Assembly (NCBI RefSeq): GCF_965641715.1
Contig: NZ_OZ282458.1
DNA length: 7,176 nt
Direction: 5' to 3' (one strand)
Source of the DNA: Escherichia coli
GTDB taxonomy: Bacteria > Pseudomonadota > Gammaproteobacteria > Enterobacterales > Enterobacteriaceae
Part shown: positions 1 to 7,176 of the stretch, in pieces
Numbering within the stretch: position 1 is the first letter of the stretch
How the letters are laid out: every line of letters begins with the position of its first letter
The notes under the pieces: generated by a model
The model's database searches: none
What the model was told of the DNA's origin: nothing
The model's input: only the letters and a program-made list of their open reading frames with translations
Made by a program: the position numbers and the translations under genes

Positions 1-285
1 TTACTTGAACGCTGTGAGGGTAAACAACTGGCGGTATGGATGCGGCGGGTCTGCCTGGGGGAGCCGGTTGCCCGTTCCGGGAAGCTGCCGACACTGGCAC
101 CGCCGTTACTGCGTCAGCTGGCCGCCATCGGGAATAACCTGAATCAGACGGCGAGGAAGGTGAACAGCGAGCAGTGGTCTTCCGGTGACCGGGTTCAGGT
201 GGTGGCCGCACTGATGGCCATCGAGAGAGAGTTGCGCAGCTTACGGCAGGTCGTCAGGGAACATGGAGCGCGGGATGATAGTTAA
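1..285 (+). CDS. mbeC: Mobilization protein MbeC/MobC, 5'-truncated by the window edge (about 12 N-terminal codons missing)
   Basis: Frame 1 is open from position 1. Translation ...LAAIGNNLNQTARKVNSEQWSSGDRVQVVAALMAIERELRSLRQVVREHGARDDS matches my memory of ColE1-family MbeC. Stop TAA at 283-285 overlaps the mbeA start, the classic ColE1 arrangement. Confidence 0.85.
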   Translation, partial: LLERCEGKQLAVWMRRVCLGEPVARSGKLPTLAPPLLRQLAAIGNNLNQTARKVNSEQWSSGDRVQVVAALMAIERELRSLRQVVREHGARDDS

Positions 286-1828
286 GTTTCATGCCAGGGG
301 AAAAGGCGGTGGCAGTGGTCCGGTTGATTACCTGCTGGGAAGGGAGCGTAACCGGGAAGGGGCAACGGTGCTTCAGGGTGATCCGGAAGAAGTCCGGGAA
401 CTCATCGATGCCACGCCATTTGCGAAGAAATACACGTCAGGTGTTCTGTCGTTCGCGGAGAAGGAGCTGCCGCCGGGAGGACGTGAAAAGGTGATGGCGA
501 GCTTTGAGCGTGTACTGATGCCCGGTCTCGAAAAGAATCAGTACAGCATCCTGTGGGTAGAGCACCAGGACAAGGGACGGCTTGAGCTGAATTTTGTCAT
601 TCCGAACATGGAGCTACAGACCGGAAAACGCCTCCAGCCGTACTACGACCGGGCAGACAGGCCGAGAATTGATGCCTGGCAGACGCTGGTGAATCACCAT
701 TACGGGCTGCATGACCCCAACGCCCCGGAGAACCGCCGGACGCTGACCCTTCCTGATAACCTGCCGGAAACGAAACAGGCGCTTGCAGAGAGCGTCACAC
801 GCGGGATAGACGCTCTTTATCATGTCGGGGAGATAAAAGGCCGTCAGGATGTGATTCAGGCGCTCACAGAGGCAGGGCTTGAAGTGGTCAGGGTGACGCG
901 AAGCAGTATCAGCATTGCAGACCCGAACGGTGGGAAGAATATCAGGCTGAAAGGAGCATTTTATGAGCAATCTTTTACAGACGGGCGCGGAGTTCGAGAA
1001 AAAGCTGAAAGAGAGAGCCGAATCTACAGAGACAATGCTGAACGACGAGTTCAGCAAGCTCGAAAAATCTGTAAGCAAGGCTGTGACATCAAACGAGACG
1101 AAAATCAAAGACGCTATAGCCCTGTTCACAGCTTCGACAGAGGAATCACTGAAAAAACACCGGGAAGGGGTGAAAGAGGCGATGATGCAGCACAGGAAGG
1201 ACGTGTTAAAGCTGGCAGGGAATACGGGCATGATGTTACTGGGGATGGTCATTTTCCTGTTTACCGTGAGTGGCGGGACGCTCTGGTATCTTGGCGGGAT
1301 GATACAGGCGAACCTGGAAGAAATCAGGATACAGGAAGAAACATTGCAGAAACTGAACGCGAAGACATGGGGCGTGGAGTTTGTGCAGGACGGGAGAAGG
1401 AAATTTCTGGTCATCCCGCAGGGGAAATCGGCAACGGTGATTCCCTATCAGGGGAAGGACTGGGTACAACTGACGGAGTGACACAGAGTGACGGAGCTGG
1501 AAAGACATTTGCTGAACGCCTTAGAGCAACTGCAACAGGACTATATGCAGCGGCTGAACGAATGGGAGAGCGCCTTCGTGGAATTGCAGAAAATGTTTTC
1601 GCTTACGCAACAGGACAACGCGATGCTGAACGAGCAGGTCATGCAGTTGAGTCAGCAGGTGCAGCACTTGAGCGAGCGGACAGAACGCTTGAGCCAGTTA
1701 TACAGCGAGAACAGGAGATAAGGGACGAACGGCTGATACAGGAGCGCGAACATGAGTTATCCCTGGAGCGTGAGCGCCAGCTGGAAATACAGGAACGGAC
1801 ACTGGATGGCCCTTCGCTGGGATGGTAA
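275..1828 (+). CDS. mbeA: ColE1-type mobilization relaxase MbeA/MobA
   Basis: ORF beginning MIVKFHARGKGGGSGPVDYLLGRERNREGATVLQGDPEEVRELIDATPFAKKY... and ending ...ERTLDGPSLGW is near-identical to my recollection of ColE1 MbeA. ATG at 275 preferred over the track's ATG at 263 because MIVKF is the known N-terminus. Confidence 0.9.
   Translation: MIVKFHARGKGGGSGPVDYLLGRERNREGATVLQGDPEEVRELIDATPFAKKYTSGVLSFAEKELPPGGREKVMASFERVLMPGLEKNQYSILWVEHQDKGRLELNFVIPNMELQTGKRLQPYYDRADRPRIDAWQTLVNHHYGLHDPNAPENRRTLTLPDNLPETKQALAESVTRGIDALYHVGEIKGRQDVIQALTEAGLEVVRVTRSSISIADPNGGKNIRLKGAFYEQSFTDGRGVREKAERESRIYRDNAERRVQQARKICKQGCDIKRDENQRRYSPVHSFDRGITEKTPGRGERGDDAAQEGRVKAGREYGHDVTGDGHFPVYREWRDALVSWRDDTGEPGRNQDTGRNIAETEREDMGRGVCAGREKEISGHPAGEIGNGDSLSGEGLGTTDGVTQSDGAGKTFAERLRATATGLYAAAERMGERLRGIAENVFAYATGQRDAERAGHAVESAGAALERADRTLEPVIQREQEIRDERLIQEREHELSLERERQLEIQERTLDGPSLGW
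963..1481 (+). CDS. mbeB: Mobilization protein MbeB, encoded entirely inside mbeA in an alternate frame
   Basis: 172-aa ORF MSNLLQTGAEFEKKLKERAESTETMLNDEFSKLEKS... Nested position within mbeA is the known ColE1 organisation. Contains a hydrophobic segment (MMLLGMVIFLFTVSGGTLWYLGGMI). Confidence 0.8.
   Translation: MSNLLQTGAEFEKKLKERAESTETMLNDEFSKLEKSVSKAVTSNETKIKDAIALFTASTEESLKKHREGVKEAMMQHRKDVLKLAGNTGMMLLGMVIFLFTVSGGTLWYLGGMIQANLEEIRIQEETLQKLNAKTWGVEFVQDGRRKFLVIPQGKSATVIPYQGKDWVQLTE
1488..1721 (+). CDS. mbeD: Mobilization protein MbeD (small coiled-coil protein), GTG start, overlapping the 3' part of mbeA
   Basis: GTG at 1488-1490 immediately after the mbeB stop (1479-1481). Product TELERHLLNALEQLQQDYMQRLNEWESAFVELQ... 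sits at the position of ColE1 mbeD. Confidence 0.7.
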   Translation: MTELERHLLNALEQLQQDYMQRLNEWESAFVELQKMFSLTQQDNAMLNEQVMQLSQQVQHLSERTERLSQLYSENRR

Positions 1829-1949
1829 TCAGAGACAGGCTAAAATGTTGTCAGCGCGTTTCCGGTGCATTTTTTGGGATAATGGTTGGTTCGGGGGCAC
1901 CGGGAACGCGCTTCAGTCAGACCTTGCTGAAAACACAGGAACGCGTTAA
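1752..1949 (+). CDS. Possible small mob-associated ORF (MbeE-like position) overlapping the mbeA 3' end; uncertain
   Basis: 65-aa ORF at the position where ColE1 carries a fifth small mob ORF. I do not recognise the protein sequence itself, so this is positional only. Confidence 0.3.
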   Translation: MSYPWSVSASWKYRNGHWMALRWDGNQRQAKMLSARFRCIFWDNGWFGGTGNALQSDLAENTGTR

Positions 1950-2039
1950 AACGCATACGGGCGCGATTCTGGTGTGTCTTTTGTTGCTGTGTTTTGCCTC
2001 TATTGCCAGATCGCGCTCATTCCCCTGAACTTCTGTTTT

Positions 2040-2280
2040 CCCGCTCCGGTCCCCGTCTTCTTCGCTTCCGAAAGCATGAAAAAAATCCGTTTCAGCAGTC
2101 TCTGGCTGGCAATTCCTGCGTGATTCACATGGCTGCATAGCTATGCATGTGGTTAAAATTTACCGGGTGCGATCGCGGCAGTTTTTCGGGTGGTTTGTTG
2201 CCATTTTTACCTGTCTGCTGCCGTGATCGCACCGAACGCGTTTCTGCGGTGCGGGCAACGGATGTTATGGTAAATACAAT
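2040..2280. promoter_or_regulatory. cer: cer-like plasmid multimer-resolution site (accessory sequences plus XerC/XerD core)
   Basis: Segment cgcggcagtttttcgggtggtttgttgccatttttacctgtctgctgccgtgatcgc...gaacgcgttt...gcggtgcg...ttatggtaaat closely matches recalled ColE1 cer. Perfect palindrome tgcatagctatgca at 2134-2147 lies about 110 bp upstream of the core, where ArgR binds in cer. Confidence 0.75.
2248..2275. promoter_or_regulatory. XerC/XerD recombination core: XerC arm GGTGCGGGCAA, 6-bp central region CGGATG, XerD arm TTATGGTAAAT
   Basis: XerD arm is identical to the ColE1 cer/dif-type consensus TTATGGTAAAT. XerC arm differs from cer (GGTGCGTACAA) at two positions. Central region is 6 bp rather than the 8 bp of ColE1 cer. 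Confidence 0.7.
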
Positions 2281-2332
2281 ATGCAGCCAGTCTTAGAGAC
2301 GAAAAGTCCGCCCAGAAGACTGACTTTTCAGA

Positions 2333-2539
2333 TCAACCTTCAGCATCTAACTTGTCTATCGCTTTTTTATTGCGCCGATAGGTAGCCATTAGTTCACCAT
2401 CGCCTGATTGTAAGTCACGACCTGCTTGCTCAGCATAGGTATCGTTTACAGTCTTAGCGCCTTTTTTATAGGCCTTTTTAACATCATCAAATCCGGCTTG
2501 GATGACTTCTTTCGGCTTTTCTTGAGGTAATTTAGCCAT
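2333..2539 (-). CDS. Hypothetical 68-aa protein, second gene of a two-gene operon; function unknown
   Basis: ORF MAKLPQEKPKEVIQAGFDDVKKAYKKGAKTVNDTYAEQAGRDLQSGDGELMATYRRNKKAIDKLDAEG. ATG at 2539 preceded by GAGGA with 8-nt spacing. Start overlaps the upstream gene's stop (ATGGCTAA, 8-bp overlap), implying translational coupling. AT-rich like the neighbouring R-M genes. Confidence 0.6.
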   Translation of the reverse strand: MAKLPQEKPKEVIQAGFDDVKKAYKKGAKTVNDTYAEQAGRDLQSGDGELMATYRRNKKAIDKLDAEG

Positions 2540-2915
2540 GCTGTGAATCCTCTATAAGGTTGATTATTTTTCCAACAGATAAGACGGCATCTTCTGTGTC
2601 GCTGATTTTATGATTTATCCAACCGTCCTCTATCTTTAATTTGTTCACTACTCCTAATGTAAAAACAACCTTTTTTTCAGGAAAGAAAATTGCAAAGGTT
2701 CTACTTTTCTCTTTCCAATCAGAGGGCGGCGTCGAACGGAACGCTACATTCCTCGATTTAAGTATCGCTTTGATTTTACTAATTAATTCTTTTTTTTGTT
2801 TATTGCTGAGATTTTTGACGAACCCTTTGCTGAGATTGTCTGTGTAATCATCAAAAGAAATATCAACTGGTTTGTTTTTTTGTTTTTTATCAGATAGATG
2901 AACAATGTTTGACAC
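2532..2915 (-). CDS. Hypothetical 127-aa lysine-rich protein, first gene of the two-gene operon; function unknown
   Basis: ORF ...SNIVHLSDKKQKNKPVDISFDDYTDNLSKGFVKNLSNKQKKELISKIKAILKSRNVAFRSTPPSDWKEKSRTFAIFFPEKKVVFTLGVVNKLKIEDGWINHKISDTEDAVLSVGKIINLIEDSQHG. Initiation codon at 2915 is GTG, preceded by AGGA with 6-nt spacing. No motif I recognise. Confidence 0.6.
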   Translation of the reverse strand: MSNIVHLSDKKQKNKPVDISFDDYTDNLSKGFVKNLSNKQKKELISKIKAILKSRNVAFRSTPPSDWKEKSRTFAIFFPEKKVVFTLGVVNKLKIEDGWINHKISDTEDAVLSVGKIINLIEDSQHG

Positions 2916-3054
2916 TGGATATCCTGCTTTTTGATGAATGAATACTCAGAAGAGTAGCGGAACTGTCTTGTTAGTCACAGAGGTAGAGTATCAATTCTAC
3001 GATAGATGGGTTCGAAGATCCGGCTGAGACCGTTCAGTACGCGGTCGAGATGTT

Positions 3055-3059
3055 ATGTT
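3055..3059. repeat. 5-bp target-site duplication ATGTT, left copy
   Basis: ATGTT immediately outside the GGGG terminus of the left inverted repeat; identical pentamer at 3269-3273. Confidence 0.8.
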
Positions 3060-3097
3060 GGGGTCTGAAGTCCAATGGAACGAAAACGTACGTTAGT
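3060..3097 (+). repeat. Left terminal inverted repeat, Tn3 family
   Basis: GGGGTCTGAAGTCCAATGGAACGAAAACGTACGTTAGT matches the Tn3 right-end IR recalled from pBR322/pUC (GGGGTCTGACGCTCAGTGGAACGAAAACTCACGTTAAG) at about 30 of 38 positions, and is closer to the gamma-delta/Tn1000-type end as I recall it. Confidence 0.8.
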
Positions 3098-3230
3098 GAA
3101 GTAACTGTATGATATATCAAGACATAATAGACATAGAAAAACGCCATCAAAACGGTGTCTTTTTAATCGAAAATTGGCACTTAACGGACGGCATTGTCTA
3201 CTAATCGATTTTTAAGACGATAATTTTCCT

Positions 3231-3268
3231 CTTACCGTACATTTTCGTACGGTTGGCCCTCAAACCCC
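3231..3268 (-). repeat. Right terminal inverted repeat, Tn3 family
   Basis: Reverse complement of 3231-3268 is GGGGTTTGAGGGCCAACCGTACGAAAATGTACGGTAAG, matching the left IR at 28 of 38 positions including the GGGG terminus and the ACGAAAA core. Confidence 0.8.
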
Positions 3269-3273
3269 ATGTT
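3269..3273. repeat. 5-bp target-site duplication ATGTT, right copy
   Basis: ATGTT immediately outside the right IR terminus; identical to 3055-3059. Confidence 0.8.
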
Positions 3274-3519
3274 CAATGTAATGACCGTCGAAATTGCCTT
3301 TACGGGCATGAAGCAACCAGGAGCAATCATTGGCAAAGGTAACTAGAGTTCAATGCATGGTAATCATTTTTGAGCTTGTGATGCATAGAGTTGGTTGCTG
3401 TTCCATTGCGTCTCAAACTCCGTCAAGATGCTCGCCGTAAAAGCGAGCATGTCTAGTATGCCTGTTCCGCTACTGATTTTTGATGGGCGAATTCAGGGCT
3501 GGCTAGCCACCAAGAAAAA

Positions 3520-4581
3520 TTACTTTATTTCATCAAACAGGTGAGATGCAGTATAATAAACGCTTTGATCAAAGCGTCTCTCTGGGCTTAATTTATTTTG
3601 CCCGCCATTTAAAATTATTTCTTTTAATACTGATGGTGGAAGGATGGGTTTTGTTCTTCTTGGGTGATCCATATAAGCTTTTGTTATTTTTCCGTTTAGC
3701 GAGAACTCTTTATCACTTTGATATCCAAAGTTCATCTCAGTATAAATTCTATTGATGTTTGTCTTGTTTTTGCTCGCAATTTCATACACCATTCTGGCGA
3801 GTCTGGCTGATGATCTCATTAGTCTGCTGGCAGATGAATTGTTATATGAGGATCTATCAATAAAGGTTCGACACAAAGCAAAATCACTCCAGATGAATAT
3901 GTCAAAGGCATTTTGATCTAATATTGGGCTCTTGCCTTTTGTTTTCCATAATGGTTGCATTAAAAAAGGTTTCTGGTAATCAAGAAAATTTTCTTGGAAA
4001 GTGTTTAGGCAATTTAATATATTTTCTTTCTTTGAAAGAACTTCAGTTTCATTCCCCCAGTGCTGTATGCTTTCGCATGTGGATTCAAATATTTTTCTTA
4101 TTTCATGGAATTTATCGCTGCAAGAGTGCATTATGCCAAGGGCACAATAAGAAGTGCTTGCAGGTCTTATTACAATCTCTGAACTCCATTCGCTCTCGTT
4201 TTCTTTATATGTCGTGCTATCTGGGAGTACGGTTAATTTTATTTCTAGTGCTTTTAAAAAACTATTGTTTCCTTTTATAACTAGATCTATTCCTTTTATG
4301 TCATCATAAGCATACTGTTGGTATGGTTCATATTTTTTCTCAAATTGAAATTCAAGATCACTATTTTTTAATGTTGTGTTAAAAACGAAGTCAAAAGATA
4401 CTTCTTTGGCATGCACTTTTAAATCCTTATCTAAATAAAGATAAATCGGATTCATTTTGTTGTCTCTCATATAACATGCTAGAGAGGTGGGAAAAGAACT
4501 GTTAAATTGGTTCTTTCCCCACAGATCGCTCTCTTTCCTGTTGGTGTTTTTTAAACCATAAAGAGATTCTATTTTGCTCAC
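3520..4581 (-). CDS. Putative Type II restriction endonuclease, PD-(D/E)xK-like
   Basis: 353-aa ORF divergent from the C5-methyltransferase gene. GTG start at 4581 preceded by AGGAG with 6-nt spacing. Translation contains D99 (GIDLVIK) then 13 residues to E113-I-K115 (ALEIKL), the spacing expected for a PD-(D/E)xK catalytic core. AT-rich. No match recalled to a named enzyme. Confidence is about 0.85 that it is a real gene, about 0.55 for the function. Confidence 0.6.
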   Translation of the reverse strand: MSKIESLYGLKNTNRKESDLWGKNQFNSSFPTSLACYMRDNKMNPIYLYLDKDLKVHAKEVSFDFVFNTTLKNSDLEFQFEKKYEPYQQYAYDDIKGIDLVIKGNNSFLKALEIKLTVLPDSTTYKENESEWSSEIVIRPASTSYCALGIMHSCSDKFHEIRKIFESTCESIQHWGNETEVLSKKENILNCLNTFQENFLDYQKPFLMQPLWKTKGKSPILDQNAFDIFIWSDFALCRTFIDRSSYNNSSASRLMRSSARLARMVYEIASKNKTNINRIYTEMNFGYQSDKEFSLNGKITKAYMDHPRRTKPILPPSVLKEIILNGGQNKLSPERRFDQSVYYTASHLFDEIK

Positions 4582-4668
4582 TTTTTGCTCCTGACGTCAA
4601 TTTATTGACGTCTATGGTGTGTTTCTATATCATGATGTGGAGTGATATGATAATGAGTTTTTTATGTT
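4582..4668. promoter_or_regulatory. Divergent R/M promoter-operator region with tandem TTGACGTCAA palindromes
   Basis: cTGACGTCAAtttaTTGACGTCta at 4591-4614 gives two copies of a palindromic decamer 4 bp apart. The second copy supplies a -35 (TTGACG, 4605-4610) for the plus-strand M promoter; 17-bp spacer; -10 TATCAT at 4628-4633. The R-gene SD lies directly beside the first copy. Confidence 0.5.
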
Positions 4669-5826
4669 ATGAGAATAATTGATCTTTTTAGTGGGTGTGG
4701 GGGGTTATCCCTAGGCTTTTTGAAGGGGGGGTTTGATGTTGTAGGTGCTTATGATTTCTGGGATCCTGCTATTGAATGTTACAGAGATAATTTTAGCCAT
4801 CCGATAAAAAAACTAGATTTGAGCAATGTTGATGATGTGGTGAGGGAGCTTAAAGATATAGACTTCGATATGATTATTGGAGGGCCTCCTTGCCAAGACT
4901 TCAGTCATGCAGGTTTAAGAATTGAAGGTGCTAGAGCTAACTTAACTCGCTCATTTTCAGAAATTATAAAAAGAATAAAGCCAAAGTGGTTTGTGATGGA
5001 AAATGTAGATCGGGCATTAAGAAGTGGTGCCTATTTAGAAGCTCGAGGAATCTTTAAAGAATCAGGGTATGGGTTAACAGAAATTGTTTTGGATGCCAGT
5101 AAGTGTGGTGTTCCGCAAAAAAGAAAAAGATTATTTGTAATTGGAAAGCTTGACGTGAGGGATGGTTTTATCCTTAACGAAGTGATGTGCGGGATATCGA
5201 AAGATAGTATGACAGTTAGAAATTATCTTGGTGATTCATTGGGGATTGAGTATTATTACAGACATCCGAGAAATTATAACAGAAGGGCTATTTTCTCTAT
5301 TGATGAACCTGCGCCAACAGTAAGAGGGGTTAATAGACCGATACCTGATGGATATTTAGGGCATGCAGGCGATCCTGTCAGTATTTCTGAGAATGTAAGG
5401 CCATTAACAACCTTTGAAAGAGCAAGATTGCAAACATTTCCTGAAGACTTTAAATTTAAAGGTGCAAAAACAAATTTGGAGCAAATGATAGGTAATGCTG
5501 TTCCGGTTGAGTTAGCAAAATATGTTGCGGTGACAATCATGGAGTATGAAAAAAAACAAGTAAAAGGTATTTATGATAAAGAAGGCTTTAGGGCGTGGTT
5601 GCTGAATGAAAAGAAACTAACAAAAAGAACCTCTAGCGATATTATATCTAGATGTTGCAGAGGTGTTTCATTTTTTGATTCAGAGGGGGTGGATTTTTAT
5701 AACTGTGAAATAGATGAAATTATTATGAAACTGGAAAGGCTTGAATCGTTTGTCAGGCTTGGGGTTAGCCTGAAGTCTCAGTTAAGAAGGGCTTTTAAAT
5801 TATATTACGAATATTGTCGAAGGTAA
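4669..5826 (+). CDS. DNA (cytosine-5)-methyltransferase with a C-terminal extension of about 95 aa
   Basis: All canonical C5-MTase motifs in order: motif I FSGCGG (aa 7-12), motif IV GGPPCQDFS (catalytic Cys75), motif VI ENV (aa 111-113), motif VIII QKRKR (aa 150-154), short target-recognition region, motif IX RPLTTFERARLQTFPEDF, motif X GNAVPVELAKYVA. About 95 further residues follow motif X. Confidence 0.92.
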   Translation: MRIIDLFSGCGGLSLGFLKGGFDVVGAYDFWDPAIECYRDNFSHPIKKLDLSNVDDVVRELKDIDFDMIIGGPPCQDFSHAGLRIEGARANLTRSFSEIIKRIKPKWFVMENVDRALRSGAYLEARGIFKESGYGLTEIVLDASKCGVPQKRKRLFVIGKLDVRDGFILNEVMCGISKDSMTVRNYLGDSLGIEYYYRHPRNYNRRAIFSIDEPAPTVRGVNRPIPDGYLGHAGDPVSISENVRPLTTFERARLQTFPEDFKFKGAKTNLEQMIGNAVPVELAKYVAVTIMEYEKKQVKGIYDKEGFRAWLLNEKKLTKRTSSDIISRCCRGVSFFDSEGVDFYNCEIDEIIMKLERLESFVRLGVSLKSQLRRAFKLYYEYCRR

Positions 5827-5886
5827 TAAATACGAATTTATGTCTCTCAGGGGAGGGGGAGGGGATAAAAAGATCAAAGGATCCTC

Positions 5887-5915
5887 TTGTGATCCTTTTT
5901 TTCTGCGCGTAATCT
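5887..5915 (+). promoter_or_regulatory. RNAII (primer) promoter: -35 TTGTGA (5887-5892), 17-bp spacer, -10 TAATCT (5910-5915)
   Basis: Collinear with the pMB1/ColE1 RNAII promoter (cttcTTGAGAtcc...cgTAATCTgctgcttGcaaac). Predicted start at G5923. Confidence 0.7.
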
Positions 5916-5922
5916 GCTGCCT

Positions 5923-6470
5923 GTAAACAAAAAAACCACCGCTACCAACGGTGGTTTGTTTGCCGGAATCTAGAGCTACCAACTCTTTCTTCCGAAGGTA
6001 ACTGGCTTGGTGGAGCACAGATACCAAATACTGTCCTTCTAGTGTAGCCGCAGTTAGGCCACCACTTCAAGAACTCTTAATATCTCAATCCACCTTGTCC
6101 AGTTACCAGTGGCTGCTGCCAGTGGCGCTTTGTCGTGTCTTACCGGGTTGGACTCAAGACGATAGTTACCGGATAAGGCGCAGCGGTCGGGCTGAACGGG
6201 GGGTTCGTGCACACAGCCCAGCTTGGAGCGAACGACCTACACCGAACTGAGATACCAACAGCGTGAGCTATGAGAAAGCGCCACGCTTCCCGAAGGGAGA
6301 AAGGCGGACAGGTATCCGGTAAGCGGCAGGGTCGGAACAGGAGAGCGCACGAGGGAGCTTCCAGGGGGAAACGCCTGGTATCTTTAAGTCCTGTCGGGTT
6401 TCGCCACCTCTGACTTGAGCGTCGATTTTTGTGATGCTCGTCAGGGGGGCGGAGCCTATGGAAAAACGCC
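5923..6470 (+). ncRNA. RNAII replication primer precursor of the ColE1-type replicon (3' end approximate)
   Basis: Long near-identity to the pMB1/pUC ori sequence (GTAAACAAAAAAACCACCGCTACC...GGGGAAACGCCTGGTATCTTTA...GGAGCCTATGGAAAAACGCCAGC) with clustered substitutions in the 5' stem-loops. Confidence 0.8.
5925..6034 (-). ncRNA. RNAI antisense copy-number control RNA (about 108 nt)
   Basis: Reverse complement begins ACAGTATTTGGTATCTGTGCTCCACCAAGCCAGTTACC... and ends at the GCGGTGGTTTTTTTGTTTAC terminator, as in pMB1 RNAI. Promoter on the minus strand: -35 TTGAAG and -10 TACACT within 6035-6070. Confidence 0.8.
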
Positions 6471-6480
6471 AGCGGCGTGG
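6440..6480 (+). other. Approximate replication origin (RNAII-to-DNA transition) of the ColE1-type replicon
   Basis: Position inferred by collinearity with the pBR322 origin relative to rop and the conserved ggagcctatggaaaaacgccagc block. Exact nucleotide not determinable here. Confidence 0.5.
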
Positions 6481-6639
6481 CCTTCTCTGGGTTCTTGTTT
6501 TTTGCTCACATGTTTCTTTTGGTGTTATCCCCTGATTCTGTGGATAACCGCATTACCGTCTTTGAGTGAGCTGATACCGCTCGCCGCAGCCGAACGACCG
6601 AGCGTAGCGAGTCAGTGAGCGAGGAAGCGGAAGAGCGTC

Positions 6640-6790
6640 GGAAGTTGCATTTTCTCCTTACACATCTGTGCGGCATTTCACACCCGGCATGGCGCACTTT
6701 TCATACAATCTGCACTGATGCCGCATGGTTAAGCCAGTATACACTCCGCTATCGCTACGTGACTGGGTCAGGGCTTCGCCCCGACACCCG
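6640..6790 (-). promoter_or_regulatory. oriT/bom region of the ColE1-type mob system; predicted nic between minus-strand G6734 and C6733
   Basis: Between origin and rop, as in pBR322 bom. Minus strand reads gtgtatACTGG|CTTAAccatgcgg, matching the ColE1 nic context as I recall it (CTGG/CTTA). Both the boundaries and the nick position are from memory. Confidence 0.5.
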
Positions 6791-6882
6791 CAAGGTCAAC
6801 GGCCTGACGCGCCCTGACGGGCTTGTCTGCTCCCGGCATCCGCTCACAGACAAGCTGTGACCGTCTCCGGGAGCTGTATGTG

Positions 6883-7074
6883 TCAGAGGTTTTCACCGTC
6901 ATCCCCGAAGCGTGCGAGGCAGCTGCGGTAAAGCTCATCGGCGTGGTCGTGAAGCGATTCACAGATGTCTGCCTGTTCATCCGCGTCCAGTTCGTTGAGC
7001 TTTTCCAGCAGCGTTAATGTCTGGCTTCTGATAAAGCGCGCCATGTTAAGGGCTGTTTTTTCCTGTTTAGTCAC
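6883..7074 (-). CDS. rop: Rop/Rom (RNA one modulator), 63 aa, GTG start
   Basis: Translation VTKQEKTALNMARFIRSQTLTLLEKLNELDADEQADICESLHDHADELYRSCLARFGDDGENL is identical to pBR322 Rop as I recall it. GTG at 7074 preceded by GGAGG with 5-nt spacing. The track's extension to 7170 is the usual upstream open frame, not the gene. Confidence 0.95.
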   Translation of the reverse strand: MTKQEKTALNMARFIRSQTLTLLEKLNELDADEQADICESLHDHADELYRSCLARFGDDGENL

Positions 7075-7176
7075 TGATGCCTCCGTGTAAGGGGGATTTC
7101 TGTTCATGGGGTAATGATACCGATGAAACGCGAGAGGATGCTCACGATACGGGTTACTGATGATGAACATGCACGG

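Follow-up and report, generated by a model that had tools for sequence, protein, structure and literature searches.

The window, the whole stretch of 7,176 nucleotides of Escherichia coli DNA analysed here, begins inside mbeC and ends shortly upstream of rop, two genes that are neighbours in ColE1. The question it raises is whether a piece of a circular plasmid is missing between its ends, or whether the circle is complete and was opened within a gene. We conclude with high confidence, judging from the sequence, that the window is one full copy of a circular ColE1-type plasmid of the pEC34B lineage, 7,176 bp long, and that position 7176 joins position 1 directly. Circularity is deduced from the logic of the window sequence itself and from its comparison with other records.

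Closure of the circle within mbeC

The features on either side of the junction are as follows.

6883..7074, minus strand: rop/rom, 63 aa, GTG start (PF01815, 128.6 bits; 63/63 residues identical to ColE1 Rop)
7075..7137, no strand: divergent rop–mbeC spacer, 63 bp
7138..7176, plus strand: mbeC (mobC) codons 1–13, ATG at 7138, MLTIRVTDDEHAR; the ORF goes on at window position 1
1..285, plus strand: mbeC (mobC) codons 14–107 and stop codon; joined ORF 107 aa

The left edge was correctly placed inside mbeC by the preliminary description, as frame 1 of positions 1–285 reads LLERCEGKQ... to the stop codon. The right edge, which had been put about 100 bp upstream of rop, lies 102 bp upstream of its start codon, and these final 102 bases consist of the rop–mbeC spacer and the first 13 codons of mbeC. 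When 7176 is joined to 1, with GAACATGCACGG before the join and TTACTTGAACGC after it, the codons continue in frame and give an uninterrupted 107-aa MbeC/MobC ORF with no stop or frameshift. The joined protein, complete only once the window is circularised, is 93.5% identical to ColE1 MbeC and equal to it in length; its NikA-like Pfam match (residues 2–66) spans the junction, and a MobC match covers residues 50–94. The two window ends share no overlap as long as 5 bp, indicating that no terminal bases are duplicated. In ColE1, rop (1612–1803, minus) and mobC (1867–2190, plus) are likewise divergent neighbours. The spacer between them has the same length of 63 bp in the window, ColE1 and p2009C_3675-2.

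The junction was also found as internal sequence in independent circular records. A 300-bp junction sequence was identical (300/300, gapless) to positions 4855–5154 of the circular plasmid p2009C_3675-2 (NZ_CP077533.1, 7,175 bp), and a 600-bp junction sequence was identical (600/600, gapless) to sequence within AP024697.1. Among PLSDB records, 1,040 contained 80% or more of the junction in one place. ColE1 is colinear across it, with window 5868–7176, a ColE1-type replicon region of 92% identity, corresponding to ColE1 586–1905 and window 1–1826 to 1906–3731; pEC34B and a 10,981-bp derivative are likewise colinear. The listed relatives with a window coverage of 93% or more were circular records of 6.7–7.2 kb, two 10,981-bp records that carry a Tn3-family insertion, and records of 13.4–13.9 kb that look like dimers, the window matching each of them in more than one place.

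The preliminary description had the window as almost complete, with a short segment missing between its ends. Such a segment would hold the mbeC N-terminus, a promoter and perhaps oriT, and the one observation in its favour is that position 1 falls inside mbeC. The sequence nevertheless refutes it, and we give it next to no probability: the 13 supposedly missing codons and the whole 63-bp spacer are present at 7075–7176, the junction is 100% identical and gapless to internal sequence of complete circular relatives, the total length departs from that of the nearest relative (7,176 vs 7,175 bp) only by one 1-bp indel, at 6426, and oriT lies within the window between ori and rop. What stands of the description is a circular ColE1-type replicon, opened in mbeC, that carries a restriction-modification, small-operon and miniature-element cargo; what falls is its incompleteness.

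Two further readings concern the source of the window. In the first, the window is a slice, precisely one monomer long, of a larger molecule: a tandem dimer or multimer, or an assembly artefact with more than one copy. Such a slice of a multimer would indeed look the same, and database records of 13,927, 13,930 and 13,431 bp each match the window in more than one place. However, a circular monomer record that has been properly trimmed shows just this exact unit length, with neither redundancy nor loss, and a dimer sliced at random would show it only by coincidence. This reading is therefore very unlikely, and the replicon unit is complete either way. The second, in which the sequence belongs to a plasmid integrated into a chromosome or cointegrated with a far larger replicon, was rejected as having hardly any probability. 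The window matches E. coli genomes in 4,249 places, 286 of them chromosomal (counted at any window coverage), but the listed records with a coverage of 93% or more are all small plasmids, and the junction is contiguous in a circular relative. In an integrated copy, the ends would meet and restore mbeC only if integration had happened precisely at the edges of the window. For the complete monomer that we prefer, the circle would have been opened arbitrarily between mbeC codons 13 and 14.

Replication, multimer resolution and mobilisation

Parts for replication, copy control, multimer resolution and mobilisation had all been ascribed to the window, and all were located in it, the multimer-resolution site at the level of sequence.

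5927..6032, minus strand: RNAI antisense copy-number regulator (Rfam RF00106, 65.9 bits vs gathering score 47, full-length match)
5925..6480, plus strand: RNAII primer region to replication origin (about 92% identity to the ColE1 ori region; end approximate and inferred)
2130..2278, plus strand: cer-like multimer-resolution site (84.8% identical to ColE1 3792–3941)
2248..2275, plus strand: cer-like core, GGTGCGGGCAA-CGGATG-TTATGGTAAAT (arm search and ColE1 alignment)
6680..6860, no strand: oriT/bom region (near-identical to ColE1 1411–1590)
275..1828, plus strand: mbeA relaxase, 517 aa (NF047848 relax_MbeA_E1, 882 bits vs cut-off 500)
963..1481, plus strand: mbeB, 172 aa, nested in mbeA in another frame (Pfam MbeB_N, 72.8 bits; 86.0% identical to ColE1 MbeB)
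1488..1721, plus strand: mbeD, mobilisation/entry-exclusion protein, 77 aa, nested in mbeA (NF033829, 116.9 bits; PF04899, 118.5 bits; 92.2% identical to ColE1 MbeD)

By analogy with ColE1 and pSNC3-Kan, the start of RNAII was set 2 nt past the RNAI 3' end and the origin approximately 545–555 nt downstream. RNAII would prime replication, and copy number would be controlled by antisense RNAI, with its three stem-loops, and by the accessory protein Rop. Family profile searches gave no Rep-family match among the window ORFs. A 52-aa ORF named “replication initiation protein” by RefSeq lies inside RNAII and has no family match.

The 30-bp core of ColE1 cer, searched as a pattern with at most 8 substitutions, had no match in the window. 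It missed the cer-like site because the central region is 2 bp shorter (6 bp vs 8 bp), and the site was found by a separate search for the arms and by alignment with ColE1. The XerD arm matches that of ColE1 cer at 11/11 positions and the XerC arm at 9/11, and 120 bp upstream of the core are homologous to the cer accessory region, for which approximately 180 bp of accessory sequence would be expected. This Xer site is expected to resolve multimers. Its function is not guaranteed, since its core differs from that of ColE1 cer in the two XerC-arm mismatches and the 6-bp central region.

The relaxase MbeA is 91.9% identical to its ColE1 counterpart, and MbeA, MbeC, MbeB and MbeD are each equal in length to the respective ColE1 protein. 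The MbeA motifs as listed in PMC9282650 are intact, namely the catalytic tyrosine Y19 and, at residue 97, HQDKGRLELNF (HEN; HQD-x4-ELNF). The oriT/bom region is positioned between oriV and rop, as in the annotations of pEC34B and pSNC3-Kan. Its bounds are approximate and were delimited by homology alone, because a literature search for the ColE1 nic site gave relative positions only. Close relatives of the plasmid have been typed as MOBP and mobilizable. According to the literature, IncF, IncP, IncI and IncW plasmids mobilise ColE1, and the tra genes of F and IncP mobilised pSNC3-Kan, which shares approximately 95% Mob protein identity with pEC34B (PMC9282650). Given the intact mob genes and oriT, the typing of the relatives and the published experiments on relatives, a co-resident conjugative plasmid could mobilise the replicon, and an IncF, IncI or IncP helper can reasonably be inferred.

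The low-GC cargo and its IS101 copy

The cargo block has a G + C content of 36.8%, compared with 54.0% in the backbone.

2333..2915, minus strand: two overlapping ORFs in the low-GC cargo, 127 aa (2532–2915) and 68 aa (2333–2539), with no assigned function
3060..3268, no strand: IS101 copy, 209-bp Tn3-derived miniature element (193/209 positions identical, ungapped, to pSC101 2024–2232)
3520..4581, minus strand: HindVP-family type II restriction endonuclease, 353 aa (PF09519, 341 bits; PADLOC REase_II, 294 bits)
4669..5826, plus strand: DNA cytosine-5 methyltransferase, 385 aa (PF00145, 213 bits; TIGR00675; PADLOC MTase_II, 451 bits)

The endonuclease and methyltransferase genes are divergent, 87 bp apart, and constitute a predicted HindVP-type type II restriction-modification (R-M) pair. 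HindVP-type enzymes recognise GRCGYC. The pair would probably provide phage restriction and post-segregational stabilisation.

The proteins of the two-gene operon had no informative match in Pfam, NCBIfam, PADLOC or PHROGs. Searches of PDB sequences returned nothing for the 127-aa protein and chance-level matches only for the 68-aa protein (E 0.19 or worse). In a search of 5.8 billion proteins, the 127-aa protein gave only seven near-identical clusters, and it is restricted to the plasmid lineage of the window and one Cronobacter plasmid. The shallow alignment from that search yielded an AlphaFold2 model whose mean pLDDT was 57, which was judged too poor for a fold search. No relatives of the operon were detectable beyond a handful of small enterobacterial plasmids; it stands alongside the HindVP R-M pair in the window and without that pair on the Cronobacter plasmid. 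The operon may represent a plasmid cargo module that is self-contained and has so far escaped description, perhaps with a maintenance or anti-defence function, a suggestion to which we give a low probability.

The IS101 copy shows the traits of its class: a length of 209 bp, Tn3-family terminal inverted repeats (37 nt), a 5-bp target duplication and no transposase gene. The duplication is seen as direct repeats of ATGTT at 3055–3059 and 3269–3273. IS101 of pSC101 (NC_002056.1, 2024–2232) likewise has 209 bp, Tn3-type inverted repeats and 5-bp direct repeats, and differs from the window copy by 16 substitutions (92% identity, ungapped). pEC34B and the 6,715-bp relatives lack IS101, and their alignments with the window overlap by 5 bp at the empty site. 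These observations show that IS101 inserted later, within the low-GC cargo block. PLSDB holds 110 plasmid records with copies at least 99% identical to the IS101 variant of the window. Ends shared between IS101 and the Tn3-family transposon of the 10,981-bp derivative were sought at blastn-short sensitivity and none were found; that transposon lies in mbeA and not at the IS101 site.

Relatives and significance of the plasmid

The nearest relative, p2009C_3675-2 from E. coli O111:H8, has the same gene content and order as the window, including IS101, and is 99.9% identical over the full length, with three substitutions and one 1-bp indel; its record was opened 2,172 bp from the opening point of the window. 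pEC34B (NC_019078.1 / HQ622576, 6,952 bp) from E. coli O34 NCTC 9034, which served as the reference for oriT and mob annotation (PMC9282650), is colinear with the window throughout at approximately 98% identity and shares the backbone, the R-M pair and the two-gene operon. By contrast, it lacks the 209-bp IS101 and has a single ATGTT at the empty site, and its endonuclease gene is annotated as shorter (951 nt) than that of the window. The window plasmid is thus essentially pEC34B plus IS101. ColE1 (NC_001371.1, 6,646 bp) is colinear from RNAI through ori, oriT, rop, mbeC and mbeA/B/D to cer at 92–93% DNA identity, whereas in place of the R-M pair, two-gene operon and IS101 of the window it has genes for colicin E1, immunity, lysis and exclusion. 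The stretch of approximately 300 bp after mbeA (window 1827–2129) is not common to ColE1.

The plasmid and its lineage are already known from many earlier E. coli sequences, and its completeness and backbone are nothing new. Of 5,426 complete E. coli genomes, 39 contain a copy with a window coverage of 80% or more. The window should be handled as a whole closed plasmid, with no hidden gene or oriT to look for in a gap, and the annotation of mbeC should run across the record origin. The plasmid is an example of a small mobilisable replicon spreading a type II R-M system and IS101 among E. coli, including Shiga-toxin-producing strains.

Continuity of the window ends

Judged from its sequence, the window is one whole monomer of a circular plasmid with a textbook ColE1 backbone. 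It belongs to a known lineage, which includes pEC34B, p2009C_3675-2 and numerous relatives of 6,715 bp; among 5,426 complete genomes of E. coli, 39 have a copy that covers 80% or more of the window. The preliminary description of a circular ColE1-type replicon, a routine inference, stood apart from one factual error. It placed the left edge correctly inside mbeC, where frame 1 in the window ORF list is open from position 1 (stop at 283-285), and the right edge about 100 bp upstream of the rop start, the actual distance being 102 bp (GTG at 7074). The error was a short segment supposedly missing between the ends: the last 102 bases hold the spacer and 13 mbeC codons, and the junction is intact in independent records.

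Features at the right window edge
6883-7074, minus strand: rop by ORF reading (GTG start 7074, stop 6883-6885)
7075-7137: rop-mbeC spacer, 63 bp
7138-7176, plus strand: mbeC codons 1-13 (GAGAGG-ATG then MLTIRVTDDEHAR), in frame into position 1

Rop constitutes the C-terminal 63 residues of a longer minus-strand ORF in the same list. Concatenation of 7138-7176 with 1-285 yielded an uninterrupted 107-aa protein, equal in length to ColE1 MbeC and 93.5% identical to it, which matched Pfam MobC at residues 50-94 and a NikA-like ribbon-helix-helix domain at residues 2-66, the latter spanning the join, which falls between residues 13 and 14. The window ends share no terminal sequence as long as 5 bp. 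No bases are lost or doubled there.

Among complete E. coli genomes, p2009C_3675-2 (NZ_CP077533.1; E. coli O111:H8; circular, 7,175 bp) came closest to the window, whose last 150 and first 150 bases lie at its internal positions 4855-5154; once rotated, the full window shows three substitutions relative to that record and a single 1-bp indel, at 6426. A 600-bp junction query matched an internal stretch of AP024697.1, and in 1,040 PLSDB records a single place spanned 80% or more of that query. ColE1 runs colinear with the window across the join (window 5868-7176 to ColE1 586-1905; window 1-1826 to ColE1 1906-3731), and its rop and MobC genes also diverge from a spacer of 63 bp. pEC34B and the 10,981-bp derivative are likewise unbroken across it.

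A near-complete replicon with a gap between its ends is refuted, as the joined ends restore the MbeC ORF and the junction matches p2009C_3675-2 at 300/300 and AP024697.1 at 600/600 positions. It is very unlikely that the window is part of a chromosome or large replicon, given that its ends rebuild mbeC exactly. The records that matched 93% or more of the window were circular 6.7-7.2 kb plasmids, two 10,981-bp entries whose mbeA is interrupted by a Tn3-family transposon, or 13.4-13.9 kb records of dimer-like look, in each of which the window matched at several places. NZ_JBSZTH010000005.1 (13,927 bp), NZ_CP159167.1 (13,930 bp) and NZ_CP148429.1 (13,431 bp), with more than one match place, are about twice monomer length; such records may be either true dimers or long-read assembly duplications. 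It is possible but improbable that the window is itself a monomer-length slice of a dimer, and the unit would be complete even then.

Replication, copy control and multimer resolution

The ColE1 replication, copy-control and mobilisation components previously described are all present, full length and 86-100% identical to their ColE1 counterparts. Identity to ColE1 is 92% across the RNAII/ori region, oriT and rop, and the Rop proteins are identical (63/63).

Features of replication and resolution
5927-6032, minus strand: RNAI (Rfam model matched over its full length; 65.9 bits, gathering score 47)
6054-6212, minus strand: 52-aa ORF, 'replication initiation protein' in the RefSeq annotation of relatives
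2130-2278: cer-like site, 85% identical to ColE1 cer
2248-2275: cer-like core, GGTGCGGGCAA-CGGATG-TTATGGTAAAT

Following established ColE1 biology, RNAII would prime replication, with RNAI and Rop as negative control, and XerCD would resolve multimers at the cer-like site. ColE1-type replication requires no plasmid Rep protein. Family profile searches gave no Rep family match for any window ORF and no family match for the 52-aa ORF, which lies inside the RNAII/ori region and whose label is probably an annotation artefact. The XerD arm of the cer-like core is identical to that of ColE1 cer, whereas the XerC arm matches at 9/11 positions and the central region is 6 bp (CGGATG) instead of 8 bp. 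Multimer resolution, which had been claimed outright, is accordingly likely but the least secure among the backbone functions.

Low-GC cargo and IS101

The GC content of 2330-5830 is 36.8%, against 54.0% for the backbone, which suggests a foreign block.

Features of the cargo
2333-2915, minus strand: two ORFs that overlap, of 127 aa and 68 aa
3060-3268 (3055-3273 with repeats): IS101 copy (Tn3-type terminal inverted repeats of 37 nt; direct repeats of 5 bp, ATGTT)
3520-4581, minus strand: HindVP-family endonuclease (Pfam, 341 bits)
4669-5826, divergent from the endonuclease: cytosine-5 methyltransferase (Pfam, 213 bits)

The miniature element reported earlier proved real, with both inverted and direct repeats. 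IS101, a Tn3-derived miniature element of 209 bp, was originally discovered on pSC101, and Tn1000 moves it (PMC13367494); the window copy is identical to pSC101 2024-2232 at 193/209 positions (92%), ungapped. The window's variant, at 99% identity or more, occurred in 110 plasmid records, several ETEC plasmids among them. Neither pEC34B nor the 6,715-bp relatives have an insertion at this site, so the window reads as a pEC34B-type plasmid plus IS101.

The ORFs of the two-gene operon overlap by 8 nt (2532-2539), which contain the downstream ATG and the upstream TAA. Its proteins had no informative match in Pfam, NCBIfam, PADLOC, PHROGs or PDB sequences. The 127-aa protein formed only 7 clusters among 5.8 billion proteins and was found in 22 PLSDB plasmids, all of the window's lineage except Cronobacter pA84-3 (3069-3452), where it occurs without the HindVP restriction-modification pair. 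Its AlphaFold2 model, from a shallow alignment, was of low confidence (mean pLDDT 57).

Mobilisation module

The stretch matching ColE1 oriT is almost invariant relative to ColE1 and, in agreement with the annotation of pEC34B and pSNC3-Kan, sits between ori and rop (PMC9282650).

Features of the module
275-1828: mbeA (NCBIfam relax_MbeA_E1, 882 bits)
1822-2028: 68-aa ORF, possible mobE

MbeA keeps Tyr19 and HQDKGRLELNF, and mbeB and mbeD are full length, nested within mbeA. About 300 bp downstream of mbeA (1827-2129) are absent from ColE1 and kept in pEC34B; the 6,715-bp relatives have 73 bp in their place. In pEC34B a mobE gene is reported to follow mobA, and the 68-aa ORF at 1822-2028 may be its counterpart. 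Window mbeA is intact and full length, whereas in one 6,715-bp relative examined (NZ_CP074997.1) the only annotation of the mbeA region, 3683-4003, is a truncated 'nuclease' pseudogene. The 10,981-bp derivative NZ_CP148354.1 carries a ~3.8 kb Tn3-family transposon (tnpA, tnpR) at 5978-9760, which splits mbeA near window position 700; the relaxase is disrupted, and the MOB-suite type is still mobilizable. Its IS101 copy is identical to the window's, and the transposon ends showed no likeness to IS101 at blastn-short sensitivity.

Close relatives were typed mobilizable/MOBP. IncF, IncP, IncI and IncW plasmids have been reported to mobilise ColE1, and F and IncP tra genes mobilised pSNC3-Kan, a plasmid that shares about 95% identity with pEC34B in its Mob proteins (PMC9282650). 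By analogy with ColE1, MbeA would nick at oriT with MbeC assistance and the plasmid would then pass through the helper's mating apparatus. We infer that the plasmid would be mobilisable by a helper conjugative plasmid.

Follow-up and report, generated by a model that had tools for sequence, protein, structure and literature searches.

Positions 2068-2275 of the plasmid sequence analyzed here (7,176 bp, hereafter the window) very probably form a functional multimer-resolution site of the cer family, with a core of the common 28-bp class. It belongs to the core class most often found in this family, and its exact core has already been catalogued and tested. We are led to this reading by a core that is unique in the window and carries a cer-type XerD-binding arm, an adjoining accessory region close in sequence to that of ColE1 cer, an ArgR box at -114, and the orientation of the site. 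It is further supported by published tests of an identical core in plasmid pIGRW12, by the wide conservation of the site, and by the finding that a 6-bp central region is the norm in the family. Against it stand the accessory region of the tested pIGRW12 site, which shares the core but is only about 65% identical to that of the window, a distance from ArgR box to XerD arm of 131 bp versus the modal 132 bp, a putative -35 hexamer one base weaker than its ColE1 counterpart, and dimer-length records in the same plasmid family.

End-to-end alignment indicates that the window is essentially one whole small plasmid. It is 98.6-98.7% identical over its entire length to E. coli plasmids of approximately 7 kb, such as pSTEC310_3 (CP061256, 7,178 bp), and it also aligns with versions of the plasmid bearing a Tn3-family insertion. 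RNAI, together with an encoded Rop protein, points to a ColE1-type replicon, and the window as a whole is a complete ColE1-like mobilizable plasmid of about 7.2 kb with restriction-modification cargo of the HindVP type. The genes and elements surrounding the site are:

263-1828: relaxase of the ColE1-type mobilization region
963-1481: MbeB, ColE1-type mobilization region
1488-1721: MbeD, ColE1-type mobilization region
2285-2329: short inverted repeats I2 and I3, overlapping each other, in the interval that separates the core from the first cargo ORF
2333-2539 and 2532-2915, minus strand: small ORFs of 68 and 127 aa that overlap each other and open the cargo module next to the site
3520-4581, minus strand: HindVP-family restriction endonuclease (cargo)
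4669-5826: C5 cytosine methyltransferase (cargo)
5927-6032, minus strand: RNAI of the ColE1-type replicon (Rfam, gathering threshold)

The site lies between the mobilization genes and the cargo, which is the place of cer in ColE1. On its cargo side, the two small ORFs matched no family in Pfam or NCBIfam, and in relatives they carry the annotation 'hypothetical protein'. The repeats I2 and I3 (AGCCAGTCTT/AAGACTGACT and GAAAAGTC/GACTTTTC) take up the space that separates the XerD arm from the end of these leftward ORFs. These may constitute a terminator of the leftward ORFs at 2333-2915 that insulates the site from cargo transcription; our terminator scanner made no call on them.

The core of the site occupies positions 2248-2275 (GGTGCGGGCAACGGATGTTATGGTAAAT, 28 bp) in an 11-6-11 layout:

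2248-2258, plus strand: XerC-binding arm, GGTGCGGGCAA, 11 bp
2259-2264, plus strand: central (crossover) region, CGGATG, 6 bp
2265-2275, plus strand: XerD-binding arm of cer type, TTATGGTAAAT, 11 bp

This arrangement agrees with the preliminary description of the sequence, which had read a cer-like site here as GGTGCGGGCAA-CGGATG-TTATGGTAAAT with a 6-bp spacer. An 11-bp XerC arm, a central region of 6-8 bp and an 11-bp XerD arm are what define the core of cer-like sites, and the 6-8 bp range is itself part of the published definition (PMC11724359, PMC2699498). When the window was searched with a degenerate cer pattern (GGTGCGNNCAA-N6-TTATGGTAAAT, allowing at most three mismatches), this core was the sole match, and none of 200 dinucleotide-preserving shuffles produced one; we accordingly rejected a chance resemblance to cer. 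The register is unambiguous. With a 6-bp central region, the left arm agrees with the XerC arm of dif at 8 of 11 positions; we rejected the 7- and 8-bp registers, in which agreement falls to only 2-4 of 11. None of the other XerD-arm-like decamers in the window adjoins a credible XerC arm, and a second Xer site in the window was rejected on that ground.

Comparison with characterized sites places each element of the core within the cer family. We re-read the sequences of ColE1, ColA, CloDF13, pIGRW12 and psi from their records, and took that of mwr (pJHCMW1) from the supplement of PMC11724359; a search for the mwr core in positions 1-700 of NC_003486 did not find it. In its machine-read form, supplementary file 1 of that paper shows TTAAGGA (7 nt) as the central region of ColE1 and gives the XerC arm of mwr only 10 nt. 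The ColE1 record gives TTAAGGGA (8 nt), and sequences taken from the supplement text need to be checked against records.

ColE1 cer (NC_001371, core at 3909-3938) reads GGTGCGTACAA-TTAAGGGA-TTATGGTAAAT. Its XerD arm is identical to that of the window, whereas its central region has 8 bp rather than 6 and its XerC arm differs at two positions (TA in ColE1, GG in the window, arm positions 7-8). The window thus lacks the 8-bp central region, the GGTGCGTACAA arm and the 30-bp core that mark ColE1 cer in the strict sense. The preliminary description had given the ColE1 spacer as 8 bp and called the XerC arm of the window a variant, and both statements are borne out by the record; alignment with cer, psi, dif and other sites leaves the difference in spacer length from ColE1 (6 versus 8 bp) standing. 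The closest relative of the core is in pIGRW12 (NC_010898, core at 2377), where all 28 bp are identical. Like the window, pIGRW12 is a small mobilizable ColE1-like plasmid whose site follows mbeD and has an ArgR-type accessory region. Its cargo differs, its accessory region is about 63-67% identical to ours, and its ArgR box (TGCATGACTATGCA) lies at -115 rather than -114.

The remaining characterized sites differ mainly in the XerC arm. ColA (NC_001373) reads GGTGCCGACAA-CGGATG-TTATGGTAAAT, with a central region and XerD arm identical to those of the window and an XerC arm two positions away; its accessory region is of the ArgR type and has the same layout with diverged sequence and the ArgR box at -115. 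CloDF13 parB reads GGTACCGATAA-GGGATG-TTATGGTAAAT, also with its ArgR box at -115. In mwr, the central region (CAGATG, 6 bp) is one base removed from that of the window, the XerD arm is identical, and the XerC arm (GGTGCACGCAA) differs at two positions; mwr has a poor ArgR box and is sensitive to osmolarity and supercoiling (PMC2699498), whereas the box of the window is a perfect palindrome. Mismatches to the XerC arm GGTGCGGGCAA accordingly number two for ColE1 cer, ColA and mwr, one for psi and none for pIGRW12. This arm is among the commonest in the list of PMC11724359, where it occurs in combination with six different central regions. CGGATG itself is the central region of both ColA and pIGRW12 as read from their records, and is one base off mwr CAGATG and CloDF13 GGGATG. 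The XerD arm TTATGGTAAAT is the same in ColE1, ColA, CloDF13 and pIGRW12, one position off that of dif and two off that of psi.

The preliminary description had characterized the central region as dif/psi-like. This holds for its length: psi (pSC101) and chromosomal dif also have 6-bp central regions. The feature does not discriminate, however, as most cer-type sites share it, and the likeness does not extend to sequence. The central regions of psi and dif are unrelated to CGGATG, which is that of ColA. The dif/psi XerD arm is TTATGTTAAA(C/T), whereas that of the window, TTATGGTAAAT, is of the cer type. Accessory sequences separate the sites further. The accessory region of psi is of the ArcA type, and a search upstream of psi found no ArgR box; dif functions without an accessory region and is activated by FtsK, whereas the window has an ArgR-type accessory region. 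The XerC arm of psi (GGTGCGCGCAA) shows a single difference from GGTGCGGGCAA.

Survey data indicate that a 6-bp spacer is nothing unusual within the family, in which it is the majority state. Among the unique enterobacterial Xer sites listed in PMC11724359, 53 have the exact XerD arm TTATGGTAAAT, and the majority of these (31) have a 6-bp central region, compared with 16 of 7 bp and six of 8 bp. Our own scan for ATTTACCATAA-N6-8-TTNNNNGYACC, applied to one genome per species, gave a similar distribution. Approximately half of its raw rows were chance matches in unrelated genomes, and we required an ArgR box at 105-125 bp; the resulting counts apply to a filtered sample and should not be taken as a census. 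Among the matches listed, 59 sites passed this filter, comprising 33 with 6 bp, 22 with 7 bp and four with 8 bp, and the exact arm and central region of the window made up the most frequent core (9 of 59, again among the matches listed). Six-bp cer-type sites read directly from records include ColA, CloDF13 parB and pIGRW12, and ColE3 (CGGGAG) and mwr (CAGATG) are given as 6-bp sites in the supplement of PMC11724359. Six bp is the commonest central-region length in cer-type sites, and the 8 bp of ColE1 is a minority state.

The scan also returned small contigs with enterobacterial cer-type sites inside assemblies labelled Streptomyces, Bradyrhizobium, Streptococcus, Corynebacterium, Microbacterium, Arthrobacter, Pseudomonas and others (loci L004, L007, L014, L045, L046, L068, L077, L084, L086, L090, L093, L111-L114 and others). 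Most likely, these reflect contamination by small plasmids of the E. coli type.

The exact site and its core are widespread. When PLSDB was queried with 46 bp that span the core, 560 records matched, of which 345 reached 99% identity or more; among the matches listed, the full 28-bp core is covered. The core-bearing plasmids come from Enterobacter, Escherichia, Klebsiella, Salmonella, Citrobacter and other genera. The exact accessory region together with the core is found at 99% identity or more in approximately 109 PLSDB plasmids. Of 5,426 complete E. coli genomes, 729 contain related accessory regions, on plasmids in every case. One catalogued example, NC_017654, is 100% identical to the window across the 128 bp that precede the core and the whole core, XerD arm included, and 99.7% identical over a longer stretch; its site is listed as ArgR-type at position 11270 (PMC11724359).

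Beside the XerC arm, the window contains the accessory sequences expected of a cer-type site, together with a putative promoter and transcript:

2068-2247, plus strand: accessory sequences beside the XerC arm, spanning about 180 bp and homologous to those of ColE1 cer (from alignments; left limit approximate)
2133-2159, plus strand: putative Pcer promoter, with -35 CTGCAT at 2133-2138, a 15-bp spacer and -10 TAAAAT at 2154-2159
2134-2148: ArgR box, TGCATAGCTATGCAT, with the 14-bp core TGCATAGCTATGCA at 2134-2147
2166-2243, plus strand: putative Rcd-like transcript region, a long hairpin with 16-bp arms at 2166-2181 and 2218-2233 (inverted repeat I1)

Between the ArgR box and the core, the accessory region shares 88.6% identity with that of ColE1 cer, in keeping with the preliminary description, which had judged the two very close; identity drops upstream of approximately 2128. 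Accessory regions of cer-type sites extend some 180-200 bp beside the XerC arm, and that of the window is homologous to them and is also found in identical form in many catalogued plasmids. The ArgR box has a perfectly palindromic 14-bp core, which recurs unchanged as the ArgR site given for NTP16 in supplementary file 1 of PMC11724359. It starts 114 bp ahead of the XerC arm; the corresponding distance is 113-115 bp in all 59 scanned sites among the matches listed. In ColE1, the box (TGCATAGGTATTCAT/TGCATAGGTATTCA) lies at -113, and its right half reads ATTCA where the window has ATGCA. The orientation of the site also follows the family. RNAI is encoded on the minus strand and RNAII consequently on the plus strand, on which the ArgR box starts at 2134 and the core only at 2248. 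Read-through from RNAII would therefore arrive at the ArgR side of the site before the core. In ColE1-like plasmids, this orientation of cer-type sites is reported to be invariant (PMC2831885).

The accessory region probably also encodes a checkpoint RNA of the Rcd type. In the literature, Rcd is a transcript of roughly 70 nt made in the direction of RNAII from a Pcer promoter with a 15-bp spacer (PMC5935869; PMC2831885). We assigned the promoter hexamers of the window by position relative to TTGCAT-15 bp-TAAAAT of ColE1: the -10 hexamer and the 15-bp spacing are kept, and the -35 hexamer is one base weaker. A promoter and terminator scan of positions 2000-2400 gave no hits, with a scanner that accepts only spacers of 16-18 bp, whereas Pcer is reported to have 15 bp. 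Rfam, at the gathering threshold, matched only RNAI in the window, and it contains no Rcd family. Orientation to the replicon, the Rcd-like hairpin and the putative arrangement of -10 hexamer and 15-bp spacer are common to ColE1 cer and the window.

The hairpin has a predicted minimum free energy of -43.6 kcal/mol, compared with -36.6 kcal/mol for its ColE1 counterpart. Its stem has a U-A pair in place of a C-G pair of ColE1, and one extra base in the window (G at 2178) pairs with a base that is bulged in ColE1. We observe that, relative to ColE1, the hairpin at 2166-2233 is kept via compensatory changes. RNAalifold returned no consensus structure for the 59 diverse accessory regions, whose alignment is too divergent, and we instead counted pairs with the two stem strands in register or slid against each other. 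Among the matches listed, pairing across the 59 unique accessory regions occurred in 67% of cells in register, compared with 40-47% when slid by 1-3 columns. Several pair types occur per position, and covariation is visible across these accessory regions, among the matches listed.

Comparison of spacing between the ArgR box and the core (over window positions 2134-2275, loci L003-L122, L002 and L124-L127) revealed a regular pattern. Among the matches listed, the box is at -115 in 28 of 33 sites with a 6-bp central region and at -114 in 21 of 22 sites with 7 bp; in ColE1, with 8 bp, it is at -113. The distance from box to XerC arm therefore co-varies with central-region length, such that the distance from box to XerD arm is 132 bp in most sites; the accessory region would in this way compensate for the length of the central region. 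This remains so when accessory regions are clustered at 80% identity: 132 bp is found in 23 of 30 cluster-by-class combinations among the matches listed. The window combines -114 with a 6-bp central region, giving 131 bp, as do a few other natural sites. There is a slim chance that the site, as a natural off-register chimera, differs measurably in resolution efficiency or selectivity from both parental types. The spacing pattern is our only lead to anything non-standard, and it is a weak one.

The accessory region and the core of the window each occur in other combinations in other plasmids. Plasmid pB-9427-4 (NZ_CP086263, 7,939 bp) is identical to the window in backbone and accessory region for at least 420 bp up to -4, including the ArgR box at -114. 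Its core reads GGTGCGTACAA-TAAGGGA-TTATGGTAAAT, with a 7-bp central region and a ColE1-type XerC arm, and beyond the XerD arm it is unrelated to the window. A 65-bp query made of the accessory-region end and 7-bp core of the pB-9427-4 type matched 143 PLSDB records. As judged from these alignments, the site of the window is mosaic, combining an accessory region of the ColE1/ColK type with a core of the 6-bp class. A second boundary coincides with the end of the site:

2275/2276: junction of backbone and cargo modules, at the outer end of the XerD arm

Plasmid pP136-8 (5,128 bp) is identical to the window over a stretch of at least 420 bp that ends at 2276 and includes the entire XerD arm, and is unrelated after it; of 1,015 plasmids matching positions 2200-2800, only 20 run past approximately 2283. 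Taken with the patterns in pB-9427-4 and pIGRW12, these figures indicate that three parts reassort among plasmids, namely the backbone with its accessory region, the core and the cargo. Such reassortment is consistent with reviews that describe cointegrates as forming and being resolved at Xer sites (PMC6764390). The junction between accessory region and core needs another event, because a single canonical Xer crossover keeps the XerC arm with its accessory region. Homologous exchange or conversion in the shared GCGGTGCG is one candidate.

Published data on the identical core bear directly on function. In the 'cloned xrs' sheet of PMC11724359, it is entered as IGRW12, NC_010898, 4995, position 2377, ArgR, GGTGCGGGCAACGGATGTTATGGTAAAT. 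The pIGRW12 site recombined in wild type and in an ftsK mutant and failed to do so in xerC and pepA mutants (Fournes et al., NAR 2025, PMC11724359), and FtsK-induced recombination in vitro was negative (Table 1 of that paper). The entries for ColE1 cer in the same table are the same. This result goes most of the way to answering the suggestion, made in the preliminary description, of behaviour different from that of textbook cer: the identical core tests the same as ColE1 cer. Recombination at cer and at the 6-bp mwr alike stops at the Holliday junction, whose resolution is then Xer-independent (Trigueros et al., PMC2699498), and sites of 28, 29 or 30 bp can all recombine in a manner dependent on accessory sequences and proteins (PMC11724359).

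By homology with these systems, we envisage the following reaction. ArgR would bind the box at 2134-2148, and PepA together with ArgR would wrap the two directly repeated accessory regions of a plasmid dimer around each other, trapping three crossings. With XerC bound at 2248-2258 and XerD at 2265-2275, the interwrapped synapse would activate XerC to act first and exchange the top strands at the edge of the central region (6 bp), yielding a Holliday junction. The junction would probably be resolved without catalysis by XerD, as for cer and mwr, converting the dimer into two monomers. Since the synapse is expected to form only between direct repeats on one molecule, the reaction would resolve dimers and not make them.

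Other outcomes of strand exchange merit consideration. The XerC arm is a single position away from that of psi, and the central region has the length found in psi and dif, so the site might follow psi-like chemistry, in which XerD performs the second strand exchange and complete Xer-catalyzed products form with no stop at the Holliday junction. We consider this unlikely. A counterexample is mwr: its central region, also of 6 bp, differs by one base, its XerD arm is identical, and its recombination, which requires ArgR and PepA, goes no further than the Holliday junction; moreover, the XerD arm and central-region sequence of the window are of the cer/ColA type. A more far-reaching proposal is that the site has relaxed selectivity and recombines without ArgR, PepA or accessory sequences, also between molecules. 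It would then drive cointegrate formation and module exchange, not resolution only. A laboratory cer/parB 'type II hybrid' reportedly behaves with relaxed selectivity (Summers, 1989). The site of the window is a natural chimera, joining the accessory region of the ~7.9-kb plasmids with 7-bp cores, up to -4, to a core of the 6-bp class. Homology to other plasmids breaks exactly at its XerD arm, and reviews cite Xer sites for cointegrate formation as well as resolution (PMC6764390). The identical core, however, is inactive in a pepA mutant and shows no FtsK activation in vitro, which makes the core itself accessory-dependent, and similarity would be expected to end at the XerD arm wherever an Xer site is shared, given even rare events over evolutionary time. 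We consider relaxed selectivity very improbable.

We give marginally less credence still to a defective or relic site, that is, a sequence that is kept but no longer stabilizes the plasmid. The xrs of the pPCP family is noted as apparently inactive (PMC11724359 supplement), mwr is inefficient in standard broth (PMC2699498), and dimer-length records exist in the plasmid family. The core of the window, on the other hand, is identical to one shown to be active in pIGRW12; its ArgR box is an intact palindrome, the same as that of NTP16; and about 100 plasmids have kept the site at 99% identity or more, with the core present in several genera. The dimer-length records include NZ_CP159167 (13,930 bp), NZ_JBSZTH010000005 (13,927 bp) and NZ_CP148429 (13,431 bp). 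NZ_CP159167 is an exact head-to-tail dimer in which every gene is repeated with a period of 6,965 bp and the site is present in two copies; the other two were judged to be dimers solely by record length and by how many matches each record gave. Such records may reflect imperfect resolution, but duplication during long-read assembly, a common artefact, is the simpler explanation.

We therefore return to the reading of a functional cer-family resolution site. Its importance beyond correct annotation is small, and the lesson for annotation is that there is no reason to mark a cer-like site as unusual on account of a 6-bp spacer. For the plasmid itself, the site would account for the monomeric state and stable inheritance of a multicopy restriction-modification plasmid, and it marks a junction at which cargo modules are exchanged among ColE1-like plasmids.

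Follow-up and report, generated by a model that had tools for sequence, protein, structure and literature searches.

A perfect 8-bp inverted repeat lies between the cer-type XerCD recombination site of a small Escherichia coli plasmid and a two-gene minus-strand operon transcribed towards that site, and it raises the question of whether it ends transcription, marks the place where cargo joined the plasmid backbone, or has some other origin. The window analyzed here, meaning the whole stretch of 7176 bp, is a complete ColE1-type mobilizable plasmid that matches E. coli pSTEC310_3 at 99.3% identity over most of its length and at 92.6% in the ori/rop segment (Table 1). Read directly from the letters, the arms of the repeat, GAAAAGTC (2301-2308) and GACTTTTC (2322-2329), are perfectly complementary over 8 bp and spaced by 13 nt, as the initial annotation had described, and 3 nt separate the repeat from the TGA stop codon of the 68-aa gene. 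The arm motif has no other occurrence in the window, the operon promoter included.

Perfect 8-bp inverted repeats with loops of 3-20 nt give 12 register hits in the window, compared with 2.2 +/- 1.8 in dinucleotide shuffles, and the chance expectation for such a repeat is about 0.017 per 57 bp. A second inverted repeat, missed in the initial annotation, overlaps the first (2285-2294 with 2316-2325); its 10-nt arms are 90% complementary at the DNA level, and in RNA all positions pair, one of them as G-U. Elsewhere in the window, perfect 8-bp inverted repeats are found at 3428-3450 (ATGCTCGC/GCGAGCAT), about 70 nt downstream of the restriction gene, and at 4593-4612, in the intergenic region of the restriction-modification (R-M) genes (4582-4668); these may be a terminator and a regulatory palindrome, respectively. 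In an Rfam search with permissive thresholds, RNAI was the sole match in the window, and there was none at 2276-2332.

Table 1. Positions of the repeat-associated structures, recombination sites and genes in the 7176-bp window.
Feature	Position	Strand	Description
mob genes	within 1-2276		backbone segment
cer-type XerCD core	2248-2275	+	
Backbone/cargo breakpoint	2276-2277		A2276 common, divergence from 2277; alignment and blastn
Spacer, hairpin to XerD arm	2277-2300	-	holds 3' arm (2285-2294) of the larger hairpin
Alternative 41-nt sense-strand hairpin	2285-2325	-	outer 10 bp, 2316-2325 with 2285-2294; inner 7 bp, 2307-2313 with 2297-2303
Terminator-homologous hairpin	2301-2329	- (sense)	GAAAAGUC-A-GUCU-ucu-GGGC-G-GACUUUUC; lower stem, the 8-bp repeat; core, 2306-2324; U-run, complement of 2302-2305
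68-aa gene, distal in operon	2333-2539	-	ORF; stop codon 2333-2335
127-aa gene, proximal in operon	2532-2915	-	overlaps 68-aa start by 8 nt
Site 2, Xer-type, at promoter-side operon edge	3036-3059	+	AGTACGCGGTC-GAGATG-TTATGTT; XerD arm cut after 7 nt
Tn3-family miniature inverted-repeat element	3060-3268		209 bp; inserted in site 2 XerD arm
Rest of site 2 XerD arm	3274-3277	+	CAAT (4 nt); from comparison with the uninterrupted site in L014
HindVP-family restriction gene	3520-4581	-	
C5 methyltransferase gene	4669-5826		
RNAI	5927-6032		Rfam search
rop			also on the plasmid

The Cargo Boundary Lies at the cer Core

The cer core consists of an XerC arm, GGTGCGGGCAA (2248-2258), a central region, CGGATG (2259-2264), and an XerD arm, TTATGGTAAAT (2265-2275). 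It is the sole match in the window to an XerC-6N-XerD pattern, where 0 are expected, and the layout of an 11-bp XerC arm, a central region of 6-8 bp and an 11-bp XerD arm is found here and not in the repeat. The central region reads GAGATG, GAAATG, CAGATG or GGGATG in relatives; its 6 bp presumably resemble those of mwr, psi and dif and not the 8 bp of ColE1 cer. A 49-aa ORF that spans the core (2147-2296, plus strand) is annotated as a "plasmid mobilization protein" in CP016039, which is probably a mis-annotation, as the ORF overlaps a non-coding recombination site.

The cer region is homologous to that of more than 1,200 ColE1-type plasmids. We compared the window with ColE1-family plasmids of other cargo, the check that the initial annotation had proposed, and this comparison gave an exact breakpoint. 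The 5128-bp pP136-8 and the 5775-bp pC06114_5 match window positions 1-2276 and about 6020-7176, and when the three are aligned, all differ from one another from 2277, one base past the XerD arm. Among complete E. coli genomes, segment 2240-2345 is present in full on 39 plasmids, and on more than 60 others the match ends at 2275/2276; the repeat is absent from the latter and from the 5128-bp and 5775-bp plasmids. Similarity to cer therefore ends just to the right of the XerD arm, as the initial annotation had stated, and backbone homology stops there instead of running on through the repeat. Since plasmids with other cargo diverge from 2277, the true junction lies 25 bp to the left of the repeat, and the proposal that the repeat itself is the left cargo junction has to be abandoned: the repeat sits 25 bp inside the cargo side.

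On the evidence of these alignments, the cer core is a module boundary, with its breakpoint flush with the XerD arm. The 6715-bp sister plasmids (L003/L014) share the cargo, the repeat and the XerD side, and differ in the XerC arm (GGTGTGCGTAA) and, by about 5%, in the mob/accessory region (window 2130-2258), a pattern expected from exchange inside the cer core. This boundary agrees with the literature, in which cer and oriT are seen as the places where ColE1-type plasmids recombine (PMC8683028, PMC6764390, PMC7399989); ColE1 cer and pJHCMW1 mwr, at which XerCD resolves plasmid dimers, are known exchange hot spots of such plasmids (Tran 2012 and Zakharova 2002, cited therein). The window site is like these two in having an XerC arm, a spacer and an XerD arm, and its accessory sequences also lie next to the XerC arm; cargo changes right past the XerD arm, and a sister with the same cargo has another XerC arm and accessory region. 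The repeat, unlike these sites, lies outside the region of homology with other cer sites.

The Repeat Is Homologous to Intrinsic Terminators of Diverged Operon Copies

To place the repeat within the history of the operon, we compared seven sequence variants: the window, Cronobacter dublinensis pA84-3, C. sakazakii contigs and four Logan contigs. All six diverged operon copies have a canonical terminator, made up of an A-tract, a GC-hairpin and a U-tract, at the same place after the stop codon of the 68-aa gene. A textbook example among them is GAAAAAGCCGCC-TGTATA-GGCGGCTTTTTATC; a second relative has GAAAAGGCCGCC-TACG-GGCGGCCTTTTC and a third has GAAAAGCCGCCC-TAC-GGGTGGCTTTTTTTTT, and the window counterpart that aligns to these is GAAAAGTCAGTC-TTCTG-GGCGGACTTTTC. 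The order is the same in all seven variants, with the stop codon followed by A-tract, hairpin, U-tract, 17-26 nt of spacer and the XerD arm, which belongs to a cer-type core oriented alike in every case, and the spacer between hairpin and XerD arm is of unrelated sequence among lineages.

The hairpin is maintained by compensatory change among these homologues. When the alignment is in register, 94% of its cells pair, and double-sided changes occur in 3 of 12 pairs (A-U/G-C, G-C/U-A), whereas slid controls, with the partner moved by 1-3 columns, are 40-67% paired and have zero double-sided changes. Pair counts were taken from the in-register alignment only, the first MAFFT alignments having been out of structural register. 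The relatives' terminators fold about equally well on both strands, at roughly -16 to -27 kcal/mol per strand, and over the first 38 nt after the stop their hairpins reach -15 to -26 kcal/mol, compared with -13.2 in the window.

A consensus terminator scan left the window site unflagged; the same scan flagged only one of three relatives tested and was hence not decisive, and it was replaced by measurements of the core hairpin and tail. All E. coli copies (at least 39) are identical at the hairpin, a uniformity that renders conservation within the lineage uninformative.

The Terminator Core Is Weakened and a Larger Hairpin Has Arisen

In the window, the stem-loop begins on the sense strand 3 nt after the TGA of the last gene, and the first 35-46 nt after the stop fold into a terminator-type hairpin of -11.5 to -14.1 kcal/mol. 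From the alignment, the repeat is the A-run and U-run together with the outermost GUC/GAC of this hairpin, and the sense RNA would read as an A-run (GAAAA), a core of GUC-A-GUCU/GGGC-G-GAC and a U-run (UUUUC GUCUC). The initial annotation had noted that no U-tract follows the repeat on either strand. This holds for the sequence beyond the repeat but mis-parses the hairpin, in which the A-run and U-run around the core are formed by the four outermost base pairs of the repeat itself. The sense-strand tail, UUUUCGUCUC, contains 6 U among its 10 nt, four of them consecutive (UUUUC), and fails a simple scan rule; a run of 4 is also the length in the C. sakazakii variant, and the other relatives have 5-9 U.

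The core has been weakened, folding at -4.3 kcal/mol compared with -10.7 to -16.3 in the six relatives, with one A/G mismatch and two G-U pairs. The window thus lacks the stable GC-rich stem of a canonical terminator, and the value of -13.2 kcal/mol given above is attained only with the A-U tract pairs included. In the E. coli/Salmonella lineage, a cluster of substitutions turned the 5' arm from the consensus GCCGCC into GUCAGUC and also gave 10 nt of complementarity to the downstream spacer (AAGACTGGCT), by which the finished RNA can refold into a 41-nt hairpin. One might speculate that a quasi-palindrome template-switch event produced this change, which it would fit.

The 41-nt hairpin is the minimum free energy structure of the sense RNA, at -21.4 kcal/mol compared with -10.2 for the antisense (z = -2.8), and has an equilibrium pair probability of 0.93. 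The strand bias reflects G-U pairs that form on the sense strand only, three of them in the inner stem, and 2.75% of spacer shuffles reach the same energy. The hairpin needs at least 50 nt of RNA past the stop, so that the terminator-type hairpin forms first, and it is followed by no canonical U-tract (GCAUAUUGUAUUU).

Collectively, the comparisons establish the position of the hairpin, its homology to six terminators, its covariation, its strand bias and its inheritance with the operon and not with the backbone. We conclude that the repeat is probably the base of a weakened intrinsic-terminator or 3'-end hairpin of the 127-aa/68-aa operon. The structure is like bidirectional intrinsic terminators, which consist of an A-tract, a GC stem-loop and a U-tract, in lying directly past the last stop with an A-run and a U-run flanking the stem-loop. 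It is unlike them in its degraded GC core, in a U-run of only UUUUC, in being confined to one strand and in the competing larger hairpin.

Alternative Explanations

The alternative that deserves most attention is that the hairpin is a dead relic, derived from a terminator but neither terminating nor stabilizing transcripts here, with read-through into cer and the larger hairpin incidental. The weakening of the core relative to six of six relatives, the negative consensus scan, the missing canonical U-tract after the 41-nt hairpin and a lineage too uniform to reveal purifying selection are all compatible with such decay. Nonetheless we regard it as unlikely, although possible, because the full hairpin with its A-U pairs still folds at about -13 kcal/mol next to a UUUU run as long as that of the C. 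sakazakii variant, because the very substitutions that weakened the core also made a sense-specific structure of a stability that few shuffled spacers attain, and because the terminator arrangement is universal in the relatives, which argues that read-through into cer is disfavored.

Readings that detach the repeat from transcription fare much worse. An operator or recombinase accessory site, bound as double-stranded DNA, could be imagined for a perfect 8-bp palindrome near a recombination site, but relatives retain complementarity and not sequence, with stems and loops that vary, the structure relies on G-U pairs of one strand only, the arms have the terminator signature of an A-run/T-run plus GC, and the motif is repeated neither in the operon promoter nor elsewhere in the window; this explanation is very improbable. 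We give slightly less credence still to the suggestion of the initial annotation that the repeat is a recombination scar, or the junction itself, marking the point at which cargo and ColE1 backbone became joined. The repeat does lie within 50 bp of the end of backbone homology, but the breakpoint is flush with the XerD arm, 25 bp away, the repeat is inherited together with the operon and has homologous terminators as counterparts on plasmids of other backbones, and its arm sequence is found nowhere else in the window. That the repeat arose by chance, with no history or function, is hardly credible: it is short, at 8 bp, and the window holds several such repeats, but the expectation per 57 bp is low, and a homologous hairpin with compensatory changes occupies the same position in six diverged relatives.

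A Possible Role in Keeping Transcription Out of cer

The probable terminator hairpin of the operon would act at the moment when polymerase stands on the U-run. Only the weak terminator hairpin would be present at that point, so termination is probably partial; efficient termination is not assured, given how badly the core is weakened in this lineage in the folding models. Transcripts that read through would gain the larger hairpin some 10 nt short of the XerD arm, where it could pause or stop polymerase or protect the 3' end.

Were transcription to reach cer from the side of XerCD, it could dislodge these recombinases and activate Pcer/Rcd in monomers (PMC2831885, from which alone the direction of Rcd transcription is taken here). 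By extension of this published argument, the purpose of the hairpin may be to bar transcription of the operon from cer on its XerC/XerD side, and the invariable order of operon, terminator and XerD arm suggests that transcripts running into cer on its recombinase side are selected against. The initial annotation had offered a transcription stop or stability hairpin that insulates cer as one reading of the repeat, and this reading survives in part. In its favor are the canonical terminators at this position in six homologues, 17-26 nt from the XerD arm, together with the covariation and the stronger fold of the sense strand; against it stands the weakened core, and insulation would be a role argued from the arrangement and the literature.

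The Operon and Its Distribution

The operon is uncommon: it was found in 22 PLSDB plasmids and falls into a handful of protein clusters. The 21 PLSDB plasmids with the R-M genes are all among these carriers, the 22nd being Cronobacter pA84-3, which is without R-M genes, and an "empty site" version of the R-M cargo was not found in PLSDB. Diverged forms of the operon were recovered from C. dublinensis pA84-3, C. sakazakii contigs and several Logan contigs, and the 68-aa gene is kept as the second of a gene pair in other elements down to 40-62% identity. Neither the 127-aa nor the 68-aa protein had a match in Pfam, NCBIfam, PHROGs, PADLOC or a PDB sequence search, and a Foldseek search against PDB returned no significant match. 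Distant homologues of the gene pair, at 38-43% identity, were observed in an island of the chromosome that includes a phage-type integrase gene beside mutS (L026), at a different locus of the chromosome (L029) and, next to XerD arms, on small contigs.

A Second Xer-Type Site and a Candidate Operon Cassette

Between the window and its Cronobacter and Logan relatives, homology is confined to 2248-3057; this interval begins with the cer core and ends in a second Xer-type site, which lies at the edge of the operon module on the promoter side. In all lineages this edge has an XerD arm with GATG and a weakly canonical arm on the XerC side (GTACGC...). In relatives the XerD arm of site 2 is complete and reads TTATGGTAAAT or nearly so (L005 2630-2657, L008 about 1393-1420, L014 about 5300-5327), and the window's arm is broken at 3059/3060.

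The interruption is a miniature element with the marks of a Tn3-derived miniature: ends that form inverted repeats of about 37 nt at 78% complementarity, a 5-bp target duplication, ATGTT (3055-3059 and 3269-3273), no transposase and many copies. We found 431 full-length, unannotated copies in PLSDB, spread over many genera. The element is precisely absent from the 6715-bp plasmids (L014), where the arm reads TTATGTTCAAT, and its end resembles a Tn3 inverted repeat quoted in PMC6764390.

A module of about 0.8 kb containing the operon appears to lie between two Xer-type sites in at least seven lineages, with neighbors that vary (R-M genes, DUF262 genes, a DnaD_N/HTH_36 gene and others). The operon thus appears, from its sequence context, to be a candidate cassette bracketed by two directly oriented Xer-type sites. 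The same module is found in different backbones, and an apparent empty site comes from one comparison, at 71-79% identity: in E. coli pLR-71-1_7 (L024), the site-2 flank of pA84-3 is joined to a single XerD arm, and the central region, XerC arm and accessory sequences are like site 1 of pA84-3, so that this plasmid looks like the corresponding empty site. A pure Xer-crossover model is complicated by an operon-free Pantoea plasmid (L025, about 1199-1222), which has in common with pA84-3 (L005, 3394-3415) the sequence TTTATCTATTC, 11 nt of spacer outside the XerD arm; in the pA84-3 lineage, the boundary of the operon module may lie at the U-tract of the terminator and not at the Xer core.

This apparent arrangement is like that of Acinetobacter pdif modules and of integrative elements that exploit Xer (IMEX), in which a module lies between sites bearing XerD arms, and it recurs in several unrelated small-plasmid backbones. 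Both sites of the operon module read from XerC to XerD in the same direction, as in IMEX and unlike the inverted sites of pdif modules. It departs from both in the poorly canonical XerC side of site 2 and in the splitting of the window's site 2 by a miniature transposon, and its mobility is putative.

Taken together, these results fix the cargo boundary of the window plasmid at the XerD arm of cer and supply a family of hypothetical plasmid genes with a probable terminator hairpin that had gone unannotated; little else changes. The feature is an ordinary one, probably a decaying intrinsic terminator. It offers a clear natural example of a terminator that apparently guards the recombinase side of a Xer site against incoming transcription and that has decayed in one lineage. 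The Xer-bracketed arrangement is a more interesting lead than the terminator and could prove more important. Should the operon be a cassette with Xer sites at both ends, enterobacterial ColE1-like plasmids would possess an exchange of small modules comparable to that of the Acinetobacter pdif modules.

Follow-up and report, generated by a model that had tools for sequence, protein, structure and literature searches.

Positions 3060-3268 of the window, the whole stretch of 7,176 bp of Escherichia coli DNA that was analysed, very probably represent a simple insertion of a TIME of the IS101 type, which is 209 bp long, non-autonomous and derived from a Tn1000-like transposon. The window itself constitutes an entire mobilisable plasmid of the ColE1 type (about 7.2 kb), which other small E. 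coli plasmids match end to end at 98.6-98.7% identity. The 209-bp element closely resembles IS101, of which it is a variant and which has long been known, so that it is no novelty. Of a transposon it appears to keep nothing but the parts that act in cis, i.e., the repeats on which a transposase would act and a three-subsite res that would serve a resolvase. Its parts are listed below, with the res subsites placed by a gapless register against the res of Tn1000.

3055-3059, no strand: left copy of the target-site duplication, ATGTT, read directly (one ATGTT fewer in two sister plasmids)
3060-3097, + strand: left terminal inverted repeat (IRL), 38 bp, GGGGTCTGAAGTCCAATGGAACGAAAACGTACGTTAGT
3106-3133, + strand: homologue of res subsite I, 28 bp, TGTATGATATATCAAGACATAATAGACA
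3134-3155, + strand: spacer between subsites I and II, 22 bp, as long as in Tn1000 res
3156-3189, + strand: homologue of res subsite II, 34 bp, TGTCTTTTTAATCGAAAATTGGCACTTAACGGAC
3190-3194: spacer between subsites II and III, 5 bp, variable in four of its five columns among 10 distinct element variants
3195-3219, + strand: homologue of res subsite III, 25 bp, TGTCTACTAATCGATTTTTAAGACG
3231-3268, - strand: right terminal inverted repeat (IRR), 38 bp, GGGGTTTGAGGGCCAACCGTACGAAAATGTACGGTAAG as read on the - strand
3269-3273, no strand: right copy of the target-site duplication, ATGTT, read directly and compared with the same two plasmids

Both terminal repeats start with GGGG, are of the Tn3-family type (about 38 bp, with GGGG tips and an inner end like ACG..TAAG) and are identical to each other at 28 of 38 positions; the coordinates at which the original prediction had placed them all hold, and an independent repeat search returned arms of 37 nt at 3059-3095 and 3233-3269 (78% complementary). 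From left to right, IRL is followed after 8 bp by site I, after a further 22 bp by site II, after 5 bp by site III and after 11 bp by IRR. Its interior had been described beforehand as about 133 bp of AT-rich, non-coding DNA, which is right as to length (133 bp), base composition (~35% G+C) and coding capacity (no ORF of at least 40 aa overlaps the element, the longest having 38 aa and spanning its left border), but the interior is not featureless, as it appears to be a res homologue. No transposase was found in the element or elsewhere on the plasmid, no resolvase was found in the window, and the sister plasmids of the same size have no annotated transposase. At 209 bp, the element also lies within the size range of TIMEs (50-500 bp, without a transposase gene).

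The 5-bp duplication could be verified by comparison with the sister plasmids NZ_AP025757.1 (6965 bp) and pEC34B (NC_019078.1, 6952 bp), in both of which exactly the 209 bp and one of the ATGTT copies are missing, the sequence across the empty site being ...gagatgttatgttcaatgtaatg... ATGTT is thus a real target-site duplication and not a coincidence. The junction, gtcgagatgttatgttcaatgtaatgaccg in both plasmids (positions 3369-3398 of NZ_AP025757.1), is the empty site that had been predicted from the window alone. Filled and empty plasmids are 99.7-100% identical in the flanks (0 mismatches in 783 bp of left flank against pEC34B), so that the insertion is the sole structural difference in the surrounding cargo. 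As precise excision is not known for Tn3-family elements, the empty-site plasmids most likely represent the ancestral state.

In a blastn search the element matched positions 2024-2232 of pSC101 (NC_002056.1) over 209 bp, and a global alignment with this copy of IS101 gave 193 identical positions out of 209 (92.3%) without a single gap. The two share length, repeat architecture and an internal res-like block, and both are non-coding; the 16 substitutions between them include two in each repeat, five in site I, where the left half-site reads TGTATGATA in the window element and TGTCTGATA in pSC101, and four in the spacer between sites II and III. The window copy has a target-site duplication, whereas the pSC101 copy has none. 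IS101 of pSC101 (alias TIME-IS101, described in 1980 by Fischhoff, Vovis and Zinder) is presented in PMC4133298 and PMC13367494, with reference to Fischhoff et al. 1980 and Ishizaki and Ohtsubo 1985, as a 209-bp TIME that has no transposase, forms cointegrates and contains a functional res site; its mobilisation in trans by the transposase of Tn1000 (gamma-delta) is reported there with reference to Ishizaki and Ohtsubo 1985. A survey from 2026 (PMC13367494) used a cut-off of at least 95% identity to the prototype for IS101, and would thus not have counted the window variant, at 92.3%. By the alignment the window element is a clear homologue of IS101; by this cut-off it is a divergent variant rather than an isoform.

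The same class comprises TIME1-4 of Pseudomonas, IMU, MITESen1 and TIME244/MITEEc2; its members are shorter than 500 bp, carry Tn3-family repeats, generate 5-bp duplications, are mobilised in trans, reside mostly on plasmids, and can form composite TIME-COMPs (PMC4133298, PMC13367494). IMU and TIME244 go back to the Tn21 subgroup, and the same two papers report no overall sequence similarity between IS101 and the other TIMEs. With a single copy of the element, the window does not contain a TIME-COMP; no resistance gene is involved.

For comparison with an autonomous transposon of the Tn3 subgroup, Tn1000 was taken from plasmid F (positions 4191-10171). It is 5981 bp long and encodes TnpA, TnpR and cargo, whereas the window element encodes nothing; the 5-bp AT-rich target duplication is common to both. 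Aligned to the 35-bp inverted repeat of Tn1000, IRL is identical at 32 and IRR at 30 of 35 positions, in agreement with the earlier proposal of Tn3-family ends, and the repeats of IS101 in pSC101 show equal mismatch counts. IRL is presumed to be a binding site for a Tn1000-type transposase. The interior was examined by sliding the 114-bp res of Tn1000 without gaps along the element, with 2000 shuffles as control. A single best register was obtained at 3106-3219, with 59 of 114 positions identical (~52%; shuffles: mean 45.1, sd 2.0, maximum 55), and in it the spacing is the same as in Tn1000 res, where sites I, II and III measure 28, 34 and 25 bp and are separated by 22 bp (I-II) and 5 bp (II-III). 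A plain local alignment between the interior and the tnpR-tnpA intergenic region of Tn1000 yielded a 20-bp match only (score 28 vs. a shuffle mean of 17), and the homology is therefore clear only by the gapless, full-length register test.

The gamma-delta resolvase half-site has the consensus TGTCYNNTA. In the register found here, half-sites of the TGTC type stand at the ends of the subsites (TGTATGATA...TAATAGACA in site I, TGTCTTTTT...TAACGGAC(G) in site II, and TGTCTACTA...TTAAGACG in site III), those of subsite I being TGTATGATA and, reverse-complemented, TGTCTATTA. The best local match to site II of Tn1000 (AAAAATCGA-TTAGTAGACA vs. AAAAATCGATTTAATAGACA) is located within the element's region of subsite III. 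Among 10 distinct element variants the repeats and subsites are conserved, subsite III being the most conserved internal block, and the variation is concentrated in the spacer between sites II and III. Judging by register and conservation, the interior is a three-subsite res homologue and not anonymous AT-rich filler, with which the SSEARCH match reported between IS101 and the res of Tn3 (PMC13367494) agrees.

Relatives of the element are widespread. In PLSDB, 586 plasmid records match it, 374 of them at ≥ 80% coverage and most of them from Escherichia and Klebsiella; among 5426 complete E. coli genomes there are matches in 353 (183 at ≥ 80% coverage), and 394 of the 396 E. coli placements are on plasmids. 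The window-type subtype occurs mainly in E. coli, including many ETEC plasmids, the pSC101 prototype subtype (~92%) in Citrobacter, Klebsiella, Aeromonas, Edwardsiella and Providencia (it dominates the sampled matches from Citrobacter, Aeromonas, Edwardsiella and Providencia), and a further Klebsiella subtype is ~205 bp long with ~85% identity. In a spread sample of E. coli matches, about 16 were of the window type (≥ 95%) vs. about two of the prototype type (~92%). In the public records the region of the element is blank, called 'hypothetical protein' or overlapped by 'Tn3 family transposase' pseudogenes, and none of the records examined annotates it as IS101 or as a TIME. Many large plasmids of E. 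coli, and one chromosome, contain with 98.5% identity a 66-bp fragment (element positions 144-209, window 3203-3268) that comprises part of site III and IRR; it looks like a truncated remnant of this element family that has spread widely.

Sixteen further copies were sampled, which represent about 12 distinct flanking contexts; copies with 100% identity are found at unrelated loci. Together with the lack of a transposase on the plasmid, these many unrelated loci support the view, put forward in the original prediction, of a non-autonomous TIME mobilised in trans. Only one of the other ~12 contexts keeps a 5-bp duplication (AATTA, the same context in L010 and L018), so that, counting the window, the duplication is intact in two of about 13 distinct contexts. 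As most sampled copies are without it, simple transposition is not the sole route by which they reached their present positions, and the window copy is one of a minority of clean simple insertions. Three ETEC plasmids (L006, L013 and L023) carry an identical copy immediately next to a 3' fragment of a Tn1000-like tnpA (the last ~440 bp), whose end is formed by an inverted repeat that agrees with the one of Tn1000 over the 35 bp compared; the loci concerned are ~1501-2152 in L006 and L013 and ~601-1252 in L023. The element is thus physically associated with Tn1000-type elements in ETEC plasmids. The right flank is common to the three copies and the left flank of L006 differs from that of L013 and L023, which indicates recombination or rearrangement at the element. 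The scarcity of duplications fits recombination at the element as well, be it res-mediated, homologous, or by intramolecular transposition.

The mechanism that we propose for the window insertion draws on the experimentally studied IS101 prototype and on Tn3-family biology. The layout of the element is that of a remnant which would have lost tnpA on one side of res, and tnpR and the cargo on the other. A Tn1000-type TnpA, supplied by another element in the same cell, would have bound the repeats of a donor copy that resided on a different replicon, and replicative 'paste-and-copy' transposition into the AT-rich ATGTT would have produced a cointegrate with two copies. This cointegrate would then have been resolved either by RecA or by a TnpR acting on the internal res, leaving a single copy between the duplicated ATGTT. 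The identity of both enzymes and the cointegrate stage are inferred, with a transposase of the Tn1000 type as the one proposed. The internal res of the window variant may be active, but the variant differs from the tested prototype at 16 of 209 positions, four of them in the repeats and one in the left half-site of site I.

A different parent is conceivable but rather unlikely, namely another transposon of the Tn3 subgroup with closer repeats and res, for which Tn1000 would merely be a cross-reacting helper. IRL departs from the Tn1000 repeat at three and IRR at five of 35 positions, the two arms disagree at 10 of 38, and the res is only 52% identical to that of Tn1000; the res of the prototype, moreover, works poorly with the resolvases of Tn3 and Tn1000 (PMC4133298). 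Taken together, the low res identity and the poor function of the prototype suggest that a transposon closer than Tn1000 may be the true parent or partner. On the other hand, mobilisation by Tn1000 is reported for the prototype, whose repeats have equally many mismatches (PMC4133298, PMC13367494), identical copies adjoin Tn1000-type remnants, and no closer full-length relative was present among the megablast matches. Two candidate partners were rejected: a resolvase encoded ~270 bp from the copy in p120899_146 is not a cognate Tn1000-type TnpR (29% identity over 98 aa), and a 3783-bp transposon in a sister plasmid, described below, has unrelated repeats (GGGGTTCCGTGGGCATTTCTGCGATAACAC...), lies in mbeA and has an ATTAC duplication of its own.

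The genes around the insertion site, as annotated in the sister plasmids unless stated otherwise, are the following; the same annotation includes the mobilisation genes MbeA/B/C/D and Rop.

2333-2539, - strand: small hypothetical ORF, 68 aa
2532-2915, - strand: small hypothetical ORF, 127 aa
3520-4581, - strand: HindVP-family restriction endonuclease
4669-5826, + strand: DNA cytosine methyltransferase
5927-6032: RNAI of the ColE1 replicon (Rfam match)

RNAI was the sole Rfam match in the whole window, with none inside the 209-bp element. The two small ORFs overlap, lie downstream of the endonuclease gene and are kept in all sister plasmids; neither matched a family in NCBIfam or Pfam searches. 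Relative to ColE1-type plasmids with other cargo (an EcoRI restriction-modification plasmid and pETEC_5), the segment from ~2277 to 5867 is variable: homology to plasmids carrying EcoRI restriction-modification or DUF3800 gene cargo breaks at ~2276/2277 and 5867/5868, and these breakpoints bound a ~3.6-kb module composed of the small ORFs and the genes for endonuclease and methyltransferase. The element lies inside this cargo, where 604 bp separate the endonuclease stop (3520) from the start of the 127-aa ORF (2915), and its insertion disrupts no ORF.

Further repeats were noticed in the recipient region. A possible relic of a Tn3-family terminal repeat, GGAGTTTGAGACGCAATGGAACAGCAACCAACTCTA, is located at 3386-3421 (- strand) in the cargo, ~120 bp from the insertion, and is identical to the inverted repeat of Tn1000 at 25 of 36 positions (maximum of 200 shuffles: 23); as it is also found in the empty-site plasmids, it is older than the IS101-type insertion. 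The intergenic region is bracketed by an inverted repeat (2953-2977 and 3450-3474) with an 11-bp perfect core, AGTAGCGGAAC, next to which lies a direct repeat (2924-2943 and 3473-3492); both may be due to chance. Another sister plasmid, NZ_CP148354.1 (10,981 bp), has the same IS101-type insertion and, at 5978-9760, a minimal Tn3-family transposon of 3783 bp whose tnpR and tnpA are oriented alike and whose repeats begin with GGGGTTCCGTGGG; it is inserted in mbeA with the duplication ATTAC (equivalent window site: 699-703). Tn3-family elements have thus inserted into this plasmid lineage on at least two occasions.

The res region of Tn3 and gamma-delta contains the promoters of tnpA and tnpR. 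This, and the position of the element 251 bp downstream of the endonuclease stop and 144 bp upstream of the ORF start at 2915, all on the - strand, could suggest that the insertion is functionally important and insulates or drives the small two-ORF operon by relic promoters or by a hairpin in read-through RNA, which is predicted to fold strongly across the element (-69 kcal/mol, z = -5.5), as is usual for MITEs. We consider such a role improbable. A scan of positions 2850-3600 on both strands gave no promoter-like (sigma-70) site and a single weak terminator-like hairpin (3141-3158, within the spacer between sites I and II) on the + strand, antisense to both genes, so that the promoter or terminator donation that had been suggested is without support. 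Empty-site plasmids, otherwise the same, are at least as common as filled ones, and the insertion is thus dispensable. An influence of the element on the expression of its neighbours is possible but unsupported.

Decay in place, by which a full-length Tn1000-like transposon would have been inserted at ATGTT and later reduced by internal deletions, is effectively refuted. The order IRL-res-IRR is what two internal deletions would leave, and a sister plasmid did receive a Tn3-family transposon; the latter, however, lies in mbeA and has unrelated repeats, and none of the sister plasmids has a longer element at the ATGTT site. The 209-bp sequence is 100% identical at many unrelated loci and IS101 of pSC101 is colinear, of equal length and 92% identical, from which it follows that the miniature form long predates the insertion in the window. 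A chance inverted repeat flanked by chance pentamers, for which only the general caveat speaks that short repeats may arise by chance, is refuted by the empty sites, by the hundreds of homologous copies and by the homology to IS101 and to the inverted repeats of Tn1000.

Read as an insertion of an IS101-type TIME, the 209-bp stretch is best labelled in annotations as an IS101-family TIME with its repeats and res. It reveals no new mechanism and belongs to a kind of mobile DNA that is already well understood, yet it provides a clean, datable case of trans-mobilised transposition into ColE1-type cargo with matched filled and empty sites. Modest additions to what is known are this filled/empty pair, the explicit register of the res, the predominance of the 92% variant in the sampled E. 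coli plasmids, and the scarcity of intact duplications among the copies. The element puts a resolvase target and a homology target on a small mobilisable plasmid and could mediate cointegration with larger plasmids that bear it. As a tentative extension, which we hold to be possible but doubtful, the window-type variant may act in nature mainly as a portable res or homology site that rearranges and fuses plasmids and not as a simple transposon, a notion based on the duplications kept in only two of ~13 contexts, on identical copies that share one flank only, and on a variant that seems commoner than the prototype in the sampled E. coli plasmids and would be missed with a 95% cut-off. If so, a small restriction-modification plasmid would gain a cointegrate route with the large ETEC virulence plasmids that carry the element.

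What the first reader, a model, noticed from the sequence alone, without database searches (positions are those of the whole stretch)
3520..5826. Divergent Type II R-M cassette occupying the colicin position of a ColE1-type plasmid, with no controller (C) protein
The methyltransferase is an unambiguous C5-cytosine enzyme with a short target-recognition region, suggesting a short recognition site. The divergent 353-aa partner has a candidate PD-(D/E)xK core (D99 ... E113-x-K115). The cassette is far more AT-rich than the backbone, consistent with horizontal acquisition from a low-GC donor. I cannot match either protein to a named enzyme from memory, and there is no separate C-protein ORF, so the regulatory logic must lie in the intergenic palindromes or in the methyltransferase itself.
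Basis: partly seen in the sequence, partly recalled or inferred. Interest (0 to 1): 0.6.

Follow-up and report, generated by a model that had tools for sequence, protein, structure and literature searches.

The report
GRCGYC restriction-modification cassette with fused controller
The cassette is an ordinary, already annotated restriction-modification system of the BsaHI/HgiDI/HindV family on a common E. coli plasmid, but its methyltransferase carries an undescribed DNA-binding-like tail that always travels with a 20-bp operator built from two of the system's own target sites, which points to a new way such systems may control themselves.

Summary
A 353-aa ORF (3520-4581, minus strand) and a 385-aa C5-methyltransferase (4669-5826, plus strand) diverge from an 87-bp spacer in low-GC cargo of a ColE1-type plasmid.

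The proteins can be named. R is a strong RE_HindVP (PF09519) match, and RefSeq calls it a 'HindVP family restriction endonuclease'. The characterised relatives BsaHI and HgiDI cut GRCGYC. D99, E113 and K115 are invariant in 74 homologues. Near-identical cassettes sit on plasmids in 39 of 5,426 complete E. coli genomes.

What appears to be new is the control region:
- The spacer holds two of the window's three GRCGYC sites, arranged as a perfect palindrome, GACGTCAA-N4-TTGACGTC. This overlaps the -35 of the best M promoter.
- The last ~85 residues of M form a separate four-helix module. It resembles tyrosine-recombinase core-binding domains and is usually encoded as a free ~80-aa gene just after M.
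- In 69 assessable related loci, module and palindrome occur together (20) or are both absent (49), whatever the gene arrangement.

I infer a methyltransferase-linked, probably methylation-sensing, autoregulator. DNA binding and any effect of methylation remain untested.

The parts
3520..4581 (-). Restriction endonuclease gene (353 aa, GTG start) of the HindVP/BsaHI/HgiDI family. The predicted specificity is GRCGYC.
   Evidence: PF09519 matches residues 21-344 at E=7.7e-102 and PADLOC REase_II at 3.3e-88. RefSeq lists it as WP_000034299.1 'HindVP family restriction endonuclease'. The motifs WGKNQF, E113-I-K115, QSDKEF and SPERRFD named in PMC2413257 are present. The AF2 model has pLDDT 94.3.
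4586..4590 (-). Shine-Dalgarno AGGAG for R, 4 nt upstream of the GTG and 2 nt from the operator.
   Evidence: Read directly from the sequence.
4593..4612 (.). 20-bp palindromic operator GACGTCAATTTATTGACGTC. It is two GRCGYC target sites (4593-4598 and 4607-4612) 8 nt apart, each extended to TTGACGTC.
   Evidence: Searches show it holds the only two perfect TTGACGYC half-sites in the window. The same element, consensus GRCGTCAA-N4-TTGACGYC, was found in 25 loci, with 22 distinct sequences; at least 20 of these came from the CT-independent genome scan.
4605..4633 (+). Candidate M promoter: -35 TTGACG (4605-4610, inside target site 2), a 17-nt spacer, and -10 TATCAT (4628-4633).
   Evidence: It is the best promoter-like site in 3300-6100, matching 10 of 12 positions. 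The same geometry (half-site TTGACG followed by a -10-like hexamer at 16-18 nt) appears in 21 loci.
4647..4675 (-). Candidate R promoter: -35 TTCTCA 4675-4670 and -10 TATCAT 4652-4647. This is unproven. An alternative is the extended -10 TGaTATAGA at 4632-4624.
   Evidence: The consensus scan matches 9 of 12 positions. The block 4640-4662 is the best-conserved intergenic stretch between the window and the Morganella plasmid apart from the operator.
4669..5553 (+). Catalytic part of the C5-cytosine methyltransferase (M residues 1-~295). There is no N-terminal extension.
   Evidence: PF00145 covers 1-290. The PADLOC MTase_II model of 309 positions covers 1-301. Motif I begins at residue 7.
5575..5820 (+). 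CT module (M residues 303-384), a four-helix domain with a core-binding-like fold. It is fused here and free-standing in most relatives. I treat it as a candidate operator-binding controller.
2254..5867 (.). Low-GC cargo segment in the accessory slot of the ColE1-type backbone.
   Evidence: Backbone homology to the EcoRI plasmid NZ_OW967970.1 covers 1-2253 and 5868-7176 at 99-99.8% identity.

Best explanation
Shown by sequence comparison:
- The cassette is a Type IIP restriction-modification system of the BsaHI/HgiDI/HindV family, carried as cargo on a widespread mobilizable ColE1-type E. coli plasmid.
- R is an intact family member with every conserved motif, including the ExK motif that the inactive HindVP lacks.
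- M is a C5-methyltransferase. By homology it methylates the inner cytosine of GRCGYC.

Inferred:
- M is a fusion of the enzyme with a ~85-aa four-helix module (CT) of the core-binding-domain fold.
- CT binds, probably two copies on one site, the 20-bp palindrome GACGTCAA-N4-TTGACGTC that overlaps the -35 of the M promoter and lies in the leader of R, next to its ribosome-binding site.
- Both half-sites are also substrates of M, so the operator records whether M is active.

Proposed sequence of events:
1. On entry into a new cell the unoccupied, unmethylated promoter fires and M-CT accumulates.
2. M methylates the operator and CT occupies it.
3. The M promoter is shut down. This frees or adjusts the overlapping, oppositely directed R promoter, so R is expressed only after protection is in place.

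The design would combine the CfrBI principle (target site in the promoter) with the SsoII/Ecl18kI principle (a repressor domain fused to M). It uses a different fold, at the other end of the protein.
For: Family identity comes, with GRCGYC biochemistry for BsaHI, HgiDI and M.HindV in PMC2413257 and PMC2615612.

Evidence for the operator:
- Two of the window's three GRCGYC sites lie in the 87-bp spacer as a perfect inverted repeat.
- The same 20-bp element occurs in 25 loci with 22 different sequences. Positions 1, 3-6, 13-18 and 20 are invariant. Positions 2 and 19 vary only as R and Y, which is the degeneracy of the target site.
- It always lies just upstream of M, in divergent, convergent and tandem arrangements.
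- It overlaps the core M promoter in two different ways: as the -35 in 21 loci, or across the spacer and -10 below a separate TTGACA in 4 loci. That pattern fits a protein-binding site rather than a promoter box.

Evidence linking CT to the operator:
- In 69 assessable loci from a scan that did not use CT, 20 have both and 49 have neither (Fisher p=9e-18). Within the R clade at 47% identity or more the counts are 18 and 8 (p=6e-7).
- The R tree shows joint absence in at least five scattered lineages.
- L008 keeps a decayed operator (GACATC...GACATC) and has lost CT.

Evidence on what CT is:
- It is a separable unit. It is free-standing and overlaps the M stop codon in L085 and L086 and is separate in about 16 loci against 7 fused.
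- In L088 a CT homologue sits upstream of R, where a C protein would, behind a promoter whose -35 is TTGACGCC.
Against: - No binding, methylation or expression experiment exists. CT-operator contact is inferred only from co-occurrence and fold.
- The co-occurrence statistics are not corrected for phylogeny, and CT plus operator largely mark one R clade.
- Distant CT homologues break the rule. L094 has CT but no site pair. L088 and the different system in L095 have only a single half-site.
- The R promoter could not be located with confidence, so the effect on R is the weakest step.
- The direction of any methylation effect on CT binding is unknown.
Confidence: 0.62

Rival explanations
1. A pure CfrBI-type switch. 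Methylation of the two target sites in the -35 region changes RNA polymerase binding directly. CT plays no part in regulation and instead helps M bind or dimerise on DNA, or has an unrelated role.
For: A target site sits in the -35 TTGACG. The outer operator positions follow GRCGYC degeneracy. CfrBI, AhdI and LlaDII are precedents (PMC12707154).
Against: This does not explain the invariant TCAA/TTGA extension on both half-sites or the fixed 8-nt spacing. It does not explain the four loci where the element is not the -35. It also leaves the strict joint presence and joint loss with CT unexplained.
Confidence: 0.17
2. An SsoII-like repressor that does not sense methylation. CT binds the palindrome regardless of methylation. 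The resemblance of the half-sites to GRCGYC reflects CT's own specificity or shared ancestry.
For: The fused DNA-binding module and operator between the genes parallel Ecl18kI and SsoII. CT homologues also occur with single TTGACGC-type boxes.
Against: Positions 2 and 19 vary only within R and Y, and positions 1 and 20 are invariant, in 25 loci. That is hard to explain unless the sites must remain substrates of M.
Confidence: 0.12
3. The cassette is a decayed or partly inactive system: an orphan methyltransferase with a dead nuclease, as in H. influenzae HindVP.
For: HindVP itself is inactive. The pEC34B copy of R carries a frameshift near codon 25-31.
Against: The window's R is full length and retains ExK and every motif invariant in 74 homologues. 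The identical protein is on many plasmids.
Confidence: 0.06
4. The palindrome acts at the RNA or DNA-structure level, as a hairpin in the R leader or a cruciform that modulates R translation or transcription. No protein partner is needed.
For: It would form an 8-bp hairpin of -11.2 kcal/mol ending at R's Shine-Dalgarno sequence. A cruciform has been suggested for CfrBI.
Against: In convergent and tandem loci the element is upstream of M and not in an R leader. A hairpin needs only complementary arms, yet the arm sequence itself is invariant across loci.
Confidence: 0.03

Closest known systems
BsaHI / HgiDI / HgiGI / HindV restriction-modification systems (GRCGYC; Pfam RE_HindVP PF09519)
   Same: R and M are clear homologues. 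R has WGKNQF, ExK, DKxF and SPERRFD, and M is a small C5 enzyme.
   Different: In BsaHI the two genes lie six bases apart, and the M gene is 969 nt, about 322 aa. The PADLOC model for this methyltransferase family is 309 positions long and ends at residue 301 of the window's M. The window's M has an extra ~85-aa CT module, the genes are divergent, and a paired-site operator lies between them. HindVP lacks ExK and is inactive, whereas this R keeps ExK.
CfrBI (also AhdI and LlaDII): control by methylation of a target site in the promoter
   Same: The genes are divergent, a target site of the system lies inside the M promoter, and inverted repeats are present.
   Different: Here there are two sites in a fixed 20-bp palindrome that extends beyond the target sequence, and the element is tied to a dedicated protein module.
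SsoII / Ecl18kI / EcoRII / MspI regulatory methyltransferases
   Same: A C5 methyltransferase is fused to a putative sequence-specific DNA-binding domain, with an operator at the M promoter between divergent genes.
   Different: In those enzymes the domain is an N-terminal helix-turn-helix and the operator is distinct from the target site. Here the domain is C-terminal, has a four-helix core-binding-like fold, is often a separate gene, and the operator is made of target sites.
C (controller) proteins of Type II systems (PvuII, BamHI, AhdI, Esp1396I, Kpn2I)
   Same: A small (~80 aa) protein is encoded within the system and associated with a palindromic operator at a system promoter. In L088 it sits upstream of R like a C gene.
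   Different: There is no Xre-type HTH and no C-box. It is usually encoded after M and translationally coupled to it, and the operator is at the M promoter.
Core-binding (SAM-like) domains of tyrosine recombinases, and the CB-like regulator FliZ
   Different: Sequence-family membership is lacking (Pfam E of 0.02 or worse, in 2 of 47 members), and no recombinase catalytic domain is present.

Membership tests
RE_HindVP (BsaHI/HgiDI/HindV) Type IIP endonucleases | Profile match over the full length | tested here: met
   PF09519 at E=7.7e-102 covers residues 21-344 of 353. Identity to homologues across phyla is 37-81%.
RE_HindVP (BsaHI/HgiDI/HindV) Type IIP endonucleases | Family motifs WGKNQF, ExK, (Q/K)(T/N)DKAF(A/S) and SPERRFD (PMC2413257) | tested here: met
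   The window has WGKNQF at 21-26, E113-I-K115, QSDKEFS at 288-294 and SPERRFD at 332-338. Most of these residues are invariant in the family alignments.
RE_HindVP (BsaHI/HgiDI/HindV) Type IIP endonucleases | Cleavage at GR^CGYC | not testable with these tools
   This rests on homology. Indirect support is that the conserved operator half-sites follow GRCGYC with R/Y variation.
PD-(D/E)xK nuclease superfamily | Conserved acidic residue plus (D/E)xK on adjacent strands | tested here: met
   D99, E113 and K115 are invariant in 74 sequences. In the model D99 starts strand 98-104 and E113 lies at the end of strand 107-114, with K115 just after it.
PD-(D/E)xK nuclease superfamily | Fold similarity to solved members | tested here: inconclusive
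C5-cytosine DNA methyltransferases | Profile match and catalytic motifs I, IV (PCQ), VI, VIII and X | tested here: met
   PF00145 at E=2e-61 and TIGR00675 at 170 bits against a cutoff of 100.65. The motifs are visible in the translation.
C-protein-controlled R-M systems | A separate small HTH (Xre-type) ORF | tested here: not met
   The cassette contains no such ORF. CT and its relatives match no Pfam, NCBIfam or PADLOC family. The neighbouring 127-aa and 68-aa ORFs match no family either. No C-box search was run.
SsoII/Ecl18kI-type regulatory methyltransferases | N-terminal HTH extension before motif I | tested here: not met
   Motif I begins at residue 7 and PF00145 starts at residue 1. The extra domain is C-terminal.
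CfrBI-type promoter-methylation control | The system's own target site inside the M promoter of divergent genes | tested here: met
   GACGTC at 4607-4612 overlaps the -35 TTGACG at 4605-4610.
CfrBI-type promoter-methylation control | Methylation of that site changes promoter use | not testable with these tools
   This needs reporter or in vitro transcription assays.
Tyrosine-recombinase core-binding (SAM-like) domain | Four-helix CB fold | tested here: met
Tyrosine-recombinase core-binding (SAM-like) domain | Sequence-profile membership (PF02899 or PF13102) | tested here: not met
   Only 2 of 47 members reach E of about 0.02, and the window's sequence has no match.

The most novel reading that the evidence does not exclude
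CT proteins are a previously unrecognised class of restriction-modification controller. They are small core-binding-fold proteins, free-standing or fused to the C terminus of the methyltransferase. They bind an operator made of the system's own target sites and so read directly whether the cell's DNA is protected. This would be a fifth regulatory mode beside C proteins, HTH-methyltransferase fusions, promoter methylation and antisense RNA. It is spread across many phyla and possibly extends to other systems with GACGC-type sites.
Probability: 0.4. Interest if true: 0.75.

Novelty: new variant of a known kind. Interest (0 to 1): 0.55.

Why it matters
The cassette itself is routine. It belongs to a known enzyme family, is already annotated, and is present on plasmids in about 0.7% of complete E. 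coli genomes.

Its control region is the valuable part. How a mobile restriction system delays its nuclease until the new host is methylated is a standing question, and a 2025 review lists only four solutions.

This system offers a compact, testable candidate for a fifth. A DNA-binding module is tied to the methyltransferase, and its operator is itself a methylation substrate. The plasmid is a small E. coli replicon, so standard reporter, gel-shift and methylome experiments could settle the question quickly.

The module also gives a function hypothesis to a family of at least 200 'hypothetical' small proteins, and a new genomic marker for finding regulated R-M systems.

Tried and rejected
- **Classical C protein.** No HTH ORF was found.
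- **N-terminal regulatory domain on M.** Absent.
- **CT as an annotated family.** It has no Pfam, NCBIfam, PADLOC or PDB-sequence hit.
- **The short Morganella M (319 aa) as evidence that the tail is dispensable.** Rejected. The tail continues in another frame after an A7 run and across the record origin.
- **R-proximal TTGACG as the R promoter.** Rejected. Its -10 and start site would fall inside the R coding sequence.
- **Target-site avoidance in the window.** Not significant: 3 sites against 4.2 expected.
- **Literature.** Searches for a CB-like or SAM-like controller in R-M systems found nothing. This covers open-access text only.
- **L095 as an HgaI-like system.** The identification rests on memory of gene sizes, and the 483-aa protein matched no NCBIfam family. 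I left it as a lead.
- **Exact R promoter.** Sequence alone did not resolve it.
Full report
**Observation**

The window is a complete or nearly complete ColE1-type mobilizable plasmid. It carries mobC, mbeA/B/D, rop and RNAI, the last at 5927-6032. A 353-aa ORF lies on the minus strand at 3520-4581, and a 385-aa ORF lies on the plus strand at 4669-5826. They diverge across 87 bp.

GC content falls to 0.29-0.39 over the cassette, against 0.52-0.61 in the backbone. Comparison with a plasmid of the same backbone that carries EcoRI R-M instead shows backbone homology at 1-2253 and 5868-7176. The cargo slot is therefore 2254-5867. Another plasmid with this backbone is annotated with a colicin-related gene, although I did not check its position. 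'Colicin position' is a fair description of the accessory slot.

**Identity of the enzymes**

R matches Pfam RE_HindVP (PF09519) at E=7.7e-102 over residues 21-344 and a PADLOC Type II REase model at 3e-88. RefSeq already calls it a 'HindVP family restriction endonuclease', next to a 'DNA cytosine methyltransferase'. The cassette is at least 99% identical on plasmids in 39 of 5,426 complete E. coli genomes. None of those copies is chromosomal. It also occurs in Salmonella, and at 77% identity on Morganella plasmids.

Neely and Roberts (PMC2413257) characterised this family, which includes BsaHI, HgiDI, HgiGI and the putative HindVP. It recognises GRCGYC, and M.BsaHI methylates the inner cytosine. 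M.HindV protects DNA against BsaHI, while HindVP itself is inactive (PMC2615612). The paper's diagnostic motifs are all present in the window's R: WGKNQF, the proposed catalytic ExK, DKxF and SPERRFD. The ExK motif that inactive HindVP lacks is here as E113-I-K115.

M is a standard C5 enzyme over residues 1-~295, and motif I begins at residue 7.

**The spacer**

The window has only three GRCGYC sites. Two lie in the 87-bp spacer, at 4593-4598 and 4607-4612. They form a perfect inverted repeat, GACGTCAAT/ATTGACGTC.

Site 2 overlaps the -35 of the best promoter-like site in the region, which points at M: TTGACG 4605-4610, then 17 nt, then TATCAT 4628-4633. Site 1 lies 2 nt from R's AGGAG ribosome-binding site. 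The Morganella plasmid, which has diverged in the rest of the spacer, keeps both sites at the same spacing.

**The tail of M**

Residues ~300-385 lie outside every methyltransferase profile. A phmmer search of this tail against 1.84 billion representative proteins gave 131 hits, most of them free-standing proteins of 75-105 aa. In two metagenomic loci of the same R-M family, the small gene overlaps the stop codon of a 319-320-aa M gene. A profile search found at least 214 clusters with no Pfam domain. Sources label them 'hypothetical protein' or mislabel them as methyltransferase.

No sequence family claims CT. The invariant residues are D324, R328 and R331 in M numbering, and they lie on the long second helix.

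**Comparative test**

I fetched 80 genomic loci encoding R homologues. The scan did not use CT or the operator as a criterion. Gene order is R>M in 47 loci, divergent in 19, convergent in 4 and M>R in 4. Two patterns emerged.

- **The paired sites.** Sixteen of the 19 divergent loci have exactly two GRCGYC sites in the spacer, always 8 nt apart.
- **Co-occurrence with CT.** I searched all loci with an HMM of CT and with the pattern GRCGYC-N8-GRCGYC. The two features coincide completely. Twenty assessable loci have both and 49 have neither (Fisher p=9e-18). Within the part of the family at 47% R identity or more, the counts are 18 and 8 (p=6e-7).

The element always lies just upstream of M, whether R is divergent, convergent or upstream in tandem. 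Across 25 loci (22 distinct sequences) the consensus is G-R-C-G-T-C-A-A-N4-T-T-G-A-C-G-Y-C. Positions 2 and 19 vary only within purine and pyrimidine, which is the degeneracy of the target site. The flanking AA/TT, which are not part of the target site, are almost invariant.

The element relates to the M promoter in two ways. In 21 loci, including the window, the M-proximal TTGACG serves as the -35, with a -10-like hexamer 16-18 nt downstream. In four loci a separate TTGACA lies upstream and the centre of the element (TATATT or AATAAT) falls at the -10. A sequence conserved regardless of which promoter box it overlaps behaves like a protein-binding operator.

An NJ tree of R shows one clade with tight R>M tandems and neither feature. 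A second clade has variable gene order, and there CT and operator are jointly missing in at least five scattered lineages. In L008 the operator has decayed to GACATC...GACATC. Both changes are CpG to CpA, as expected from deamination of 5-methylcytosine. Its M ends at a terminator with no CT.

**Limits**

- The statistics are not corrected for phylogeny.
- More distant CT homologues do not obey the rule. L094 (vsr-R-M-CT) has no site pair.
- L088 has CT upstream of R, in the classical C-gene position, behind a promoter whose -35 is TTGACGCC, with a single site.
- In Bacillus weihaiensis a CT homologue ends an operon of two C5 methyltransferases and an unassigned 483-aa protein. The -35 there is TTGACGC.
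- The R promoter in the window is not resolved. Candidates are TTCTCA-N17-TATCAT at 4675-4647, within the best-conserved spacer block, or an extended -10 at 4632-4624. Either one would send R transcripts through the operator, which as RNA forms a -11.2 kcal/mol hairpin abutting the ribosome-binding site.

**Mechanism**

The following points are shown:
- the family identity of R and M;
- the operator and its conservation;
- the separable CT module and its fold;
- the co-occurrence of CT and operator.

The following points are inferred:
- CT binds the operator;
- binding represses the M promoter;
- methylation of the half-sites modulates binding or polymerase access;
- R expression follows through promoter competition or relief of a roadblock.

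The 2025 EcoSal review lists four modes of Type II regulation: promoter methylation (CfrBI, AhdI, LlaDII), N-terminal HTH-methyltransferase fusions (Ecl18kI, SsoII, EcoRII), antisense RNA, and C proteins. This system resembles the first two at once. It is a member of neither, because the extra domain is C-terminal, is not an HTH, is often a separate gene, and its operator is built from target sites. Searches of the open literature found no description of it. REBASE could not be consulted.

**Verdict**

As a restriction-modification cassette this is already known and already annotated. As a regulatory design it appears to be an undescribed variant that is easy to test experimentally. I set interest at 0.55.

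Noticed in passing
window 3060-3268: A 209-bp miniature element has Tn3-family terminal inverted repeats (GGGGTCTGAAGTCCAATGGAACGAAAACGTACG... and ...CGTACGGTTGGCCCTCAAACCCC). It is flanked by a 5-bp direct duplication, ATGTT, at 3055-3059 and 3269-3273. It is absent from the 6715-bp and pEC34B versions of the plasmid. The resemblance to the Tn3 repeats is from memory.
   Followed up: partly
window 2333-2915 (minus strand): Two overlapping ORFs of 127 aa and 68 aa lie in the same low-GC cargo and are conserved on all related E. coli plasmids. NCBIfam, PADLOC and PHROGs found no match for either, and Pfam (run on the 127-aa ORF only) found none. The third GRCGYC site of the plasmid (2728-2733) lies inside the 127-aa ORF.
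   Followed up: partly
window 2916-3519: About 600 bp between the unknown operon and R contains no ORF of 50 aa or more on either strand, apart from the inserted miniature element. It has imperfect 25-nt inverted repeats at 2953-2977 and 3450-3474. Its function is unknown.
   Followed up: no
L003 (pEC34B, NC_019078.1) 1135-2195: The R gene of this older plasmid sequence is split by a frameshift near codons 25-31 and is annotated as 316 aa. This is either a naturally inactivated nuclease or a sequencing error.
   Followed up: no
L004 (Morganella morganii plasmid NZ_CP066778.1) 5090-5222 and 1-97: M appears to end at 319 aa after an A7 run, but the CT module continues in another frame and across the record origin. 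This is either a homopolymer sequencing error or a genuine split.
   Followed up: partly
L008 (Chitinophaga silvisoli) spacer 2728-2985 and 1500-1900: The operator has decayed to GACATCAAAATACTGACATC, with both CpG changed to CpA. CT is absent and M ends at a terminator. This is an apparent joint loss of operator and module.
   Followed up: yes
L088 1-620: A distant CT homologue (94 aa) is the first gene of a CT-R-M-vsr operon, the position of a classical C gene. The promoter is TTGACGCC-N15-TATTGT (17 nt between the TTGACG and TATTGT hexamers) and contains a single GRCGYC site.
   Followed up: partly
L095 (Bacillus weihaiensis CP016020.1) 4260-8261: A CT homologue (86 aa) ends an operon of two C5 methyltransferases and a 483-aa protein that matches no NCBIfam family. 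From memory this architecture resembles HgaI, which recognises GACGC. The operon's -35 is TTGACGC, flanked by the ATCACA...TGTGAT repeats.
   Followed up: partly
L094 869-3755: This Chloroflexota locus has vsr-R-M-CT in tandem. Its CT is 26% identical to the window's and no GRCGYC pair is present, making it an exception to the CT-operator rule. A different palindrome, ATACTA-N7-TAGTAT, lies upstream of R.
   Followed up: partly
proteins P0260 (467 aa) and P0303 (4562 aa): These larger proteins contain several CT-like stretches: three in a GC-rich 467-aa protein and five in a 4562-aa protein. The module may therefore be used outside R-M systems.
   Followed up: no

What the first reader, a model, noticed from the sequence alone, without database searches (positions are those of the whole stretch)
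4588..4636. Tandem palindromic decamers TTGACGTCAA overlapping the -35 of the methyltransferase promoter and abutting the R-gene ribosome-binding site
The sequence cTGACGTCAAtttaTTGACGTCta places two copies of a perfect palindrome 4 bp apart in the 87-bp divergent intergenic region. One copy supplies the M promoter -35 (TTGACG) and the other sits directly upstream of the R-gene AGGAG. This geometry is what an operator for timed, autoregulated R-M establishment looks like (methyltransferase first, endonuclease later). The central GACGTC hexamer is itself palindromic and could alternatively be a methylation-sensitive switch if it overlaps the system's own target.
Basis: seen in the sequence. Interest (0 to 1): 0.45.

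Follow-up and report, generated by a model that had tools for sequence, protein, structure and literature searches.

The report
Self-methylated operator of methyltransferase promoter
The two GACGTC repeats form a 20-bp operator built from the restriction-modification system's own target sites; it sits on the methyltransferase promoter and nearly always co-occurs with a small DNA-binding domain (here the methyltransferase's C-terminal tail) related to the regulatory domain of the studied LlaJI system.

Summary
GACGTC occurs twice in the window (4593-4598, 4607-4612), 8 bp apart, in the 87-bp gap between a HindVP-family endonuclease gene and an m5C methyltransferase gene on a ColE1-type E. coli plasmid. 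Characterised members of that endonuclease family cut GRCGYC, so both hexamers are probably the system's own targets.

The conserved unit is an inverted repeat, GRCGTCAA-N4-TTGACGYC, not tandem decamers. It sits 3-79 nt upstream of M in 22 of 54 assessable relatives from many phyla, wherever R lies. It usually supplies the -35. In four loci it straddles the -10.

It co-occurs exactly with an unannotated ~80-aa module "X" (22/22 against 0/32). X is either a small ORF after M or, as here, M's C-terminal tail. X models confidently as a tyrosine-recombinase core-binding DNA-binding fold. X also forms the N-terminus of M1.LlaJI, and the pNP40 LlaJI promoter carries the same dyad. M1.LlaJI is reported to repress its own operon.

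Best reading: a LlaJI-type operator through which M autoregulates, probably sensing methylation. Any link to R timing is inferred. Verdict: a new member of a known kind, of moderate interest.

The parts
4593..4612 (.). 20-bp dyad operator GACGTCAA-TTTA-TTGACGTC (family consensus GRCGTCAA-N4-TTGACGYC)
   Evidence: It is the only invariant intergenic block among relatives. It is present upstream of M in 22 of 22 X-containing genome loci and in 0 of 32 X-less loci.
4593..4598 (.). Left GACGTC, a presumed own target site (GRCGYC), touching the R Shine-Dalgarno sequence
   Evidence: Specificity is inferred from family membership.
4607..4612 (.). Right GACGTC, a presumed own target site, embedded in the -35 of the M promoter
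4605..4633 (+). Candidate M promoter: TTGACG (4605-4610), 17-nt spacer, TATCAT (4628-4633)
   Evidence: 10 of 12 positions. The same geometry, with good -10 hexamers, is seen in most relatives (my reading of the sequences) and in the pNP40 LlaJI promoter.
4579..4592 (-). R translation start: AGGAG (4592-4588), 6 nt, GTG (4581-4579)
   Evidence: RefSeq annotates the same start in near-identical plasmids.
3520..4581 (-). R gene, a HindVP/BsaHI-family type IIP endonuclease of 353 aa
   Evidence: Pfam PF09519, E 7.7e-102. The SPERRFD and ExK residues are invariant in the alignment (their importance is described in PMC2413257).
4669..5553 (+). M gene, m5C methyltransferase catalytic part (about aa 1-295; catalytic Cys75 in the PPC motif)
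   Evidence: Pfam PF00145 over aa 1-290, E 2e-61; TIGR00675.
5575..5820 (+). Domain X: the C-terminal tail of M (aa ~303-384), a predicted core-binding-like DNA-binding domain and candidate reader of the operator
4647..4675 (-). Candidate R promoter TTCTCA-17-TATCAT, facing the M promoter (unverified)
   Evidence: 9 of 12 positions. Its -10 lies in a block conserved only among the closest enterobacterial relatives.

Best explanation
The dyad at 4593-4612 is the operator of the methyltransferase promoter. It consists of two copies of the system's own target site (GRCGYC) arranged as inverted 8-mers, with the M-proximal half forming the -35 hexamer.

The proposed reader is domain X, an ~80-aa four/five-helix module with the fold of a tyrosine-recombinase core-binding domain. 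In this plasmid X is fused to the C-terminus of M. Bound X, probably two copies on the two half-sites, would occlude the -35 and shut down M (and X) synthesis, giving autoregulation.

The CpG of each half-site is the base that M methylates, and it lies in the major groove where such a domain reads DNA. Binding is therefore expected to depend on methylation state. By analogy with LlaJI, methylation would trigger binding, so the promoter stays on until the methyltransferase has done its work.

Status of each step:
- Shown here: the conservation, the geometry, the co-occurrence, the fold, and the homology to LlaJI.
- Inferred: that X binds this DNA, the sign of the methylation dependence, and any effect on R.
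For: 1. The R gene is RE_HindVP, and the characterised relatives BsaHI, HgiDI and HgiGI cut GRCGYC. M.BsaHI methylates the central C (PMC2413257).

2. The strict dyad GRCGTCAA-N4-TTGACGYC lies 3-79 nt upstream of M in divergent, convergent and gapped-tandem cassettes across many phyla. The degenerate positions take only R or Y, so target status is kept.

3. Two geometries occur, by my reading of the sequences. In one the dyad provides the -35. In the other (L023, L026, L028, L030) it straddles the -10. Both are core-promoter positions typical of a repressor site.

4. Co-occurrence with X is 22/22 against 0/32, Fisher p = 1.3e-15, uncorrected for phylogeny. At least five separate X-less, dyad-less lineages are nested among dyad-bearing ones in an unbootstrapped NJ tree of M. 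X-less relatives have no target sites upstream of M in 31 of 32 cases.

6. The same dyad accompanies X next to unrelated m5C methyltransferases: four LlaJI-like operons and locus L092.

7. pNP40 M1.LlaJI carries X at aa 5-76, and its promoter holds GGCGTCAAattcTTGACGCC followed by a 17-nt spacer and TAGAAT. The LlaJI promoter is reported to contain two LlaJI sites (PMC1459862). M1.LlaJI is listed as experimentally shown to repress its own gene (PMC3978073; PMC3695355).

8. All five LlaJI-type dyads are GG..CC, as needed to be GCGTC/GACGC targets. GRCGYC systems use A or G.
Against: - Nothing has been tested experimentally on this plasmid or on any HindVP-family system.
- DNA binding by X is inferred from fold and co-occurrence only. 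X has no sequence match to any Pfam, NCBIfam, PADLOC or PDB entry. Foldseek against PDB was not significant.
- The claim that methylation triggers binding rests on my memory of O'Driscoll et al. 2005, which is not in the held library. It is not known that the X domain is the part of M1.LlaJI that binds.
- One arrangement, L165/L166 (X-R-M operon), has X but only a half-site on the contig.
- In the closest relatives (Morganella, Providencia, Xenorhabdus) the left half-site has one mismatch, GACGTCTA.
- GRCGYC specificity of this particular enzyme pair is inferred, not measured.
- The association statistics are not corrected for phylogeny.
Confidence: 0.72

Rival explanations
1. A pure promoter-methylation switch of the CfrBI/AhdI type. 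M methylates the GACGTC in its own -35, sigma-70 then binds less well, and no dedicated reader protein is involved.
For: The system's own target site overlaps the -35. Precedents exist: a CfrBI site in the -35 and an AhdI site at the -10, which gives about 50% attenuation. The two geometries in this family mirror those two precedents.
Against: This does not explain the invariant inner flanks (AA..TT), the fixed 8-bp gap, or the need for a second, promoter-distal site. Target sites upstream of M are found only where X is present: 22/22 against 1 of 32 loci with a single site. A protein-free switch should also persist in X-less relatives. It could still contribute alongside X.
Confidence: 0.12
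2. The catalytic domain of M itself occupies the two target sites. X is a dimerisation or tethering module rather than the DNA reader.
For: Both half-sites are full target sites. Their CpG centres are 14 bp apart. X is often fused to M.
Against: The same dyad, with the same inner flanks and spacing, accompanies X next to three unrelated m5C methyltransferase families, at 25-34% identity to this M. X also occurs as a free protein encoded upstream of the methyltransferase in L092. The CB fold is a DNA-binding fold.
Confidence: 0.1
3. The palindrome acts as an RNA hairpin in the R leader, next to the Shine-Dalgarno sequence, and controls R translation or mRNA stability.
For: An 8-bp stem with a 4-nt loop ends one base from AGGAG. 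MFE is -13.1 kcal/mol and z is -2.9. In divergent cassettes the dyad always lies 8-33 nt from the R start.
Against: The element follows M, not R. It is present in convergent and gapped-tandem cassettes and in LlaJI operons, where no R leader crosses it. The sequence itself is invariant, not just the pairing. Mixed R/Y dyads give A.C mismatches on the R strand (L018, L065). A hairpin is an unavoidable by-product of any dyad.
Confidence: 0.04
4. A chance pair of hexamers. Only the TTGACG -35 matters.
For: Two GACGTC in 7 kb is not in itself unusual: 61 of 200 shuffles have at least 2.
Against: The full 16 specified positions are conserved across phyla within otherwise unalignable spacers.
Confidence: 0.01

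Closest known systems
LlaJI R-M system of Lactococcus lactis pNP40 (M1.LlaJI repressor with two target sites in the operon promoter; O'Driscoll et al. 2005, 2006)
   Same: The cis element is the same 20-bp dyad with the same -35 geometry. The protein module is homologous: X matches M1.LlaJI aa 5-76. In both systems the operator is made of the system's own m5C target sites.
   Different: LlaJI is a four-gene operon with two methyltransferases for an asymmetric site (GACGC/GCGTC) and a McrBC-like nuclease, and X is N-terminal. Here a single methyltransferase serves a palindromic site (GRCGYC), the R gene is a classical type IIP enzyme transcribed divergently, and X is C-terminal (or free-standing in relatives). 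That the X domain is M1.LlaJI's binding determinant is my inference.
CfrBI (also AhdI and LlaDII): regulation by methylation of the M promoter
   Same: The system's own target site overlaps the -35 of PM. R and M are divergent on a small enterobacterial plasmid. The logic is negative feedback through the product of M.
   Different: CfrBI has one site, uses m4C, and has no reader protein. Here there are two sites in a fixed dyad that is found only together with a dedicated domain.
SsoII/Ecl18kI-type regulatory methyltransferases (also EcoRII, MspI, ScrFIA)
   Same: An m5C methyltransferase carries an extra DNA-binding domain and represses its own promoter in a divergent R-M pair.
   Different: Those enzymes use an N-terminal helix-turn-helix domain and an operator unrelated to the methylation site. 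Here the domain is C-terminal, non-HTH and CB-like, and the operator is made of methylation sites.
C (controller) proteins of type II R-M systems
   Same: A small, dedicated DNA-binding protein encoded in the cassette binds a dyad in a core promoter. In relatives X is a free ~80-aa protein.
   Different: C proteins are Xre-type HTH proteins, usually encoded upstream of R, which they co-activate. X has a different fold, sits downstream of or fused to M, and its operator is methylatable.
CB-fold transcription regulators (FliZ; SPbeta MrpR; phi3T SroF)
   Same: They share the predicted fold and set a precedent for recombinase core-binding folds used as repressors.
   Different: There is no detectable sequence relationship, and they act in unrelated biological contexts.

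Membership tests
LlaJI-type methyltransferase-repressor / self-target operator module | Two own-target sites in inverted orientation within the promoter of the methyltransferase gene | tested here: met
   GACGTC appears twice at 4593-4612, overlapping the -35. The LlaJI promoter is reported to hold two sites (PMC1459862).
LlaJI-type methyltransferase-repressor / self-target operator module | Operator sequence matches that of the LlaJI promoter | tested here: met
   pNP40 has GGCGTCAAattcTTGACGCC followed by 17 nt and TAGAAT. The window has GACGTCAAtttaTTGACGTC followed by 17 nt and TATCAT.
LlaJI-type methyltransferase-repressor / self-target operator module | Methyltransferase carries a domain homologous to the extra domain of M1.LlaJI | tested here: met
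   An X HMM built from HindVP-family cassettes hits M1.LlaJI aa 5-76 at 64.7 bits. M2.LlaJI gives no hit.
LlaJI-type methyltransferase-repressor / self-target operator module | The protein binds the promoter and represses it, with binding triggered by methylation | not testable with these tools
   This needs EMSA and reporter assays. Repression by M1.LlaJI is cited in PMC3978073 and PMC3695355. The methylation trigger is recalled from a paper not held in the library.
HindVP/BsaHI-family GRCGYC type IIP R-M system | Endonuclease belongs to RE_HindVP and has the SPERRFD and ExK motifs | tested here: met
   PF09519, E 7.7e-102. E113, K115 and S332-D338 are conserved in the alignment. The motifs are described.
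HindVP/BsaHI-family GRCGYC type IIP R-M system | An adjacent m5C methyltransferase | tested here: met
   PF00145 and TIGR00675.
HindVP/BsaHI-family GRCGYC type IIP R-M system | Cuts and methylates GRCGYC | not testable with these tools
   Inferred from homology. The R/Y-only variation in the dyads is consistent with it.
CfrBI-type promoter-methylation switch | Own target site overlaps the -35 of PM | tested here: met
CfrBI-type promoter-methylation switch | Works through RNA polymerase alone, with no dedicated reader protein | tested here: not met
   This is comparative evidence only. The sites occur upstream of M only where X is encoded, 22/22 against 0/32.
SsoII-type regulatory methyltransferase | N-terminal HTH extension preceding motif I | tested here: not met
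   M starts MRIIDLFSGCGG, which is motif I at residue 5. There is no Pfam HTH.
SsoII-type regulatory methyltransferase | Operator distinct from the methylation site | tested here: not met
   The operator is built from two target sites.
C-protein controlled R-M system | Small Xre-type HTH protein | tested here: not met
   X has no Pfam or NCBIfam HTH match. Its predicted fold is CB-like. C-boxes and gene order were not examined.
Tyrosine-recombinase core-binding (SAM-like) domain | Four/five-helix CB fold | tested here: met
Tyrosine-recombinase core-binding (SAM-like) domain | Sequence membership in Pfam CB/SAM-like families, with an attached catalytic domain | tested here: not met
   No Pfam hit. 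The best was MrpR_N_CB at E 0.09 for one member. No recombinase domain is present.

The most novel reading that the evidence does not exclude
X is a free-standing bacterial reader of 5-methylcytosine: a recombinase-core-binding-fold repressor that binds its dyad only when both CpGs are methylated. It would form a widespread, mobile and so far unannotated class of R-M controller (724 clusters at 50% identity). This controller senses the product of the methyltransferase rather than its concentration. It has been combined with at least three unrelated methyltransferase families whose targets fit inside its half-site.
Probability: 0.4. Interest if true: 0.75.

Novelty: new member of a known kind. 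Interest (0 to 1): 0.55.

Why it matters
R-M cassettes on mobile plasmids must express the methyltransferase before the endonuclease, and afterwards hold it at a level that protects the host without modifying incoming phage DNA. Current reviews list four regulatory solutions and call promoter methylation 'apparently rarely used'.

The data here suggest that the LlaJI solution, an operator made of the system's own target sites plus a dedicated reader domain, is not a one-off. It appears to be a portable module found in hundreds of GRCGYC systems across phyla, either free-standing or fused to either end of the methyltransferase.

This assigns a testable function to an unannotated protein family and to the unexplained C-terminal extension of these E. 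coli plasmid methyltransferases. It also offers a compact candidate 5mC-responsive repressor/operator pair.

Tried and rejected
1. The left TTGACG as the -35 of a leftward R promoter (TTGACG-18-CAAAAT). Rejected because the -10 would fall inside the R coding region, the downstream ATG is out of frame with the conserved LYG motif, and in relatives the R start lies only 8-33 nt from the dyad with no conserved -10.

2. 'Morganella keeps the dyad but lacks the tail, so the tail is irrelevant'. Withdrawn, because X is there as a separate-frame ORF that runs over the origin of the circular record.

3. RNA hairpin as the primary function. Rejected because the element follows M, not R.

4. A type IIF tetrameric endonuclease bridging the two sites. 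Not pursued, because the sites are 14 bp apart and the endonuclease would cleave them when unmethylated.

5. Sequence-based identification of X through Pfam, NCBIfam, PADLOC, PHROGs and PDB sequences. Nothing was found.

6. Foldseek against PDB. Not significant.

8. Three primary papers were not in the held library: LlaDII, CfrBI 2000 and LlaJI 2005.

9. Of the 81 exact dyad matches in viral contigs, only 10 had X on the fetched stretch. I assume most of the rest are chance matches, but I did not calculate an expected number.

Full report
**Setting.** The window is a ColE1-type mobilisable plasmid. It carries an MbeA relaxase at 263-1828 and MbeB/MbeD, and near-identical records also annotate Rop. 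A low-GC insert spans about 2400-5900. Inside the insert are a 353-aa ORF on the minus strand (3520-4581) and a 385-aa ORF on the plus strand (4669-5826), separated by 87 bp. The first ORF is Pfam RE_HindVP (E 7.7e-102). The second is an m5C methyltransferase over residues 1-290, followed by about 90 unassigned residues. The cassette occurs at 99% identity or more on small plasmids in 39 of 5426 complete E. coli genomes and never on a chromosome.

**The observation.** The sequence at 4591-4614 reads cTGACGTCAAtttaTTGACGTCta.
- GACGTC occurs only twice in the window, both times here.
- GRCGYC occurs three times in all; the third copy is at 2728.
- TTGACG (4605), a 17-nt spacer and TATCAT (4633) form the best promoter-like site, matching 10 of 12 positions.
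- The left hexamer touches the R Shine-Dalgarno sequence, AGGAG, at 4592-4588.

The description is therefore correct, except that each 'decamer' matches only 9 of 10 positions.

**Own target.** Neely and Roberts (PMC2413257) show that R.BsaHI, R.HgiDI and R.HgiGI, all of which cut GRCGYC, are homologues of HindVP. They also show that the SPERRFD motif is essential and that ExK is the likely catalytic motif. Both motifs are present and invariant here. [quoted passage not shown] GACGTC is a GRCGYC site, so both hexamers are very probably substrates of this system. This is an inference from homology.

**Comparative anatomy.** A scan of one genome per species returned 67 loci encoding relatives of R.
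- Gene order is variable: 20 divergent (counting two plasmid loci fetched earlier), 24 R-then-M, 15 M-then-R and 4 convergent.
- In 17 of the 20 divergent loci the spacer holds exactly two GRCGYC sites 8 bp apart.
- The conserved string is GRCGTCAA-N4-TTGACGYC. The outer flanks vary, so the unit is an inverted 8-mer pair.
- The dyad tracks M and not R. It lies 3-79 nt upstream of the M start in convergent loci (L007, L008, L013, L028), in gapped tandem loci (L012, L023, L030) and in L069. It is absent from tight R-M operons.
- Among closer relatives at 70-81% R identity, the dyad is the only invariant intergenic block.

Reading the sequences printed by eye, I see two geometries. In most loci the M-proximal TTGACG is followed at 16-18 nt by a good -10, such as TATACT, TATATT, TACAAT or CATAAT. 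In L023, L026, L028 and L030 a separate TTGACA or TTGACC lies upstream, and the -10 falls in the dyad's spacer. Both are positions typical of a repressor site.

**The partner.** In the close relatives a 78-96-aa ORF follows M. Its sequence aligns with the C-terminal tail of the window's M, at 34-55% identity. An HMM of this module, X, found it in every dyad-bearing locus whose sequence downstream of M is on the contig, either as a separate ORF or fused to M. It was found in no dyad-less locus.

Restricting the count to loci with enough flanking DNA gives 22/22 against 0/32, Fisher p = 1.3e-15, uncorrected for phylogeny. In 31 of the 32 X-less loci there is no GRCGYC site at all in the 130 nt upstream of M. 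An unbootstrapped NJ tree of M places at least five X-less, dyad-less lineages inside dyad-bearing clades, which implies repeated joint loss or gain.

**What X is.** X has no match in Pfam, NCBIfam, PADLOC, PHROGs or PDB sequences. A library of 1.84 billion representative proteins holds 724 clusters with E up to 0.001. Among the 150 best listed, most are stand-alone proteins of about 77-100 aa.

**Link to a studied system.** The exact dyad occurs in 81 stretches of viral contigs, and 10 of these carry X beside it:
- Five are the same GRCGYC R-M system.
- Four are LlaJI-like operons, with X at the N-terminus of the first of two m5C methyltransferases plus a McrB-like ATPase.
- One, L092, has free X directly upstream of an unrelated m5C methyltransferase.

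The L090 X-methyltransferase is 66.7% identical to M1.LlaJI of Lactococcus pNP40. M1.LlaJI residues 5-76 match the X HMM at 64.7 bits, and M2.LlaJI does not match. The pNP40 promoter reads GGCGTCAAattcTTGACGCC, followed by 17 nt, TAGAAT, and the ATG 56 nt downstream. This is the same operator in the same register as in the window.

LlaJI recognises GACGC/GCGTC, and its promoter is reported to hold two sites (PMC1459862). [quoted passage not shown] From memory of O'Driscoll et al. 2005, which is not held, methylation of two promoter cytosines by M2 triggers binding of M1. All five LlaJI-type dyads are GG..CC, which is required for them to be LlaJI targets. GRCGYC systems use A or G at that position. 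The operator therefore covaries with the specificity of its methyltransferase.

**Mechanism.** The best-supported reading is that the dyad is the operator of PM, read by X, with the methylated CpGs forming part of what X reads. This would give feedback on the product of M.

Three rivals were considered:
- A protein-free CfrBI/AhdI-type switch does not explain the co-occurrence with X, the inner flanks or the fixed spacing.
- Binding by the catalytic domain, with X acting as a tether, is disfavoured because the same dyad serves three unrelated methyltransferase families.
- An RNA hairpin in the R leader is a by-product of the dyad.

**Unresolved.**
- The R promoter is not located. The candidate is TTCTCA-17-TATCAT at 4675-4647.
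- It is unknown whether operator occupancy helps or hinders R transcription.
- L165/L166 is an exception: an X-R-M operon with only a half-site on the contig.
- The closest relatives have a mismatch in the left half-site.

**Novelty.** No paper in the held library describes regulation of HindVP-family systems or a CB-like controller in R-M systems. The mechanism class is nevertheless known from LlaJI, so the window is a new member of that kind. The apparent breadth of the X/dyad module and its predicted fold seem not to have been described.

Noticed in passing
window 2300-5900: A low-GC block (0.31-0.42) is set in a 0.5-0.6 GC ColE1 backbone. Besides R and M it contains two co-oriented ORFs (2532-2915 minus strand, 127 aa; 2333-2539 minus strand, 68 aa) that match no NCBIfam or PADLOC family and have only a weak PHROG hit, and a ~600-bp gap (2916-3519) with no ORF of 50 aa or more.
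   Followed up: partly
L165 1144-3880 and L166 332-3278: A different cassette order: an HhH-GPD-like 197-aa gene, then X (105 aa), then R, then M, all on one strand. There is only a half-site (aatTTGACGTCatg) at the X start and no full dyad on the contig. A glycosylase-like gene beside an m5C system may play a Vsr-like repair role.
   Followed up: partly
L092 7144-8574: The dyad GACGTCAAATTATTGACGTC lies 53 nt upstream of a free-standing X (7217-7519). X overlaps by 4 nt the start of an m5C methyltransferase that is only ~25% identical to the window's M. The specificity of that methyltransferase is unknown.
   Followed up: partly
L161 (pNP40) 4410-4459: The LlaJI dyad is nested inside a longer perfect inverted repeat, tcacaacccatttac[dyad]gtaaatgggttgtga. 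Nothing comparable flanks the window's dyad.
   Followed up: no
L001, L070, L072 (Morganella, Providencia, Xenorhabdus plasmids): In the closest relatives the left half-site is GACGTCTA rather than GACGTCAA. In Morganella X is a separate-frame ORF that runs across the origin of the circular record, so the annotation shows a 319-aa M and no X.
   Followed up: partly
window 2728-2733: The only other GRCGYC site on the plasmid (GGCGTC) lies inside the 127-aa hypothetical ORF. With three sites against 4.2 expected, there is no marked avoidance.
   Followed up: no
window 4698-4713: A terminator-like hairpin followed by a T-run (TGGGGGGTTATCCCTA GGCTTTTTGA) lies about 30 nt inside the M coding region, on the M strand.
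   Followed up: no
P0233 (L162 116-466): An X homologue is called with an N-terminal stretch that looks like a lipoprotein signal (MKRLLPLFLAVILCFTFVGCSE). This is either a mis-called start or an odd fusion. The contig is too short to judge.
   Followed up: no
window 4669-5826 and host range: GR(m5C)GYC methylation creates R-m5C sites, which are the substrate of E. coli McrBC (from general knowledge). The cassette is found in only 39 of 5426 complete E. coli genomes and always on plasmids. Whether the carrier strains lack mcrBC was not checked.
   Followed up: no

Follow-up and report, generated by a model that had tools for sequence, protein, structure and literature searches.

A C-terminal four-helix extension of a GRCGYC-type C5-methyltransferase is probably a transcriptional control module of its restriction–modification system

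The timing of methylase relative to nuclease expression decides whether a mobile restriction–modification (R-M) system enters a new host without killing it. Reviews distinguish four classes of control, namely HTH controllers, methylases with N-terminal HTH fusions, promoter methylation, and antisense RNA (PMC3874152, PMC12707154). In methylases of the SsoII/Ecl18kI/EcoRII/MspI/ScrFIA type, a tethered regulatory domain, an N-terminal HTH, binds a palindrome in the methylase's own promoter at an operator unrelated to the methylation site, and in divergent systems with facing promoters such binding shifts transcription towards R (PMC3874152, PMC3695355, PMC12707154). C proteins (C.PvuII, C.AhdI, and C.Kpn2I) bind C-boxes as dimers with an XRE-type HTH, and their genes usually share a transcript with R. 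CfrBI has no dedicated accessory domain and is controlled by methylation of a single cognate site, located between divergent genes and overlapping the -35 element of the methylase promoter (PMC12707154). Among the nearest known systems to the one described here is LlaJI of the Lactococcus lactis plasmid pNP40, whose four-gene operon encodes two strand-specific methylases and an McrBC-like nuclease. Secondary sources (PMC3695355, PMC3978073) list M1.LlaJI among six C5-methylases whose regulatory function is experimentally confirmed and report that it represses its own gene; two LlaJI sites lie in the promoter of that system (PMC1459862).

The stretch of Escherichia coli DNA analyzed here (7,176 nt of contig NZ_OZ282458.1; “the window”) carries a divergent Type IIP pair. 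On the reverse strand, from a GTG start, 3520–4581 encodes a restriction endonuclease of 353 aa assigned by RefSeq to the HindVP family, whose homologs carry PF09519. It contains WGKNQF, E-I-K, and SPERRFD, as expected of a member of the BsaHI/HgiDI/HindV family, given that WGKNQF, ExK, and SPERRFD are motifs of GRCGYC enzymes (PMC2413257). By homology, the window system would recognize and methylate GRCGYC, and the scarcity of this site in the window (three occurrences, two of them inside the operator described below) is consistent with this. On the forward strand, the open reading frame at 4669–5826 encodes a C5-cytosine methyltransferase of 385 aa, identical on many 99.8%-identical plasmids of E. 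coli, Shigella, and Salmonella. Ten motifs are typical of C5-cytosine methyltransferases, among them FxGxG (I), PCQ (IV), ENV (VI), and GN(A/S)VP (X), and the translation shows DLFSGCGG, GGPPCQDFS, MENV, and GNAVPV.

The Pfam match (PF00145, E 2e-61; NCBIfam TIGR00675 describes the same core) covers the catalytic core with motifs I–X, aa 1–290 (4669–5538), and leaves aa 291–385 uncovered. The extension of about 95 residues past motif X that an earlier note had pointed out from the sequence is thus present: 95 codons follow the Pfam domain, from codon 291 at 5539 to the TAA stop at 5824–5826, and characterized or annotated relatives without a tail are 300–330 aa long. The probability of 95 codons without a stop at the local base composition is about 1e-4. 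The first part of the extension, aa 291–302 (5539–5574), is a junction comprising the end of the motif-X helix and a short variable break; in the full-length AF2 model, the helix at 280–298 gives way to a break of 5 residues where pLDDT is lower. Variability in the alignments is highest here (pN 0.43), and the split into two genes seen in relatives falls at this point. The tail is kept in homologous methyltransferases down to 55% identity. Compared with a Morganella plasmid homolog (77% identity to the methyltransferase, 49% within the tail), the tail has a pN/pS of 0.30/0.83. Judged by these comparisons, the tail is real and under constraint. Neither half of its description as basic and cysteine-containing carries weight: the tail is only mildly basic (pI 9.1; 20 K+R against 15 D+E), and all four cysteines are lost already in the 77%-identical Morganella homolog. 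With no cysteine conserved, we reject a zinc- or cysteine-based domain. At the Pfam level, no HTH was matched in the methyltransferase or in two neighboring small open reading frames, and motif I starts at residue 5 with no SsoII-type N-terminal HTH before it; the earlier statement that the locus has neither a C protein nor an N-terminal HTH is correct at this level.

Residues 303–384, which with the last residue and the stop codon occupy 5575–5826, form a core-binding-like four-helix domain. Structure prediction, which the earlier note had suggested, gives a confident four-helix AF2 model (pLDDT 95.5), with nothing significant in sequence searches of Pfam, NCBIfam, PHROGs, PADLOC, or the PDB. 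The model has the four-helix bundle fold of the tyrosine-recombinase core-binding domain, with Foldseek matches that include FliZ and Xer proteins, and the invariant polar residues of the family (D26, S29, R30, R33, S72, Q73, and R76) sit on helices 2 and 4. At the sequence level, the tail itself gives no hit to the Pfam Phage_int_SAM model, and of 94 relatives, 5 have sub-threshold hits at E <= 0.1, the best at 7.9e-3; an hhalign comparison of the family with XerD aa 1–100 gave a probability of 0.8%, so no sequence-level link to XerD was found. A test for C-protein-like XRE-type domains found no HTH family for the tail or the 94 relatives. As modeled, then, the resemblance to the core-binding (SAM-like) domains of tyrosine recombinases and of recombinase-derived DNA binders (FliZ, MrpR, and SroF) is one of fold only, with no detectable relationship in sequence; unlike the recombinases, the tail lacks a recombinase catalytic domain and is partnered with methylases. 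The fold suggested a role in Xer/cer plasmid resolution, which we reject because the module accompanies R-M genes in the chromosomes of many phyla rather than ColE1 backbones. The full-length model (pTM 0.73) does not settle where the tail lies with respect to the catalytic cleft.

An exhaustive profile search recovered 403 relatives of the tail, nearly all of them free-standing proteins of 75–100 aa; this type of search was needed, as a word-indexed search with the tail alone returned near-identical fragments only. In most relatives, the domain is a separate gene of about 80 aa that overlaps the methylase stop codon by 1, 4, or 8 nt. One free-standing homolog (L006) is divergent from an R-M operon, another (L088) lies in the position of a C protein, upstream of and overlapping R, and a different lineage of methylases carries the domain as an N-terminal fusion. 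These arrangements identify the tail, at the level of sequence, as an independent module that occurs as a C-terminal fusion, as an N-terminal fusion, or on its own.

The intergenic region contains a single conserved block, the operator palindrome GACGTCAAtttaTTGACGTC (4593–4612; inverted repeat I2), which is built from a pair of GRCGYC target sites with a spacing of 14 bp. The earlier proposal of control through the intergenic palindromes stands for this GACGTC palindrome only, since the direct repeat at 4572–4590 and the palindrome at 4624–4641 show no conservation in relatives. Aligned across 23 loci from many phyla, the operator reads GRCGTCAA-N4-TTGACGYC, with 14 of 20 positions invariant, and overlaps the -35 or the -10 element of the methylase promoter. 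In the window, its right half supplies the -35 box (TTGACG) of a candidate methylase promoter, followed after 17 nt by the -10 box TATCAT (4605–4633, forward strand; 10/12 consensus positions). This promoter is a consensus match rather than a mapped one, and most related loci have a good -10 placed 16–17 nt past TTGACG. A candidate endonuclease promoter faces it (-35 TTCTCA, -10 TATCAT; 4647–4675, reverse strand; 9/12 consensus positions) and is supported by the block gatatgataatgag, which is kept in Morganella; transcripts from this putative promoter would cross the operator before the start of R, and the AGGAG ribosome-binding site of the endonuclease adjoins the operator. Extended palindromic flanks occur in about 6 of the 23 loci and are absent in the window, and we reject them as a general feature. 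The outer operator positions are mixed in GRCGYC systems (12 A and 11 G on one side, 10 T and 13 C on the other) and fixed as G...C in LlaJI-type (GACGC) loci. Because these R/Y positions track the degenerate target of the enzyme, it is probably the catalytic domain, or methylation, and not the tail that reads at least some of the operator.

Domain and operator travel together. In a census of 80 HindVP/BsaHI-type (GRCGYC) genome loci, two GRCGYC sites exactly 14 bp apart were found upstream of M in 17 of the 18 loci bearing the domain and in one of the 62 without it (Fisher p = 3e-15); in the sole exception, the methylase lies at a contig edge. Gain and loss of the domain follow the operator and not the methylase. 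The near-constant pairing of a conserved four-helix domain with the palindrome suggests that the tail is most likely the on-board controller of the R-M system.

The comparison with M1.LlaJI points in the same direction. Residues 1–79 of the pNP40 protein align with the tail family at an hhalign probability of 99.4% (E 5.9e-22), and this profile match identifies the tail as a homolog of the extra-catalytic domain of M1.LlaJI. The pNP40 M1.LlaJI promoter holds the operator core GGCGTCAA-N4-TTGACGCC (locus L181, 5426–5445), so that the two systems have in common the accessory domain family, the operator core, and the two cognate sites. They differ in most other respects. The domain is N-terminal in M1.LlaJI and C-terminal in the window methylase, the methylase lineages are distinct, and the window's plasmid family was absent from the tblastn results; the McrBC-like nuclease and operon of LlaJI contrast with the divergent pair and HindVP-family nuclease of the window; and the pNP40 operator lies within a 48-bp perfect palindrome, which the window operator does not.

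We therefore consider it likely that the tail is a transcriptional control module of a GRCGYC-type (BsaHI/HgiDI/HindV-like) R-M system, making the enzyme a bifunctional methylase with a non-HTH regulatory domain. The earlier note had offered a regulatory tail as one reading, and the modularity, operator co-occurrence, fold, and M1.LlaJI homology favor it. From the sequence patterns, we infer DNA binding by the tail, repression, an effect on R, and a role of methylation, as follows. As methylase accumulates, two molecules would occupy the palindrome GACGTCAA-N4-TTGACGTC at 4593–4612. The GRCGYC sites would probably be read or methylated by the catalytic domain, and the invariant inner TCAA/TTGA probably contacted by the tail. 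As the right half of the palindrome serves as the -35 box, binding would shut off the methylase promoter, giving negative autoregulation, and in the divergent layout it would relieve the opposing endonuclease promoter, as in SsoII/Ecl18kI. The operator being a pair of cognate sites, its methylation state probably also feeds into the signal, as has been reported in the case of LlaJI. The logic is shared with SsoII-type methylases, from which the window differs in having a C-terminal four-helix core-binding-like fold in place of an HTH and an operator built of two methylation sites. The free-standing relatives of about 80 aa resemble C proteins in being small, linked to R-M genes, and located beside palindromic promoter elements, and L088 overlaps R from directly upstream as C genes do; however, they lack an HTH, their translation usually accompanies that of M, and their operator contains target sites. 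The R-M repressor RptR, described recently, is not the same protein and has another site, TAGCTA.

The main competing explanation is control of the CfrBI kind, exerted purely epigenetically or by the catalytic domain, in which methylation of the two target sites in the -35 region, or their occupation by the methylase core, would by itself determine promoter activity. The tail would then not read DNA sequence and would serve as a dimerization or cooperativity module for sites 14 bp apart or as a bridge to another protein. Could the target sites alone account for the operator? As in CfrBI-type systems (PMC12707154), cognate sites of the window coincide with the -35 of a methylase promoter that lies in the space separating divergent genes, and a methylated C within the -35 hexamer may be expected from the methylation of the central C by M.BsaHI (PMC2413257). 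The outer operator positions follow R-M specificity (R/Y mixed in GRCGYC, G...C in GACGC), and the operator has retained its sites although GRCGYC is strongly avoided elsewhere. CfrBI, however, has one site, whereas the window has two at fixed spacing, with invariant extra bases and a dedicated module. TCAA/TTGA and the 14-bp spacing stay invariant even at loci with a separate -35, where the operator lies over the -10 (L033, L036, L038, L040, and L099), so that target sequence and -35 function are an insufficient explanation. Moreover, repeated TTGACG persists at domain-bearing loci that are not of the GRCGYC type, the tail folds like a DNA-binding domain and displays invariant Arg, Ser, and Gln on two helices, and the free-standing protein can be encoded divergently or upstream of R in the manner of a regulator. 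We consider this explanation improbable.

It is far less probable that the tail is a general catalytic accessory, a DNA clamp or affinity domain for all GRCGYC sites, without gene control and with the palindrome incidental. The short linker tethers the tail directly after motif X, translation of the free-standing genes is coupled to that of M, and in recombinases the DNA is clamped jointly by the core-binding and catalytic domains. Against this, 62 of the 80 related systems do without the domain, including the R-then-M tandem class, which by gene order and length appears to be that of the active BsaHI and HgiDI (both outside the sample). The domain is also gained and lost with the operator instead of the methylase, and occurs at the other terminus of an unrelated methylase lineage. 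The existence of many active relatives without a tail likewise speaks against the tail as a structural part of the catalytic fold, one of the outcomes that the earlier note had set against its own reading. The other, a frameshift or read-through into noncoding DNA, finds a parallel in one Morganella record, where the A6/A7 run is frameshifted exactly at the junction and cuts the methylase to 319 aa. However, a sister Morganella plasmid has an intact methylase and tail, the window's frame is common to many independent assemblies, and the tail folds confidently, has hundreds of homologs, and shows a pN well below pS. These observations refute an artifactual origin, to which we attach practically no probability.

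If the tail is a control module, it adds a further solution to R-M control beyond the four classes, in which a recombinase-core-binding-like domain acts at an operator of two cognate sites. The domain is unannotated in the databases (Pfam, NCBIfam, PHROGs, and PADLOC) and occurs fused at either methylase end or separately, and recognizing it would name about 400 small proteins now called “hypothetical,” hint at the structure behind the regulatory role reported for M1.LlaJI, and explain how a potentially lethal nuclease is controlled in very common small plasmids of E. coli, Shigella, and Salmonella. It would also provide a compact, portable, and possibly methylation-sensitive repressor–operator pair. 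A broader and more tentative idea, which we hold to be somewhat doubtful, is that the approximately 400 relatives are non-HTH R-M controllers that sense methylation state and have been recruited N-terminally, C-terminally, or as free-standing proteins. The TTGA(C)G half-site would then be bound differently with or without the cognate 5-methyl CpG in GRCGYC and GACGC systems, and a system would gauge its own modification activity and not only its protein level. When viral contigs were scanned for the operator pattern, 80 loci matched; the domain or a methylase lies nearby in only 10 of them, and the remaining matches are probably chance hits to a 16-base pattern.

The C-terminal tail of the window's C5-methyltransferase is a modular, conserved, core-binding-like domain that is strictly associated with a palindromic double target site overlapping the methylase promoter. 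The methylase ORF (4669-5826, plus strand) encodes 385 aa; the Pfam C5-methylase model ends at residue 290, no Pfam model touches residues 291-385, and the probability that the 95 codons of this AT-rich stretch (5539-5826, codons 291-385 and the stop codon) stand open by chance is about 1e-4. The extension of about 95 aa beyond the C5-methylase domain, reported in an earlier note, is thus confirmed. That note also called the tail basic and cysteine-containing; it is basic, but only mildly (pI 9.1), and its cysteines are not conserved, even in the closest homolog. The same restriction-modification (R-M) pair occurs on a Morganella morganii plasmid at 77% protein identity. One Morganella methylase (NZ_CP066778) ends at 319 aa, with the tail resuming, past an A7 run, in a different frame, and in its sister (NZ_CP066141), where the run is A6, one base shorter, the methylase is intact at 397 aa, tail included. 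This difference (L001 4089-4095 versus L004/L005) falls exactly at the junction of catalytic core and tail, and the truncation may reflect slippage, a pseudogene, or an error in sequencing. The E. coli and Morganella tails are 49% identical, with pN of 0.30 against pS of 0.83 (0.12 against 0.67 for the core), and relatives in Roseburia and many metagenomes (54-59% identity, 383-393 aa) align throughout the tail. The intact Morganella sister, a pN well below pS, and the full-length distant relatives rule out the tail as an artefact.

Against 1.84 billion representative proteins, a profile built from the two tails retrieved 403 relatives (E <= 1e-3); almost every one is a free-standing protein of 75-100 aa, and none carries a Pfam domain or is informatively named. 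Sequence searches of NCBIfam, PHROGs, PADLOC, and PDB with the tail gave no match, and neither these databases nor Pfam hold a model or name for the domain; a literature search found no description of a core-binding-like domain in R-M control. The small genes lie most commonly directly 3' of a 300-330-aa methylase in HindVP-type systems (loci L011, L013, L010, L097, and L099), overlapping the methylase stop by 1, 4, or 8 nt (for example, as ATGA or ATGAATGA). Elsewhere, the small gene is divergent from the R-M operon (L006) or sits directly upstream of the endonuclease gene (R) and overlaps it (L088), which is the classical position of a C-protein gene. A different methylase lineage carries the domain as an N-terminal fusion (P0262, P0263) or has it encoded separately, just upstream (L014). 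From these free-standing and fused arrangements, the boundary near residue 300 reads as a natural point of gene fusion and fission. A group of proteins of about 600 aa (P0089-P0095) has two tandem C5-methylase domains and no tail; their first half shares about 46% identity with the window methylase.

The window is a ColE1-type mobilizable plasmid with mobilization genes, RNAI (5927-6032, minus strand; Rfam RF00106, 65.9 bits), and a Rop ORF. The HindVP-family endonuclease gene (3520-4581, minus strand) and the methylase gene (M) diverge inside a low-GC cassette (about 35% GC vs. about 55% for the backbone), which recurs over 2.6 kb at 99.5-99.9% identity in 18 PLSDB plasmids from E. coli, Escherichia spp., and Salmonella; the exact methylase protein is recorded from >1000 contigs. 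Together with two upstream hypothetical small ORFs (2333-2539 and 2532-2915, minus strand), neither with a Pfam match or HTH, the cassette makes up a block (2300-5850) that looks like an acquired insert, given its GC content of about 35% in a backbone of about 55%. Since a terminator-like hairpin (5876-5898) and the RNAI gene lie about 50 and 100 bp, respectively, from the methylase stop codon, the cassette abuts the replication-control region.

The 87-bp region between the two genes holds GACGTCAAT-tt-ATTGACGTC at 4593-4612, a palindrome of two GRCGYC sites. The BsaHI/HgiDI family, to which the window endonuclease is assigned by its WGKNQF, ExK, and SPERRFD motifs, recognizes GRCGYC (PMC2413257). 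The 7.2-kb window has only three such sites (2728, 4593, and 4607), the last two forming this operator; the third, GGCGTC at 2728, sits within a 127-aa hypothetical ORF. The right half of the operator, TTGACG, matches the consensus as a -35 box, with a -10 element, TATCAT, 17 nt downstream, and the left half adjoins the ribosome-binding site of R. A candidate R promoter (4675-4647, minus strand; 9/12 match), whose -10 is conserved in Morganella, faces the M promoter.

Scanning one genome per species for HindVP-family endonucleases gave 80 loci, in each of which endonuclease, methylase, and tail domain were found by HMMs and all GRCGYC pairs were located. Immediately upstream of M, two sites spaced exactly 14 bp apart are present in 17 of the 18 loci with the domain and in 1 of the 62 without it (Fisher exact p = 3e-15); in this last (L028), the methylase lies at a contig edge, so the domain has probably been cut off. 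The domain is free-standing after M in 12 loci, fused to the M C-terminus in 5, and upstream of R in 1. Domain-less loci are nearly all tandem operons, R then M, which in gene order and length resemble the BsaHI/HgiDI/HindV type, and most have zero GRCGYC sites in 11 kb. The scarcity of these sites in the window and in related loci indicates that the system's own target is strongly avoided. In the clade closest to the window, L019, L022, L024, L035, and others lack both domain and palindrome, which thus seem to come and go as one unit.

Across 23 loci, the operator consensus is G-R-C-G-T-C-A-A-N4-T-T-G-A-C-G-Y-C, with 14 of the 20 positions invariant. At the outer degenerate positions, both bases allowed by the recognition sequence occur (12 A / 11 G and 10 T / 13 C). 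The inner Y/R is T/A in every locus, as invariant as the AA/TT that flanks it. The operator overlaps the methylase core promoter in two layouts. In the first, which the window shares with most other loci, the right half-site serves as the -35 box and a good -10 follows 16-17 nt downstream. In the second (L033, L036, L038, L040, and L099), the -35 is a separate TTGACA further upstream, and the AT-rich centre of the operator serves as the -10. Because the inner bases are invariant in the second layout too, -35 function alone is an insufficient explanation for them. In a comparison of four divergent loci, no intergenic block other than the operator is conserved. Some operators (L181 5412-5459, on pNP40; L012 459-506; L006 ~5440-5477; and those of L033, L026, and L021) sit inside a much longer perfect palindrome, with arms of up to 22 nt, whose sequence is not conserved. 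These extensions, absent around the window's operator, may form cruciforms or offer locus-specific extra contacts.

Viral contigs were scanned for the operator pattern, and the HMM census was repeated on them, giving ten domain loci. Five are of HindVP type. In the other five, a methylase of 468-501 aa carries the domain N-terminally and precedes a second C5-methylase; at L110, the next gene encodes a McrB-like "Type II REase". The L110 methylase, compared with plasmids by tblastn, had a match on Lactococcus lactis pNP40 (66.7% identity, residues 15-479), in a region annotated as the LlaJI operon M1-M2-R1-R2. Residues 1-79 of M1.LlaJI align with the tail family by hhalign at a probability of 99.4% (E 5.9e-22), and the M1.LlaJI promoter reads CACAACCCATTTAC-GGCGTCAA-ATTC-TTGACGCC-GTAAATGGGTTGTG, followed by a -10-like ATAGAAT, which by its sequence is the same operator. 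By the hhalign match, the tail is a homolog of the accessory domain of M1.LlaJI, a known methylase-repressor with the same operator. LlaJI recognizes GACGC/GCGTC, and two LlaJI sites have been reported in its promoter (PMC1459862). The operon is controlled by both methylases via promoter recognition sequences (PMC11779793 summary), and M1.LlaJI is among six C5-methylases with an experimentally confirmed regulatory function (PMC3695355; PMC3978073). Every LlaJI-type locus has G...C at the outer operator positions, as GACGC requires, and thus these positions follow the specificity of the cognate enzyme. M2.LlaJI methylation is said, in work by O'Driscoll and colleagues from 2005, to enhance M1.LlaJI promoter binding.

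AlphaFold2, with a 94-sequence alignment, predicts the tail to be a four-helix bundle (pLDDT 95.5, pTM 0.85). Foldseek against AFDB places its matches in the order of free-standing relatives, many C5-methylases of 353-578 aa, and then FliZ and Xer recombinases. Phage_int_SAM_1 is reached at E <= 0.1 in 5 of the 94 relatives, which is sub-threshold, and hhalign of the tail family against XerD is negative; the modeled domain is thus core-binding-like at the level of fold, and left out of those Pfam families. Its nearly invariant polar residues lie in helix 2 (D26, S29, R30, and R33) and helix 4 (S72, Q73, and R76). The core-binding domains of Cre and lambda Int enter the major groove through helices B and D. 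The full-length model (pTM 0.73) has the motif-X helix up to residue 298, a five-residue break, and tail helices over 304-384, and does not fix the inter-domain orientation.

We consider it likely that the tail-bearing methylase represses its own promoter at the operator. Two methylase molecules would occupy the operator, the tail contacting the invariant inner TCAA/TTGA and the catalytic domain reading or methylating GRCGYC, and this occupation would repress the methylase promoter; in the window, it may also relieve the candidate R promoter that faces it, as in Ecl18kI/SsoII (PMC3874152). The methylation state of the operator is probably an input, because the target sites are kept despite genome-wide avoidance and the methylated C, as predicted by homology with M.BsaHI, is position 5 of TTGACG. 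The main rival leaves the reading to methylation or the catalytic domain, with the tail giving cooperativity only. We regard it as unlikely. Under the preferred reading, of repression by the tail-bearing methylase, the protein would be a dual-function methylase-repressor like SsoII/EcoRII, and most specifically like M1.LlaJI. Its fold, its C-terminal position, and an operator of two cognate sites set it apart from the HTH class of SsoII/EcoRII; from LlaJI it is distinguished by where the domain sits, by the methylase lineage, and by the type of system.

The domain also occurs away from this operator. At L098 (330-375 and 4001-4237), a free-standing member lies after two C5-methylases (of 353 and 354 aa) and a Type II endonuclease of 487 aa from a different family, an organization that resembles HgaI; this locus has no GRCGYC sites, and two direct TTGACG repeats 17 bp apart lie upstream of its first methylase. 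In L014, TTGACG and TTGACA are 9 bp apart; in L088, the promoter spacer contains TTGACGTCAA, and TTGACGTCATG is found at the start codon. These three loci, few as they are, hint that it is TTGACG to which the domain is tied, although that hexamer doubles as a natural -35 box. L088 (Butyrivibrio sp. LB2008; 1776-1822, 1818-2075) has the controller-like gene order small protein, R, M, and its GACGTC sites, in the promoter spacer and at the small gene's own start codon, replace the 14-bp palindrome. Vsr (very-short-patch repair) genes adjoin several of these GRCGYC systems (L013 7437-7865; L099 1305-1745), which fits repair of T:G mismatches arising from 5-methylcytosine deamination.

Follow-up and report, generated by a model that had tools for sequence, protein, structure and literature searches.

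What lies between the accessory genes of a ColE1-type plasmid and the promoter of RNAII, and does the sequence at that border act on either side? The question is raised by an unusual G-rich run located between the last gene of a restriction–modification (R-M) cargo and the RNAII promoter in the window analysed in this study (the whole stretch of DNA, 7,176 bp), which is an essentially complete small mobilizable ColE1-type plasmid of the pEC34B type. A previous sequence-only reading of the window had offered two explanations for this run: a scar of the cargo junction, or an element that may influence RNAII promoter activity and with it copy number.

The plasmid belongs to a well-known and widespread family. 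Twenty-one PLSDB plasmids match the window over at least 80% of its length with 97–99% identity, including pEC34B (NC_019078, 97% of the window) and CP061256 (7,178 bp, full length). The backbone, with its mbe/mob and rop genes, has about 55% GC compared with about 35% for the AT-rich cargo, which is bounded by a cer-like Xer site on the left and the RNAII promoter on the right. Besides a divergent R-M gene pair, the cargo holds two further small ORFs without a Pfam match. Its main features are:

2248-2275, + strand: cer-like XerC/XerD core GGTGCGGGCAA-cggatg-TTATGGTAAAT at the left cargo junction, read from the sequence.
3520-4581, - strand: HindVP-family restriction endonuclease gene, divergent from M (Pfam PF09519, E 7e-102).
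4669-5826, + strand: C5 cytosine DNA methyltransferase gene (M), the last cargo gene (Pfam PF00145, DNA_methylase, E 7e-63).

The core at 2248-2275 is presumably a Xer site, an identity we assign from its resemblance to the ColE1 cer core; a strict ColE1 cer pattern (8-nt central region, at most 3 mismatches) found no match. Pairwise BLAST to sister plasmids with other cargo, namely L002 (EcoRI), L003 (DUF3800) and L004 (colicin-Z-like), placed the left limit of homology at 2275/2276, exactly the end of the XerD arm. A cargo end at a cer-like core agrees with published cer-recombination proposals, a passage of PMC8683028 (citing Zakharova 2002) putting recombination of ColE1-type modules at cer and oriT.

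On the right, M reads toward the RNAII promoter, and its stop codon (TAA, 5824-5826) is directly followed by a second TAA. The features from there to RNAI are:

5827-5866, + strand: cargo-side junction segment, foreign to other ColE1 backbones and probably the 3′ untranslated region (3′-UTR) of the M transcript.
5843-5858, + strand: possible small RNA hairpin in the M transcript, UCUCUC (5843-5848) with GAGGGG (5853-5858), predicted as a ViennaRNA minimum free energy (MFE) fold.
5850-5864, + strand: G-rich homopurine tract GGGGAGGGGGAGGGG, 15 nt, an exact single match.
5866-5875, + strand: A-tract TAAAAAGATC, the first conserved ColE1 backbone bases (about -57 to -48), common to 30 junction types.
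5876-5898, both strands: bidirectional intrinsic-terminator-like hairpin, from a terminator scan.
5887-5915, + strand: RNAII promoter, with -35 TTGTGA (5887-5892), a 17-bp spacer and -10 TAATCT (5910-5915), position transferred.
5927-6032, - strand: RNAI antisense copy-number regulator (Rfam RF00106, 65.9 bits, E 8.8e-11).

A BLAST search of 5800-5900 against the 72,556 plasmids of PLSDB matched 1,574 records, nearly all of whose alignments begin at query position 68-69, corresponding to 5867-5868 of the window; pairwise BLAST to L002 and L004 gave the same right boundary (5867/5868). The whole query was covered in only 21 records; every one of these carries the same R-M cargo, and 20 are 100% identical to the query. 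The sequence-only reading had proposed that homology to the backbone resumes at about 5866 after some 40 bp of non-backbone DNA, and the roughly 1,500 PLSDB alignments that begin at 5867/5868 bear this out. Thirty distinct junction types were assembled from loci in PLSDB, 51 contigs of metagenomes and a small number of genome contigs; in all of them the conserved block opens at the A-tract, as AAAAGAT(C/T)(A/C)AAGGATC.

Immediately downstream, the arms of the terminator-like hairpin (AAAGGATC, 5876-5883, and GATCCTTT, 5891-5898) enclose the loop CTCTTGT and lead into a T7 run (5896-5902), so that the hairpin overlaps the RNAII -35 and has the A-tract as its upstream flank. This location is the end of the colicin operon in colicin plasmids, where the lysis-gene TAG abuts the A-tract (…TCT GAA CTG ACG GGG ATC GCG GTT CAG TAG/AAAAGATCA at the second origin of L039; here and below, a slash marks the boundary). 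The hairpin at 5876-5898 is likely to be the terminator of the M transcript, and of whatever cargo operon faces the replicon, as predicted from its sequence. Given the orientation of M and the position of this terminator, we infer that 5827-5866 is the 3′-UTR of M.

The start of RNAII was positioned from the annotation of pSNC3-Kan (BamHI site at nt 83-88, RNA II from nt 127; PMC9282650), which, transferred to GGATCC at 5879-5884 of the window, gives an RNAII +1 at about 5923, consistent with the location of RNAI. A simple promoter scan did not flag this promoter, in which 8 of 12 hexamer positions match. The two hexamers listed above are those that we take to be the RNAII -35 and -10 from established ColE1/pMB1 knowledge; TTGTGA is a weaker -35 variant than TTGAGA.

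The tract was recovered exactly where the sequence-only reading had seen it, between the M stop and the RNAII promoter, as a single match at 5850-5864; matches to GGGGAGGGGGAGGGG with at most 2 mismatches are expected 0.03 times per dinucleotide shuffle (6 of 200 shuffles gave one). It spans -73 to -59 relative to RNAII +1, ending 22 bp upstream of the -35 hexamer, and the functional promoter (the -35, the -10 and the upstream-element zone at -40 to -60) does not account for it. Neither does the conserved ColE1 backbone, as the tract lies upstream of 5866-5868 and is present with this cargo only, nor an intrinsic terminator, as 12 nt separate it from the stem downstream and A's, not T's, come directly after it. 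RNAII appears to need no specific sequence upstream of -57, because conservation stops there and because lysis-gene codons precede that point in colicin plasmids. Judged by conservation, the tract is outside everything that is conserved for RNAII, being neither backbone, promoter nor terminator.

The makeup of the tract is simple, reading as (GGGGAG)x2 + GGG, and it forms a perfect 15-nt homopurine mirror repeat (GGGGAGG-G-GGAGGGG, arms of 7 nt). With H-DNA motifs it shares this mirror symmetry, and by sequence it qualifies as one, but its 7-nt arms are short for stable H-DNA. A canonical G-quadruplex (four G3+ runs with loops of 1-7 nt) is absent, the tract having three runs only (G4, G5, G4), and the G-quadruplex option of ViennaRNA proposed only a two-tetrad form. 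Rfam returned no match at the tract. The predicted hairpin at 5843-5858 would form on the sense strand only, since its pairing depends on G-U pairs, and its invariant sequence offers no covariation. One MFE fold paired the tract with the U-run, as an anti-terminator would; we judged this kinetically implausible on account of its seven G-U pairs and 33-nt loop and also because the U-tract is still inside RNA polymerase at termination.

The exact tract occurs with this R-M cargo only, in 21 of 21 PLSDB records, 39 E. coli genomes and 5 metagenome contigs, and is invariant in more than 70 copies. The 39 genomes (from 5,426 complete E. coli genomes) always have the junction on plasmids, and 38 copies are identical, the one variant carrying an extra T in GATTCAAAGG, outside the tract. 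The exact M protein was found in 5,506 index blocks of a public assembly collection, and all ten of the contexts listed adjoin a ColE1 origin and rop. Each of the ten matches the window at 100% over 5800-5960 and has a cargo that is about 99.8% identical; the sequences stay near the window until about 6470 (oriV) and are strongly diverged beyond, with rop/mob parts differing. Since 5800-5960 is identical across ten contexts with diverged rop/mob, the junction probably had a single origin.

Other comparisons tie the junction to the cargo side. In a tree of replicons based on their first 650 bp, the origin clade of the window (95.6-97.5% identity) has five upstream junction types, and the same upstream junction types recur on distant origin lineages. 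Metagenome contig L081 combines the same M-tract-hairpin block with a different RNAI/RNAII specificity region, and this chimaera therefore implies a crossover between the -10 and the RNAII start. As far as these alignments tell, the tract travels with the cargo side and not with the origin, and the junction arose once and is now clonal. The invariance of the tract is uninformative on selection, the family being young and its cargo about 99.8% identical. As a side observation, crossovers fall within the promoter segment of some 40 bp and immediately beyond oriV.

With moderate confidence, we read the tract as a clonal cargo-side junction and 3′-UTR spacer that is passive and lineage-specific. 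Transcripts of M would run through it and end at the hairpin at 5876-5898, while RNAII initiation would need only the conserved block from about -57 downstream; the A-tract/hairpin/T-run element would most likely end cargo transcription and at the same time carry the RNAII -35. The tract itself would have arisen once, when the AT-rich R-M cassette joined next to the terminator, with tandem duplication of GGGGAG as a possible source; its later inheritance, together with the cargo, has left it unchanged. Within the comparisons made here, nothing supports control of the RNAII promoter or of copy number by the tract.

Read as a spacer, the locus is one more cargo/backbone junction of the usual kind, within a well-known plasmid family, and leaves the picture of ColE1 replication control unchanged. 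ColE1/pMB1 and the R-M carriers pECL18/pKPN2, pEC156 and the EcoRI plasmids likewise hold their cargo between a cer-like Xer site and the RNAII promoter. In ColE1-type cargo plasmids, as in the window, the final gene of the cargo points the same way as RNAII and stops at the -35-overlapping hairpin, and modules are swapped between backbones, as in the family of the window. What differs is the end of the module, which is the 15-nt G-rich tract in the window, the lysis-gene stop in colicin plasmids and a lysis-gene remnant in EcoRI/pMB1 plasmids. The gain is descriptive: the A-tract of a bidirectional terminator overlapping the RNAII -35 is the precise starting point of the replicon block, and cargo modules have cer as their limit on one side and a conserved terminator/promoter block on the other.

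Several specific sources for the junction were considered. A repeat search found no target-site duplication or inverted repeat linking the cargo ends, and so no sign of a transposon-type scar at the right junction, and on reading the sequence no Xer-like core was seen near 5827-5866, the cer-like core being found on the left only. Neither other junction families nor the ends of colicin lysis genes resemble the segment 5827-5866 significantly.

Diverged homologues of the R-M pair show what the module looks like elsewhere. The nearest M homologues, 74% identical, are on L096, a Citrobacter plasmid of 5.8 kb, and on L100, a contig of 5.25 kb, and a further one, 68% identical, is on a Xenorhabdus Rep3 plasmid (L098). 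The divergent R/M arrangement is preserved in each, two of the three pairs lie directly upstream of a ColE1-type RNAII promoter or its 5′ stem-loop, and the G-rich tract after the M stop is absent in all three.

A passive spacer fits less well with what is found beside other cargo. Some PLSDB alignments extended into the tract (starts at 5850-5858) and exposed other G- or purine-rich tracts abutting the boundary:

L005/L006 type, about 6.76-6.86 kb, helicase cargo: CCTGGGGGGGGGATGAGGGGG/AAAAGATTC and CCTAGGGGGATGAGGGGG/.
L007/L010, relatives of the L005/L006 type: GGGAGTGGGAGTG/.
L066, relative of the L005/L006 type: GGGCGTGGCGTG/.
L009/L041 type, 6.04 kb, odd 89-nt tRNA and a hypothetical protein: GGAGAGGGGGGGG(G)TT/AAAAAAAAGATCA.
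L079, relative of L009: GAGAGGGGTTTTG/.

G-rich forms such as G9ATGAG5, G5ATGAG5 and GGAGAG8-9 thus occupy the same position beside unrelated cargo. This changes how the claims of the sequence-only reading stand. Its junction scar survives as junction sequence, with an exact tract that is cargo-specific, but not as a one-off, given the G-rich tracts at the same position elsewhere; and of the finding that it said would count against a scar, the same tract as ordinary backbone in plasmids lacking the R-M cargo, one half is seen: other G-rich tracts do occur at this position, but the exact tract was never found cargo-free. Several of these families have an SD-like GGAG and an ATG/GTG in frame with AAA-AGA-TCA-AAG-GAT-CCT…TAA. 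A small ORF reading into the hairpin was rejected all the same: neither frame nor spacing is consistent from family to family, the window lacks a start codon in the AAA-AGA-TCA… frame, and no SD precedes its ATG at 5840 (28-codon ORF, other frame).

The recurrence was quantified in the metagenome sample, using a scan pattern that lies wholly inside the conserved block and is therefore unbiased for upstream sequence. At least 11 G in 15 nt were found at the boundary in 3 of about 9 recognisable upstream families, the window family included, against a background of 0.27% of comparable windows over about 556 kb of these plasmids, many of which are the junction tracts themselves. The binomial chance of three such families from the 0.27% rate would be about 1e-6 to 1e-4 if they are independent. 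The three families may have converged or may share descent, and the TTTTGAATGG common to L005 and L009 hints that even their two families may be related. Purely accidental filler does not predict the recurrence in two other families, and the G-richness is on the RNAII-sense strand each time; we regard these recurrent tracts as a loose end of mild interest.

A selected boundary or insulator element, acting on transcripts that cross the border between cargo and replicon, would explain the recurrence and is the best placed of the alternatives, though we consider it unlikely. In one variant, G clusters in the non-template strand would stall cargo transcripts before the RNAII promoter through an R-loop or G-structure; in another, the C-rich antisense RNA would be a Rho loading site that stops RNAI read-through into the cargo in antisense. 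Such an element is favoured by the strong G tracts that end three unrelated-looking modules at the same position (the window, L005/L006 and L009/L041), by their G-richness on the RNAII-sense strand throughout, by transcription of the boundary-adjacent cargo toward the RNAII promoter in the cases examined, and by the association of the tract with cargo and not with the origin. Most ColE1 families lack any such tract, however, including the colicin, DMT-transporter, EcoRI and pMB1 types, as do the diverged R-M homologues. The length of the poly-G also varies within families (G5 vs G9, G8 vs G9, with only GAGAGGGG in one relative), which argues against a precise element; 15 nt is short for a rut site, three G3+ runs make no canonical G-quadruplex, and the three families may be related to one another, as noted for L005 and L009. 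If the recurrent tracts were selected, they would form a new, minor group of insulators separating accessory genes from the copy-number circuit, and could matter for vector design and for the tolerance of multicopy plasmids for new cargo. We are more sceptical of the general form of this idea, and would rank it below the remnant explanation that follows: that sense-strand G tracts outside the terminator/promoter block are a recurrent selected element insulating the RNAII promoter from cargo transcription and the cargo from RNAI read-through, via R-loop/G-structure or antisense Rho loading.

Somewhat less probable than an insulator in the narrower sense is that the tract is an old backbone remnant, derived from ancestral pre-terminator sequence and expanded by slippage or duplication. 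The source would be either a colicin lysis gene, at its 3′ end (…ACG GGG AGC…), or what precedes the boundary in L005-L010, and the true R-M insertion point would then lie to the left of the tract, at about 5836-5849. Non-colicin plasmids do keep remnants of lysis-gene 3′ ends ahead of the boundary, with p=0.009 for the EcoRI plasmid and p=0.03-0.04 for families G and H. BLAST to the closest origin relatives (L007, 96% identity) reaches into the tract as far as 5858, and L007/L010 have (GGGAGT)x2 where the window has (GGGGAG)x2; that extension is driven by G-richness itself, however. None of the similarities of the window is significant alone. Its best alignment to a lysis-gene 3′ end shares GA.GGGGAG only (p=0.58 by shuffling), leaving a lysis-gene origin of the tract unsupported. 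The TTTATG.CT common to the window and L005/L006 just before the G run scores 13, which about 2-12% of random windows reach, and this is not significant as a sign of common descent with the pre-boundary segment of L005/L006. The window also has a 12-mer, CTCTCAGGGGAG, that recurs ahead of the boundary in the common 5,631-bp DMT-transporter plasmids; as a sign of descent it is suggestive only.

The G-run of the ColE1 origin offers a further likeness. Masukata and Tomizawa (1990) are said to have found it to be involved in formation of the persistent RNAII-DNA hybrid, and in both the origin and the window tract a G-run is followed by an A-run a few bases on, on the RNAII-sense strand. Positions 5840-5862 of the window (ATGTCTC-TCAGGGGAGGGGGAG) resemble ATG-CTCGTCAGGGG-GGCGGAG in its own origin region (about 6433-6454), and the best same-strand match of the tract within the plasmid is the -20 region of the origin. 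Its score is below the shuffle mean for a search of the whole plasmid, and p is about 0.006 only when the origin is chosen post hoc; an origin mimic or remnant was rejected as evidence, not being significant in the blind whole-plasmid search. The tract differs from the origin G-run in having no RNAII-like upstream structure and in that its A-run belongs to the terminator. In the boldest version of the insulator idea, the tract would mimic the G-run/A-run of the origin, and read-through from the cargo would prime replication outside RNAI control.

The promoter-modulation idea of the sequence-only reading, widened to plasmid competitiveness, fared worst. It is bolstered by a precedent for cargo-side cis sequences acting on both promoters, that of pSW200, whose 41 direct repeats of 15 bp are bound by RNA polymerase and make the RNAI and RNAII promoters about 30% stronger, with an effect on plasmid competition and none on copy number (Lin, Fu and Liu 2013, PMC3628316). 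Like those repeats, the tract is a non-coding cis sequence outside the minimal ColE1 replicon that might influence RNAII transcription and plasmid competition; the pSW200 element, however, comprises 0.6 kb of -35-like repeats acting at a distance, compared with a single 15-nt homopurine run in which no TTGACA-like motif, and so no repeat of the pSW200 type, was found. The tract ends at -59, adjoins the A-rich -58 to -37 region and precedes the weaker -35; it might act as H-DNA just upstream of the place of an upstream (UP) element, or as a barrier between AT-rich cargo and promoter. We hold this very unlikely, in view of the unrelated sequences at this position in nearly all ColE1 plasmids, the end of family-wide conservation at -57/-56 (with lysis-gene codons there in colicin plasmids), the tract-free R-M homologues beside a ColE1 promoter and the shortness of 15 bp for H-DNA. 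A specific link between the tract and TTGTGA was rejected, as L062 and L052 have this -35 without a G tract.

A scan of genome contigs for the promoter/hairpin pattern, which proved poorly suited to a census, returned 20 loci; the nine inspected (L012-L019 and L028) have a pMB1/pUC-type junction in unrelated taxa, which looks like cloning-vector contamination.

Two ends of the cargo and its adjoining replicon can be placed by comparison with related plasmids, one on the left and a probable one near the origin:

Window 2248-2275, cer-like XerC/XerD core, GGTGCGGGCAA-cggatg-TTATGGTAAAT
Window ~6466-6490, onset of divergence between the window and the ten plasmid contexts that carry the restriction-modification (R-M) genes (L085-L094)

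On the left, homology to sister plasmids with EcoRI, DUF3800 or colicin-Z-like cargo stops at 2275/2276, the exact end of the XerD arm, which makes the cer-like Xer site the left cargo junction. On the right, the window and the ten R-M contexts differ at few positions up to approximately 6470, the position of oriV, and diverge sharply beyond it. This pattern suggests a recombination breakpoint at the origin or just past it, with the cargo and the RNAI/RNAII region seemingly inherited together as one block, separately from rop/mob.

Recombination within the replicon is also apparent in a metagenome contig (L081), where an identical block of methyltransferase stop codon, G-tract and hairpin is attached to a different RNAI/RNAII specificity region, an arrangement that shows a crossover between the -10 and the RNAII start, inside the conserved promoter segment of about 40 bp. 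In the EcoRI plasmid NZ_OW967970, at approximately 50 nt upstream of the RNAII-promoter boundary, a piece of a foreign RNAII 5′ stem-loop (AAACGAAAAAACCACCTCTCCTGGTGGTTTTTTCGAAGG) and the 10 nt that end a colicin lysis gene (GGTTCAGTAG) both precede the functional RNAII promoter; the two fragments appear to be remnants left by ColE1 replicons recombining with one another.

The cargo itself contains further elements beside the R-M genes:

Window 2333-2915, minus strand, a pair of short, overlapping ORFs (68 and 127 aa) in the stretch from cer to the R-M genes
Window 3060-3098, 38-mer resembling a Tn3-family terminal inverted repeat, GGGGTCTGAAGTCCAATGGAACGAAAACGTACGTTAGTG; some 320 bp from it, at 3400-3421, is a weakly matching inverted counterpart

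Both small ORFs are retained in every R-M plasmid context and returned no match in a Pfam search. The pair of inverted sequences looks like a transposon-end remnant or a miniature element within the cargo; positions 3060-3268 are missing from pEC34B, and a Tn3-family transposase is present in two relatives of 10,981 bp.

Other ColE1-type plasmids and one IncF plasmid carry different elements:

L009 1026-1114, L041 6918-7006 and L079 7714-7802 (ColE1-type plasmids), 89-nt tRNA gene, co-directional with RNAII
L084 ~1605-1735 and L083 3001-3130, segment of approximately 130 bp ending …CGCTCTCAGGGGAGTCAAATAGAG

The tRNA gene precedes the RNAII-promoter boundary by about 60 nt and is followed by a poly-G tract. 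ARAGORN calls it tRNA-Lys with anticodon CTT and the Rfam tRNA model matches it at 41.6 bits. Its 89 nt far exceed the length of an ordinary tRNA-Lys; length and sequence together point to a long variable arm. The ~130-bp segment, which the common DMT-transporter plasmids of ColE1 type (5,631 bp) share at 94.6% identity with the IncF plasmid pWS3294A_133 (134 kb), is without annotation or Rfam match, and contains a 12-mer in common with the G-rich tract of the window (5850-5864).

By eye, almost all upstream families have GGAG or GGGAG on the upstream side of the conserved boundary, no more than about 35 nt from it. Several families have an ATG or GTG after this motif, in frame with a 15-codon ORF that crosses the hairpin and stops at a TAA inside the -10; frames and spacings are inconsistent across families, and the window has no start codon in the frame of this ORF. 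The ends of colicin lysis genes, also viewed by eye, likewise bear the motif (ACG GGG AGC) upstream of the boundary.

Follow-up and report, generated by a model that had tools for sequence, protein, structure and literature searches.

The replication control region of this small Escherichia coli plasmid raises the question whether the substitutions that separate its RNAI and RNAII from those of pMB1 confer a distinct incompatibility specificity, so that the replicon may be compatible with pMB1/ColE1 vectors, as had been proposed in a preliminary description of the same DNA. Taken as a whole, the best explanation of the locus, and one that we hold to be likely, is a ColE1-family RNAI/RNAII control module that carries the allele of pSe-Kan-type plasmids, with a co-evolved loop I block and a weakened cross-inhibition. 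In what follows, the window is the whole stretch of DNA that was analysed (7,176 bases).

The plasmid and its control region

The window is a complete small plasmid: deposited E. coli plasmids of 7,166-7,178 bp cover 100% of it at 98.6-98.7% identity, and p2009C_3675-2 (O111:H8, 7,175 bp) has the same gene set and an RNAI region identical to that of the window. The genes annotated in the close relatives code for the mobilization proteins MbeA, MbeB, MbeD and MobC, for a HindVP-family restriction endonuclease, for a cytosine methyltransferase and for Rop, the last being WP_000165985.1 in the annotation of near-identical plasmids and of ColE1 alike; MOB-suite places the window-type replicon in rep_cluster_2350, a cluster that also holds ColE1. 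The window is, in short, a natural, mobilizable ColE1-family plasmid of ~7.2 kb, equipped with mbe genes, a HindVP-family restriction-modification cargo and rop. The features by which a ColE1-type replicon is recognised are present, namely an RNAI antisense to the 5' end of a ~550-nt RNAII which ends at a conserved oriV (coordinates transferred), an encoded Rop/Rom, and a predicted long-range alpha-beta pairing of RNAII, backed by the compensatory changes discussed below.

The positions of the control elements are collected in Table 1. The Rfam model of RNAI (RF00106; gathering score 47) matches the minus strand of the window at 6032-5927, with 65.9 bits and E=8.8e-11, over the full length of the model (1-102). 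In the annotation of pSNC3-Kan, RNA I lies at c129-238, RNA II at 127-670 and oriV at 671-675, the RNA I/II region of this plasmid being stated to be 100% identical to that of pSe-Kan (PMC9282650); these coordinates, with an offset of 5796, give the RNAI, RNAII and oriV positions of the window, which is itself 100% identical to pSe-Kan over 5915-6045 (131 bp, RNAI and its flanks). By this mapping the interval 5925-6034, put forward in the preliminary description as the RNAI/RNAII overlap, is exactly RNAI.

Table 1. Elements of the replication control region of the window (positions are those of the whole 7,176-base stretch).
Feature	Position	Strand	Basis
RNAII promoter; -35 TTGTGA 5887-5892, -10 TAATCT 5910-5915	5887-5915	+	homology to ColE1/pMB1
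RNAII replication pre-primer, 544 nt	5923-6466	+	pSNC3-Kan mapping, homology
RNAI antisense RNA gene, ~109-110 nt; 5' end ACAGUAUUUGG at 6034	5925-6034	-	RF00106, fold, pSNC3-Kan mapping
RNAI stem-loop III, also intrinsic terminator; loop UUGGUAG 5948-5942	5927-5963	-	fold, terminator scan
RNAI stem-loop II; kissing loop UUGGUAG 5982-5976	5964-5994	-	fold, Rfam alignment
RNAI stem-loop I; loop CCACCA 6013-6008, bulge U 6017	5997-6025	-	fold, alignment
RNAI single-stranded 9-nt 5' tail ACAGUAUUU, same in ColE1/pMB1	6026-6034	-	alignment, fold
RNAI promoter; -35 TTGAAG 6070-6065, -10 TACACT 6046-6041	6041-6070	-	homology
Divergent RNAII patch (beta element); core UCCACC 6089-6094	6078-6107	+	alignment, MFE folds, covariation
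oriV, RNA-to-DNA transition site	6467-6471	+	pSNC3-Kan mapping, inferred by homology
rop/rom	6883-7074	-	GTG start, 63-aa ORF, translation

The predicted fold of RNAI (-42.3 kcal/mol, z=-5.4) places three stem-loops after a 5' tail, the MFE and centroid structures being in agreement and every stem being kept; at the 3' end of the RNA, a terminator scan found a stem at 5957-5933 and then a T run. A strict sigma-70 consensus scan called no promoters, and the positions of the RNAI and RNAII promoters are those given by homology: the RNAI promoter segment is 90-98% identical to ColE1/pMB1 in the alignment, while the RNAII promoter, with TTGTGA as its -35 element in place of the TTGAGA of ColE1, is presumably the counterpart of the ColE1 P2 promoter.

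By the established ColE1 mechanism, RNAI would be transcribed from the minus strand, from 6034 to ~5925, and would pair with the 5' end of RNAII (plus strand, from 5923). The two RNAs would kiss at three loops, after which the duplex would nucleate at the 5' tail of RNAI and bar RNAII from the fold that primes DNA synthesis at oriV (~6467); Rop is expected to stabilise the kissing complex.

The RNAI allele of the window is a common and published natural variant of the ColE1 family, already known. A type-specific 71-nt query, spanning stem II to loop I, retrieves 89 plasmids from PLSDB (Escherichia 42, Salmonella 21, Shigella 20), and 88 plasmids in as many of 5,426 complete E. coli genomes; counts taken as a band of at least 99% identity (111 and 131 records) were rejected as overstating the prevalence, since they include partial matches from 7.9-kb plasmids sharing only stem-loop I. 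The 131-bp sequence is found unchanged in independent E. coli and Salmonella plasmids; over this length pO111-110512_6 matches RNAI and its flanks at 100%, as do the kanamycin-resistance ColE1-like plasmids of group C, pSe-Kan, pSBardo-Kan and pSNC3-Kan, which differ from the window in their cargo (Tn602 aph, against the HindVP-family restriction-modification genes) and, in part, in the mob and rom regions. RNA I, RNA II, oriV and rom of these three Salmonella plasmids have been annotated and discussed; PlasmidFinder at default settings leaves them untyped, and plasmids of the pSe-Kan type have been recovered on repeated occasions and grown in DH5alpha (PMC9282650). In the literature searched, no incompatibility experiments on pSe-Kan-type or related plasmids were found.

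Differences in the kissing loops and in the stems

Alignment to the pMB1-derived vector U36911 (ColE1, NC_001371, was also aligned) bears out the pMB1 sequence which the preliminary description had used for comparison, together with the three changes that it cited, that is ccaacggtgg for ccagcggtgg, ggaatctagagc for ggatcaagagc and ggcttggtggagcacag for ggcttcagcagagcgcag. The clustering of the changes is also real, 9 of 113 columns being different in the RNAI overlap as against 8 of 362 in RNAII 6106-6466 (Fisher P=0.008). The flanking primer region, which had been called conserved, is so between 6106 and 6466 (98% identity), but not between 6078 and 6105, where the identity to ColE1 falls to 37% and the window is 13 nt shorter.

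The meaning of the three changes is not the same (Table 2). In loop III the difference from pMB1 is a C to U change at the first, loop-closing position, and U is the ColE1 state. In stem II one base is added to each arm, so that the lower stem grows from 4 to 5 bp and the internal loop from 2x2 to 3x3, with the kissing sequence UUGGUAG kept; the mismatched positions of this stem are flagged in the NC line of the Rfam alignment. In loop I, the 7-nt loop of ColE1 and pMB1 is replaced by one of 6 nt. If loop III is taken as the ColE1 allele, loop I is the sole kissing loop that differs from ColE1/pMB1, and of the three changes cited only that in loop I bears on specificity. A further difference, the bulge of stem-loop I at 6017, is U in the window and C both in ColE1 and in 6,715-bp sister plasmids; the bulge is thus not fixed within the lineage.

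Table 2. Loop sequences of RNAI in the window and in the reference replicons.
Replicon	Loop I	Loop II	Loop III
Window	CCACCA	UUGGUAG	UUGGUAG
ColE1	CUGCUGA	UUGGUAG	UUGGUAG
pMB1	CUGCUGA	UUGGUAG	CUGGUAG
NTP16 (RSF1030 family)	CCUCCA	UUGGUAG	UUGGUAG
p15A-type	CCUCCA	UUGGUAG	different
CloDF13	CUGCGAA	different	different

With ColE1 and pMB1 the window has mechanism and architecture in common, the RNAI being 91-92% identical and RNAII 6106-6466 98% identical; loops II and III, the 5' tail and the outer stems are the same as in ColE1, and loop II and the 5' tail the same as in pMB1. The differences from both lie in loop I, in the bulge, in the internal loop of stem II and in a replaced patch of RNAII (the beta patch), to which may be added the start of RNAII, GUAAAC in the window and GCAAAC in ColE1/pMB1. 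In effect, the window has the RNAI of ColE1 in which loop I has been exchanged, the bulge is U and the internal loop of stem II has been rebuilt. As regards membership of the ColE1/pMB1 group, the 5' tail of RNAI, being ACAGUAUUU in the window, in ColE1 and in pMB1, is complementary to the heterologous RNAII, whereas complementarity at all three kissing loops is broken by loop I.

The nearest relative in loop content is NTP16, which we take to be a member of the RSF1030/NTP1 family and whose deposited sequence served as the reference for that family. Its loop I has the same length as that of the window and is one central nucleotide apart (CCUCCA against CCACCA), and its stem II, with a 5-bp lower stem and a 3x3 internal loop, is like that of the window; RNAI identity is 79%, compared with 92% for ColE1, and the 5' tail, ACAGAUUUU, as well as the sequences of stems I, II and III are different. 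The window does not fall in the RSF1030 (NTP1/NTP16) group, given the different tail and stems and a heteroduplex stability of 63-66%. Nor does it fall in that of p15A, whose loop III is entirely different and whose loop I is one nucleotide off (73% RNAI identity), or in that of CloDF13, all three loops of which differ from those of the window (66-67% identity). On these comparisons the window appears closest to the RSF1030 family by loop content and to ColE1 by overall sequence. The comparison of the folded RNAI with the references finds for loop I a match in no group, so that the loops are not identical to those of any known incompatibility group represented here.

The beta patch of RNAII and the shuffling of half-modules

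The counterpart of loop I in RNAII, a patch that makes up the second half of the loop I module, was absent from the preliminary description. It is the 28-nt stretch of low identity to ColE1 mentioned above. It contains UCCACC, the same sequence as loop I of the RNAI of the window, and UCCACC together with GUCCAGUUACC pairs with the alpha element, the 5' half of RNAII stem-loop III (5997-6014); at the same position ColE1 and pMB1 carry GCUCUGCU, in agreement with the loop I that these two have. When the first ~210 nt of RNAII are given their MFE fold, for the window as for ColE1, a long-range helix between 5997-6014 and 6089-6107 replaces stem-loop III; we take this helix to be the RNAII pairing that Masukata and Tomizawa described as alpha-beta, and that is prevented by the binding of RNAI.

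When five loop types are compared, the two partners of the helix are seen to change together: the alpha:beta pair is GGUGGA:UCCACC in the window, CAGCAGAGCG:CGCUCUGCU in ColE1/pMB1, GGAGGAG:CUCCUCU in p15A, NTP16 and ColD, and UCGCAGAG:CUCUGCGA in CloDF13 (the matrix of alpha x beta cross-duplex energies has no clean diagonal, and serves as context only). Since the helix covaries across the types, loop I of RNAI cannot change alone; in the window the compensatory change lies ~80 nt downstream in RNAII (6089-6094) and, according to the folding models, would preserve the alpha-beta helix. Rather than drift, the allele of the window represents a change that is both coordinated and functional.

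Loop I, the RNAI promoter and the beta patch form one co-evolved block, which recombination has shuffled among ColE1-family replicons, including ColE1-like and CloDF13-like ones. The right-hand block (tail, stem-loop I, RNAI promoter and beta patch) is found exactly as in the window in pU90-3, in plasmid 6 of MINF_8D and in pE400634_8; to its left, RNAI stem-loops II and III are purely those of ColE1 in pU90-3, and the other two plasmids (7.9 kb) have a CloDF13-like left half. In pYZ_2_2_4, stem-loops II and III of the CloDF13-like kind go with a block of the ColE1 type. Every one of the four combinations of half-modules thus occurs in nature, which points to recombination between stem-loops II and I. 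Whether the block can be regarded as a cassette is a further step: we consider it possible, somewhat short of an even prospect, that ~5997-6107 would act as a self-contained, exchangeable specificity cassette, whose swap alone would yield a new compatibility type, the diversity of the family then being combinatorial and generated from two half-modules.

Compatibility with ColE1 and pMB1

The replacement of loop I is expected to remove one of the three kissing contacts with the RNAs of ColE1/pMB1, and with one contact lost the cross-inhibition should drop. Incompatibility with pMB1/ColE1 is probably weakened, perhaps not abolished, and a shift in the specificity of a known element is a plausible description of the locus. 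The earlier argument from the loop sequences is to this extent mechanistically sound, loop I being indeed different; it does not extend to loop III, which is the ColE1 allele, or to kissing loop II, which is unchanged. In terms of equilibrium energies (which serve as context, specificity itself being kinetic), the heteroduplex of the window RNAI with ColE1/pMB1 RNAII retains ~83-86% of the cognate stability. The incompatible pair ColE1-pMB1 keeps 98-99%, and the pairs that ColE1 forms with the compatible replicons NTP16 (RSF1030 family), p15A or CloDF13 keep no more than ~60%.

The co-residence of the two types in natural strains was estimated by inclusion-exclusion, using type-specific segments of 70/71 nt without a common 28-mer, a concatenated query and a bit-matched cut-off. 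Among the 5,426 E. coli genomes, 88 carry the window-type and 152 the ColE1/pMB1-type segment (a set which includes laboratory vectors), and the concatenated query finds 240; no genome therefore has both, where independence would predict 2.5 (Poisson P=0.085). This zero overlap leans mildly toward avoidance, and is not significant, the power of the comparison being too low for a decision. Strain U90 has a colicin E1 plasmid with a ColE1-type RNAI together with pU90-3, whose RNAI departs from that of ColE1 in the loop I module alone; the same strain has pU90-2, an 18.7-kb 'heterodimer' with one copy per allele, the halves of which differ only at an IS66 patch and at the loop I block, a structure that could have arisen from recombination or from an assembly artefact. 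Other strains combine the window-type plasmid with a ColD-type plasmid (110512), with a 7.95-kb plasmid having an identical stem-loop I and CloDF13-like stem-loops II and III (E400634), or with pYZ_2_2_4 (YZ_2_2); from these co-residences it follows that a common stem-loop I and tail are insufficient for exclusion. The record adjoining one of the Salmonella window-type plasmids is an IncY phage-plasmid.

Two readings of these data bear on the use of the origin. The exchange of loop I and the beta patch might be enough for stable compatibility with ColE1/pMB1 replicons (pUC, pBR322), and the window would then represent a fifth orthogonal ColE1-family origin; we give this nearly, though not quite, an even chance. 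It is favoured by the difference of loop I in both sequence and length, which would make kissing there impossible, and by the co-residence in U90, a single strain. The 5' tail, the two loops, the outer stems and the Rop shared with ColE1 speak against it; Rop, moreover, is reported (Dooley and Polisky 1987) to be able to suppress the effects of RNA-RNA mismatches. On the other reading the changes would be neutral for specificity, and loops II and III, the identical 5' tail and Rop would go on mediating a cross-inhibition that excludes ColE1/pMB1 plasmids, so that all belong to one group. This alternative, which we regard as rather doubtful, draws on the identity of loops II and III and of the tail with those of ColE1, on the 91-92% RNAI identity and the 83-86% heteroduplex stability, and on the common MOB-suite cluster; the coordinated change of loop I and beta patch, which has spread as a module and suggests selection on specificity, argues the other way, as does U90. 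The missing natural co-residence among the 5,426 genomes counts for retained incompatibility and, with 0 of the 88 window-type genomes being also of ColE1/pMB1 type, against compatibility, yet the deficit does not reach significance.

The published record can be read on either side. ColE1 and pMB1 constitute one incompatibility group and RSF1030 a different one from ColE1; single point mutations in RNAI are reported to suffice for an effect on incompatibility, a precedent for compatibility and against neutrality of the changes; and directed evolution has shown that loop divergence alone is no predictor of compatibility, which weakens the case for a distinct group (PMC9458437). That the RNAI of the RSF1030 family has loops II and III of ColE1 and RSF1030 is nevertheless grouped apart would be a parallel, but an imperfect one, since tail and stems also differ from ColE1 in that family. 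What likelihood full compatibility and retained incompatibility leave between them goes to partial or asymmetric interference. The differences might finally be noise, due to sequencing or assembly errors or to random drift in a decaying origin; this has practically no probability left, being refuted by the recurrence of the allele (131 identical bp in independent E. coli and Salmonella plasmids, and the 71-nt segment also in Shigella) and by the covariation, with all stems kept and a compensatory change in the beta patch; the repeated isolation of such plasmids, and their propagation in DH5alpha, tell against it as well (PMC9282650).

For now, this is an ordinary ColE1-like control region whose sequence and annotation are already available. 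Its probably weakened, and perhaps lost, cross-inhibition with ColE1/pMB1 would involve a loop I that changes together with a distant element of RNAII, as one recombination block, and this constrains the ways in which new incompatibility types can come about, whether natural or designed. If the block does act as an exchangeable cassette, the replicon and its relatives would form a natural class of origins orthogonal to pMB1/ColE1 vectors; and if the window-type replicon is compatible with pMB1/ColE1, a widespread natural origin would be usable as an additional orthogonal ColE1-family replicon in multi-plasmid work, and its compatibility would help to explain how several small Col plasmids can share one enterobacterial cell.

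Cargo, surroundings of RNAII and relatives

The HindVP-family restriction-modification cargo of the plasmid is replaced by EcoRI restriction-modification or colicin-related genes in relatives whose backbone is near-identical (99.5% identity across half of the plasmid), and the 10,981-bp relatives carry an extra Tn3-family transposon. Upstream of RNAII, the terminator-like inverted repeat, which is also kept in ColE1 and pMB1, overlaps the RNAII promoter at its -35 region. As ColE1-type replicons do not require a Rep protein, the name given to the small reading frame within RNAII in many relatives is probably an annotation artefact.

Features of the window
Feature	Position	Strand	Remark
HindVP-family restriction endonuclease and DNA cytosine methyltransferase	3520-4581; 4669-5826	minus; plus	cargo
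G-rich run	5850-5864		GGGGAGGGGGAGGGG; between RNAII promoter and methyltransferase stop codon
Inverted repeat	5876-5898		AAAGGATCC...GGATCCTTT, then T run
52-aa ORF	6054-6212	minus	within RNAII; PGAP label "replication initiation protein" (WP_071529495.1)
Second divergent RNAII patch	6078-6107		predicted pairing partner 5997-6014

Loop I and the divergent RNAII patch

Compared with ColE1, the second divergent patch of RNAII is 13 nt shorter and only 37% identical; the sequence of RNAI loop I recurs within it and, across the five replicon types compared, loop I and the patch covary, the predicted long-range RNAII helix being kept. The bulge nucleotide of RNAI (position 6017) varies inside the lineage: it is U in the window and in the Salmonella kanamycin-resistance plasmid pSe-Kan, whereas the 6,715-bp sister plasmids of O26/O111 strains have C, as does ColE1.

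Half-modules of RNAI in natural plasmids

The 18.7-kb colicin E1 "dimer" pU90-2 (NZ_CP068037) carries both types of loop I; its two halves are alike except for an IS66 patch and the block (8926-9018 compared with 18271-18377) running from the beta patch, the second divergent patch of RNAII described above, to loop I, which is window-type (CCACCA) on one half and ColE1-type (CUGCUGA) on the other. The plasmid may be a heterodimer, may have undergone gene conversion with the co-resident pU90-3, or may be an artefact of assembly. In natural RNAI genes (pU90-3, plasmid 6 of MINF_8D, pE400634_8 and pYZ_2_2_4), two half-modules combine as mosaics: a stem-loop I block, either window-type or ColE1-type, and stem-loops II and III, either ColE1-like or CloDF13-like, all four combinations of which are found in nature.
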